Shown in pieces: positions 1 through 64,000 of a stretch of 64,000 nucleotides of DNA; the stretch's first letter is position 1; each line of letters begins with the position of its first letter. Made by a program: the position numbers and the translations under genes. Source of the DNA: Macrostomum hystrix (lineage: Eukaryota; Animalia; Platyhelminthes); assembly GCA_950097015.1 (NCBI GenBank), contig CATNEN010000003.1, forward strand, positions 3,472,001 through 3,536,000, read 5' to 3'. The notes under the pieces were generated by a model. That model did no database searches. It was not told where the DNA came from and saw only the letters and a program-made list of their open reading frames with translations.

Positions 1-570
1 GTTGTTGATGGCGGTCTTGTTGTTGATGGCGACATTGTTGTTAATGGCGGTCTAGTTGTTGATGGCGGTCTTGTTGTTGATGGCGACATTGTTGTTGATG
101 GCGGTCTAGTTGTTGATGGCGGTCTTGTTGTTAATGGCGGTCTTGTTGTTGATGGCGGTCTTGTTGTTGATGGCGGTCTAGTTGTTGATGACGGTCTTGT
201 TGTTGATGGCGGTCTTGTTGTTGATGGCGGTCTTGTTGTTGATGGCGGTCTTGTTGTTGATGGCGGTCTTGTTGTTGATGGCGGTCTAGTTGTTGATGGC
301 GGTCTTGTTGTTGATGGCGACATTGTTGTTGATGGCGGTTTTGTTCTTGATGGTGAAATTGTTGTTAATGGCGGTCTAGTTGTTGATGGCGGTCTAGTTG
401 TTGATGGCGGTCTAGTTGTTGATGGCGGTCTAGTTGTTGATGGCGGTCTAGTTGTTGATGGCGGTCTAGTTGTTGATGGCGGTCTTGTTGTTGATGGCGG
501 TCTAGTTGTTGATGGTGGTCTAGTTGTTGATGGCGACATTGTTGTTGATGGCGTTCTAGCTGTTGATGCT
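1..570 (-). repeat. 18-bp coding tandem repeat (gttgttgatggcggtct[t/a]) encoding RPPSTT
   Basis: About 30 units visible directly. Confidence 0.95.
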
Positions 571-1751
571 GACATTGTTCTTGAAGGCTGTCCTTCTGTT
601 GATGTCGTTCTAGTTGTTGATAGCGGTCTAGTGGTTGCTAGTAACATCGTTGTTGATGAGTGCCTTGTTGTTGACGCTGACCTTGTGGTTGCTAGTGACG
701 TAGCTGATTGTGACCTTGTGGTTGCTAGTGACGTAGCTGATGGTGACCTTGTGGTTGCTAGTGACGTAGCTGATGGTGACCTTGTGGTTGCTAGTGACGT
801 AGCTGATGGTAACCTTGTGGTTGCTAGTGACGTAGCTGATGGTGACCTTGTGGTTGCTTGTGACGTAGCTGATGGTGACCTTGTGGTTGCTAGTGACGTA
901 GCTGATGGTGACCTTGTGGTTGCTAGTGACGTAGCTGATGGTAACCTTGTGGTTGCTAGTGACGTAGCTGATGGTAACCTTGTGGTTGCTAGTGACGTAG
1001 CTGATGGTAACCTTGTGGTTGCTAGTGACGTAGCTGATGGTGACCTTGTTGCTGATGGGATCAATGTTGTTATTGGTGACTCAGTTGCAGGCTGTAAATG
1101 TGGCGTTATAATTGTTTGTAACCCTGTTGATTGCGATATTGTTGATAGTTGTTGGGCTCCCATGGTTGCTTGCGGACTTGTTAGCTGTGTCGGCACTGAT
1201 GTTGTGGTCAATTGAAGTCGTGTTTGTTCTTTTCTTGTCGTGAACTGTGATCCTGTTGTTGACATTTTTGGGGGTGATGTTGTGGTCAATGGTGTTGGTA
1301 ATTGAGCTCTTGAGGTCTTTGTTTTAAATGTCGTGGTACTTATGGTCATCGGCATTCTTGTTGTCATTCGAGTGGTTCTGATAGACGCAAAAACGGTTGA
1401 AGTTGTTGGCCAAGTGCTTGTTTGAGATTCAGTTTCAGCTCTTATCAGCTCAGTTGCTGATCTGTCTTCAGTTGTTTCTGCTGGTCCTGTTATTGACGTG
1501 GACGAAGCTACAGTTGTGCTCTCATGATAAGCTTCTTGTGAAGGCGACAGGTTTGAATTTGCTTGTGACGTAACGTCGGAGCCAACTGCAATGGAAGATC
1601 GATGAAGACTGCTTGACGGAGCGAAAGTCTGATCAGTCACGATGGCTGATGGTTGCGCTAAAAAGGTTATCAGTAGAAAGACCATCACGATATTTCCCTC
1701 TAGGGAAAGGATTAAAAATACCCTGGTCTTTCTACTGTTTATCATGCACAT
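1..1751 (-). CDS. Mucin-like Ser/Thr/Pro-rich secreted or surface protein, 3' partial (runs off window start)
   Basis: Minus-strand frame from ATG 1751 (or 1745) reads MCMINSRKTRVFLILSLEGNIVMVFLLITFLAQPSA..., a hydrophobic signal-like segment. It is open where I translated it (1501-1751) and stays in phase with 33-bp repeats (PSATSLATTRS) and 18-bp repeats (RPPSTT). It is absent from the ORF track, presumably because no stop lies in the window. Confidence 0.75.
   Translation of the reverse strand, partial: MCMINSRKTRVFLILSLEGNIVMVFLLITFLAQPSAIVTDQTFAPSSSLHRSSIAVGSDVTSQANSNLSPSQEAYHESTTVASSTSITGPAETTEDRSATELIRAETESQTSTWPTTSTVFASIRTTRMTTRMPMTISTTTFKTKTSRAQLPTPLTTTSPPKMSTTGSQFTTRKEQTRLQLTTTSVPTQLTSPQATMGAQQLSTISQSTGLQTIITPHLQPATESPITTLIPSATRSPSATSLATTRLPSATSLATTRLPSATSLATTRLPSATSLATTRSPSATSLATTRSPSATSQATTRSPSATSLATTRLPSATSLATTRSPSATSLATTRSPSATSLATTRSQSATSLATTRSASTTRHSSTTMLLATTRPLSTTRTTSTEGQPSRTMSASTARTPSTTMSPSTTRPPSTTRPPSTTRPPSTTRPPSTTRPPSTTRPPSTTRPPSTTRPPSTTRPPLTTISPSRTKPPSTTMSPSTTRPPSTTRPPSTTRPPSTTRPPSTTRPPSTTRPPSTTRPSSTTRPPSTTRPPSTTRPPLTTRPPSTTRPPSTTMSPSTTRPPSTTRPPLTTMSPSTTRPPST
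680..1050 (-). repeat. 33-bp coding tandem repeat encoding PSATSLATTRS
   Basis: gaccttgtggttgctagtgacgtagctgatggt, about 11 copies. Confidence 0.95.
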
Positions 1752-2424
1752 GTCATTGTTCTTCTCAAGATTAAGACCAGTACAGACCAGCGGTCAGAAC
1801 GCAGAAAACTTACCAGATGAATTATCAGCGAAACTAACATTAACTGGCGCTGCACGAGACAAATTCACGAAGACAAGCAGAAAAGCAATATAGTTCAGTA
1901 ACATATTTTATTTACTACTTAATTTCCACAAGTTGCACCTTCAAATGGTGTGTCCATCAATCCGAACTGATAATTGACTTTTCTAGGTCGTGTTGTTGTA
2001 ACGGCAGACTCGTTTGCTTAATGATATACCTCAATGGTGTTGTCAAGGCAACGCATTTCTAACCAATGCGAAGGTTTTAGTTGCCAAGCTAACGGATAAG
2101 TTGAAGGAAACAAGATTGCGTGTTTTACAATATACGTTATGACATTATGCTAATTTATTCAAGACACTTCCTGTACGCGAGGCTGTGCCATGTGGCGGAT
2201 AAAAAAAGATTATTTTTAGTCGTATCGATAATGTCAATTCGGCCTCTATAAACTAAACTTTACTAAGCTATCGATGAGACAGACAAGAGATAAGACTGTG
2301 ATAGTACCATAGACTAATGCAAATTGCAGAGTGCTGTGTCCAAATTTGGTTGCAGCATGTACGAGTACCGGAGGCCAATGAAAATCCAGAAATTAATTCA
2401 GAAAGTATTAACTGTAGACAGTTT

Positions 2425-2882
2425 TTTGTGCTGCACCCGAACGGAGCAACGCAAGCACGCGAAACTCAAGAACACGGGCCAAATTTTTGTTGCGCATCTT
2501 CTGAAACAAGACTCAGTCGCCTGCTCTTCAGAACGTCGAGATATTCAATGGTTCTGGCCGAAGGTCGAATTTGCCCATAAGCGCTAGTGTATTTCATACA
2601 CCCCTTTACACAAATTAGCACTGGGCCTCAGTGCGGCCTTGCACGTCCTTCATACTCGAATCATCTTCATCTTCGGTGGTCACCGACTTTTATCTAGACG
2701 GACTGCTGGACCTTCAAGGGCTGCAGCAGGTGGAACAAGGCCACTATGGACACCCTGATGCGAATCGCTCCAATTTGACTGATCAAGCCTAAATATTAGG
2801 CACAAGCTCAACCACAGGACACCATCGCCCAGTCTGTCTACCAATCAGTCACCATCCAGCGCTGTTAGCATTCAGGCGCTGT
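2425..2882 (+). mobile_element. Dispersed repeat (unclassified TE remnant), copy 1; inverted homolog at 47988-48390
   Basis: Blocks such as tgtgctgcacccgaacggagcaacgcaagcac and tctagacggactgctggaccttcaa match the reverse complement of 47988-48390. Confidence 0.75.
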
Positions 2883-3976
2883 CAAAAAAGTATTTTCAAG
2901 TGAGGGTGGGAAATCGCCCTTTGGTATAAAAACTTGGCAAATGGCTTGGTAGTTCAACTGAAAAAAGTAGAGACAAAAACAAAAAAATTGAACTGCAATT
3001 AAAAATTCATAAGTTGACACGCACAATTCATAAAGTTATGCGATAATTTTTCTTAAATTCAAGTGTGCCGCACAATGCACATACTAAGAGGCTGTGTGTA
3101 TTATCTGTCTAATTGGTTTGCTATTTCGTATAAATAAGCTTATTCGTGTTCACCAGTTGCAAGAGAAGGTTAGATTTCAAGAGGGCGAGACACAGACACA
3201 GAGCATGCACACAGAGTTTTTTGTTGATTCCAGGAAAACAAATTTACAAATTGATAATAGAACAATAAATAAACAGAATTACAAATACGAACAACAACTA
3301 TAGAAAGTGAAAGGAGAAATAGTTTTAGACAATTTATAATCATTGACAAATTAAAACTTTTTGTTAAATCAAAATACACATTGAGTAGGGACAAAGTGAG
3401 AAGCAATAGAAACAGGCAGAAGGCAGTTATTTGTTAATTTTAATGTTTTTTTATCCTAGTAAATAAACGAACACAAGAAGCATTATTAACCCAAAGGGCC
3501 AAAGTGTGAGGAGATAAAAACGTGAATAGGATAGGCAAAAAAAGAATTAATTAGACAGAAGCTTGAAGTAGTCAATAACAAAGCAAGCCGTGAATATTAC
3601 TCACAGTAGTAATATTCGCATTAGCAATGTCTTCCAATTTTCGTCATTAAACAACTTTTGCAAACAAACGCGAAAAAAGTAACGGAACAAAAAGAAACGA
3701 TTTTATGGCGTTAAATATTTTCTACAAACGCGTCAACAAATATTACAAGAACCCGTAGACGCGCGCAAAAAAACAAACGAGCTAGATACAATACAAACTA
3801 ACTAGAGGATGAATTAAACTTGTGGCAGACGTTTTTAAACAGGACATAGGAAACTAAGAATTTATGAAGTAATAATGAGAAAAGTGTCACAACAAACTTT
3901 CCTAATCGTGTTGTTTTAACAGAACGCAAAGTCACATTTGCACAGCAACAAAAACTATCGCCAGATCAGATCATCA

Positions 3977-5701
3977 TCACTTCTTGCCGGGCTGTGGCGG
4001 CTGCTGAGAGCCAATAGTCGACCAGAGGCTGGTGGGATTAAAGTTCATGCCCTGACGCATAGCTTGCTGCAGCATTGTCAGATAATTGGCAGGCATTGTG
4101 TATGGATAAGAGCTGGCACTGGCCTGGCCAGCAGTTGGATACAGATGCGATATAGCCTGCAGTTGGGCGTGCAAGAATTGAGTATGCTGACGCTGAAGCT
4201 GTTCAACAGCGGCTGCGGCTGCGGCCTGAGATGCGGCGGCCGCTGCAGCCGCCTGCTGCTGCTGATGCTGAGTGGTGGCAGCTGAAGATAGGCGGCTAAG
4301 GCTAGCGCTAGATCCTGTTAGCGACTGCAGCGAACTAGCAGATCGATGAGCAGCCGATAGGGACGGCATGTGATGATGCTGCTGCTGCTGCTGCGGATGA
4401 TGATGCTGATGATGATGCTGGTGATGAGACTGCTGCTGAGTCTGCTGCGGCTGAGGTGCTGGCTGAGGCAGCAGATGAGGGAAGGCTTGAGCGGCCAGTT
4501 GCGGATTAGCGGCGTAGCGTTTAAATTCCTTTTCAATTTCTTCTTCCTGTTTGAGAGCTTTAACAAAAGCGGCCTTAAGCCTGGCAGTGTGCTCTTTGCG
4601 AATTGAATTCTTCTGATTAGTGGACACACAGTCCTCGCAGATGACATTTTTAGAGCCGGGCTTGTCGCGTTTCCAGACCGGGGTGTAATCTGTGCCGCAC
4701 TGGACGCAGGTGAACGGATGAAAGACGTATTTGACCTCGGTTGGCTTGCCGCCTTTTAGTACGGCGTCGTATTCGCTAATGTTGCGAACGACTTCTTCTA
4801 GGCCAACTAGGGCAATGAACTCGTTAGTAACCGTGCTGGGAATGAAATTTAGTTCCGAAGGCGGCGGCTGAGGATTGGGAATTTCAAGGAGGGATTTTTC
4901 TAGCTGCTTTCTAAGAGCCAGCTTCTTCTGCGCCTTCTGAGCGTCCAGCTGGGACTGGCTAATCTGGGGCGTCGGTTGCGCAGCTGCGGCTGGCTTAGCT
5001 AGGCCGGCAGCCGACGTCGAAGATTTCATTGGCAGAGTGGCGGCCGACTGCGACCGACCAATCGCGGCAGCCGATGGCGACTGTTGATGATGAAGATGCT
5101 GCGATTTCTGACTGCCAGCCGAACCGGGCGTCTGGGCGGAGGCTAAACCACCGCTGCGACCTTGCACAGCTGAGGCAGCTGGCCTAGCCGAGGCTGGGGT
5201 ACCTGATGAAGCTGCTGCGGCACCATTCTCCTTCTGCAACAGCTGCTGCTGATGATGATGAACGGTGCCTGGAGCGGACATTGATCGCTGCTGAGAATGT
5301 CGCATAGCTTTCAGCAGAGCCAGTTTGCATTCTTCGCTGCGCAGCGACTCGCGTAGGCGAGTGAGCATAGCGGCTTGCTCTTTCATTAGGGTGACAACCG
5401 CTTCAGAATTGACATCGCCAGCTACAGTTTCAGCCTGCTTAGCCACCAATAATTGAATCTCTTGCTCTTCATCGTCTGACAAAGTGATCACATCGTCTGT
5501 TGCAGCTGTAGCCGCTGCAGTAGCGGAAGACGCCGAAGCTGTTGTTGCAGGGGTCTTTTTCCGGCTCAGATCCATTGGAGCCAGGCCGCCCTGAACTGCT
5601 GCGGCAGAGGCGGCCTCCAAGGCTGAAGCTTTCGAACGCTTCTGCAAGACATCGGACGTCTCTGGTAGAAGACGCTTACGCTGCTGCTGTGCAGTCTGCA
5701 T
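3977..5701 (-). CDS. GATAD2: Transcriptional repressor p66 / GATAD2A-B (simjang) homolog, NuRD subunit, single coding exon, about 574 aa
   Basis: CR1 coiled coil LRESLRSEECKLALLKAMRHSQ; CR2 KLALRKQLEKSLLEIP...F..LVGLEEVV; GATA-type finger CVQCGTDYTPVWK...ICEDC. First ATG is at 5701, downstream of a polypyrimidine-AG acceptor at 5788-5800. Confidence 0.92.
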   Translation of the reverse strand: MQTAQQQRKRLLPETSDVLQKRSKASALEAASAAAVQGGLAPMDLSRKKTPATTASASSATAAATAATDDVITLSDDEEQEIQLLVAKQAETVAGDVNSEAVVTLMKEQAAMLTRLRESLRSEECKLALLKAMRHSQQRSMSAPGTVHHHQQQLLQKENGAAAASSGTPASARPAASAVQGRSGGLASAQTPGSAGSQKSQHLHHQQSPSAAAIGRSQSAATLPMKSSTSAAGLAKPAAAAQPTPQISQSQLDAQKAQKKLALRKQLEKSLLEIPNPQPPPSELNFIPSTVTNEFIALVGLEEVVRNISEYDAVLKGGKPTEVKYVFHPFTCVQCGTDYTPVWKRDKPGSKNVICEDCVSTNQKNSIRKEHTARLKAAFVKALKQEEEIEKEFKRYAANPQLAAQAFPHLLPQPAPQPQQTQQQSHHQHHHQHHHPQQQQQHHHMPSLSAAHRSASSLQSLTGSSASLSRLSSAATTQHQQQQAAAAAAASQAAAAAAVEQLQRQHTQFLHAQLQAISHLYPTAGQASASSYPYTMPANYLTMLQQAMRQGMNFNPTSLWSTIGSQQPPQPGKK

Positions 5702-5900
5702 TGGCTCCAATGATTGATAGCTAATGCTAGTTCGTGTAACTGCCGATTCTGTTGACGCTAACAAATTTGCCGACTTGACGGGAAAAACTAAAAAAAACAA
5801 ATAGATAGGCGAAAGATTAAAAAATATGGTCGCATACTCTAAACTTAAGCTTTAGTTCTGCAAATCACAATGATATCTTAGTTGTATAAAGTTCCTACAA

Positions 5901-5980
5901 GAGGTTGTAGCCTAGTGGTTAGGCCGGCAGTTGTTGGCTGCACATCTGACCCAATTGGGGCAGGTGTAATCAATTATTAA
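5901..5980 (+). mobile_element. Internally deleted SINE (tRNA head fused to 3' tail)
   Basis: gaggttgtagcctagtggtta (A-box head) joined to ggctgcacatctg...aatcaattattaat, which matches the tails of the 21991 and 56603 copies. Confidence 0.6.
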
Positions 5981-6954
5981 TATTAACTATTATAAAGTAC
6001 AACCAAAAAGTGTTTTTATCCATTTACCTATCTCTTTGACTAACTTATTAATATTGTATTTGCTAGCTATTAAGCATATAGTGAACATTAAACTAACCCA
6101 ACTGCCAGTTGAAAAGTGACCAAGATTAGAAGTTTATTGCATAGCATTTATTGTAAGAGATCAACTATGAGTCATGTTGATCTGCCAGTCAAACTAGTAC
6201 ATTAAACTTTTTTGGCCTATCTGCACCACTACCTCATTCTTATGACTTGCTACATAGCAACTGGGCATAATGCTTCTGCTTTTTGTTTTCACAAAATTAA
6301 ACCTACCCAGATCATCATTTTTGTGTAGAAAATTTTGAGTTTAACTTATTTAAGTACATTTTTATATTTAGCAGAATTATGGAGGCATTAGAGAAAAGCA
6401 GAATATTGGGATAGCATAGAGAAATATAAATGGTTTGAAAAAGATAAGCACACCAATTTAAAGTCAGTGAATAATATAAATTTACTCTTATCTCATTCTT
6501 CTAACCTGGTTTTCTTCCCTTGGCAGCAACAGCAGAAGTTTTTTAATATAATATCTTTATCCAATATTTTGTTCTCAGTTAGTGTTTGGCTTTAAGATTT
6601 TGCCAATGATCTCAAAGCAGGCTAGCCAAGTAGGGAAATGGTTTATCTGACAGCCTATTTCTACATTAATTAAAAAACTAAAAACTATTTTAACATTTTA
6701 ATTTAAACACACATATTCAAGTTAAAAAAATTATAAAATAAATGTTGAGCTAATGTGGCTTTTGTTTAGAATTTTTGTCTACAATAGTCAACTTATTATT
6801 ATATTTTTATAAGAATTAAGCAGGGAATAATTTCCTACTTATCCACATAGCACACTGACTGAAGATCCACACCCGGGTGTTGCGCATGTATGGACTAATA
6901 ATAATATATAGGCCCTACAATTTAAAATGATATTTACAAATGGATAGGCCTAGT

Positions 6955-7235
6955 CATACATGCTCAACACCCGGCCGATCCAGCCGAACCGGCCGGGTGA
7001 AATGAGGGCCAAGCAAGGTAAGTCGCAAAGACCAATTGACCAAGCACAAAAAAATCAAAGGGGAGACCAAGGGACAAAAAAGGAAAGCATGAAGAAAAGG
7101 AAAAAGGGGAGAGAAAAAGAGAGCAAATGAGAGCAAACTAAGTCGTAAATAGAGCAATGAAACAAACTAAGTCGCAAATGAGAGCAAAAACTAAGTTGCA
7201 CGGCCGGCTAAGATTTGGGAGGTTGCGCATGTATG
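6955..7235. mobile_element. hAT-type MITE, copy 1 (homolog of 30997-31259); extra inverted terminal fragment at about 6870-6892
   Basis: TIRs catacatgctcaac / gttgcgcatgtatg; internal sequence nearly identical to 30997-31259. Confidence 0.85.
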
Positions 7236-9411
7236 TGGATAGTTATAATATAGCTAGCCATATACAACAGTATATCACTTAATTACTGACTAAAATACCT
7301 TGCCTAATTTAGGCTAATTATCTAGCGCCTATAGCTAGGTGTAGGTGGGTGTCTGTTCATCAGTCACTGTGTCACTAATTAGATAGGCTTGCTTAACACA
7401 TTTAGTTCTAGAACTGGCACTTAGCATGAAGTAGGGGACTGTGGGGTATAGAATGCTTAATAAGCATAGTCTAGCCAAGCCGAGTAAGAACCAAATAAAG
7501 CTACAAAAAATTGCTAATAGGAAAATGTAACACAAGCGGGTCCTGATTAGGCTATAACTGTAATCGTATGATTTAATTATTCACAACTAGCATACACTCT
7601 TTTATTGAAATTTGCTAGGGTTAATGGATTTAAAGCTAAAATACATGAGATTAGACCGTATTACTAGGGCTCGACACGGCTGTGTGCTGTATGCCGTAGC
7701 TAGACCTAGCCCCAGCTCAAGGTGCTACAGCTAGCATGGAGTATGTGGAGAATCAGTTAAAAGAAAATGTACTTTTAACTTTTACTTGGCAGGTAAGCCG
7801 ATATTTATAACACACCATTCCAGTTAGTTTTTTAATAAATCTAATTGGAAAATAAACAAAAGTAACTTAGAATTCAGAGAGTCAGGATCGTCCTATTATT
7901 CCGGAAGTGTACCGTTACTAATGAATTTTTTGATTAAAAGTAATAACAGTGGTTTTAAACACGTGCCAATCAATATTTTTTTAAGAAAAGTATACATCCT
8001 GAAATAAACAAAGAAAAATGTTTTGTAAATAGTTTTATTGTTAAAAGCTTCTCAAATTTTGTACTGCAATAAAAATGCTGTTTTTAAGACGCACCATACT
8101 GTCTCTTGCATTGCCAGAAAGTAAACAAATATATTTTTGTAATAATGTCATGACACTATTGTTCGTTTAAAATCAATGAATTTTCATCGATTTTTTATTG
8201 GCCAGCAGACAATCAATAACAGTCTATCAGTCAAAGCGATATGTTGAAACAATCCGCTGATAATAATAAAAATGAGAAGCAGAGGCTACTAATTTTTCTA
8301 GATATCATTCTTTATAAGCTAAAGAAGTTGTGATATGTGCGGCATGTGCCACGACGTTCTTCATTTAGTTAGACAGTTTAGCGATTACTCGTATTTTAGC
8401 CAATTTCGTTTCTATATAAAATAATTATAGCTTCCTAAGGATTTGAAGCAATTGTTTTTGCCGTAGTGGTTGAGCTTATACTTATAAACATTTTGTTTTT
8501 TACTGATGAGTTATACTGCCTTACAGATGGTTTTAAAATGAGTTTTAATTTTGGATGAATTGTGTCTAAAGTGCTTTTGTTACTTATAATTGCTTACAGT
8601 GTGATAAAGATAAAGATAAAGCTTAAGTGTTTAAATGTTTTTTTATAAGATTACAGCACTTACTAACACCAGGAGTATTGTAATTGTAATTATAAAACTT
8701 GTAAAATAAATAGCAAGCAAATGTCTAATTTTCACTCAGGTTCATCTACTATAGCACATTACTATCTTAAAGTGCAATTAGCCTGGGAGCATAACTATCT
8801 ATACTTAGACTAAATCAAGTTGTTACAGGCCTTTGCCTTTGTCTATATTCTAAGCAACATATATAATACAATAATTGCAGCACATGTAGCAGACCTGATT
8901 TTTTAGAGACTGCTTGATTGTAACTGATATTTTAAAATAAATTTTAAGTGAATTGGAAACTAACAAAAATTCTTGCCAGCTGGCATATTTACCTTAGAAT
9001 ATAAGAAGACAGCATGAATCCAGTTTGAGCAATAAATTCGACTTCTTAGCTATTTTGATTGCATAATTTCTGTTCACCAGACAATTGAACAAATTAATCA
9101 GGCAGGAAAGCACACAGGCTGACTATTTGACATGCAGAAATTTAGTTATAGATCTAATTAAACTAATCACAGCCACTAAATTCAGTCAACTCATACCCCC
9201 CACAATAACTATTTTCAGTTGCTGTCACCTGACAAAAAGAGATTTGTCACCCAACGAAAGCATAGAGGCAAAGATAGGCGTGTGATTGTAGTCACCTGTT
9301 CTTTTTTCTCTCTTCCCAAAGCCCTGCCAAGACCGATTCGCTGTCAGCTAGCCTGCGCCTTAGTCTAATATCTGAGATATAACTAGCTTAAGTGCGCGCC
9401 AATCCCGCACC

Positions 9412-12400
9412 ATGGCCGAATACGGCGCAGGACCCAGCGAGAGGGCCAAATTTACTAAAGACACGGAGGAAGTGGCCATCGATCCTACTAGTGGAGAGCG
9501 TCGGGTCGGCGGCCGTGGCGGCGGCGGTAGTGGACTGCGGCTGCGTCGCCTGACCCTATTCGATCGCTCGTCTGGCTCATTGTTGAATCCCAGCTTTTCT
9601 TCCGGCGTGATCGAGAGTCACTATCAGCTGATTAGTTATCGCCAGTCTGTGTCCCGCCTGCGCTATGCCTGCATCTACCTGGCACTGTGCTCTTTGGCCT
9701 GGCTAATCTATTTCGCTATTAGACAGACACCAATTTGGTGGGGCATGCTAATTACTGAAGCTATAGCTGTTGTCATCTTTGTCGCACTATTTGGCCTGTC
9801 ATTTGCCGACGCATTATTTCGGAATCATCACCTGTGGATGTCTATAATTGCCGTGTTACTGAAAGGCGCTCTGCTATTATGCAACATGGCCGCTCTAAAA
9901 GAAGATAGCGGATTTGGCTATTTGCCAATTTTCAACTTTGCCGGAGTTTTGCAGGTTCGGCTTGTTGACTAATTTCAATATCTGTTTTAATTAGACGTTT
10001 TAATTACGGGAAGTGTAAAAACTATATGCTCTATGGCCGAATCTGCCTCTTAAACAGATCGTGATGGTATCCTACACCCTGGCACCGATTCCGCTGTACA
10101 TGTCCGTACTATTCGGCCTATTATTGAGCGCTCTGTACTTGCTCTGTCTGGTATTCTGCATTGGAGTTGAGACTCCGCTAATTCTAGCTTCGCATGCTGT
10201 CATGCTGATTGGAGTACAGGTCATCGGATTTCAGCTGCATATCATGTCACAGGTGAGTGAGATACATGAGCTGTCTCTCATGAGATGGGTGAGCTGTATC
10301 ATGAGATGGGTGAGCTGTCTCTAATGAGATGGGTGAGCTGTCTCATGAGATGGGTGAGCTGTCTCTCATGAGATGGGTGAGCTGTATCATGAGATGGGTG
10401 AGCTGTCTCTTATGGGTTGGTTGAGCTGTCTCTCATGAGATGGGTGAGCTGTCTCTCATGAGATGGGTGAGCTGTCTCTTATGGGTTGGTTGAGCTGTCT
10501 CTCATGAGATGGGTGAGCTGTCTCTCATGAGATGGGTGAGCTGTCTCTTATGGGTTGGTTGAGCTGTCTCTCATGAGATGGGTGAGCTGTCTCTCATGAG
10601 ATGGGCGAGCTGTCTCTTATGGGTTGGTTGAGCTGTCTCTCATGAGTTGGGTGAGCTGTCTCTCACGAGCTGTCTCTTATGGGTTGGTTGAGCTGTCTCT
10701 CATGAGTTGGGTGAGCTGTCTCTCATGAGATGGGTGAGCTGTCTCTCATGAGATGGGTGAGCCATCTCTCATGAGTTGGGTGAGCTGTCTCTCATGAGAT
10801 GGGTGAGCTGTCTCTCATGAGATGGGTGAGCTGTCTCATGAGATGGGTGAGCTGTCTCTCATGAGATGGGTGAGCTGTCTCTTATGGGTTGGTTGAGCTG
10901 TCTCTCATGAGATGGGTGAGCTGTCTCTCATGAGATGGGCGAGCTGTCTCTTATGGGTTGGTTGAGCTGTCTCTCATGAGTTGGGTGAGCTGTCTCTCAC
11001 GAGCTGTCTCTTATGGGTTGGTTGAGCTGTCTCTCATGAGTTGGGTGAGCTGTCTCTCATGTGATGGGTGAGCTGTCTCTCATGAGATGGGTGAGCTGTC
11101 TCTCATGAGTTGGGTGAGCCATCTCTCATGAGTTGGGTGAGCTGTCTCTCATGAGATGGGTGAGCTGTCTCTCGTGAGATGGGTGAGCTGTCTCTCATGA
11201 GATGGGTGAGCTGTCTCTCATGAGATGGGTGAGCTGTCTCTCATGAGATGGGTGAGCTGTCTCTCATGAGATGGGTGAGCTGTCTCTCATGAGATGGGTG
11301 AGCTGTCTCATGAGATGGGTGAGCTGTCTCTCATGAGATGGGTGAGCTGTCTCTTATGGGTTGGTTGAGCTGTCTCTCATGAGATGGGAGAGCTGTCTCT
11401 CATGAGATGGGCGAGCTGTCTCTTATGGGTTGGTTGAGCTGTCTCTCATGAGTTGGGTGAGCTGTCTCTCATGAGAAGGGTGAGCTGTCTCTCGTGAGAT
11501 GGGTGAGCTGTCTCTCATGAGATGGGTGAGCTGTCTCTCATGAGATGGGTGAGCTGTCTCTCATGAGTTGGGTGAGCTGTCTCTCATGAGATGGGTGAGC
11601 TGTCTCTCGTGAGTTGGGTGAGCCGTCTCTCATGAGTTGGGTGAGCTGTCCTAGGGTGAAAGATTTATTGCCAATACTGCCTATACCCAGATTCCTCTGT
11701 ACCGATCTATTCCCGGATCTATGATCTATTCACAGCTGATCATGTCATGTACATAAATCAGCTTAAACATCTAGTCGTCAGTTCCTTAATAAATAATGCA
11801 GCAACCGTGAGCTAGGAAAGGATAAGTTTAACTATAGGAGAAACAGCTGCAGAGTGAAGGCAAGTAAGTAGACTATATTTGAGTATAGGGTTTGAGTAAT
11901 CAGATTTTTTGTCTATTTATCATTGATACTCCTAAACTACTTGCATTTAAGACTATTGCAATAGAAAGTGTTAACCAGCATAGGCAGTAAAAGCTAATCT
12001 ATTAATCGTAGTATACACAGTGTTTTAATTCGTCGTCAATGTATGCCCCTTACTTTTAGAAGAATTCTATATTGCTTTTAGAAGAAAATTTGATTATCTT
12101 CTTCGTATCTTCTTACCGTTTAAATTATTTTTCTGTCCCTATGCAAGCCAGCAGGATCTGCAAGCTAGTCTCGGGTTTTTTGTTAATCTCCAAATTCTAT
12201 TCAACCGCTTCCTATTATAAATTTAAGAAAAGTATACTTATAGAATGCCCATGCAGAGCTTTACATTCTCTTTCTCTAGCTTAGAATTCTCAAATCTGTT
12301 AAACCTGATTACGAGCTGCACACCCGCTGTGTGACAATGTACGCTTAATAACTGCCTTAGGGAAATTCAGCTGAGGATTATAGGGCGTTGCGATAGTAAG

Positions 12401-15400
12401 TACTTCTTCTATAGGCTCTATGCGATAAGATCTGCGGTGGTCTTGTCCATGGGTGGGCTAGCACCGACTCTTGACCCTCCTCACACATCTCCCCTGCCTT
12501 ATCTTATCTCCCATTGATTCCCAGTTGTATCTCTCCCCTGTCTCATTCATATCCCGTCTCATCTCTCTCCCTATCTCATCTCTTCCCTGCCCCATCTCTC
12601 CCATCTTATCTAATGTCTCTCCTTAACTCATTTCTCTCCCTTATCTCATCTATCTCCTGTCTCATCTCTTCCCTTTCTCATCTCTTCCCTTTCTCATATC
12701 TGCCCTGTCTCATCTATCTCCTAGTCTCATCTCTCCCCTGTCTTACTTCTCCATTATCTCATCTATACTGTGTCTTATCTCCATGTGAAGCGGTGAAACA
12801 GCCCGTACTTGGCAAGTTGACACAACCGGTTATAAATTATGCCGTACACACAATTTGCATATATGGGTCTATATATGTTTTCTCGTCCTAGTCCTATACC
12901 TCCGTCCCTCCTTCAGCGGTCTCTCACTCTTCCGTTACTAATATTCCTGCTGCTTGCTAAAAGCGTTGTTGCTAAGAAGCGAAACAGTTTTCAGCTCCCT
13001 AACTTTCTCTCCTTATGATATACCTCGTAGCTTTCTTTTCACCGTGTGCCGTCATGTTCTGCTATATAGGTACTTTTTCAAGATTCCTCTTTCAACGTTG
13101 CTTTCTCTCGAGTCCCTATCCCTACCCAATTTACGAGGTGAACTTTTCATTCACTTTCATTTAAATACTAGCCATACCTACCATATTCCGTTCTTTTCTT
13201 TATTTAAGCTGCTATTTAGTTCATCCGCTTAGAAAACTCGCTCCCAATCACCATGGCAACCAGTTATACAATCAAATATTGCCACTCACCCGGCTTTCTT
13301 GGTGAACGCGAATTAGGCGAATCATTGGTCGCAGCCGATGTACCAATTCCTATACTCACGTTGCCATTGGCTGCCCAGAAAATCGAAGGAGGATATTTTG
13401 GCCTCTCTAAACGTCTCCTTTTGATCATCGGCGCATTAGGCGGCCAGTGCTTGCCGCACACACCCATATTGTCTGTGACAATCTGCGTAGAGGAATGGAG
13501 AGACAATTGTTAAAAGTACATTTTTATTGCGCTTTTGACTCTAGCGGCTAGCGCCAAGGTCCCTGAGCTGGAGGCCACATTCAGAAGTTTTGGAGGCTTG
13601 TCGTGCAATTTTCGCCCTTGAGGGCCAACCTCCAAGGCGCAGTTAAAGTGTAACAGCTGCCTGACGATGAGAAAGTCAGGGCAGATGTACACACCTCACA
13701 CCTGTGAGCGTGTGTGCTCAAGAGTGTCACCAAATGATGTGCCATTGCCCGCAGCCCTCCTGTAATTACAATCATTATTATTTATTAGTCTAAAGTTTCT
13801 AGATCAGACAGAATCGGCAAAGATGGATCCGAGCTAAAAGCAGACTTATAAATACAAGAACTCACCGGCAAAACCTTAGGCAGCGCCAGCCTCCACGATT
13901 CCCTCTCGACAGGATCTTTAGGAAACGAATAGACGCTGGTTCGGCTTCCGCGATCATTCTGATAATTGGTGTTGCAGTTAATTACGCTGCACTTTCTTGG
14001 CATTATATATTTTGTATCCGGCTAAGCTTAATTCTAAAATTAAGGCCCTTACAAAATGGCAAAACAGATAGATGCTCTGACTATTATTTAAGTGCTAACT
14101 TAAAGCAGTTCGAAGGGGTTAAAGGGTTTTAAAGGGTTTGACTTTTTGTTTATCAGCAAAAAGCCATAGACTATGTGCCTTGGCCTCACTAAGCTAGTAT
14201 TTACCGAAAGCAAGCGCCCCCGATGCACCCGCCACCCCATGGTTTTTTATCACCCCCGGACTTAATAGATAGGTCTTAGTCTAGCTCCTGAAATTAGAAG
14301 GCCATTTCACTCAGTCTATGGTCTAAGTGTGACAGACTTAACACTCGGGTCGGCCGCAAAGCCAGACGGGCCTAAATAAAAGTGCATGTTAAAACAACGT
14401 TTGTTTTGATATATTTACTAAACACTGTCAATAAGCTAGAAACGTCGTTTATTTGCGAGCCTTGCGAATTAATGCCCCAATTGGGCCAGCCGCCAGTTGT
14501 GCAGCCGAAAGCAGAGCCGCAGCTAGGGGTCCCAATCCCGGGATCCCGGGATCCCGGCTTTTTGTTAGTGTTCGAGATCCCGGGATTAGGGGTCCGGGAT
14601 CCCGGTAAACACGGGATTGGAATTCGCAATTGAAGAGCTGAAGGGACTGGACTCATCCCTGTCCAAGCAACTTGGCCACGCGCTGGAGAGTCGCATCAGC
14701 GAGCGAAGAAGCAGCATCACCATCGCCGTGAATGTCCTATCACGTGGCGGACAGACGAAGACAATCTCCGAGTTCAACGCTGCGAAGTATCTTCTTGTCT
14801 CGATGGCAGACAAGTTGAAATTGGGCGCCAGTCCCAGCAAAGATCCACAGGCAGTTGATTGCGTGGAAATTGGAACCAACAAGGAGATCGTCAGCAGCGC
14901 ACCTCAGGCAACAATGGAGGAACGACTGCGACTGGCGTTGGAGGGCCGGCACTCAGGCCAAGAAGTCCTGCTGGACAGGGCAAATTCCATTGAAGCAAGG
15001 GTTGGGCGTGAGCTGGAATTCCTGCGGGCTACAGGTCAGCGAGGGGAGATGCTACAGCCTACAGCTGCTGTACCGATCACTGATTGCCATTCCAGCAACC
15101 AGTGTCGAAGCTGAGCGTGCCTTTTCCGCTGCAGGCATCCTCCTGACGAAAGTGAGGTCCAAGCTGAGCGACACGACACTCTCCAAGCTTGCCCTGCTGA
15201 GAGCCCACTTTGCTGACCACAAAAAGTAGCTTGCGTGCTGACTGCTATAGTGTCAAATCAAATGTCAATTCTATGTACTTGGAAATGGAAATATGGATGG
15301 AAATATATTGCATCGAATCCATCGATGGAAGGAAGGAATGTGACAATTGTGACAACAAGAAATAAGTGACCAAGGATAAGTGATATGAACTATCTTTAAC

Positions 15401-18400
15401 TCTTTTATCAATGCAGTGTAAGCTGGAAAGTAGAAAGAAACCCAAATGATGCTCAATTGGTTGAGAAATTTGTTTTTTTGGACAATGGAAAGCTTCCGGT
15501 AAATTTTTTTGTTCAATCCCGGGATTGGCCCGGGATCCCGGGATTGGGTCATTTTTTTGTCCGGGATCCCGGGATTGTAAAATGTCCGGGATTTGGGACC
15601 CCTAGCTGGTACCCATTTAGCAGCTGGGTGAATTGAAGCAATACAGAGTTAAGTGTCTTGCTAAATGACACAAATTGTTCCAGTGGAGTCGGGAATCGAA
15701 CCCCCTACCTTTTAGTGATGAACTAGGCTACAACCCCTACTGCCGAATTCGACTGCTGGACTGTAATCTCGGGGAAGTAATTGCATAGAAACTTTACAAT
15801 AATGTCATCACTGTGATCCATCTAATCTATCATACATGTAGCTAGCATACATACATACATTAACTCGTCCTCACTCCTCAGGTTCGTCGCCGATCAACTT
15901 ATCTTCGCCTGTGCGAAGGCGCCCGAATTAAGCGAGCCCTGGCGCACGAAAAGGAGACAAAAGACGGCATGATCAAATCGCTGATGCCCGAGTCTGTTGC
16001 TAAGGCCATCACTCAGGAGGAGGGCGAGGGTGGCGGCAACGAGAACGGTCCCGGGCCGAGCGGCGGTCCCGGCGGAAAATCTGACGCAAAATTTCGCCGC
16101 TTCTACGTTAAACAGCTGCAAAATGTGTCCGTTCTATTCGCCGATATTGTCGGCTTCACTAACATGAGCTCCGGCAAAACTGCTCCGCATTTGGTCTACC
16201 TGCTCAACGATCTCTTTGGCCGATTTGATGACCTGTGCGACAAGTCCGGCTGCGAGAAAATTGCTACTCTTGGCGACTGCTACTACTGCGTTGCCGGCTG
16301 CCCGGAGCCAAAGGTTGACCACGCCGAATGCTGTGTTGAAATGGGCCGTGCCATGGTTGAAGCTATTCGAGAATTCGATAACGACCACGCTGAAGCTGTG
16401 AACATGCGTGTGGGAGTGCACACTGGTATGCATTTTTCTGTGGCATTTTGAAATATGGAATTCGATGGATGGCGATTTCATTATTGTTTTTTGGGATATT
16501 CTTTGGATGAGGATTTTATTTTCTTTTTGGGATATTCAATGATGGGGATTTTTACTATCGTTTTGGGACATTCAATGGATGAGGATTTTTGGTAACTTTT
16601 TGTAATATTCTAAGTATGTCAATGCCAATGGGGATGTTAGTATTGTTTTGGGATATTCGATGAATGGGGATTTTTAGTATCGTTTTGGGATATTCGATGA
16701 ATGGGGATTTTTAGTATCGTTTTTGGTATATTCAATCGTTTCAATCGTTATGGAAAACATATTTTTTGTTTTTGGATTTTTAATGGATGATAGTAGCAAT
16801 AGTACAATAGTAGATTTTATGACACAAATTGTTCCAGTGGAGTCAGGAATCGAACCCCCGACCTTTTAGTGATGAACTAGGCTACAACCCCTACTGCCGA
16901 ATTCGACTGCTGGACTGTAATCTCGGGGAAGTAATTGCATAGAAACCCCTAAGTTTCTACAATAGTACAATAGTAAATAATCGTTTTGGACTATCCAGTT
17001 GTTAGGGATATATAGTTCCTTTTTAGGATCTAAAACGGTAATTTAGTTCTACTTTGCGATATTTCGCGGGTTTTCAAGCTAGGAAAAATCGGATTATTGA
17101 TTCGGGATCAACATGCATTTTACACACGCAAGTCCCTGAAGACATTGTTAACAATAATTTTCGTTGGATTCAATCTATTACTTGGGGTACAAACCGTCAA
17201 GTTAATATCGCACAATCGCTGATTCGCATCAACTCTCCAAGGCACCGTGACCTGCGGTATTGTCGGCAGGATGCGCTTCAAGTTCGACGTCTGGTCTAAC
17301 GACGTCACGCTGGCTAACGAGATGGAAAGCTCCGGCCAGCCAGGCAGGGTGCACATCTCCAACGACACCTACAAGTTTGTTAACAACATCTACAAACTGG
17401 AGGAGGGCGAGGTTGTGCCAGGTGACGTCACCGATCACTTTCCTATTGTTATTGAACTTTATTTCTATTTTTAGAAATAATTTTTTGTCCAAAATTTGCC
17501 TCACAAGCCAAAGAGACACAAAGAGGAGAGATGAGACAGGGAAGAGATGAGACAGGGGAGAGATGAGACAGGGAAGAGATGAGACAGGGAAGAGATGAGA
17601 CAGGGGAGAGATGAGACAGGGAAGAGATGAGACAGGGGAGAGATGAGACAGGGAAGGGATGAGACAGGGGAGAGATGAGACAGGGAAGAGATGAGACAGG
17701 GGAGAGATGAGACAGGGGAGAGATGAGACAGGGAAGAGATGAGACAGGGAAGAGATGAGACAGGGGAGAGATGAGACAGGGGAGAGATGAGACAGGGAAG
17801 AGATAAGACTGGGGAGAGATGAGACAGGGGAGAGATGAGACAGGGAAGAGATAAGACTGGGGAGAGATGAGACAGGGGAGAGATGAGACAAGGAAGAGAT
17901 AAGACAGGGGAGAGATGAGACAGGGATGAGATGAGATAGGGGAGAGATGAGACGGGAGAGATGAGACAGGGGAGAGATGAGACGGGAGAGATGAGACACG
18001 GAGAGATGAGATGAGATAGTGAGATGAGAGATGTGATAGTAGAAGGATCAAATATTGTAGAAAGGTGTTAGAAATGGTCAAGGGGCAGAAGTCAGGAGCT
18101 CAAGGTGTCGATATTCGGCAATCCATGCTTTAAAAAAATCTAATTAAAAACTATAAATTTTTGGTTAGATTTTATATGAACAATTCAATTGCATTAATTT
18201 GGTTTTCTATTGAATCGTTTTTGCACTGTATTCTCATAAACTGTAGCCTCAGAAAATAAAGTGAGCTAAGAGCCTAAAGAATGTTGAGGAAAGAAAAGAG
18301 GAGAGAGAAGGAGAGGCAAAGAGGCTCTGCTTCTAGTATAGATGATTCAATTACTGGAATTCTGAGATATAGCGGTTTGGCAGCACGCTTGAGTACGCTT

Positions 18401-21400
18401 ATATGCGAGATGCCTAGATGGATATACACTTGCCACTCACTCTGTGAACTTCCTATTCATTTATTAGTGGGGTATTATTATTCTTTCTATAAAGCAGCAA
18501 CAGCAGCAGCAGCAGCTGCTGCAGCTGCAACTGGCAGTTTCGTTAGCTTTAGACTACACAGCTGACTGGGTGTTAAATAGAGAAGATAAATAGCTGCAGT
18601 GTGAGGTAAGGTGGTCAGCAGTACCTCTTGAGCTACGGGTGGTTAATAGAAATTTCATATCATGCGCCTGAAGGTGTTCGCTAGAAGTGTCAATTTGAGA
18701 TCGCTTTGCTGCATTTTCTTGTTTTAAAAAGTAGGATTGACAGTTCAAAAACAGAAACATTTTTTAGCTAGGTTCTTTATTGAAAAGTTGCTTTAATTAT
18801 GTGAATTTTCATTTCGCCTAACAGGCCGTATACGGCTTGCAAAGCCTCCTTGGCTCCTACAACACCTGCCCTCCCCTGACCCATCTCTGCCCAGTCTCAT
18901 CTCTCCTGTCTCATCTCTCCTCTGTCCCATCTCTCCTCTGTCTTATCTCTCCTCTGTCTCATCTTTTCGCTGTCGTATCTCTCCTCTGTCTTATCTCTCC
19001 TCTGTCTCATATCTCCCCTGTCTCATCTCTCCTCTGTCTCATCTCTCCTGTCTCATCTCTCCTGTCTCATCTCTCCTCTGTCCCATCTCTCCTCTGTCTC
19101 ATCTCTCCTCTGTCCCATCTCTCCTCTGTCTCATCTTTCCTGTCTCATCTCTCCTCTGTCTCATCTTTTCGCTGTCGTATCTCTCCTCTGTCTTATCTCT
19201 CCTCTGTCTTATCTCTCCTCTGTCTTATCTCTCCTCTGTCTCATCTCTCCCCTGTCTCATCTCTCCTCTGCCTTATCTCTCCCATGTCTTATATCTCCCC
19301 TGTCTCATCTCTCTTTTGCCTTATCTCTCCCCTGTCTCATCTCTCCCCTGTCTCATCTCTCCTCTGTCTTATCTCTCCTCTGTCTCATATCTCCTCTGTC
19401 TCATCTCTCCTCTGTCCCATCTCTCCTCTGTCTCATCTCTCCTCTGTCTCATCTTTTCGCTGTCGTATCTCTCCTCTGTCTCATCTCTCCTCTGCCTTAT
19501 CTCTCCCGTGTCTCATATCTCCCCTGTCTCATCTCTCTTCTGCCTTATCTCTCCCCTGTCGTATCTCTCCTCTGTCTTATCTCTCCCGTGCCTAATCTCT
19601 CCCATGTCTCATCTCCCCCGTGTCTTATCTCTCCTGTCTCATCTGTCTCGTCTTTCCCATGTCTCATCTGTCCGGTGTATCATATATTCACTTCACTTCA
19701 CCTCTTCTCCCTCAATCTGCCCGTTATTGTCTTTAAGACTGTATTCTTCTTACATTTAGCAGGTTTCTACCTGAAATAAATTTAAGCTAAAGTGCTTTTG
19801 CGAAATGAGCCTAGCAATGTCCAGCTATCTAGCCATTGTTGCTCTTGTCATTAGGTTTTCATCATTTCTATTCTCATATTTGAGTCCCTTTGTGAGCATC
19901 TTTTATTTTTCTCTGCCTGCCCAGGTGATGTGCGCTCCATCTATTTAACTTTTTGTTTTATCTATTCATTATTCACGCGTTATAATTTGCGCTTAAGTTA
20001 GAAACAGCTTCAGCTGCACTTCTTTTCTATGTGGGCTGGATTTAATTAAAAGCAAGTCTAGTGACGCGCCTTTTGTGTTTCATTCCCAGTCCTAAATAAG
20101 TTATTACGACAGATTCTTAGAAAAAATGTATGCACTTTTTTATTACTGAATTAGTAGTATCATCAGTTAAAAGAACTAATTCGATAAAAATACCCTTTTT
20201 TAAAAACGAAACACACAGACATTCGAGAGTTGAAAGTTCTGATTGAATACTACGACGAGATTAAGAAAGGCTACGCCATCAAGCACACACAGAATGAGAA
20301 GAGTAAGCATTTTGTAGTTATATTATCGTCCTTAATACATGCGAGAATTAAAAAAACGATTGAAAAATGTTTCTTTTTTTCAAAGCTATAATGACCTACT
20401 TTGTTGTCGAGCGACTTGACGGACGACCGCACATCTCTCTACCAAAGGTTGGCTTTGAACACCGATTTTTTTATTGAATGTATTAAATATCATAACTAAA
20501 TTAACACTTAAAACTCGATTGCAGAAAGAAGTTATCAAGTTTCAAGACTTAAAAACTGTGCCTGCACCACCTGTGGATGTAAGTTGACAATAATTTATAA
20601 TTAGCTTTGTGCAATTCTACTGTTATCAGTTAGTTTATTAAACGGTGTGTAAATGCGCAGGTGCGATAATTAAAGGTACGCCCTGGGTCAATTTAGACAC
20701 TCTTTTATTATCAGTTCATGATGACACCATAAATATATGATGACACCCTTTGTTATCAGTCCGGATGCACTTTTTATTATCAGTGGATGCGCTGTTAATT
20801 AAATGACTTCATAAAATTTTCAAAATGGTGACAACTCCATTTATCAAACAGGGGCACTAATAATATTAATAATAACAATATTTGCAGTAGGTTGTTCGTA
20901 ATGGCACATCATTTGGTCGACCCGTAGCCGGCGAGCGAGAAAATGAGACGTTTCACTATCGAATATGAGACGTTTCACTGTGGAACATGAGACGTTTCAC
21001 TATTGAACATGAGACGTTTCACTGTGGAACATAAGACGTTTCACTATCGAACATGAGACGTTTCACTGTGGAACATGAGACGTTTCACTATCGAACATGA
21101 GACGTTTCACTATCGAACATGAGACGTTTCACTGTGGAACATGAGACGTTTCACTGTGGAACATGAGACGTTTCACTGTGGAACATAAGACGTTTCACTA
21201 TCGAACATGAGACGTTTCACTATCGAACATGAGACGTTTCATTATAGAACATGAAGCTTTTCACTATCGAAGATCAGACGTTTCATTATCGAACATCAGA
21301 CGTTTCATTATCGAACATGAGACGTTACATTGTCGAACATGAGAAGTTTCATTAGACGTTTCATTGTGGAACATGAGACGTTTCATTATCAAACATAAGA

Positions 21401-24174
21401 CGTCTTATTATCGATCATTATCATTTAGTTTTCTTTATCAAATCTCCGATCATTTGACGCCTGGGCATCTCCATTACCCACCAATTACAGCAGGACGATG
21501 TCGCAGTTGAAATTCTTAGTCCCTCGGCTTCGGGTCCAACCGACGAGGAGCTAACAAGAATGATCGGCGCCGAAAATCAAAAGGCCTTCTATTCGCCGCC
21601 TGTGTCCCAGCTGACGTTAAGCTTTCGTGAGGACTCGCTTGAGGCTGCTTATCGCGGCTACGGTGTACAACCGGAAGTGGCCAATCCAATTAGCAACAGC
21701 AACGGCACTAGCAGCGTTGCACCTGCCGCTGCTGCTTTGAGCAATCCGAGAGTATCGCCTCTGATTGACGCCTGCGTCCATCTGGTCCTGCTAATCTTTG
21801 TCGCTGTTGCCGGCTTTCTGGCCGCGCCACTGCCGGCTGGTCAGTTCATTATTATTAAATTAGTTCATCAGTTTATTAAACAATTAGTTTCGTTTAGCAA
21901 GACACTTAACTCCCCTTTACTTAAAGCTTTAAAATTCATTCCAGCATTACGCAGCCACTGGAAGTGGGAATTTTCAGTTATCTAATCAGCGGGGGTTGTA
22001 GTATTGTGGTTAGAGCGTCTGACTAACGACTTGAAGGCCGGGGGTTCGATTCTTGACCACACAGCAACAATATGTGTGTTTAAGCAAGACACTTACTCGT
22101 ACGCTCGTAACTCTGCATTGCTTCAGTTCACGCAACTGTTAGCAGCATTAGCTGGGATAATTGAGGGTAGGTGTGGCGTCCCCCCAGTCCATGGACTGAA
22201 CAGCCTTCAGATGCGGTTGCGCTTATGGCTGTGCAATAGCTGTGGCGCAATCAATTATTAATATATTTTTATTTTATTACCTTTTTTGACTATGAATTTT
22301 TCTATTCTATTTTTAAGAAACTAAAAGGAAAAAAGTTATGACAACTTAAAATAAGCATAATCATTTGAGTCGCACACATTATCCAATTAAGCTTCTCAAA
22401 ATTGACAATGCAGGTATCGCTCTCTGCTGCATCGGAGCCGTAGCCCTAACTCTCTTCCTGCTTGTGTTCCTGCTGAACGTTTGCAGCGGCTGCGCCCAGG
22501 GCCTGTACACCAGCCTGTTCGCCTGGTATCCGCGCAATGTCATCGGAGCCTTCGTCTTGGTGAATAATATAAATTTTCTTGCATTACTACGCTCGTACTA
22601 TAAGTAGAGTAGTTCTCACACGTGTTGTACTTTTGTATGTACTTTTTTCATTTCTATTGTCAGACCATAGATTCATATCGACAAGCGCTGCATTCAAGCT
22701 AGTTTTTTATTTCAATTTACAGTTTACTTTAAAGTCAAGCTACTATAAGTAGTGTTAAGTTAGGTTAAATCTAAAAAACAATTCCGCAGGTGGCTCCAGC
22801 CGCAATCGCCATCGCCAATTTGGCTAGTTGCGCCCCGGCTATTCTAGACAAATCTATCACCCTTCGCGAAGTGTTCCTACTGTCTCTATGTGCCTTCGTT
22901 CTCTTCACATTCTTTTGCTCCTGGACTAAATCTTGCACCGCGGTTGTCGCCGTAGCCGTCGCCATCGCGTTGACATTCGCCAATCCCAGCTGGTGCGTGG
23001 ACAATCGCAATGCAACCGAGCCGCCGGAACTTATTCGCAAAGCGGAATTCACACTGAGCGCTCTGGAGATCCTATTGCTAGTAGTGTTTCTCAACCGTCT
23101 CTACGACATCTCCTTCCGTCAGTCCTTCCACTGCGAGCACCAGGCCGTGCTTGAGAAGCTGCAGATGAGCAAGGAGAAGGAACAGGCCGACTGGCTACTG
23201 CACAACATCATTCCCTACTACATTGAGTCCGAGATGACCGAGAAGAAGACCTATTCTAGAAATCTGAAAAACGTCGGCGTAGTATTCTCAACAATCTACA
23301 ATTTCAGCGAATTCTACGACGAACAATTCCAGGGTGGTACTGAAATGCTGCGCGTTCTCAACGAATACTTCTCAGACATTGAAAGCCTGCTCAGCAAAGA
23401 TGAGTACAAAGACGTGGAAAAGATCAAGACTGTTGGTGCTTGCCTCATGGCCGCCTCCGGACTCAACATGAAGACTAGGAAGAAGAACAGAGATCCCGAC
23501 TGGGACCACCTGTACGCCCTCATGGACTTCTGTCTGGACGTTCTAGAACAGACTAAGGAATTTAATCAGGCTCTGTTTAATTTCGATTTCAAACTAAAGA
23601 TTGGCTACAATATTGGCGAAGTAACTGCTGGTGTTATTGGCTCGACAAAACTGCTGTACGACATCTGGGGTGACACTGTCAACGTCAGCTCGAGAATGTA
23701 CTCGACTGGCGATGTCATGCGCATACAGGTCAGTGCGTCACCGACTATGAGCTGTGTGATCTTCCTGACTCTCTTCTGATCTTCCTGACTCTCTTCTGAT
23801 CTTCTTTACTCTCTTCTGATCTTCCTTACTCTCTTCTGATCTTCCTTACTCTCTTCTGATCTTCCTGACTCTCTTCTGATCTTCCTGACTCTCTTCTGAT
23901 CTTCCTGACTCTTTTTATGGATCTTCTGACTCTCTTCTGGATGTTCGTGAATATTTTGTTGGTATTAACTTTGTAATAACTAAGTAAATGTTCTATGTCC
24001 GATAAAATCAAATTCAACCAAAGCCTATATTCGTCCAAAAACCTTAATCGATATCAGGTAACCAAAGACGTGGCCAGAAAGTTGGAGTCTCGCTACGAAT
24101 TCCTCGACCGTGGCACCACCTACGTTAAGGGCAAAGGCGACGTTGAGACCTGCCTATTGGTTAAGAAGCGATAG
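9412..24174 (+). CDS. ADCY9: Adenylate cyclase type 9 homolog; exons 9412-9954, 10058-10252, 15882-16425, 17242-17421, 20219-20302, 20386-20447, 20525-20578, 21491(or 21494)-21839, 22414-22559, 22790-23728, 24058-24174
   Basis: Two TM clusters. C1a: LFADIVGFT, KIATLGDCYYCV, MRVGVHTG|TVTCGIVG..FKFDVWSNDV. C2a: NFSEFYDEQFQGG, EKIKTVG, YDIWGDTVNVSSRM, VKGKG. SQ|VRRRSTYL and PPVSQLTLSF are AC9-like. All junctions are GT-AG and phase-consistent by hand. Confidence 0.9.
10258..11650. repeat. 23-bp minisatellite (gagctgtctctcatgagatgggt) starting right after the ADCY9 exon 2 donor
   Basis: About 60 units, with variant units recurring in larger blocks. Confidence 0.95.
12480..12785. repeat. Degenerate 16-bp CT-rich satellite (tgtctcatctctcccc family)
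   Basis: Same unit as the arrays at 17520, 18880, 37020 and 63300. Confidence 0.8.
13510..13787 (+). mobile_element. Retroelement 3'-end-like dispersed repeat ending in (TTA)n, copy 1 (homolog 44260-44598)
   Basis: Shared ggtccctgagct, ctgcctgacga.gagaaagtcagggcagatgtacacacct and gtgtcaccaaatgatgtgcc, plus an attattatt tail. Confidence 0.7.
13785..14003 (-). pseudogene. Truncated THAP zinc-finger ORF, probably a P-element/THAP9-like or Harbinger transposon remnant
   Basis: MPRKCSVINC...SVYSFPKDPVERESWRLAL matches the THAP N-terminal pattern (C-x4-C...FP...W). The C-terminal C..HF motif is missing. Confidence 0.7.
14165..14320. mobile_element. Short MITE-like element with imperfect 21-bp TIRs
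   Basis: catagactatgtgccttggcc versus the right-end reverse complement catagactgagtgaaatggcc. No clear TSD. Confidence 0.5.
14524..15604 (+). mobile_element. Internally deleted hAT DNA transposon (1081 bp) retaining a frameshifted C-terminal dimerisation domain
   Basis: TIRs taggggtcccaa / ttgggaccccta; subterminal atcccgggat palindromes at both ends; IPATSVEAERAFSAAG...RSKLSD hATC motif at about 15085-15229. Confidence 0.9.
15605..15737 (-). mobile_element. tRNA-derived CORE-type SINE, 5' part; its 3' part lies at about 14470-14523 on the other side of the hAT
   Basis: Reverse complement reads ggggttgtagcctag...ggttcgattcccg (B box)...gcaagacacttaactctgtattgcttcaattcacccagctgctaaatggg. Confidence 0.8.
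16821..16946. repeat. About 126-bp near-identical duplicate of 15667-15792 (SINE head plus unique flank)
   Basis: gacacaaattgttccagtggagtc...gtaattgcatagaaac occurs on both sides of ADCY9 exon 3. Confidence 0.85.
17520..18030. repeat. 15-16-bp GA-rich satellite (ggagagatgagacagg)
   Basis: Direct tandem array; reverse complement of the tgtctcatctctcccc family. Confidence 0.95.
18880..19670. repeat. 15-16-bp CT-rich satellite (tgtctcatctctcctc)
   Basis: Direct tandem array, inverted relative to 17520-18030. Confidence 0.95.
20940..21410. repeat. 22-bp minisatellite (catgagacgtttcactgtggaa / ...tatcgaa)
   Basis: About 20 units in an ADCY9 intron. Confidence 0.95.
21991..22262 (+). mobile_element. 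tRNA-derived CORE-type SINE, near full length
   Basis: A box tagtattgtggtta, B box ggttcgattctt, CORE-like gcaagacactta...ttgcttcagttcac, 3' part gtgtggcgtccccccagtccatggactgaacagcc and an AT tail. Confidence 0.85.
23757..23940. repeat. 20-bp minisatellite (gatcttcctgactctcttct)
   Basis: About 9 units in the last ADCY9 intron. Confidence 0.9.
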
Positions 24175-27100
24175 ACGTCTCATAGTTGCTTTTAGATTTG
24201 AGATTGATCGTAAAGTTATCGTTAAAAAATCTCGTTTTACGGAATTCACGAGTGTCATACATATAGCTGTCTTGATTTTTGTCGATGCTTAAAATAATAA
24301 ATGTTTAGTTTCATAGTTTCTACCATGTTTGTTTGTTTCATTTTTTAATATTTGTCTTCAGTTGGCTACCATGACTGCTGTTATTCTTAACCATGGAAAT
24401 TGAAAAAAATAGACAAAATTGAATTACATTTTTCATTATATCGGAAACTTGGTATACAGCGTTAAGTTTGCGTAAAAAACGGAAAAATCAGCTCATTGAC
24501 TTTTTGATGAGCCATTATTGAAGAAAATTTATGTATTTCATTTTTGTTTAGGCTCCTCAATTTAGCTTTCTTTGTTTCGTTTACTACATAGCTTCCAATT
24601 TGTTTACGCTATTAACTTTTCCGGGCCTTATACGTTGAGTGATAGTTTGTTATAAATAAATCAATTACGGAATGTTATCACTTGTATCAACTTGTAATCA
24701 ACTTATATATTAACTAAAATTGTATAATTTTCTTTCTAGATACGAATACATCATAATCGTTCTAATTTTATTAACAAAAGCATTGTTTGCTTTTTTGCAC
24801 CAGTTGTACTAACTTCCAATGCACAAAAATGTACTCACGAACAGTAAAAAATAATGCTGTTTTATGTTTAGTGAGACGTGTTGAAGAAATGAAAAAGGGA
24901 AATGAATTTAACAATAACAGAAAAGTTTGATGCTGTATTGTTGTTAAATTATGATTTCATTCATAGAATACAGGATTTCTGTATTCAAACACCTATTTTC
25001 TAAGTAGTATTTATCTCACGTATCGAATCAATCACGTATCATTTCGTATCGAATTGCATGCTGTTTCGAAACTTGTGTGTCTGAAATACGTTCTTTAAAA
25101 AACCCTTGACACAAATGATTTTTTAAAACTTATTTATTTTTTAAGACGTTAAGAAATAATGTGCATCGGATAAGCAACAATTTCAGTGTAAAAATTTAAT
25201 AAAACGTGATTTTCGATTTTTATCTTCATCTGATGTACACTGTTTACTACTGTTAGTACACAACTTAGAGCATGGCATGTGTCCCATATAGATTTTTCTT
25301 TCCTCAGGCATCGTTGTACTGTTTACTCGACTAGGCATATTTTGTCGAAATTTGATGTCATTTATTCCTAGAAATCTATGAATCTAGGAATATTTTTAAC
25401 CAAGATGCTTCAAATGGTCTTTTTTATCAGAACTCTATATTTGTATTTACTCGTACTTTTGAACAAAAAGTAGTTATCATCTGGTAGTTTTTGTTTTGTC
25501 TGCTTTTTATGTTAGATTGCGTTCTGTAGTTAAACTAGATGTATACAGACTAGATGTGTTTTCATTTTTTGTCAAAAAGCTTTAACTGAAACGCGCCCAG
25601 CCTAATCTGCTGTTAACCTGTATAATGGAGTACTTAATACATGTACTATTAGTGCAAATTGTGCGTCCTCTGCTTCTCATACTCATTGAAATTTTAATGC
25701 TACATATAAAAATTGCTAGGCTTTTAAGAAATTGCTTTTTTTCCTGTTATTCTCCTTCTGGTTTGCGCCAAGAAGACTTATAAATCATATTTTAGTTTGT
25801 CTTGTCGCTATGCTGGATGTTTAAATTAGACTATTTATCAATTTTGGCAGGTTTCGTTTTGTATAGTTTTATTTTTCTTCGGAATTTGTTATTAGCCATT
25901 TTAACCGCCACAAAATAATTATAACTATAATATTATCTTAACTGGTAAGATACTGTATATGTAGTCACAGAAAAATATAAAAAAATTAAATATATATCGC
26001 CTATAGAAGCTTAGTAGTCCAAGTGCGTTTTTTGTCACCGCTTTTTGTCCGCTTTTGTCTAAGGGCGTAGTTTCTAACTGGCAACTTTTTCTGCTCTTTA
26101 TTACATTTCTTTTTTTCTGGCTTATTAACAATTAATGGGACGAACTTGGACAATTAGTCAAGATTTGCATGATGTACAATGTACATGAACGTGTTAAGTT
26201 TGACCTTTCCCAATCATACAATTTAGCCGGTGGCGTTTCACATATCAGCAATTCGACAACGTCGATCTCTTTCTTAACATTGAAATTTCCTAACGTAGAT
26301 TTTACCGTAACGTCGATTTGCACTGATACTTCGCAACCGTCGAATCGTACGATAGGGAGTTTTGCTTGACAAACTTCAACTTTTCGAACTCAGAACTTGG
26401 CGAACTCGAAATGGTGCTGAAAGTCAAAAAATCTAAAATATCTAAAAAGACATCCTGCAAAAAAACCAACATGCTATCTAGGCCTAGGCCGAAATACTAA
26501 AAAAATACAAGCTAGCTGATCAGATAGTTGCGAAGACTCCTATCCTTACCATAAATTTCAACGATATGAAGTCTCCTATTCAGTCAGTGGCTTCGAAGGT
26601 GCGCTGTTCGGTCCATTTCGTTTGACCGATTTGGTTGGATGGTTTATGGTTTTGCTCCATACGGAAGCTCTATGGTTTTGCTTTTACGGAAGTGCTGATT
26701 GTGCAATAACTTCGCGTAAATTTAACTTACGGTTTGTTAAAATGTAATGAAAATTCGCACGCGCTTACTACTAAAATGGGAAACGCAGATTTTGTTCGAG
26801 CTAGCTTAATGGGAGTTGGAAACAAACTTAATCCTTGTATGTAAATATTTAATAATAATATTTCAGTGAAAATTATGCTTTATGCTTTCTAAGCCATAAT
26901 GCTTTCTAAGCCATAATGCTTTCTAAGCCTAGGCGGTAGGCCTAACTACTAAACAATACTAGCTCGCTGAATGAATAAGCTAAGTTGAACTATCATTAAG
27001 GCCTATCAATTACCCACAGGCCACAATACTGAATCACTAATGTTTCCTCGCCTTGTACAAGCTTATAATTCAATCCAACCCTGTATATTACCCTTTATTG

Positions 27101-28821
27101 GCTAGTGACTTGTGAACACCAAATTTGGATCCAACCCTTTGTTCACTGTTTATATTCAATACATTTTTTCATTTAGTACCAAGGTTATAGGCCTATCTTT
27201 CTAGCTTTTTAGACAAATTACTAACAGTTTGGACTCTTTATTTACTTAAAACTTTTGTCTAAGTAATGTTGGGACCTTTCTCCCCCAAGAAACTTTTATA
27301 TTTACATTTTTATTTTTATTAGCAAGAAAGCTAGGAATCATTGTTCCATAAGCCTAGTAGTGAAGGTGGCCTTTGCCATAGAAAATTCTAGCACACATCA
27401 GGGTTACTCAGGGGTAGCGCACACTCAGTGCACAATAATAGCTCACACAGGTGTCTTTGGTATATACTGTGCATAGTAATAGTACATAACATAGGCCTAG
27501 TATATGTCAGTGGTCTTTGATACATGAGAAACATACAGAAACAGTACCCAAATGGCACAGTTGGCACACACCACACAGTTTGTCCCCTCAAAATTTATTC
27601 AGGTGCACACTGTGCCATCTGCTTGATTATGGGGGTGGTTACTTTGGTATATTTAATAAGCATATGGTTAAAACAAACTACTAACTTCTCTGTTATTAAT
27701 TAGCTTTTGATATAAGTTTAAAAAGCATTTCTACAATAAAATAAGCACAATGCATATGTTTGCTTCAAATTTCTAGATACTTGGTCTATTCTTAATTCTT
27801 AAATTTCTTGTCTACAACAAGGTAAACTTATTAACTTTTTTGTTTGAAATCTTAACTGGCTACATTAGAAAAACTTCAATTGACTTGAGTTCTGTAAATA
27901 AAAGTTTCCTATATATAAACAGTTTATATTTATCGCTATTAGTTTATTATATGCAATTATTTTTTTAGTGCTTCAGGCCTATATCTATGAATTGGAAAAA
28001 ATGTACAATATATGTAGATCCTATTTGTGCTAAATCTGAAGTTTAAAGATTAAACAGATAAAAAATGTATAATAATAAAGTCATTTTCTATCTTTCTTTC
28101 TGCTACTTGTGCCTAAAACCCAATAATGCATAATTAATATATTCAATTGAGGTCTTAACTTTCTTGTGCTAATTACTCTATTAGTATGGAAACTAAAGTA
28201 ATAAAACATTTCTAATTGTCTCAGATTATTATAGAGCCACAAGCATAGCTGCAGTTCCTCTAAAGGCTGTTCTGCTGTTTAGCCCATAGACAAATGAGTA
28301 AGATTCTGTCAAGAGCAAAATATGGCACAAATAATTTGTTTCTTATAGCAAAGCACTTTGTATTGATTTACTTATTCACTCAGCTGTGAAAATTGGTTTC
28401 AGTATAGTATAGAAAGTTGGTTTGTCTTGACAGCACCCCTCCAGTCCATGAGTAGGCAGTCACAATTTATCTGCACTATGTATTTTACCACTGCTGCTGA
28501 TGCTGTAATTGACCAGTTTTGGGCACTTCAGGCTTTTAATTGGAAAATTGGAAGCTCGAGTTTAAGGCTATGAGGAAACTGATTTATTGTCATCTAAAAA
28601 CCCATATTTAGCTGCCACAGTGCTTCAGTTTATTTTCAGAATGGATTTTTAATGGATATCAGCATTAGCTGGATAATCAATTTGGAAGACTGTCCACTGG
28701 GCTATAATTCTAATAGTATATTAAAAGTACAAAAAATATTTTTAGTACAAATTACACCTGCTCAATTAGGCCAAATGTACAGCCAATGCTATTGTGTGAT
28801 GCATCTAAAGGCTGCATATGG

Positions 28822-28990
28822 CACACCCTCATTTACCCCAGCTAATTCTGGCATCCATTTAACTGCTTGGTGGACTCTGGCAATGCAGAGTTGGGTCTCT
28901 TGCTTAAAGATACAGATTGTACCAGTGGAGACGGGAATCGAACCCCTGACTTTCAAGTCATTAGTGCGAGTCTCTCACCACTATACTAAA
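28822..28990 (-). mobile_element. Diverged CORE-type SINE copy
   Basis: Reverse complement has tagtatagtggtgagag...ggggttcgattcccg...gcaagagacccaactctgcattgcc...agttaaatgga. Confidence 0.7.
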
Positions 28991-29121
28991 AGTGATCTTT
29001 ATTAACTTACTTCTTTATGTTCTTATTGCCAGCACCCTTATTAAACCGTTTCAGCAAGAATTACGAACCAAGGCTTCTCATCTATTCAATCAAAAGCATC
29101 TAAAGTTTAAAATTCCAAATC

Positions 29122-29505
29122 ATGTCAGACGAAGTGAACCCGAAAGCCTATCCGCTGGCGGATGCCGTGCTAACCGAGAAGATCCTCGAGCTAGTTAAAC
29201 AGGCCGTCAGCTACAAGCAGATGAAGAAGGGCGCCAACGAGGCTACTAAGGCTTTGAATCGCGGCCTAGCCGAATTCATTGTAATGGCGGCAGACGCTGA
29301 GCCATTGGAAATTCTGCTGCACCTGCCGCTACTATGCGAGGATAAGAACGTGCCGTACGTGTTTGTCCGGTCCAAGGTTAATCTAGGTCGCTGCTGCGGC
29401 GTCTCGCGTCCAGTCATCGCCTGCGCCGTGCTGCAGAACGAGGGCTCCGAGCTAAAACCGTTGATCAATTCGTTGCAGCAGTCCATTGAAAAACTGCTCA
29501 TTTGA
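29122..29505 (+). CDS. SNU13: SNU13 / NHP2L1 / 15.5K kink-turn-binding protein (U4 snRNP, box C/D snoRNP), 127 aa, intronless CDS
   Basis: [11 protein letters not shown]...[63 protein letters not shown]; aataaa at about 29810. Confidence 0.97.
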
Positions 29506-30996
29506 GACTGTATGTTTATTGGGGTTAAACACGTTGAGATTATAATATGAAATCTGGGTGGCTGCGCAATTTTTTCGATCTGCTGTTTCTAGGGGCAACA
29601 AACAGGCGTAATATTGCTATTGGTTGAGTACCGCTCTCTTGTCACCTTTCTATTAGCGACGCTACCTGTGCGCTTCGCCCATCGAAACGGCCGGCTGACT
29701 CTTAAGTTGCTCTCAATTCAAGTATTTTAGTAAAGCTTGATTGAAAAAGAATAGAAAATGTAATCGCAGTATGTTGTGTAATATATGCGTGTTCTAATTT
29801 ACTACGATTAATAAAGTGAATATCATGCTGGAAATGTTTTCGTTAACATTTCGTTAGCCCGACAGACGCGTGCATTTCAGCACAGCAGCATTTTGCTCCA
29901 ACTTTTGTCACTTTATGTTGAAATCATCTGTTTGGTTCGGTCTTTTCTAATTGTTTTTTTTTCTTGCAATGTAAAACGTCTCAAAAGTAAAATATCAGGG
30001 CTATTGCAGGAGTTTCTAGGGTCGAGGCGCTTCAGCAGCACTTCAGTGCAAGGGAATGAAAATGTTACCGAATTGGAGTCTGTTGAATGCACCACAGGGC
30101 ATTTGGAGGTACACAGCGCAGAATGTTACCCCGACTAAGTTAGATAAGTAACCATGGCCCAACAAGGACGTTTGTTGTCCCTTTGTGAGGGCCGGCAGCA
30201 GTACATTTTTATAAATGTGCTATCAATCCTGGTGGACAGGGACGGTTAGGACGTGCAGCATATACATGACGTTAAAAAACGAACATGATTACTTGACTAG
30301 CGCTGTAAATTAACTCAAATAATTAATTTTAAATTCATAATTTAAAAGGGCAATACATTATCGTGTTCATAGGGTCATGCTCTTCGCTTCTGGACACCGT
30401 AACAAATTGATGTCGTTAAAATCTTATTTCTGTCTTAAAATAAATAATCATGCAATCACGCGGTATATAGTTAGGTGAAAATTACACTATAAAATCAAAG
30501 TATACACCTTCATGTTTTTTTATTAAAAAATAATTTTTGTTTTTTCTAGCGGGATGTATACTTTTCAAAACTCACCTTATGCAAGATTTTTTTGAAGGAA
30601 CAACAAAAGAATGTGACGTGTAAATTTTATGGTGAATGCTATCATTGCTATGCACGCAATAATGTCATCTTTTATATAATATCATAAAAATCAGATTATC
30701 GCTTCTTTCTTAGTTTAGCTAGCTGTTATCAATTAGATTATGATGTTTAGCCATTATGTAAGAGCTGTATTTAAAATTTTACTTAAAAATATAGTAGGCC
30801 TAGTTATTTTTTACTTGTCATGTTTAGGCCTACTTCATAAAATATTAAGATGAGTAGCGCTATTTAGGCATGTAACTCAGCAGTCATATAATTTTACTGT
30901 AGTATTATTTAGTCTAGCTATGTTAGTCAGAATAAGTGTTTCTATAACTGTATTAAGTATTTCTTAGGGTTAGGCTTTGCTAGTTGTATATGGCTA

Positions 30997-31259
30997 CATA
31001 CATGCGCAACACCCGGCCGGGTGAAACGAGGGCCAAGCAAGGTATCTCGCAAAAACTAATCAACCAAGCGCAAAAAAATCAAAGGGGGGACCAAGGGACA
31101 AAAAAGGAAGGTGTGAAGAAAAGGAAAAAGGGGAGAGAAAAAGAGAGCAAATGAGAGCAAACTAAGTCCTAAATAGAGCAATGAAATGAACTAAGTCACA
31201 AATGAGAGCAAAAACTAAGTCGCAAGGCCGGCTAAGATTTGGGAGGTTGTGCATGTATG
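30997..31259. mobile_element. hAT-type MITE (263 bp) with perfect 8-bp TSD
   Basis: TIRs catacatgcgcaac / gttgtgcatgtatg; TSD tatggcta at 30989-30996 and 31260-31267. Confidence 0.92.
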
Positions 31260-32963
31260 TATGGCTAGGCCTAACATTTTAATGAGATCCTGCAAGTCTG
31301 CAGTCCATAATCTTGTTATTATATTGCCTAAGCAAAAGTGCTAGAATAATTTATGTGGTTTACAATAAATAAGTTCACTGATATTTCTAACTATGCTCTT
31401 AGGTCGTTGAGAAGAATGTATATATTTATGAATTAGGTTTTATTTATCTAGACTAGCTAGTAGGCCTACATAGAATTAAGATACCCAGTAGTACTAATTT
31501 TGGCAACATGTATACTCACAGTCATGTGCCAATAAAAACAATTGCATGCTTCTATGCTAATAGTGCCAACACTAAGTGTTTATCATTAAACATATTCAAA
31601 GTAGGCCTACTTTTTGCTTTTGTCTATATGATGGGGAGTATAGACTTATTTTTCTTGCTTTTCTTGCTTGCTTTGGCAATAAATTTTGCCACCTAACTAT
31701 GCCAATAACTTGCTGACTATGTCGTTTAGTACTGTGGCAATAAGGCCCACTTATTGGTGTGGTGTGTAAGACTATTTTGATAGGTTAAAGTCTAAGGCTC
31801 CTACATTTTCTATATAAATAATAAAGCCCTCTTATTAGGCCTACCACAGAAAACTTTGATAAATTGGCTCCAGTATCTTTAAAAACATCTACAATCTACA
31901 ATCTACATCAATGTTTTAGCAATAAAGCCCACTTATTGTAATGTTTCAAAACATGGCCTTCTTAGAAGTGTGAGTGAAACAATTAAAATCATGTGAAACA
32001 AGTTTTGTCCATCCTAATGAATGTTATATTCAATGTTTATTAATTTTTTCTAAAATCAATTCAAAACTTTTATATACTTTTCAAAATGTATCAAATATAT
32101 ACTTTTGTTGCCATGCCCATAGCATTAATGTAGAAATGTAAGAGCCTATCTCACTAGTCTCACTTGTCTCTCAAATCTTTTTTTAGGATAGGAATCTAGC
32201 TAGTATAGGCCTATTTGACAATTTAATGTTGAAATTATTGCACTATTAGTTTAAAAATGAATTTAAGTAATATAAAGAAGTTGGGCATTCTTTTCAAATA
32301 GTTTTTTTAACTGTTTTTCTGAAAGTTTAATTTCAAATCAAAACAATCAGAAACAATGATATGATGAGTGTCAAATGTTGTGTCCAAATTCTGCAGGATT
32401 GCATGTCAAAATTCAGCAGGGGTAATAATAAGGGAGTTTGGATCGGCAATAAATGATAGTGCTGCCAAGCAGCCTCCTGGCATGGTGTTAATAGACTTGA
32501 AGTGTGTGTTAGTTAGTAGTAGAAAATTAGTACAGTGTAAACAAATCTGTAAAGAAATCTGCTAAATGTGTTATAGATGATAAGTTGTAATTTATTTGGT
32601 GGCATTATCATTTTGAAAGCAAGTGTGCATACTGTAGTTGGTTGTTAAAAAATATTTTAAAATCAAGTCAGTTATGCAACTGTTCATGAATCAAATTGTA
32701 TGACATATGATTTTATATTCAGTATATGGATGTATAGTATATTGATGTTAGTAGCAAGTCTTCATAAGAAAAACTAAAAAACAACAGACCAACTTTTTAA
32801 ACACTTATTATGATTTTTTCATAATATGATGCTTTTTCGTCTAGGGTTTTCTTTTCGTCTTTAGGATTTTCGTGTCTAGGGTCTGTAGAACAGTATAAAC
32901 AAGCTAGCTATCCCAACTGATTTCCAGGTTACCATTTCGCCACTTATCTCAGCACACCACCAG

Positions 32964-35900
32964 ATGGTAACAATGGCCGATGACGACCAAACAGAGTGCC
33001 CGCTGTGCATGGAGCCGCTAGATTTTGATGATTTAGCATTCTATCCTTGTCCATGCGAGTATCAGGTTAGGCTTGATGTCATTTGATAAAAATTAGTATA
33101 GCTAACAACAGACAAAATATAGAGAAAAAATACTTCTAGAAGTGGTTGACGTCGATTGTTGAACAGTTTTAGCATTGTTTTTTCATGACATTTAACGTCA
33201 ACCCAAAACCTTTAACTCCCTAGATATGTAGGTTCTGTTGGACTAAGATCTTAGACGAAGGCAATGGACTATGCCCTGCGTGTCGAAATGTAAGTTGAAG
33301 CGAAGCAACATGCTGTTCCACTAAATTGAGTTTTTTTCGTTCATAGTTTTAGTGCGTCTAAATCGCTGCTACATTGAAATTCATCTGCCCTACCTACCCA
33401 AACAAATCAAGGCGTACAATTCAGAGAAGCCCGCGTCGTTTAAACCTTTGACGGAAGAGGAGTAAGTCGGTTCTAAAACGCTGACTGTCTTATAAAATGC
33501 AATCCAGTAACTTTAAGCAACATGCAATATTTAGGTTGCTATGAATAAATGTTTGAAAGATCTGAACATGAGGATTTGATATCTGAATGTCAGGATTTAG
33601 TATCTGAATGTCAGGATTTAATATCTGAATGTCAGGATTTAGTATCTGAATGTCAGGATTTAGTATCTAAATGTCAGGATTTAGTATCTAAATTTCAGGA
33701 TTTAGGATCTGAATGTCAGGATTTAGGATCTGAATGTCAGGATTTAGTATCTAAATGTCAGGATTTAGTATCTAAATTTCAGGATTTAGGATCTGAATGT
33801 CAGGATTTAGGATCTGAATGTCAGGATTATATTTCTAAACTTCCGGATTTTGTATGTGAATGTTAGTTTTCTTCAGTTGAAGTTGCATAATTTCTATAAA
33901 TTTCTTTATATCTGAAAAGTTAAATTCGCTAGTTAAAGTTCTCTTAAAAACGGTGAACCGCATCTCAGGATAATGAAGATTCGCAAGACCAAGAAGATGA
34001 AGGAGCAAGCCCGAAAGCAGCAACAGAAGGTCACCGAGGGTAACGTCTATAAGAAGGCTTTAAACGAGGTTCGAGTTGTGCAGCACAATCTGGTGTTTGT
34101 CATTGGCCTGCCAGCGAGGCTAGCCGACGCCGATGTACTTCGCGGTGCGGAATACTTTGGCAAATACGGCCGGGTGTACAAGATCGCGTTGTCCAGGCCA
34201 ACCAATGTTGGCGGCGCTGGCGCCCAGGCATCGTTTGGCGCCTACGTGACCTTCTACAAATCTGAGGATGCCATCAGGGCGCTGTTGGATTTGCGCAACA
34301 CCGAGATCGATCGCAGAACATTGAAGGCTTCGTTAGGCACCACCAAGTATTGCAGCTCCTATTTGAAGGGTCACACCTGCCCTAAGCCGGATTGTATGTA
34401 CCTTCACGAACTGGGCGATCCCAATGCTAGTTTCACCAAAGAGGAAATGAATGCCGGTAAGCACAATGAATTCGAGGACAGACTAGTTCAACAGTTTCTA
34501 AGCAATCAGAAGAAGAGCACAGCTAATCACAGTCAGCAGCAGCAGAGACAGGCTGCGGCGGGGCCTTCGTCAGCTTCCGCCGCAGCCGCCAGTGGCTCTG
34601 TCAGCGCAGCTGTTGGCGCTTCCGGTGGAACTTCTATCAAAGCTAGCAAAAAGGCGACGAAAAAAGCTGCTGCCGCTGCAGCTGCGGCCGCCGCTGCCAC
34701 GGCATCGGGTTCCGGTGCCAATGGCGGCGACAAGTCTAAGCAGCAGCAGCAGCAGCCTATAGCGGCTAGGCCAGCATCCAGCATTCAGGGTTCAGTTCAG
34801 GACAGCTCTCAGGTTCTACAGAGGCAACAGCAGCAGCAGCTGCAATCAGACAGTGGAGGCACTTCGGCAGTTCGTCAGACCAGAAATCATCATCAGCAGC
34901 AGCAGCAACAACAGCAGAGAAGCAGCAGAGGTGAATCGCCAGTTATATCCTCAGCAGCGCCAGTAGCAGACAGTGTATTAACTTCAGTTCCATCATCATT
35001 GTCAGTATCGGCGAGTTTACTTTCGTCCTCTTCAGTTTCAACAGCGTCAGCAGCAACAACAGCAGCGGCGGCAACGTCGGCAGCCACTTTGAACTCCGCT
35101 GTCTCGTCGCCTATTGGTCCGTCGCCGATGCCCGTCCCGGCTCCAATGCTGGGCGGCTCAAGCCAGCTTTTTAGCGGCTTCGGCGCCGGACTAGGCGGCT
35201 ATTCCTTCAACGGATCCGCAACCACTTCCATAGTGCCGGCTCCACTGCCGCAGCAGCAGCAGATGGCCGGCACGCCGACAACAAACACCGCGACAGCATA
35301 CTCTTGCGACGATTTAGATTTCGATCCATTTAGCGAATCGCAGAGAGGACTAAGCGAATGTCTGCAAGACGAACAGCAGATGGCCCTGCATGTGCATCAT
35401 CATCAGCAGCAGCAACTGCCGCCCGGTTTTTTTCCGCACCAGCAGCAGCATCTTCATCATCGGGGCGTCATCGGCGGACCAGTTTCATCGTCGGCTGCTG
35501 GCACAATTGAACCACCGCCGGGATTGTTTCGTTCGACGCAGCATCTGCAGCAACAGCAGCAGCAGCATCAACAGCATCAGCAGCAGCAGCAGCAATCGGA
35601 GTCTGAACTGCGGTATCTGGCACAGACTCTGCGCAGCTTATTCCCGAATGCTAATGTAAGTTACGGTGGGCACAGCAACTCAGCCTATCCAGACACTACT
35701 GCAGCCGCTGCTGCTGCTGCGGCCGCTGTTTCAGCTAGCAACTCATCTGCTGCGTCAATGTTCGGCTTCGGCAACATCGGGTCCGGCCGACCGCCCCAGT
35801 CGCTCTCCTCCGCTGTTGGCGGCGGTCACAGATTCGCTCCGGTGATGCCGCCGGGAGCTTCGCCGCCGCCACCGTCGGCCACATCGTCTGCCGGCCTCGG

Positions 35901-36270
35901 CATAATCGGCGCCGGAAATTCCCTGCTGTCGCCGACTATTTCGTCGCCAACGATGGCTTCGAAATTGCCGCCGCCTGGACTTTGGTCAGATCCGGCCATT
36001 GTGTCCAGTCATCATCAGCAACAGCAGCAGCAGAGGCATCAGCAGCCGACATTCAGTGGACTAAGTGGCAGCTTCTTTACCGGCGGCATTAGCAGCAGCA
36101 GCAACGGTGGCCTGGTTAGCGGCAGTCATCTGTTTGGCTCTGGCGGTCAGGAAGCTCTGTGGCCCAGACTGTCGCCATTTGCCATCGATGATCCGCCGAT
36201 GTTTCAACACCATCAGCAGCAGCATCAGCAGTCAGCAGAAAGCGCGGCTGGATTCTACAGGACGGCCTAG
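32964..36270 (+). CDS. CNOT4: CCR4-NOT subunit 4 (NOT4) RING E3 ligase; exons 32964(or 32973)-33065, 33224-33289, 33412-33461, 33969-36270
   Basis: C4C4 RING ECPLCMEPL...FYPCPCEYQ|ICRFCW...CPACR; RRM VRVVQHNLVFVIGL...EYFGKYG; LGTTKYC...C...CMYLHE CCCH finger; phase-consistent GT-AG junctions. Confidence 0.95.
33560..33830. repeat. 21-bp minisatellite (atctgaatgtcaggatttagt) in CNOT4 intron 3
   Basis: About 12 units. Confidence 0.9.
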
Positions 36271-37019
36271 AGATAGAATTGTTGTTTGGTAGTGTTTTTT
36301 TCCATCGCAGAATAAATTAAAACAAATCACAAACAATTTCAGCAACAGCAAAAATTTTTTTGGGGGTTTTGTGTGGCTGTGCAATTGTGCGAAATGTTTC
36401 TGCTGAATTTATTGACTAAATTAATGAAGCTTTATTATACTATTTATCAGTAGTATTTAGACGAATTTAATATGGTACGAAGAGTCCATCGATAGTTTAG
36501 TAAAAGAATGTCGGCCATCTCTACATTAATATAAAAAATAAGTTTCCGCTATTTATCTACACCAGAAATATTCTGTTTGCGTTTTGTCATCTCCGCAATG
36601 ATCCTTAGGGTTGGTTATTATTTTTTTGTTCGCGTTTGACACTGTGACAGGATTATTTTTAGTAAATCTTTATTTAATTAGGCGTAATTAAGTAATAACA
36701 AGTATCTTCTAAATACCGATTAACACGCACCTAGCAACACCGAACCCCCGACCCGACAGACCTACAGAGAAAGAGACTAGTTAAACAACTGCTGCAGCGC
36801 GCTAACGTTCGCTTTACAATGCGTTCGATCGATTACACTGGAAGCTCTGCTACTTGAAAGTTTAAACTAACATTAAAACACTAAATTGATTTGTTGCTGA
36901 GTTCCTGAGTTATTGCTGTTTCTTATTTTAAACTTGATGTACAGGTCGGCTTCATCCGGCGCCTTTCAACATATACTGTCTCATTTCCCTCTCATTTCCA
37001 TTTCCCTCTTCACTTACGA

Positions 37020-37390
37020 GTAGCCTGTCTCATCTCTCCCCTGTCTCATCTCTCCCCTGTCTCATCTCTCCTCTGTCTCATCTCTCCTTTGTCTCATCTC
37101 TCCTCTGTCTCATCTCTCCTCTGTCTCATCTCTCCCCTGTCTCATCTCTCCTCTGTCTCATCTCTCCTCTGTCCCATCTCTCCTCTGTCTCATCTCTCCC
37201 CTGCCTCATCTCTCCCCTGTCTCATCTCTCCCATGCCTAATCTCTCCCCTGTCTCATATCTTCCGTGCCTCATCTCTCCCCTGTCTCATCTCTCCCCTGT
37301 CTCATATCTTCCGTGCCTCATCTCTCCCCTGTCTCATCTCTACCCCGTCTCGTAGCATGTCTCCTCTATATTTTCTTATCTCTCCCATGT
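37020..37390. repeat. 16-bp CT-rich satellite (tgtctcatctctcccc family)
   Basis: Direct tandem array. Confidence 0.9.
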
Positions 37391-37959
37391 TTCACATCTT
37401 AATTCTTGATGTCCGCTCCCTTATATGACCCAAAAGTTAGAAACAGCCACGACTTCAGTATTTCGAATCAGTCAGGAGTTCAGTTACGCTCGTAAATATG
37501 TGGCAGTCCGCAGCTTATTAGCAAATGCGTATATTGGTATACTTTGGCGAAAAGATATTAAATTTCGATATAATTCGACAAGAGCAAATAAAATATATTA
37601 CGTAACTTTTGGTTGGATTGTGGTTTTTACTTTGATTGCATAATCATCGAGCAAACACGTATAGAGTGGTGTCAAATATTAACAATAACTGATTGACTTG
37701 ATGTGCAGAACATGGCAACGATGGCTTATACTATAACATCTGCATGGCTTAATTGTGGACATTTGTGGACATTGTTGATTTAATACCGAATCTTCTCACA
37801 TACGTATTACAAGTAGTGTAGATAGGAAATATAATGGAAATAAATAATTAATTCGAAATTAATATTATAAATTTATTAGAAGGCAAGTTATAAAAGCTCA
37901 GTTCCAATTATCCTGGAGTCGAATCCTCAATAACCTTTAATATTAATTTCGAATCATTT

Positions 37960-38460
37960 TTTCTCAATCCCGAGTTCCCTCGTCCTCAGTTCGAATCCCC
38001 ATTTCCCAATCCTCAGTTCAGATCCATATTTCCCAATCCTCAGTTCAGATACCATATTTCCCAATCCTCATTTCAGCTCCCATATTTCCCAATCCTCAGT
38101 TCAGATCCATATTTCCCAATCCTCAGTTCAGATCCCATATTTTCCAATCCTCAGTTCAGATCCCATATTTCCCAATCCTCAGTTCAGATCCCATATTTTC
38201 CAATCCTCATTTCAGATCCCATATTTCCCAATCCTCAGTTCAGATCCCATATTTCCCAATCCTCAGATCAGATCCGCATTTCCCAATCCTCATTTCAGAT
38301 CCATATTTCCCAATCCTCAGATCAGATCCGCATTTCCCAATCCTCAGATGAGATCCCATATTTTCCAATCCTCAGTTCAGATCCCATATTTCTCAATCCT
38401 CATTTTAGTTCCCCAGTTCTTAATCCTCAATTCAGATCCCTAATTTCCAATTCTCTGCTC
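37960..38460. repeat. 27-28-bp minisatellite (atttcccaatcctcagttcagatcccat)
   Basis: About 16 units. Confidence 0.9.
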
Positions 38461-38866
38461 AGAACTCTGTTCGTTTCCTACTCATACGCAATATATTTAT
38501 TATGTCAATATTTTCTCATGTCAAAGCAGGGATATCATGCAGATCATAATTGCAAGTATGAAGCCTGAAAAACAGTGCTCAGCCATCGATCAATGGTGAC
38601 ACAATATCGAACGGAAATTGCTAATGCCATATTCTCAAGCAAACAGAGGATCTAAGAAGTGCATTGGCTTAACATTTATGCCTGTGTGCTAGGTTTCTGG
38701 CTTCATGTGACAAAGGATGAATATAGATAGGTTTTACTGTGCGCTCATGAAGCCAACAAAACATGCCTAGGATCTAAAACACGCGAATTTTACGGAGTGT
38801 TTTAAACACAGTTTCCGAGCTACAAAGGATCGATCAATGTGTCAGTTTGATTATCTAAATACCCAT

Positions 38867-39180
38867 TAGACAGGATTGGGTTCGATATCTAACTACATGT
38901 TAGACATGATTGCGTTCAATATCTAACTACATGTTAGACAGGATTGGGTTCGATATCTAACTACATGTTAGACAGGATTGGGTTCGATATCTAACTACAT
39001 GTTAGACAGGATTGGGTTCGATATCTAACTACATGTTAGACAGGATTGGGTTCGATATCTAACTACATGTTAGACAGGATTGGGTTCGATATCTAACTAC
39101 ATGTTAGACAGGATTGGGTTCGATATCTAACTACATGTTAGACAGGATTGGGTTCGATATCTAACTACCTGTTAGGCAGT
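38867..39180. repeat. 34-bp minisatellite (gacaggattgggttcgatatctaactacatgtta)
   Basis: About 9 near-identical units, no spacers. Confidence 0.95.
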
Positions 39181-39574
39181 CGGGTTCCATAGCTAACTAC
39201 AAGTCTATCTCTCGTACCTGTTAGTGACAGTTAGGTTCCGGATTTAACTACCTATTAGAGACAGTTGGGTTCTATGTACCCAAACCAACAGTAAGACACT
39301 AATTTATTACATTACTAAATGGTTGCCAGATGGCTGGATCATAACTGTCATAAATTATCCGGTGATTTCATTACGAACAATCTAATGGAATTGCCTTGGC
39401 TTTATCAATGATTAAACCAACATGTGGAGTCAATAGATCGATAATAGCCTACTTCCTGCGATATTCTCGACAGTTTCTCAGCTTCTGCGTAAAGAAGGAA
39501 GTAAAAACATTCAGTGATAATTAATTAAAATTGATTGATTGGCACATTAGCAAAAAAGAGTCCTTAGCTCATAA

Positions 39575-40177
39575 TTCTCTCTCTCACCTTCTCTGTCTCT
39601 GCCTCTCTGTCTATCTGGCCATGTGTCTATCTATCTCTCTCTGTCTCTCTCTGTCTCTCTGTCTCTCTCTGTCTCTCCCTGTCTCTCTCTGTCTCTCTCT
39701 GTCTCTCTCTGTCTCTCTCTGTCTCTCTCTGTCTCTCTCTGTCTCTCTCTGTCTATCTGCAGACTCTTAAGCGCTAGGCTAGACTCTACTGACGAGCTCC
39801 AATAAGAGCGAAACGCGTCTGGAGTTGCCTTGTTTCGAATCCGGATTTCATTTTTTTTCGATACATATCGGAATCGATTCCATTATTATACTCGTATTTT
39901 TTAATTTCAATGGGCAGTGTCCTCTCTCCTCTCTTCCCCTCTCTCTCCCTCTCTCCCTGTCTCTCTCTCTGTCTCTCTGTCTCTCCCTGTCTCTCTCTCT
40001 GTCTCTCTCTGTCTCTCTCTGTCTCTCTCTCTTTCTGCCCTGTTGAAGAATTTTTAATTCAAAATATCAGCAAAATTAAAATTAAAGTCAGCTTTAACTC
40101 TTTACCGCGTCAGTGCCTGGGATTGGAGGTGCTCTCCTCTCTCTCCCCCTCTCTCCGTCTCTCTCTGTCTGTCTCTG

Positions 40178-40210
<33 letters not shown>

Positions 40211-40257
40211 GTCCCTCTGTCTCTGTCTCTCTCTCCGTCTCTCACTGTCTGTCTCTG

Positions 40258-40290
<33 letters not shown>

Positions 40291-40517
40291 GTCCCTCTGT
40301 CTCTGTCTCTCTCTCCGTCTCTCACTGTCTGTCTCTGTCTCTCTCTGTCTCTCTGTCTCTGTCTATCTCTCTGTCTCTGTCTATCTCTCTGTCTCTCCCT
40401 CTCTCTCTCTGTCTATCTCTCTGTCTCTTTCTGTCTCTCTCTCTCTGTCTATCTCTGTCTGTCTCTGTCTCTGTCTCTCTCTGTCCCTCTGTCTCTGTCT
40501 CTCTCTGTCTGTCTCTG

Positions 40518-40550
<33 letters not shown>

Positions 40551-40885
40551 GTCCCTCTGTCTCTGTCTCTCTCTCCGTCTCTCACTGTCTGTCTGTCTCT
40601 CTCTGTCTCTCTGTCGCTGTCTATCTCTCTGTCTCTGTCTATCTCTCTGTCTCTCCCTCTCTCTCTCTGTCTATCTCTCTGTCTCTTTCTGTCTCTCTCT
40701 CTCTGTCTATCTCTGTCTGTCTCTATCTCTGTCTCTCCCTGTCTCTGTCTGTCTCTATCTCTGTCTTTCTCTGTCTATCTCTCTGTCTATCTCTCTGTCT
40801 ATCTCTCTATCTCTCTGTCTATCTCTCTGTCTATCTCTGTCTGTCTGTCTGTGTCTATCTCTCTGTCTCAGTCTGTCTCTCTTTA
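39575..40885. repeat. Compound (CT)n/(CTGT)n microsatellite region in three blocks
   Basis: Blocks at about 39575-39757, 39920-40035 and 40132-40885. Confidence 0.95.
39776..39830 (+). ncRNA. Type I hammerhead ribozyme (predicted cleavage after GUC, C39819)
   Basis: CUGACGA at 39789-95. Stem II GCUC/GAGC with loop CAAUAA. GAAA at 39810-13. Minimal stem III A-C-gc-G-U, then C17. Stem I acucua/uggagu, a UAG/U internal loop, then aggc/gccu. Confidence 0.9.
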
Positions 40886-40929
40886 TTTCACGCTCTCTTT
40901 CCCAGTCAAAAGGAAATTGAGCCAGATGT

Positions 40930-41131
40930 GCAGCCGTGAACAGCACAGCCGCAGCTATAATTTTCGGCTCTCTGAAGGCTGCGTACCGCTGTTCAGTCCA
41001 TGGACTTAAGGTTATCCATTTAGACTGCTGGGCGAGCTAAAAGTTAAGAGTGTAACTTCAAAATGAAACAATCTGTTCTAATGAAGTTAGGAATCGAACC
41101 GCCGACTTACTTCAAGTCGTCGCTAATGCTA
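40930..41131 (-). mobile_element. Diverged SINE copy
   Basis: ctgaaggctgcgtaccgctgttcagtccatggact and ggaatcgaacc are reverse complements of the SINE tail and B box. Confidence 0.7.
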
Positions 41132-41719
41132 CGTTTGTTAACATCTATATATCTGCTGGCGCAGTAGCACAGATCCTATTAAACTATCTACTTGAAGGCC
41201 GTACCATACAAATAGCTGCTCTAGCATAGAGATCTATTGAATTTAACCAGATTTATCCAGTCGGATGGGTTTCGGGTGTGGCCACCGTGAAGCCGTGATT
41301 CAGCAGGCGAGAGAGACAGAAGAAATAAGAGTATTCGAGATGGATAGAGAGAAAACTGCTGACTTGCCATGAGTTATATATATAATGTTCATTTATAATA
41401 AGATTTACATGTACTCGCAGCTATTTTGATTACTTTAGCGAGTAAATAAGCGGCAGCTTGTTTTGTTAGATTTTGCTAAAAGTACACTCACTACATGCAC
41501 GCATCGCATGGCATGTCAATGCTGCAGACTGTTCTAAAAACACCCCTAATCTCGTCTCCTCTCTACCCCCCCCCTATACTAGCTGTCTACACTCCGAAAC
41601 CCTCCCTCGACAACCTCCCTCCCATGACCGACTGTACACTCAAAAGCGTTTTTTGGTAAAATTTTGCTTCCCACGCTGTACAGACACACCCGCCCCCGGG
41701 GCACACGCAACCCTAAACC

Positions 41720-41726
41720 TATAAAA
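41720..41726 (+). promoter_or_regulatory. TATA box of the annexin gene
   Basis: tataaaa(gg) about 95 bp upstream of the annexin ATG. Confidence 0.55.
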
Positions 41727-41815
41727 GGTTAAGAAATTCTCACTCTATAGCCATAGCCAAATCTTACAATAAGTTAAAACAAACACATACGCATAGTTCC
41801 GGCAGGATTCTCACA

Positions 41816-43253
41816 ATGGCCGTCTCCAAGATTGACCAGCCCTTTAACGCACTTCAGGAGGCAGAGAGACTGCACGCCGCCATGAAGGGCATCGGCACCA
41901 ACGAGCAGCTCATTATCGACGTCCTGGGTCATCGGCCGTCGCATCAGCGAGCGGAGATCGCCAAAGCGTTCAAGACCTCCTACGGCAAGGAGTTGGATAG
42001 CGCTCTGAAATCTGAGCTGAGCGGCGACTTTCTTGAAGTCTGCGAAGGACTTTGCTACTGCCTGAGCGACTACGACGCCAAGTGCTTGCACCAGGCTGTC
42101 AAGGTATTCTCTAAACTCAAAATTGCAATTTGTCCTACTATGCTAGTCACGTGGATTCGAATTTAAGACATCGGTGAAAGAAATATTAATAGTGCAGCAG
42201 TCACAAGCTAATTTTATCTCGCCTCTCAAGATTGATAAATTTTTATCATTAATATTAAATTACCATTTAACACATGCGCAGTTTCTTTATTATCGCGCAA
42301 AAAGGAAGTTATAATTTAAAAAATGGCAACAAACAACTTCGTCAATAAGAACGAAATAACAAACAAATGCTGCTATCGAATTAAACATTAAAAAAACTAA
42401 TTTGTTAAAAATTTCATCACTTTTATTAATCTGCTTCTAAGAAATCAGTTCATTTAAACAACAAACTCTTGATTTTTCACTCAGGGCGCCGGCACAGACG
42501 AGGAGGCTTTGATCGACATTCTATCGACGCGTAACAACACGCAGATTCAGGCCATCAAGGCCTCGTACTCCAAGCTGATCCATCGCGACTTGGAGGCCGA
42601 CATTAAGTCCGATGTCAGCGGCAACTTTGGCCGCGTCCTGGTTGGAATTCTGACAGCCAACAGGGACGAAAATCCCAATGTTGATCCCAATGTGGTCGCA
42701 CAGGATGTTGAAGCACTGTACCAGGTTGGTTTTACCTCCTCTGCTCCCATTATTTCCTCTCCTACCCAAGTATATTTTCCAACTCGTACACAGTTTTTAC
42801 AGTTTTGAAACATCCCAACATTTACTTTTTTTAAAGGCCGGCGAGAAGAAAGCTGGCACCGAAGAGTCGACTTTCAATCGGGTTCTGTGCAGCCGCTCCT
42901 ATCCGCACATCGCCGCTGTAGCCAGCGAGTACGCCAAGCGGCACAAGAAGAACCTGATGGACGTTATCGACAGCGAGACCAGCGGAAGCTACCGCAGCCT
43001 GCTCCGCAGCGTCGTGTCCTACGCCATGGATCCGGCAGCTCACGTGGCCGAACTATTCTACAAGAGCATGAAGGGTCTGGGCACCAACGACCGTCGGCTG
43101 CAGCGCACCGTTATCACCCAGTGCGAGTCCGACCTGCCGGCCGTAAAGGCCGCCTTCCAGCGACTGCACAACAAAGGCCTGGGCGAGATGATTCGAGGCG
43201 ACACTTCGGGTGATTATCGCAAAATTCTTCTGGCTCTCATTGGCGAAGCCTAA
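41816..43253 (+). CDS. Annexin (4 repeats, about 314 aa, very short N-terminus); exons 41816-42103, 42485-42724, 42837-43253
   Basis: Endonexin motifs MKGIGTNE, VK|GAGTDE, GEKKAGTEE and MKGLGTND, each with a downstream acidic cap (SELSG, SDVSG, SETSG, GDTSG); phase-0 GT-AG introns. Confidence 0.95.
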
Positions 43254-44259
43254 AGATGAATTCCTTTAGTTCCTCGGGTTCAGAACATTTTCGGAGAACC
43301 AATCAACAAGCATTACCAAACAAAAAAGTTGAAGTTACCAAAAATTGCACTTTTCCTCGAAACTCAATCACGGCTGATTCAGCTTTTCACAGAACGGTCA
43401 CTTTAAAACAAGATTTGACAAATATTCTTACAATTCTATTACAATAACTATTACTATGTGACTGTAGCAGTCATATTATATAATGAGTATTTGGACACGG
43501 CAAAAGGACCAAATTCAGCAATAGATCATTATATGGTTAGAAATAATTTTTATAGCGAACGTTTTTATGCTTCTGATTATTATAATACCATTCATCCAAG
43601 TGCAACCTATTTAGCAACTTTCAAGCAATATTTATTTATGTTCCTAGTTATAAAGTCCATAAAACATCAGAATAACGAGTAGCTTACTATAGTTTAAATC
43701 ACAATTTAAATTAGCTTTAAATTGTCACTTCACTTTGCGACTTCAATACACAATAAACAATAATATTTGTGTTCCATCATTCATTGACTAAAAACCGTGT
43801 ATTTAACTTTCTAGACCGTCTTTATAACCAGAAATGATAAAACAATTTTTATACTCAAATGTTTACGTCTTTGTCAGTTTTATAATTCGTAGTAATCGGC
43901 GCACACGTTAATTTTTTAATTTATTCTGCTTTTCTACTTTATACAAAAACGTCACTCATATTTATTGTTATTTGTTTTTGTTTGATGGAACGTTAAAAGT
44001 GCATTCTATAAAAACCAAACCGTTTTGGATAATATAACATTGTTATTTGTGTTGTAGTCACCTTGCAACTTAAATTTGCAACTGTTGCGGTTAAACATAA
44101 AAATTTGCAAAGCTTTGAACAAAAATATATTTAAAATTTGTGACAGTGCACCGGTTTGTTATTATTCAAATTTCACAAAAATGTGAATTTTAGTGAAACT
44201 GCCTCGTTTATTTTGATTAAAACCTGATATTTTAATAAAAACTTTACTACTTAAAGTAG

Positions 44260-44598
44260 TTAAAAGTACTTACAACTACATTTTTGTCTGAATTTGAGGT
44301 GAGTGGCAAAACGGTTAACGCGTTTGCCTCTCGCACCGAGGTCCCTGAGCTCGATTCCATTTATTTGGGGCGCAGCCGCTGAGGGCTTGGGGTTTGTCGT
44401 GCAATTTACATCCTCCAAGTCATAGTGAAAGTGTACACTGCCTGACGACGAGAAAGTCAGGGCAGATGTACACACCTGTGTGCGTGTGTGCTCAGGAGTC
44501 AGCGAAACGGGCAGAATTGCCTCGTCGCTGGCTGCGGTCTAGTGTCACCAAATGATGTGCCCACAGCCCCCGCAGCAGTTATTATTATTGTTATTATA
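44260..44598 (+). mobile_element. Retroelement 3'-end-like dispersed repeat ending in (TTA)n, copy 2
   Basis: Homologous to 13510-13787 and retains an extra segment of about 50 bp, gtcagcgaaacgggcagaattgcctcgtc... Confidence 0.7.
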
Positions 44599-44836
44599 AA
44601 TGTCTGAATAAATGTTCGGATAATCTCGTTCGCAGCCACATATACGAGCGTATGCATGCAGGCCATATGCGTTTTGTTTTAAATTGACTAACATGCAGGA
44701 AACTCACTGACTTAACTTACAAGTTTTGTCAAAACATGTTTATTTGTACTATAAGTTAATAACAAACAGCTAGAGGGACGGGAGATGCGCTGCATGGCCG
44801 TTCAAAGCAAAGGGGTCGATAAAATTGCAGTGGTGG

Positions 44837-45976
44837 TGTATAGTGTCAGCTTGTTTGTCCTTCTATCTCCCCGCCGAGTTATTATTCAGTGCTTATTGTG
44901 TATTTTTTGACGCTTGTGTTTTTTTAGCTAACAGTCACCCACGCCAAGCCGGGAGGACCGGTCGGGGGAGCGGACGCCCACCACCCCGCGAGCGCTACCT
45001 GGGCTACAGTCCCGGCCAATCAGCAAACGACCCGGCCTCACTACCTGTCGACCCTCGGCAAGAAGCAATCCCGGGGCTCAGAACGGCGGTCGCAAGTCTA
45101 CTGTGATTTGTCACCTTGGCTCAAGCTACAGCCAGGCATCCACCTCGCCGATCGACCTAATTTGGGGTTAACATGACTCTATAAAAGGAAGCGTGTTTTT
45201 GCAGTGACTTTTTATCGTTCTCCGCAATTCGCCTCACACTGTGAGAAGCACGTGCAAGCTAGTCCACTTTGTTTTGTCTCGCCCCGCCTGACCACGCTCC
45301 GCTTGTTCAGTTAGGTAGCTTTCGGCGCTACGCGTCTTGAGAGTGCGCCGCTGACAAGGGTGGTCTAGATAGGCGCTTGTTGTCGAAGTCAGTACGTGCT
45401 ATCTTCGGAGACTCCGCCGTCAGGCAGAAGGAGCGCCAACCGATAGGATCTGTCGGGGCAGCGCTGAAAGCAGAGACAACCGGAGCCTCCCGGGAAGAGT
45501 AGGGCGCGGATTAGGCCAGTTTAAGTAAAATTGTTATATCCAATTTCCCCGGACCAAATTTGCTTTTGTGAGCGCGCTATATTGCTTTCCGTGCGAATAT
45601 CCTCATTCTGTCAGTTTAACTTTTGAATCAAGTTGAGCAAGTATGCGAGATTCAAATCAATTAATTCCTATTCTTATCTGGAGTCGGCGAGTCACAAAAC
45701 ACAGACTAAATCACTCCCAATCAATTTATTCGAGTCCTCGTGTTCATACTGTGTTATTCATTTTTCATTGGGAGTTTCGCCGGGCCGGAGGACGACACGC
45801 GGGTCTCTTCGCTAATCTATTCCACTTCGCTCGCTACCCCAGTCTCATAACGCTATTTATTTTCAGATTTCCCTGCTGCTATTGAACCGATTGGTAGAAC
45901 ACCGACCACGGTGAATAGTGAATAGTCGCTAGCTTTAAATTCCTCACGCTCCAGCTAGGACATTCATTTTATTACA
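44837..45976. mobile_element. Solo LTR (1140 bp), Gypsy-like
   Basis: tgta...taca termini; 4-bp TSD gtgg (44833-36 and 45977-80); internal tataaaagg at about 45180; removing it restores the hAT TIR. Confidence 0.8.
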
Positions 45977-46454
45977 GTGGGAGTGAGGTGCGAATTTCGG
46001 GATTAATGGCGTGAATGCGCGATTTCTGACGCGAGGTGCGAATTTTTTAATGCTCAGTGCGTGAAAATTTCAATGAAACAACAATTGGTAAAATAAGTTC
46101 GTCTATAATGGTGACGTCATTTGTCTTTGGGCACGTAAGCGAGACGACTTAAAAGTTGATTGTGCCTGGTGTAAAGTCGATTTTGTTTTTCTAAGTGGCA
46201 TTACAAACTCGCATGCTCTCATCGCGAAATTTCGAAGGCCCGTCGGAGCAGCAGCTCCCTCAAGATGTTGATGGCAGGGGCATCCGCAGGCCAGGCTGAT
46301 CAGAGTATTGGCACGTCTTGCGAGCCAAACGACTCAAGTCACTGCGAAAGTCTCGGAAATTCGTTTTATCACGAGAATTATTATTAAAAATCGTAGCTTT
46401 GAGCCTAAGGATGACGCCGTTGAGGACTTACGTGCGATTTGTTCCGACTCCAAG

Positions 46455-46676
46455 ACCATCTGCCAGCTCGTCCGATACCTAAGGGCCACCGGGTGAGTGA
46501 CTCTCCACCTCCTGGACTCTCCGGAGGAGGACCGCGCTGTGGACGCCGGCATCAGTACCGGATCCCCCTATGCGACACCGCAGCTTTAGTTGCCCGTGGT
46601 CGCCCGGGGCTAGCGGAACGGGCGGCAACGCCTCCCCGCTGCATCGAAGGATGCCCCCTGCAGCTAAGTCAAGCAA
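46455..46676 (+). mobile_element. 5'-truncated non-LTR retrotransposon tail (222 bp) with 10-bp TSD
   Basis: TSD cgactccaag at 46445-54 and 46677-86. The insert encodes the ORF end QLVRYLRATG*, then a GC-rich 3' UTR and a taagtcaagcaa tail. Confidence 0.75.
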
Positions 46677-47987
46677 CGACTCCAAGTTTCCGGCTGCAGC
46701 TTCATCGATCGAAGATTTCTTACCTCGTGTCTCACGGCCTCTTTCCCTACCTGAAGGAGGTTATTCTGGCCGATGTTTGCAGCAACAGCAAGTCACCAGA
46801 CTCAGGCTTTTTTCAGTGCAAATTGATGAAGCCGATAAGAATGGAAAGTTTCTCGGCATCCTTCTGCGATATCTTTCTGAAAATAGTACCGAAAAAACTA
46901 TGAAGGCCAAATCAGTCTGCATAGATTTGCCTATGCTGTCTTCTACAACTGCCGCAGCTATTTCTGTTTCTATGTTGCAGACGATTTCGGAGTGCAACCT
47001 CGACAAGTCAAAGTGTGTCGGAGTGACGTCGGACAACTGCAACACCATGCGGGGCTTCAAGAGCGGAGTAGTTGTTCGACTTCGGGATGACCTTCGAAAT
47101 ATCATTGATGTAGGCGGCTGCAGCCTTCATCATATACACACAATGCCGCGAAGTACTTAGGTCTCAGCGTAGAGACACTAGTGCGCGACCTCTACGAGCG
47201 TATTGCCACTTCAAGTTATCGCTCGACGAAAAGGACCGCTTACATGTCAGTGCAACTGAATTCGATGAAGTGCAAAAGCTGGCATTTATTCGGCCAGTTG
47301 ACACCCGTTGGCTGCAGCTGTTGCCGGTAGTTCTTTGTGAAGGTAACAGAGAAACTCTTTGCCGCTGAGCAGCTCCACTCTTTGTGCCTGCCAACTGCTG
47401 GATCCGAAAAAGCAGACGAACGATCGGTTTGTTCAGTGGGTTGATACTGTCGAACTTTCGAACCTTCTGCCAGAAAGCGTTCAACAGAAAAAGTTCCGCT
47501 CTGGATAAGAACAGCGTGATAATGACAATATTAAACAATTAGTCGTGTTTTTAGGCTAATGTTATGTTAGTTGCCTTTTACTTGCTTAAAATTACATCTT
47601 CCAAAGTTAGACATATAGCTTAGTTTAGGCGCGAAAAAATGAGCACTCCTCACTCCCACCACAGCGATAAATTTAAGCATGTGGAAAGGTGTCACACAGA
47701 CATGCTTCTGCTCTATGAATTGTGGGCAACGAGCGTAGAAAAGAGCCCACAAAGCAAATCGAGCCTGTTTCCCACGGACCCTTCAAGATCAGCAGCCCGA
47801 CGTCCTGAACAGATCGTTGTGCACTGAAACTTTCTTCGAGTCTCCAAGTCGGCATTCCAAGGGGTGGTCAGGAAGCCTGGTTTACTGTTTAATCTAAGCC
47901 AATCAAGCTTTAACGGTATAGGACTGCCATCTTGCCGCCCGTTTTTATACCAAGAGGGGGGAATTTCAGTGAAAAAAAAACTTTGGT

Positions 47988-48390
47988 AGCGCCCGAATGC
48001 TAACAGCGTTGGGTGGTGACCAATTGGTTAACGGACTAGGCGAGGGTGTCCTGTGGTTGATCAGTCAAATCGGAGCAATTCGCGTCAAGGTCCATAGTTG
48101 CTTAGTTCCACCTGTTGCAGCCATTGAAGGTCCAGCAGTCCGTCTAGATAAAGCTAGGTGACCAACGAAGACGGAGATGATGCAGGGCACATTCAGGTGA
48201 CATGCTGACCTATTTTGAAGACCTGGCAAGTAATTCGTGTATGTGGTGTATGTGGTGTATGTACAAGCGCTTTTGGTAAACATCTGACCTTCGGCCAGAA
48301 CCATTGAAAATCTCGACTGTCTTAAACAAAAATTTGGCCCGTGTTCTTAAGTTTCGTGTGCTTGCGTTGCTCCGTTCGGGTGCAGCACAA
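47988..48390 (-). mobile_element. Dispersed repeat copy 2 (inverted homolog of 2425-2882)
   Basis: Direct block matches to copy 1. Confidence 0.75.
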
Positions 48391-49051
48391 CAAATTGTCA
48401 GGGAGGAAATCCCCTTGGTATAGTTCCACTGTTAAAGATTAGGATTAAAATTCCCAGGAATCGTTGAGTTTTCTACGAATTTAGGGCCGGGAAAAGGGAC
48501 AGAAATTTGCTTAACTTGTTAAATTTGAAAATGCAGAACACATTTTTTGCACTGGAAATAAAAAACGATGCACAGCTACTCCAGATAATTTATATAGGCT
48601 CCATGCATAATTCAATGTCAACATACATTCTAGTTAGCAATGTTTTCATGTAATAAACGAACAGATAAGCAGGAGTCGAAAGTCAGCAAATGCAAATGAA
48701 TAATTTTGAATAGATTAAATACGAGTATCTAGGGAGCGATTCAGAGCATTTGAAACCCAAATTTTTTAGGTTGTGACCGAAAAGTCAAAGTGCTATGTTA
48801 ATAATATACGATAAGAATTTGTTGGACTTGCTCTTAAAAAATTATCTATCTGGGCACCTCGGGGTGTTTTTTTTCGCGTTGGCACTATAAGTGCTTCATT
48901 TATAAATGCAAATTCAATGCAAAAGTCAAAAAGGTACAAATAATTTAGCTCCCTGATTGTCCACTTCGCGCACCTAAAACTTGAGGAATTCTGAAGTTCT
49001 AAGAAAAACTAAACAGTAAAAGAAAGGAAGGCTATTATCAAAGCAGCTACA

Positions 49052-52000
49052 ATGTCACTTGACGACATCATTGAGAAGCTGGGATCATTTGGTCGCTTTC
49101 AGAAGCTGCAATACCTCCTGGCCTGCTATGCATCAGTGTGCTGTGGTGAGAGCTGCGATTTTCATGAGATCTTAACTAACTGCTCTGTTTTGGTTGTGAT
49201 GTTTAGTTCTACTGGTGTGAGGTTTAGTATTACCGGTGTGAGGTTTAGTTCTAATGATGTGAGGTTTTAGCTCCAGTAGTGTGAGTTTCAGTTCGAGTAG
49301 TGTGAGGTTCAGCTCGAGTAGTGTGAGGTTCAGCTCGAGTAGTGTGAGGTTCAGCTCGAGTAGTGTGAGTTTCAGTTCGAGTAGTGTGAGGTTCAGCTCG
49401 AGTAGTGTGAGGTTTTAGCTCGAGTAGTGTGAGGTTTCAGCTTGACTAGTATGAGGTTTCAGCTTGACTAGTATGAGGTTTCAGCTTGACTAGTATGAGG
49501 TTTTAGCTCGAGTAGTGTGAGGTTTCAGCTTGACTAGTATGAGGTTTCAGCTTGACTAGTGTGAGGTTCTAGCTCGAGTAGTGTGAGGTTTTAGCTCGAG
49601 TAGTGTGAGGTTTCAGCTTGACTAGTATGAGGTTTCAGCTTGACTAGTGTGAGGTTCTAGCTCGAGTAGTGTGAGGTTTTAGCTCGAGTAGTGTGAGGTT
49701 TCAGCTAGACTAGTATGAGGTTTCAGCTTGACTAGTATGAGGTTTTAGCTCGAGTAGTGTGAGGTTTCAGCTTGACTAGTATGAGGTTTCAGCTTGACTA
49801 GTGTGAGGTTCTAGCTCGAGTAGTGTGAGGTTCTAGCTCGAGTAGTGTGAAGTTCTAACTCGAGTAGTGTGAGGTTTTAGCTCGAGTAGTGTGAGGTTCA
49901 GCACGAGTAGTGTGAGGTTTTAGCTCGAGTAGTGTGAGGTTCAGCTCGAGTAGTGTGAGGTTTTAGCTCGAGTAGTGTGAGGTTCAGCTCGAGTAGTGTG
50001 AGGTTTTAGCTCGAGTAGTGTGAGGTTCAGCTCGAGTAGTGTGAGGTTTTAGCTCGAGTAGTGTGAGGTTCAGCTCGACTAGTATGAGGTTCTAGCTCGA
50101 GTAGTGTGAGGTTCAGCTCGACTAGTATGAGGTTTTAGCTCGAGTAGTGTGAGGTTCAGCTCGAGTAGTGTGAGGTTCAGCTCGAGTAGTGTGAGTTTCA
50201 GTTCGAGTAGTGTGAGGTTCAGCTCGAGTAGTGTGAGGTTCTAGCTCGAGTAGTGTGAGGTTTTAGCTCGAGTAGTGTGAGGTTTCAGCTTGACTAGTAT
50301 GAGGTTTCAGCTTGACTAGTATGAGGTTTCAGCTTGACTAGTATGAGGTTTTAGCTCGAGTAGTGTGAGGTTTCAGCTTGACTAGTATGAGGTTTCAGCT
50401 TGACTAGTGTGAGGTTCTAGCTCGAGTAGTGTGAGGTTTTAGCTCGAGTAGTGTGAGGTTTCAGCTTGACTAGTATGAGGTTTCAGCTTGACTAGTGTGA
50501 GGTTCTAGCTCGAGTAGTGTGAGGTTTTAGCTCGAGTAGTGTGAGGTTTCAGCTTGACTAGTATGAGGTTTCAGCTTGACTAGTATGAGGTTTCAGCTTG
50601 ACTAGTATGAGGTTTTAGCTCGAGTAGTGTGAGGTTTCAGCTTGACTAGTATGAGGTTTCAGCTTGACTAGTGTGAGGTTCTAGCTCGAGTAGTGTGAGG
50701 TTCTAGCTCGAGTAGTGTGAAGTTCTAACTCGAGTAGTGTGAGGTTTTAGCTCGAGTAGTGTGAGGTTCAGCACGAGTAGTGTGAGGTTTTAGCTCGAGT
50801 AGTGTGAGGTTCAGCTCGAGTAGTGTGAGGTTTTAGCTCGAGTAGTGTGAGGTTCAGCTCGAGTAGTGTGAGGTTTTAGCTCGAGTAGTGTGAGGTTCAG
50901 CTCGAGTAGTGTGAGGTTTTAGCTCGAGTAGTGTGAGGTTCAGCTCGACTAGTATGAGGTTCTAGCTCGAGTAGTGTGAGGTTCAGCTCGACTAGTATGA
51001 GGTTTTAGCTCGAGTAGTGTGAGGTTCAGCTCGAGTAGTGTGAGGTTTTAGCTCGAGTAGTGTGAGGTTCAGCTCGACTAGTATGAGGTTCTAGCTCGAG
51101 TAGTGTGAGGTTTTAGCTCGAGTAGTGTGAGGTTTCAGCTCGAGTAGTGTAGAGATTATAGGAGTTTTGATTCAATTCCTTTCAGTTAGATTTTTTTAAG
51201 TTTCAACCATGCTTGTATCTCTTTAAAGCTCGCAATCTATGATTTAAAACACAAGGTGCGGGAACAATTATTCTGGTTTACATTCTGAATGTACCCAGCC
51301 ATCGCTGCCGGGTGCCTAGCCTGGGCTCCAGCGATCACTGGGGCGTCAACGCTAGCCTGATTGAGTCGGCTGTGCCACCCAGCGAAAGCAACTGTCGCAA
51401 CACCGGCTCGCTGAAATGCTTTCATTCTTGCCGTCTCTACGGCAAATTGAATGGCACAGCCAATGAAAACTTCACAACTGCCTGCACTGATGGATTTGTG
51501 TTCGACAAAGCTGAGTTCGTTGACACCTTCGCCACGGAGGTGAGTGTAACGGGCTGTGTACAGTTCCACAGCTGATAACGATGGTCAGTTAACTGAGAAC
51601 CAATACCCAGTACCAATCTTCAGAAGAACCAATGTTCAGTTGAGTACCAATGTTCAGCAGAGTACCAATGTTCAGTAGAGTACCAATGTTCAGCAGAGTA
51701 GCAATGTTCAGTAGACTAGCAATGTCCAGTAGAGCACGAATAGTACTAATCAATTCCTCCATCGGCATTCTCAGCTAGACCTGGTCTGTGACACTGGCAA
51801 GGAGGTTCTGGTCGCCTCGCTGATGCAGAGTCAGCTACTCGGCTTCTTGGTCGGCTCATTTCTATCTGGAATTCTTTCCGATCGGTAAAGTTGGCGCCTT
51901 TTTCTGTGATTCTGACATCTAGTTTAAAACGACTTGACAGGTCAGCTCTGACGAAATTTCTTTGATAGGTTTGGCAGAAAGCCCATATTGATTGGCTCTA

Positions 52001-55000
52001 TGCTTCTCATGGGCGTGTCGGGAATGGCAACTAGCCTGTGCTCGGATCCCTACTCATTCTGGCTGATGCGATTTCTGACTGGAACAACCGGCATGAGTGC
52101 CTTCTCAACTGGATTCGTTCTGGGTGAGAGCAGAACTATGCCTGTGTGTTATTCTGAAATAATGTGTTGTTAAAGATAGTGCAGGCTTATCAAAGGAGTC
52201 AGAAAGATAAGTGATTTAGAGATAGTGGCGGCACATCAAAGGATTTAGAAATAGTGGCGGCACATCAAAGGATTTAGAAATAGTGGCGGCACATCAAAGG
52301 ATTGATAGATAGTGGCGGCACACCAAAGTAAAAAGGCGGCTTATAAAGTTCTCGATTAAATTGAAATACCTATTGAAATTAAATTTTTCTTTGATTTGCG
52401 TTTAGTGCGTAATTAATTAAACACTATATAGGCATTGAGCTCATTGGCAAGCAAGCGCGAGTACACGCCGGTATAGTAATTGAGTATGCGTACGCTGTTG
52501 GCCTAATAATTGTTGTTTTCGTCGCCTATCTGCTGCGCTATTGGCGCTGGTTAAATCTTGCCGTCAGCGTACTACCGCTATTTTCTATTCCGTTTATTTG
52601 GTAAGAGTTTAACAGCGGTGACTAGACGTAATAGACGGTAGAGACCGTGAGGTGGTGTCTGGAGGGATAGAGTGAGGTGGCTGACTGGAGGGATAGAGAG
52701 TGAGGTGGCTGACTGGAGGGATAGAGAGGGAGGTGGCTGACTGGAGGGATAGAGAGTGAGGTGGCTGACTGGAGGGATAGAGAGTGAGGTGGCTGACTGG
52801 AGGGATAGAGTGAGGTGGCTGACTGGAGGGATAGAGAGTGAGGTGGCTGACTGGAGGGATAGAGAGTGAGGTGGCTGACTGGAGGGATAGAGAGTGAGGT
52901 GGCTGACTGGAGGGATAGAGAGTGAGGTGGCTGACTGGAGGGATAGAGAGTGAGGTGGCTGACTGGAGGGATAGAGAGTGAGGTCGCTGACTAGAGGTGG
53001 GCGATCTATCCCTGGAACGATAGGGAGGAACAAGGCGCGAGGTGGATGCCTGGGGGCATTAACAGGGCAGAATAAAACAGAACAAAACATTTTGATTTGC
53101 TGATATAAACTGCTAATCTGTTTGAATCTGCGTCAAGGTTGATGGAGGAGTCCACTCGTTGGCTCATTTCAAAGAACCGCTTAGTCCAAGCGGAGGCCAT
53201 TGTTCGCAAGGCGGCTGTTGCCAACGGGGTGGAATTGCCCGACGAGCTGCAGCTGCGTCAGACGACGGATGACGACAAGTCAAGTTTGAGGACCGAGAAC
53301 GACAGTTTTTTGAAAGTTTTTAAAAATATGCACACAGCATTGATGACTATCAATGTGTTCTGGCAATGGTAAAATTGAAATTCGCTTTGTTGGTACATTA
53401 TGTTTTCATAAACAGCAGAAACTATTCTCAGCTTTATTAACGTGGATTTCTTAATTGACTAGAACTTCTCAGCAAAATATGATTCTTTCTGAATTTCGAT
53501 TTCCCAGCTCATATTTCCGTACCTAGTTGGATTTCCCTATTAAAATGGGATTTCCCTGCGAAAATGGGATTTCCCTACCAAATGGGATTTCCCTACTGAA
53601 ATGGGATTTTATTTACAACTGGGACTTCCGTCTAAGCTTGGTTATCCTACCAGCTTATTTCCTAACAGTTTTCCAAAGATTGCTTGATCGAAAATGAATT
53701 AATTTTTCAAACTGGGTTTCCAATATCAAACCGCGACATCGGTATTAAATAGGGTTTTCCTTATTTAAACAAGAGTTTCCCGTCACATCGGGAATTCCTT
53801 ATCAAACAGGGATTTCCTTATTCAAACAGGAATTTTCCTATCACATCGGGATTTCCCCTTTCCCATCGGGATTTCCTTTCTCAAATTGGGTCTTCCTTAT
53901 TAAACAGGGATTTCCTTATCAAACAGGGATTTCCTTATCAAACAGGGATTTCCTTATCAACCAGCGATTTCCTTATCAAACAGCGGTTTCCTTATCAAAA
54001 AGGGGTTTCCTTATCAAACTGGGATTTGCCCAATCACATCAGGATGTTTTTAGCACACAAGGATTTCCCCTTTCCCATCGGGATTTCCTTTCTCGAATCG
54101 GGACTACCTTATTAAAGAGGGATTTCCTTATTCAAACAGGAATTTTCCTATCACATCGGGATTTCCCCTTTCCCATCGGGATTTCCTTTCTCAAATTGGG
54201 TCTTCCTTATCAACCAGGGATTTCCTTATCAACCAGGGATTTCCTTATCAACCAGGGATTTCCTTATCAACCAGGGATTTCCTTATCAACCAGGGATTTC
54301 CTTATCAACCAGGGATTTCCTTATCAACCAGGGATTTCCTTATCAACCAGCGATTTCCTTATTCAAACAGGAATTTTCCTATCACATCGGGATTTCCCCT
54401 TTCCCATCGGGATTTCCTTTCTCAAATTGGGTCTTCCTTATCAACCAGGGATTTCCTTATCAACCAGGGATTTCCTTATCAACCAGGGATTTCCTTATCA
54501 ACCAGGGATTTCCTTATCAACCAGGGATTTCCTTATCAACCAGGGATTTCCTTATCAACCAGGGATTTCCTTATCAACCAGGGATTTCCTTATCAACCAG
54601 GGATTTCCTTATCAACCAGGGATTTCCTTATCAACCAGGGATTTCCTTATCAACCAGGGATTTCCTTATCAACCAGGGATTTCCTTATCAACCAGGGATT
54701 TCCTTATCAACCAGGGATTTCCTTATCAACCAGGGATTTCCTTATCAACCAGGGATTTCCTTATCAACCAGGGATTTCCTTATCAAGCAATTATTCATTA
54801 TACATCTGAAAAACTTAGGTGGGTCGTAGCTCTAATCTACTACGGACTGAGCCTTGGACCAGCCAACCTACCCGGCGACATTTATCTGACGTCGTTTCTG
54901 AACGCCGTCGCTGAAATGATTGGCTACGCGGTCCCTCACCTTCTGGCTGGCCGACTGGGTCGACGACCAACCCACGCTGGCGGCATGTTCCTGGCCGCTG

Positions 55001-56478
55001 TGGCCCTGGGCAGCACCTTCTTTGTTGAACTAATCGGATCGACTGTTGGCCTAGACTGGCTGCACATTACTCTGGCTATGTTAGGGAAGATTGGAATCAC
55101 AACAGCTTTTGGCACCATTTTCCTGTGGACAGCTGAGATGTTTCATACCGGTGTTAGGCAGACCGCGGTCGGCTGTTCTAGCACATCGGCTAGGGTTGGC
55201 ACATTGCTGGCTCCTTTCATGGCTGATATGGTGAGAATTTGACATTGTGTCTAACATGCTTCTGCTTCGGTGTTATGTGCATCTAGAGAGTTCATAGGTC
55301 AGGAGTTCGAATCTCAGTCCTGAAAATATTTTGAAAGAATAACAGGTTTTGCTTCAATTCTATAGGTGTCTAACAGGTTTGATTTGATGGGTGTCTAACA
55401 GGTTTGATTCTATGGGTGTCTAACAGGTTTGATTCTATGGGTGTCTAACAGGTTTGATTCTATGTGTGTCTAACAGGTTCGATTCTATGTGTGTCTAACA
55501 GGTTTGATTCTATGGGTGTCTAACAGGTTTGATTCTATGGGTGTCTAACAGGTTCGATTCTATGTGTGTCTAACAGGTTTGATTTGATTGGTGTCAAACA
55601 GGTTTGATTCTATGGGTGTCTAACAGGTTCGATTCTATGTGTGTCTAACAGGTTCGATTCTATGTGTGTCTAACAGGTTCGATTTGAAGAATGTCTAATA
55701 GGTTCGATTCTATGGGTGTCTAACAGGTTCAATTCTATGTGTGTCTAAATCTAACAGGTTAGATTCTATGGGTGTCTAACAGGTTTGATTCTCTGGGTGT
55801 CTAACAAGTTCGATTTCATTGGTGTCTGACAGGTTAGGGTTAAATTTAGGATTAGGATTAAATTGTGGTGTCTAAAATGTTGGGAAAAAAAGTCAAAAAT
55901 GTTTCTACTGCTTTCTAGTAGAAAGCTTATAATTTAATAATTCTTTTTTCCAAGCGCAAATTTATCCCAAGTTCGTTCGGAGCCACCCTGCCAATGGCCA
56001 TCTTCGGTTGCTTGTCACTCCTTACTGGATTTGCCTCACTGTTGCTACCGGAAACACTGGGCACTGAACTGCCGCAAACTTTGGAAGACTGCCGTAGACT
56101 GGCCTGCTGGAGAAGGTTGGAATTAATATTATACACTTCTACATTATCCCATCCATTTCTATCCCGTCCATTTCTATCCCATCCATTGCTGTCCATCCAT
56201 TGCTATCCCATCCATTTCTATCCCATCCATTTCTATCCCATCCATTGCTATCCCATCTATTTCTATCCCATCTATTTCTATCCCATCCATTTCTATCCCA
56301 AACTTTTCTATCCCATCTATTTCTATCCCATCCAATTCTATCCCATCCTCTCTCTACTTTCCATCCCATACAAAGCATTCTCCCAAACTCACAAAAATTA
56401 TTCAGGAAATCAGGATTTATTCAGCCGCAAACTCAGGGTCACGGAGGCTACTCAACAGCTCAGACGGACTCAATCTAG
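49052..56478 (+). CDS. SLC22-family organic cation/anion MFS transporter; exons 49052-49145, 51256-51539, 51775-51884, 51969-52123, 52432-52600, 53138-53368, 54819-55230, 55955-56115, 56406(or 56376)-56478
   Basis: MSLDDIIEKLGSFGRFQ, PSHRC, TFATE|LDLVC, LSDRFGRKP, EESTRWL, IYYGLSL, GRLGRR, TAEMFHTGVRQTAVG, LLPET; phase-consistent junctions. The last exon acceptor is uncertain. Confidence 0.9.
49200..51150. repeat. 20-21-bp satellite (agctcgagtagtgtgaggtt[c/tt], variant agcttgactagtatgaggtttc) with a higher-order duplication of about 850 bp
   Basis: Rare variants gagtttcagttcga and gaagttctaactcga each recur about 830-870 bp apart. Confidence 0.95.
52650..52995. repeat. 28-bp minisatellite (gagggatagagagtgaggtggctgactg)
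   Basis: About 12 units in an SLC22 intron. Confidence 0.95.
53530..54787. repeat. 19-bp minisatellite (ccagggatttccttatcaa) with degenerate 5' part
   Basis: Direct tandem array ending about 30 bp before the exon 7 acceptor. Confidence 0.95.
55355..55830. repeat. About 25-bp minisatellite (gtgtctaacaggtt[t/c]gattctatg[g/t])
   Basis: Direct tandem array. Confidence 0.9.
56145..56370. repeat. 15-bp minisatellite (atccatttctatccc)
   Basis: Direct tandem array in the last SLC22 intron. Confidence 0.9.
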
Positions 56479-56602
56479 AGCCATCTCCAATGTCAGTCGT
56501 GTGGCATTTTAATGAAAAATTTAAATCAGGACAAAAGATAAAAATTTATAAACTAAAAACTTATCCTGGCTACTACTTTTAAAGTACTTAGAACTTAGTT
56601 CA

Positions 56603-56885
56603 ATGTTGTTTTAGCATAGTGGTTAGAGTATCGGACTAACCAATAGAAGGTCAGGGGTTCGTTTCCCGACTTTAATGGAACAGTTTATATCAATTAATTA
56701 TAAACTAATATCTGCATTGCTTCAGTTCACCCAGCTGTTAAATTGGTAAAAGCATCAGCCTGGGTAATTGAAGGTGGGTGTGGCGTCCCCCCCAGTCCAT
56801 GGACTGAACAGCCGTACGCAGCCTTCAGATGCTGTGCTGTCGCTGTCGGCTGCACATCTGGCTTAATTGGAGCAAGTTTAATCAA
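56603..56885 (+). mobile_element. tRNA-derived SINE copy (duplicated at 58177-58459)
   Basis: tagcatagtggttagag (A box), ggggttcgtttccc (B box), tgcattgcttcagttcacccagctgttaaattgg. Confidence 0.85.
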
Positions 56886-57459
56886 AATTTCTTGTTATGA
56901 TTATCAAGTACTTATTGCAGCAGAATAAATTATGGATGATTGTTGCGTTTTAGTATTATACAAAAATACAAAGTTTCATGGTAATAGTCATAGCTTCGTA
57001 GCTCGTAAAATAGTAGCTCTCTCGTCTAATAGCTATTGTTGTTACAGAAGTTTTCTGCTTCAATTTTACCATTTTTCCCGTTCAGTCTTACTGTTTCAAA
57101 TTTTGCGTTTCGAGTCAGAAAATTATTTGAACAGATTTTTGTATAGAGGAAGAGACATTTCTCAGAGTGAAAGGAGAGTGACATTGACAAAAGAGTGCCA
57201 TTGATAAGAGAGTGACATTGATAAGAGAGTGAAATTGATAAGAGAGTGAAATTGATAAGAGAGTGAAATTGATAAGAGAGTGAAATTGATAAGAGAGTGA
57301 AATTGATAAGAGAGTGAAATTGATAAGAGAGTGCCATTGATAAGAGAGTGACATTGCTAAAAGAGTGCCATTGATAAGAGAGTGACATTGCTAAAAGAGT
57401 GCCATTGATAAGAGAGTGACATTGACAAAAGAGTGACATTGACAAAATGTCAAAATGTC

Positions 57460-60400
57460 AATCTCTCCCAATCTCCTCTCTCTCCAAATCTCCCCTCTCT
57501 CCCAATCTCCCCTCTCTCCCAATCTCCTCTCTCTCCAAATCTCCCCTCTCTCCCAATCTCCTCTCTCTTCTAATCTCCCCTCTCTCCCAATCTCCCCTCT
57601 TTCCCAATCTCCTCTCTCTCCAAATCTCCTCTCTCTCCCAATCTCCTCTCTCTCCCAATCTCCCCTCTTTCCCAATCTCCTCTCTCTCCAAATCTCCTCT
57701 CTCTCCAAATCTCCTCTCTCTCCCAATCTCCCCTCTCTCCCAATCTCCTCTCTCTCCAAATCTCCTCTCTCTCCCAATCTCCCCTCTCTCCCAATCTCCT
57801 CTCTCCCAATCTCCCCTCTCTCCCAATCTCCTCTCTCTCCCAATCTCCTCTCTCTCCCAATCTCCTCTCTCTCCTAATCTCCCCTCTTTCCCAATCTCCT
57901 CTCTCTCCAAAGCTTCTCTCTCTCCAAATCTCCTCTCTCTCCCAATCCCCTCTCTCTCCCAATCTCCTCTCTCTCCCAATCTCCTCTCTCTCCAAAGCTC
58001 CTCTCTCTCCCAATCTCCCCTTTCTCCCAATCTCCCCTTTCTCCCAATCTCCCCTCTCTCCCAATCTCCTCTCTGTCCCAATCCCCTCTCTCTCCCAATC
58101 TCCTCTGTCTCCCAATCTCCTCTCTCTCCCAATCTCCTCTCTCTCCAAAGCTCCTCTCTCTCCAAAACTTAGTTCAATGTTGTTTTAGCATAGTGGTTAG
58201 AGTATCGGACTAACCAATAGAAGGTCAGGGGTTCGTTTCCCGACTTTAATGGAACAGTTTATATCAATTAATTATAAACTAATATCTGCATTGCTTCAGT
58301 TCACCCAGCTGTTAAATTGGTAAAAGCATCAGCCTGGGTAATTGAAGGTGGGTGTGGCGTCCCCCCCAGTCCATGGACTGAACAGCCGTACGCAGCCTTC
58401 AGATGCTGTGCTGTCGCTGTCGGCTGCACATCTGGCTTAATTGGAGCAAGTTTAATCAAAATTTCTTGTTATGATTATCAAGTACTTATTGCAGCAGAAT
58501 AAATTATGGATGATTGTTGCGTTTTAGTATTATACAAAAATACAAAGTTTCATGGTAATAGTCATAGCTTCGTAGCTCGTAAAATAGTAGCTCTCTCGTC
58601 TAATAGCTATTGTTGTTACAGAAGTTTTCTGCTTCAATTTTACCATTTTTCCCGTTCAGTCTTACTGTTTCAAATTTTGCGTTTCGAGTCAGAAAATTAT
58701 TTGAACAGATTTTTGTATAGAGGAAGAGACATTTCTCAGAGTGAAAGGAGAGTGACATTGACAAAAGAGTGCCATTGATAAGAGAGTGACATTGATAAGA
58801 GAGTGAAATTGATAAGAGAGTGAAATTGATAAGAGAGTGAAATTGATAAGAGAGTGAAATTGATAAGAGAGTGAAATTGATAAGAGAGTGAAATTGATAA
58901 GAGAGTGCCATTGATAAGAGAGTGACATTGCTAAAAGAGTGCCATTGATAAGAGAGTGACATTGATAAGAGAGTGACATTGACAAAAGAGTGACATTGAC
59001 AAAAGAGTGACACTGACAAGAGTGACATTGATTAGAGAGTGACATTGACAAAAGAGTGACATTGACAAAAGAGTGACATTGACAAAAGAGTGACATTGAC
59101 AAAAGAGTGACATTGACAAAAGAGTGACATTGACAAAAGAGTGACATTGACAAAAGAGTGACATTGATAAGAGAGTGACATTGATAAGAGAGTGACATTG
59201 ATACGAGAGTGACATTGATAAGATAGTGACATTGATTAGAGAGTGACATTGACAAAAGAGTGAAATTTATGAAAATTAAACAGATAAATGATAAACAGAT
59301 TGTGATACCGGTGTGATTGATTGTGATACCGGTGTGATTGATTGTGATACCGGTGTGATTGATTGTGATACCGGTGTGATTGATTGTGATTCTGGTGTGA
59401 TTGATTGTAATACCGGTATGATTGATTGTGATACCGGTGTGATTGATTGTGATACCGGTGTGATTGATTGTGATTCTGGTGTGATTAATTGTGATTCTGG
59501 TGTGATTGATTGTGATACTGGTGTGATTGATTGTGATTCTGGTGTGATTGATTGTGATACTGGTGTGATTGATTGTGATACCGGTGTGATTGATTGTGAT
59601 ACCGGTGTGATTGATTGTGATTCTGGTGTCATTGATTGTGATTCTGGTGTGATTGATTTTGATTAGTTGTAATACTGGCGTGTGCTGTGGTTTATAGTAT
59701 TACAGGTGTTGACATCTGTCTCCCAATCTCCCGTGTCTCCCAATCTCCCGTGTCTCCCAATCTCCCCTCTTTCCCAATCTCCTCTCTCTCCCAATCTCCT
59801 CTCTCTTCTAATCTCCCCTCTTTCCCAATCTCCCGTCTCTCCTAATCTCCTCTCTCTTCTAATCTCCCTTCTTTCCCAATCTCCTCTCTCCCAATCTCCC
59901 CTCTCTCCCAATCTCCCCTCTCTCCCAATCTCCCCTCTCTCCCAATCTCCTCTCTCTCCAAATCTCCCCTCTCTCCCAATCTCCTCTCTCTCCCAATCTC
60001 CTCTCCCTCCCAATCTCCTCTCTCTCCTAATCTCCCCTCTTTCCCAAACTCCTCTCTCTCCCAATCTCGCCTCTTTCCCAATCTCCTTTCTCTCCCAATC
60101 TCCTCTCTCTTCTAATCTTATCTCTCTCCCAATCTCGACTCTCTCCCAATCTCCTTTCTCTCCCAATCTCCTCTTTCTCCAAATCTCCTCTCTCTCCAAA
60201 TCTCCTCTCTCTCCCAATCTCCCCTCTCTCCCAATCTCCTCTCTCTCCAAATCTCCTCTCTCTCCAAATCTCCTCTCTCTCCAAATCTCCTCTCTCTCCC
60301 AATCTCCCCTCTCTCCCAATCTCCTCTCTCTCCAAATCTCCTCTCTCTCCCAATCTCCCCTCTCTCCCAATCTCCTCTCTCCCAATCTCCCCTCTCTCCC

Positions 60401-61230
60401 AATCTCCTTTCTCTCCCAATCTCCTCTCTTTCCCAATCTCCCCTCTCTCCCAATCTCCTCTCTCCCAATCTCCCCTCTCTCCCAATCTCCTCTCTCTCCA
60501 AATCTCCCCTCTCTCCCAATCTCCTCTCTCTTCTAATCTCCCCTCTCTCCCAATCTCCCCTCTTTCCCAATCTCCTCTCTCTCCAAATCTCCTCTCTCTC
60601 CCAATCTCCTCTCTCTCCCAATCTCCCCTCTTTCCCAATCTCCTCTCTCTCCAAATCTCCTCTCTCTCCCAATCCCCTCTCTCTCCCAATCTCCCCTCTC
60701 TCCCAATCTCCTCTCTCTCCAAATCTCCTCTCTCTCCCAATCTCCCCTCTCTCCCAATCTCCTCTCTCCCAATCTCCCCTCTCTCCCAATCTCCTCTCTC
60801 TCCCAATCTCCTCTCTCTCCCAATCTCCTCTCTCTCCTAATCTCCCCTCTTTCCCAATCTCCTCTCTCTCCAAAGCTTCTCTCTCTCCAAATCTCCTCTC
60901 TCTCCCAATCCCCTCTCTCTCCCAATCTCCTCTCTCTCCCAATCTCCTCTCTCTCCAAAGCTCCTCTCTCTCCCAATCTCCCCTTTCTCCCAATCTCCCC
61001 TTTCTCCCAATCTCCCCTCTCTCCCAATCTCCTCTCTGTCCCAATCCCCTCTCTCTCCCAATCTCCTCTGTCTCCCAATCTCCTCTCTCTCCCAATCTCC
61101 TCTCTCTCCAAAGCTCCTCTCTCTCCAAATCTCCTCTCTCTCCAAAGCTCCTCTCTCTCCAAATCTCCTCTCTCTCCCAATCTCCCCTCTCTCCCAATCC
61201 CCCGTCTCCCAATCTCCCCTTTCTCGCAAC
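57460..61230. repeat. Satellite complex: CT-rich 16-17-mer (cccaatctcctctctct; 57460-58165, 59715-61230), 17-mer gagtgacattgataaga (57175-57450, 58750-59265), 21-mer gattgattgtgataccggtgt (59295-59665)
   Basis: Direct tandem arrays. Confidence 0.95.
58166..58975 (+). repeat. Near-identical segmental duplicate of about 56592-57400 (offset 1574 bp)
   Basis: Identical ORF translations at 56743/58317 and 56932/58506. Confidence 0.92.
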
Positions 61231-61739
61231 TTTCCCAGATAAAAGTACTTTAATTTACATCCAGTCTACGCATTTTCGAAATCTATAGCCGCTCTCGGCA
61301 ATTTGTTCGACTCGCATTTTAAAAGCTCCAACGGAACTCACTGTGACGGCATACACACGACAAATTGCATGCGCGGATGTCAGCATTACGGCCTGAAATT
61401 CTATTTAAATAATTATTATTCGATCTACAAATGAGCTTTTTCACAGATTTGACTTAAAACTATGTTTATCTTAGGCAGCGAATAGTAAACATTGTGTTAA
61501 ACCCCGATATCCGTAACTGCTAGTGGAACTAACTTGCAAAATATACTCTCGTAAATCAAATGATATTGAAGCTGGAATCTATCTAAGTTTATCTTAGCTT
61601 ATTATTTTTTTAAGGATTACGCTTCTCATGGTACTTGTTAGTAGTGTTATTAAGTAGTTAGTTGAGGTCATAGTGCCTTGTTTAGCGACTGCGATGAAGC
61701 TAAATGTGATTTAAATACTGGGATACTGACTGCGGTTGT

Positions 61740-62430
61740 GATGCTGGTAAGTGGTGTGATATTCGTGTGATAATTATGTAATAGTTGTGGGATGATAGAG
61801 TTACATTGACGTGAGATTTGTGGGACATTTGTGTGATATTTTTGACATCGGTGTGATAATAGTGGGATAATGATGTGATACATGTGTGATATTGATGTGA
61901 CATTTGTGTTATAGTGGTCCGATATTTGAGTGATATTTGTGTGACATCGGTGTGATACTGGTGTGACATTGGTGTGATACTGGTGTGATATTTGTGTGAT
62001 ATAGGTGTGATATTGGTGTGATACTGGTGTGATATTTGTGGGATATAGGTGTGATATTTGTGTGATATTGGTGTGATATTTGTGGGATATAGGTGTGATA
62101 TTTGTGTGATACTGGTGTGATATTGGTGTGATACTGGTGTGATATTGGTGTGATACTGGTGTGATATTTGTGTGATACTGGTGTGATATTGGTGTGATAC
62201 TGGTGTGATATTGGTGTGATACTGGTGTGATACTGGTATGATATTTGTGTAATACTGGTGTGATATTGGTATGATACTGGTGTGATATTTGTGTGATATA
62301 GGTGTGATATTGGTGTGATACTGGTGTGATATTTGTGTAATACTGGTGTGATATTGGTATGATACTGGTGTGATATTGGTGTGATATAGGTGTGATATTG
62401 GTGTGATATAGGTGTGATATTTGTGTGATA
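61740..62430. repeat. 11-bp minisatellite (tggtgtgata[c/t])
   Basis: Direct tandem array, degenerate at the left. Confidence 0.9.
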
Positions 62431-62948
62431 GTGGCAGAGACTAGGTTTTTTAATATACGAGCGTTCATGTATGTCTCAGTAATGATAGTTTGCTGTGTTT
62501 TTTAATTCTGAAATTCCCGACCCTTATGAGTTTGAGCAACGGTTGGCCTGTTGTTGACTTTGGCTACCAGTTCAAAAATAGCAGGTTGGACTTTGCATGC
62601 TATTTTAAGTTACATTTTTAAATGAATCTTTTATATATGTCCAATGATAAGAAAGAGCAAAAAATTGCTTTACAGTGAAAGACACTAAATTTTGATGTGC
62701 TTTGATACCTTTCAGTGCTTTAGATTCAAATAGGTGTCCTTTGATTAAGATAAAGATAGAACTTTATCAATTTGTGAACTTTGGACTTTGAAGTGCAAAG
62801 AGATTTCTTATTAAAAATGAGCTAATGAAAGGCTTTGGGAAAATAACTGAATGATATCAGGTCACAAGCGATAAAAATGTGTTTGAAAGGCTAGAAAAGC
62901 AAAATATTTTTTAAAGGCTTGAATATTTCTATTGTCTAGCGTGGAGCG

Positions 62949-63042
62949 ATGAAATTTGAAGAGATCATTGGATTGTTAGGAGATTTCGGTCTCTACCAGA
63001 GACTATTATACATTATACCTTGTTACGCCTCCATCTGTGCAG
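62949..63042 (+). CDS. Exon 1 of a second, tandem SLC22 paralog (rest presumably beyond the window)
   Basis: MKFEEIIGLLGDFGLYQRLLYIIPCYASICA g|gtatg: same 94-nt length and phase as exon 49052-49145 (MSLDDIIEKLGSFGRFQKLQYLLACYASVCC). Confidence 0.85.
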
Positions 63043-63299
63043 GTATGTTTTTTTGTTCTTTTGGCTACAAATTTATTTACAAAAATAAAAAACTTAATTT
63101 TTAACACCATAGTTAAAAATCATAAAGACCATAGTCATTTAAGGAAGCTTAAGTATATAAAAGCACGATGCTAGTGCGTGATTAGTTGTAGGCCAACTGC
63201 CGAATTCGAAAGCTTAAATCAGGGGTAGGCAAACTTATTTGCTGGCGGGCCAAAGAGAGAACCTAAAAGACGACAGCGGGCCGCATTGACTGTATAAAT

Positions 63300-64000
63300 A
63301 TGAGATAGGGGAGAGATGAGACACGGGAGAGATGAGACACAGGAGAGATTAGACACGGGAGAGATAAGACACGGGAGAGATGAGACACGGGAGAGATAAG
63401 ACAGGGGAGAGATTAGACACGGGAGAGATGAGACACGGGAGAGATTAGACACGGGAGAGATAAGACAGGGGAGAGATTGGACACGGGAGAGATAAGACAG
63501 GGGAGAGATTAGACACGGGAGAGATGAGACACAGGAGAGATTAGACACGGGAGAGATTGGACACGGGAGAGATAAGACAGGGGAGAGATTGGACACGGGA
63601 GAGAAAAGACAGGGGAGAAATTAGACACAGGAGAGATTAGACACGGGAGAGATAAGACACGAGAGCGATGAGACATGGGAGAGATTAGACACGAGAGCGA
63701 TGAGACACAGGAGAGATTAGACACGAGAGCGATGAGACACAGGAGAGATTAGACACGAGAGCGATGAGACACAGGAGAGATTAGACACGGGAGAGATGAG
63801 ACACGGGAGAGATTAGACACGGGAGAGATTAGACACGGGAGAGATTAGACACGGGAGAGATAAGACAGGGGAGAGATTGGACACGGGAGAGATAAGACAG
63901 GGGAGAGATTAGACACGGGAGAGATGAGACACAGGAGAGATTAGACACGGGAGAGATTGGACACGGGAGAGATAAGACAGGGGAGAGATTGGACACGGGA
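63300..64000. repeat. 16-bp GA-rich satellite (gggagagatgagacac)
   Basis: Same family as 17520-18030; runs off the window end. Confidence 0.95.

What the first reader, a model, noticed from the sequence alone, without database searches (positions are those of the whole stretch)
39776..39830. Type I hammerhead ribozyme with an intact core, hidden between CT microsatellites
Seen: aggc-tag-actcta-CTGACGA-GCTC-caataa-GAGC-GAAA-cgcg-TC-tggagt-t-gcct. All conserved core positions are present (CUGANGA, G10.1-C11.1, GAAA, GUC triplet). Stem II is a perfect 4 bp, and stem I has 6 bp, an internal loop and 4 more bp. Established: the Schistosoma SM-alpha hammerhead has a very similar hexaloop II (CAAAUA) that docks on a stem I bulge. 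A palindromic minimal stem III (here ACGCGU) is typical of metazoan retrozyme and Penelope-like-element hammerheads that work as dimers. Inference: this is a monomer or remnant of a possibly undescribed retrozyme or Penelope-like family that could give self-cleaved or circular RNAs. It lies on the + strand 3.5 kb downstream of CNOT4 and 2 kb upstream of the annexin, so it could also cut read-through transcripts.
Basis: partly seen in the sequence, partly recalled or inferred. Interest (0 to 1): 0.92.

Follow-up and report, generated by a model that had tools for sequence, protein, structure and literature searches.

The report
Truncated copy of hammerhead-bearing repeat
The self-cutting hammerhead RNA motif is real, but it sits in one broken-off, solitary copy of a ~340-bp mobile repeat that this Macrostomum flatworm genome carries about 130 times inside CT-rich microsatellites; it is a new example of a known kind of element, and this copy is probably inert.

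Summary
The motif at 39776-39830(+) is exactly as described. It has an intact type I hammerhead core, a 4-bp helix II, a 6+4-bp helix I, and a helix III of one base pair plus a palindromic CGCG loop. It is not a stand-alone gene. It belongs to a 5'-truncated, diverged copy (unit positions 146-292, about 90% identity) of a ~292-nt body plus ~47-nt CT-rich tail. The genome holds about 133 3' ends of this repeat, 46 full-length copies and 71 intact ribozyme cores.

All sampled copies are anchored at the 3' end and truncated to varying degrees at the 5' end. They lie in CT-rich microsatellites, and some form partial head-to-tail tandems. The flanking "CT microsatellites" are the split target array plus the element's own tail.

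The family looks like a non-LTR retrozyme or an Sm-alpha-like element. Its reverse-transcriptase partner was not found: Penelope-like elements are abundant here but share only the ribozyme core with it. No RNA data were available, so transcription and cleavage are untested. The window copy has no second ribozyme nearby, lacks the A-box-like motif and half of the predicted rod. As a monomer this ribozyme type cleaves poorly.

The scan has met this family before on other DNA of this genome. Verdict: new member of a known kind, low interest.

The parts
39622..39758 (.). Upstream half of the (TGTCTCTCTC)n microsatellite that was the insertion target
   Evidence: TRF: period 10, 13.9 copies. The same unit resumes downstream of the element.
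39770..39920 (+). 5'-truncated body of the repeat (unit positions 146-292 of a 292-nt body), 89.6% identical to the near-consensus natural copy L015
   Evidence: BLAST of the unit against the sampled loci, genome search, flank comparison.
39776..39830 (+). Type I hammerhead ribozyme motif: helix I of 6 bp + internal loop + 4 bp, core, helix II, minimal helix III
   Evidence: It differs from the family version only at the free core position N7 (C instead of T).
39789..39813 (+). Catalytic core and helix II: CUGACGA, GCUC-CAAUAA-GAGC, GAAA
39813..39818 (+). Palindromic ACGCGU: helix III of a single A-U pair capped by a CGCG loop. In a dimer it could form a 6-bp intermolecular helix, with a duplex estimate of -7.5 kcal/mol.
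   Evidence: The same GAAACGCGTC occurs in 147 hammerhead-like sites of the genome.
39819..39820 (+). Predicted self-cleavage site (after C17 of GUC)
   Evidence: Position derived from the sequence. Cleavage itself is not shown.
39832..39842 (+). Remnant of the B-box-like GGTTCGAATCC motif, here GTTTCGAATCC (G to T at 39833). In the full unit this stretch is one arm of a long inverted repeat.
39851..39858 (+). T run (T8 here, T6 in the family) directly after the B-box-like motif. In a Pol III transcript it would act as a terminator.
   Evidence: The role as terminator is inferred.
39921..39956 (+). CT-rich tail belonging to the element. It is a diverged version of the conserved ~47-nt family tail.
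   Evidence: The tail sequence is found almost only next to copies of this family.
39957..40036 (.). Downstream half of the split target microsatellite

Best explanation
The hammerhead at 39776-39830 is the ribozyme domain of one old, 5'-truncated, solitary copy of a ~340-nt non-coding retroelement of a Macrostomum flatworm genome. The unit is a 292-nt body plus a ~47-nt CT-rich tail.

Shown:
- The family has about 133 3' ends, 46 full-length copies and 71 intact ribozyme cores.
- Copies are anchored at the 3' end and truncated at any position at the 5' end.
- Copies lie in CT-rich micro- or minisatellites, and a quarter or more of full-length copies directly follow another copy's 3' end and tail.
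- The unit RNA is predicted to fold into a very stable rod with the hammerhead at its tip.

Inferred:
- The family spreads by target-primed reverse transcription that starts on its CT-rich tail at CT-rich repeats. It uses a reverse transcriptase supplied in trans, most likely a Penelope-like element.
- Transcripts that span two units are cut by the ribozymes acting as a dimer through the palindromic helix III, as in amphibian and other non-LTR retrozymes. They may then be circularised.
- The window copy keeps the ribozyme but has lost the 5' half of the unit (the A-box-like motif and the left arm of the rod). It has no partner ribozyme nearby, so it is most likely an inert relic and not a working gene.
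For: - The motif and its coordinates are confirmed.
- Dispersed copies at about 89% identity to the window copy, and 97-100% to each other.
- 71 exact cores, control 0. 133 3' junctions, control 0. 46 5' ends. 12 exact head-to-tail junctions.
- Of 78 sampled copies, all but three reach the 3' end, while 5' ends range from unit position 1 to 265. An upstream copy's 3' end precedes 14 of 34 full-length copies but only 1 of 44 truncated ones.
- Flanks are CT-rich repeats with the same unit on both sides.
- Unit RNA: MFE -114.6 kcal/mol, against -83.1 +/- 4.5 for shuffles, z = -7.05.
- The genome holds at least 7 other hammerhead families, in Penelope-like 3' UTRs and in telomere-tailed elements. 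They have the same GAAACGCGUC, but their helices I and II differ in sequence and stay complementary.
- More than 117 Penelope-like ORF fragments with a GIY-YIG domain.
- Literature: non-LTR retrozymes of 170-400 nt with type I hammerheads occur in platyhelminths, and the one-pair helix III with a palindromic tetraloop needs dimers (PMC7229834). Penelope-like elements show microsatellite bias, tails and partial tandems (PMC8557442). Retrozymes appear to be non-autonomous derivatives of Penelope-like elements (bioRxiv 10.64898/2026.07.22.740005).
Against: - No RNA evidence at all. The only runs found are kept as contigs and none is on record as RNA.
- No reverse-transcriptase partner was identified. 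About 8 sampled Penelope-like families end in ...CTACC, not in a CT-rich tail, and share only the ribozyme core with the repeat. The tail sequence is essentially private to this family.
- No compensatory changes occur in the ribozyme stems or the rod within this young family: 0 of 102 pairs.
- Nearest-neighbour folding prefers an inactive pairing of GACG with CGUC (-18.2 kcal/mol) over the hammerhead fold (-14.0).
- Most copies are singletons or dimers, not the long tandem arrays typical of described retrozymes.
Confidence: 0.85

Rival explanations
1. The family is a classical tRNA-derived, Pol III-transcribed SINE, like Schistosoma Sm-alpha. It would be mobilised by a LINE that targets (TC)n-type microsatellites, with the hammerhead as a passenger between the A and B boxes. 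Penelope-like elements and circular RNAs would play no part.
For: - An A-box-like TAGCCTAATGG lies at unit 131-141 and an exact B-box consensus GGTTCGAATCC at 208-218, with a T6 run at 228-233.
- The 3'-anchored 5' truncation fits LINE-type target-primed reverse transcription equally well.
- No homology to sampled Penelope-like ends.
- Sm-alpha is a tRNA-Gln-derived SINE-like element with a hammerhead (PMC2770079).
- From my memory only, Tx1-group LINEs such as Kibi target (TC)n.
Against: - No tRNA is recognisable. ARAGORN finds none, with or without introns, and the Rfam tRNA model gives no match even at E 10.
- The B-box stretch is one arm of a long inverted repeat of the rod.
- A Pol III start near the A box would omit unit positions 1-120, which 46 copies carry, and the T run would stop transcription before the tail.
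- No LINE with this tail was seen.
- Frequent precise head-to-tail junctions are typical of Penelope-like elements and retrozymes, not of SINEs.
Confidence: 0.2
2. The window copy has been domesticated as a working cis-acting ribozyme. It would process or terminate CNOT4 read-through or annexin 5' transcripts, in the way proposed for the conserved intronic HH9 of amniotes.
For: - It lies on the same strand as both genes, 3.5 kb from the CNOT4 stop and 2 kb from the annexin start.
- The ribozyme differs from the family version at one free position only, whereas the rest of the copy differs at 15 of 92 positions (Fisher p = 0.005).
Against: - Most of the 15 differences sit in one ~25-nt private segment, so they are not independent events.
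- The copy was noticed because its core is intact, which is an ascertainment bias.
- The minimal helix III gives poor monomer cleavage (PMC7229834).
- There is no evidence that the site is transcribed.
- 70 other copies keep an intact core without any such role.
Confidence: 0.04
3. The motif is a chance match in low-complexity DNA.
For: The Rfam score is below the gathering threshold. The folding z-score of the 66-nt stretch is only -1.27.
Against: The pattern has 71 exact genomic copies against 0 for the control. The window copy is homologous over 151 nt to a defined repeat family.
Confidence: 0.01

Closest known systems
Non-LTR retrozymes of animals (Cervera & de la Pena 2020, PMC7229834), especially the axolotl/newt satellite type (HHR_Amex1)
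   Same: A non-coding unit of ~300-350 nt with one type I hammerhead. Helix III is a single base pair capped by a palindromic tetraloop, so the ribozyme is expected to act as a dimer. Head-to-tail copies occur. There is no LTR and no ORF. The unit RNA is predicted to be highly self-complementary. Such repeats are reported in platyhelminths.
   Different: Copies here are mostly dispersed singletons or dimers (about 130 copies), not long arrays. The family has a defined CT-rich tail and a strict preference for CT-rich microsatellites. The body GC content is 47.6%, at the upper edge of what is described. Expression and circular RNA are not shown.
Schistosoma Sm-alpha / Sj-alpha SINE-like elements with hammerheads (Ferbeyre 1998; Laha 2000; cited in PMC2770079)
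   Same: A flatworm host and a dispersed non-coding repeat (I recall Sm-alpha at ~330 bp; not checked here). Pol III A/B-box-like motifs plus a type I hammerhead.
   Different: Sm-alpha's tRNA part is recognised as tRNA-Gln by tRNAscan-SE (PMC2770079). Here no tRNA is recognisable, and the ribozyme lies between the two box-like motifs. Helix III here is minimal and palindromic. The tail is CT-rich. The copy number is about 100-fold lower.
Minimal hammerheads of Penelope-like elements (Cervera & de la Pena 2014; Craig et al. 2021, PMC8557442)
   Same: The same GAAACGCGUC helix III and cleavage site as the Penelope-like element hammerheads of this very genome. Microsatellite insertion bias, a tail and partial tandems.
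   Different: The genome's Penelope-like hammerheads have a 3-5-bp helix I without a loop, and an extra U or A between A9 and G10.1. The repeat's hammerhead has the canonical core and a long, looped helix I. No sequence similarity exists outside the core.
Rfam Hammerhead_HH9 (RF02275), the conserved intronic hammerhead of amniotes
   Same: It is the best-scoring Rfam model. Core and helix II are nearly identical (GAGCUCCAAnAAGAGCGAAAC).
   Different: HH9 has a 3-bp helix III with a 5-nt loop and is a single-copy conserved intronic element. The scores here are 32.2 and 38.7 bits, below the gathering score of 52. This is not a member.

Membership tests
Hammerhead ribozyme, type I | Conserved core: C3-U4-G5-A6-N7-G8-A9, G12-A13-A14, and A15.1-U16.1 followed by H17 | tested here: met
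   CUGACGA ... GAAA ... (A)CGCG(U)C at 39789-39819.
Hammerhead ribozyme, type I | Helix II closed by a loop with a G10.1-C11.1 pair; helix I open (5' and 3' ends in helix I) | tested here: met
   GCUC/GAGC with a CAAUAA loop. Helix I is ACUCUA/UGGAGU plus AGGC/GCCU.
Hammerhead ribozyme, type I | Score at or above the curated threshold of an Rfam hammerhead model | tested here: not met
   HH9 gives 32.2 bits (window copy) and 38.7 bits (near-consensus copy), against a gathering score of 52. The deficit is the missing helix III.
Hammerhead ribozyme, type I | Helices supported by compensatory changes | tested here: inconclusive
   None within this young family. Across the genome's hammerhead families, helix II takes 7 different complementary sequences and helix I also differs in sequence while staying complementary.
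Hammerhead ribozyme, type I | Self-cleavage after H17 | not testable with these tools
   Only contigs of public runs were available, and they cannot show RNA ends.
Non-LTR retrozyme | Non-coding unit of ~170-400 nt carrying a type I hammerhead, without LTR, PBS or PPT | tested here: met
   A 292-nt body plus a ~47-nt tail, with no ORF of note and no terminal long repeats.
Non-LTR retrozyme | Head-to-tail tandem copies, so that two ribozymes flank a unit | tested here: inconclusive
   For the family: 12 exact junctions among 46 full-length copies, and the upstream copy is usually partial. For the window copy: not met, as it is the only hammerhead in 64 kb.
Non-LTR retrozyme | Expressed as linear and circular unit-length RNA | not testable with these tools
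   No run on record as RNA, and only contigs were available.
Non-autonomous derivative of a Penelope-like element | Sequence similarity of its ends to the pLTR or terminal region of a resident Penelope-like element | tested here: not met
   Against about 8 sampled Penelope-like families, only the ~35-nt ribozyme core aligns.
tRNA-derived SINE (Sm-alpha-like) | A recognisable tRNA-related region with A and B boxes | tested here: not met
   The box-like motifs are present in the family. ARAGORN and the Rfam tRNA model find no tRNA. The window copy lacks the A-box-like motif, and its B-box-like motif is mutated.

The most novel reading that the evidence does not exclude
The family could be a so-far undescribed retrozyme design. 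In this reading a canonical, loop-docking type I hammerhead sits between Pol III A/B-box-like motifs at the tip of a viroid-like rod. Units would be transcribed across tandem junctions, cut by dimerising ribozymes and circularised. They would then be copied specifically into CT-rich microsatellites by priming on a dedicated CT-rich tail, using a reverse transcriptase that shares no terminal sequence with the repeat. The window copy would be one fossil of that process.
Probability: 0.2. Interest if true: 0.55.

Novelty: new member of a known kind. Interest (0 to 1): 0.25.

Why it matters
Ribozyme-bearing repeats (retrozymes, Sm-alpha, Penelope-like elements) are the main source of hammerheads in animal genomes and a natural route to small circular RNAs. 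This family gives a compact, young, low-copy example in Macrostomum, a flatworm genus used as a laboratory model. It has clear insertion signatures and an unusually strict microsatellite target. That could help to work out how such elements are primed and which enzyme copies them. The window copy itself adds nothing beyond being one more member, and it probably has no effect on CNOT4 or the annexin gene.

Tried and rejected
- Rfam at gathering thresholds found nothing in the window.
- ARAGORN on four copies, and with introns allowed, found no tRNA. At an 80% threshold it gave only nonsensical calls.
- Search for a partner element gave no identification:
  - GIY-YIG and Penelope-like ORFs are abundant.
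  - Their 3' ends differ from the repeat's tail and align only at the ribozyme core.
  - No RT ORF lies next to any sampled copy.
  - The tail is private to the family.
  - The 5' region hits only family copies.
- Covariation within the family is absent.
- The internal (CT)n of one Penelope-like family first looked like a matching tail. It lies inside that element's 3' UTR, so I rejected it.
- Cofolding of two ribozymes does not give the dimeric hammerhead, because that topology is not nested. Only the 6-bp duplex energy could be computed.
- The RNA evidence gave no verdict on expression. The look-up of sequencing runs returned six runs, all kept as contigs and none on record as RNA. Read laying showed the unit in contigs of the likely source organism, a 157-nt piece at 99% identity in a second labelled organism, and only the ribozyme core in a different context in a third.
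- A metagenome scan for the core found no match. I wrote that pattern so that it cannot match the amniote/human HH9.
- The test of low divergence in the ribozyme against the rest of the copy is weakened by clustered differences and by ascertainment.

Full report
**Observation.**
- Helix I is AGGC / UAG bulge / ACUCUA, pairing with UGGAGU / U / GCCU.
- The core is CUGACGA, helix II is GCUC-CAAUAA-GAGC, followed by GAAA.
- Helix III is a single A-U pair around a palindromic CGCG loop, followed by C17 at 39819.
- Rfam's Hammerhead_HH9 model matches 39773-39839 at 32.2 bits (E 1.4e-6 for the 261 nt searched). That is below its gathering score of 52, because the model's helix III is absent.
- Nothing in the 64-kb window reaches an Rfam gathering score, and the window holds no second hammerhead.
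- The gene context is as stated. The last CNOT4 exon (RRM plus zinc finger; 93% identical to a Macrostomum lignano protein over the first 175 residues, with the next-best hits at 61% or less) ends at 36270. An annexin repeat exon starts at 41816. Both are on the + strand.
- The genome is therefore a Macrostomum flatworm that is not M. lignano itself. It has 220 Mb in 42 contigs.

**It is a copy of a repeat.** Window 39755-39920 finds dozens of dispersed matches at 88-89% identity. The flanks of those matches show a longer unit.
- The body is 292 nt and starts AGGCCAGCACCGG.
- A conserved CT-rich tail of ~47 nt follows the body.
- I used the natural copy L015:1356-1647 as the reference and built no consensus.
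- Whole-genome pattern counts, each with a reversed-pattern control of 0-1, are:

| Feature | Count |
|---|---|
| Intact ribozyme cores with this helix II | 71 |
| Body-tail junctions | 133 |
| 5' ends | 46 |
| Tails | 90 |

- The window copy is the only one of the 71 cores with C at the free core position N7.

**Anatomy of the unit**.
- An A-box-like TAGCCTAATGG lies at 131-141.
- The hammerhead spans 152-206, with cleavage after 195.
- An exact B-box consensus GGTTCGAATCC lies at 208-218, and a T6 run at 228-233.
- The tail starts at 290.
- Despite the box motifs, no tRNA is recognisable. ARAGORN finds none, even with introns allowed, and the Rfam tRNA model gives no match at E up to 10.
- The unit RNA is predicted to form a very stable rod: -114.6 kcal/mol against -83.1 +/- 4.5 for 200 shuffles, z = -7.05.
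- In that rod, positions 69-121 pair with 209-294. A small hairpin and the hammerhead sit at the tip. The B-box-like stretch is one arm of this inverted repeat.
- The support for the rod is thermodynamic only. Ten full-length copies show no compensatory change in 102 predicted pairs.

**Insertion signature.** I mapped 78 distinct copies onto the unit.
- All but three reach the 3' end, while 5' ends fall anywhere from position 1 to 265.
- Copies are 97-100% identical to the reference, apart from a few older ones.
- The flanks are CT-rich micro- or minisatellites, often with the same unit on both sides.
- The 3' end and tail of another copy precede 14 of 34 full-length copies, but only 1 of 44 truncated ones.
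- There are 12 exact head-to-tail junctions genome-wide.
- This pattern indicates target-primed reverse transcription from the tail into CT-rich repeats. Some products exceed one unit, or new copies land at the tail of an older one. These data do not separate those two readings.

**The window copy.**
- It covers unit positions 146-292 at 89.6% identity, so it is among the oldest copies sampled.
- It begins 6 nt before the hammerhead. It therefore lacks the A-box-like motif and the whole left arm of the rod.
- Its B-box-like motif carries a G-to-T change at 39833.
- Its tail (39921-39956) is followed by the same (TGTCTCTCTC)n array that precedes the copy. The "CT microsatellites" are thus a split target plus the element's own tail.
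- The ribozyme differs from the family version at one position, against 15 of 92 elsewhere (p = 0.005). Most of those differences sit in one private ~25-nt segment found nowhere else in the genome, and the copy was picked because its core is intact. I give this test little weight.

**Other hammerheads in the genome.** The pattern CTGANGA...CGAAACGCGTC occurs 147 times, against 2 for the control.
- At least seven other families share the same helix III and cleavage site.
- Their helix II sequences differ but stay complementary: GGCUA/UAGCC, GCAC/GUGC, GUCC/GGAC, GAUC/GAUC, GGGAA/UUCCC, GGCUG/CAGCC.
- Their helix I is only 3-5 bp and also differs between families while staying complementary. They carry an extra U or A after A9.
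- These families lie about 90 nt from the 3' end of Penelope-like elements with GIY-YIG ORFs, or in short elements followed by CCCTAA telomere repeats near contig ends.
- This supports genuine hammerhead folds across the genome.
- The repeat's ribozyme is of a different make: a canonical core, a long looped helix I and a CAAUAA loop close to the HH9 consensus.

**Partner.** I could not identify the reverse transcriptase.
- About eight Penelope-like families end in ...CTACC, not in a CT-rich tail, and align with the repeat only over the ribozyme core.
- No RT ORF lies beside any sampled copy.
- The tail is essentially private to the family.
- I still favour Penelope-like elements, at roughly even odds. 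The grounds are their abundance here, the shared helix III, the microsatellite bias, tails and partial tandems described for them (PMC8557442), and the recent evidence that animal retrozymes derive from them (bioRxiv 10.64898/2026.07.22.740005).

**RNA.** Expression, cleavage and circles remain untested.
- Laying four of them shows the whole unit in one contig of the likely source organism. A 157-nt piece with one difference appears in a second labelled organism. Only the ribozyme core, flanked by a different long helix I, appears in a third.
- Contigs cannot show RNA ends.
- A metagenome scan for the core found nothing.

**Comparison with known systems.** The unit fits the non-LTR retrozymes of animals: 170-400 nt with a type I hammerhead, reported in platyhelminths among other phyla (PMC7229834). 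Its helix III is the architecture described for the axolotl HHR_Amex1, a single pair capped by a palindromic tetraloop. Monomers of that ribozyme cleave poorly (6% in 1 h) and it needs dimers. [quoted passage not shown] It is not a member of HH9. The held library has no paper that links Macrostomum with hammerhead ribozymes.

**Earlier notes of this scan.** Earlier notes on other pieces of this genome describe the same ~330-bp family and the Penelope-like and telomere-tailed hammerheads. I reached the family reading before opening them, and re-derived the parts I use.

**Verdict.** The copy is most likely inert, and the kind of element is known. I class it as a new member of a known kind, with low interest.

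Noticed in passing
L066:4951-6130, L067:4953-6060, L068:5147-6230 (G000 C33, C3, C7): 5'-truncated Penelope-like elements. A GIY-YIG ORF is followed by a 3' UTR with an internal (CT)n stretch. A minimal hammerhead (CUGAAGA-U-GGCUA...UAGCC) lies about 60 nt from the 3' end, which reads ...CTCTACC.
   Followed up: partly
L096, L097, L098, L104 (G000 C7:13.47-13.50 Mb near the contig end; C14:7.7 kb; C9:52 kb): Hammerheads with a GCUC/GAGC helix I, followed within ~10 nt by CCCTAA telomere-type repeats and located near contig ends. They resemble Athena-like telomere-attaching elements. The scan has noted them before.
   Followed up: partly
L090:195-423 (G000 C1:10226429-10226645): Two minimal hammerheads (GUCC/GGAC helix II) on opposite strands about 190 nt apart. 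This is the head-to-head arrangement typical of paired truncated Penelope-like insertions.
   Followed up: no
G000 C38:21523729-21528458 (L016-L020): Five identical copies of the repeat, all truncated at unit position 112, spaced alternately 690 and 1589 bp apart within a CTCACTCTCC-type satellite. This is a DNA-level tandem duplication of a block containing the repeat, not five insertions.
   Followed up: partly
window 40132-40882: A 750-bp CT-rich (CTCTCTCTGT-type) microsatellite array between the repeat copy and the annexin gene. It produces long spurious Leu/Ser-rich ORFs on the + strand.
   Followed up: partly
window 33549-33866 (+): A 105-aa ORF made of repeats of the form SECQDL(V/I/G) lies just upstream of the CNOT4 last exon. 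It is probably a minisatellite in an intron and not coding sequence.
   Followed up: no
Run X1 (organism A), contig record 1, laid on L015:1515-1555: A 232-nt contig of another labelled organism holds the same ribozyme core (5 differences in 41 nt). Unrelated flanks form a long helix I (~15 bp). This may be a different retrozyme family in a relative.
   Followed up: no
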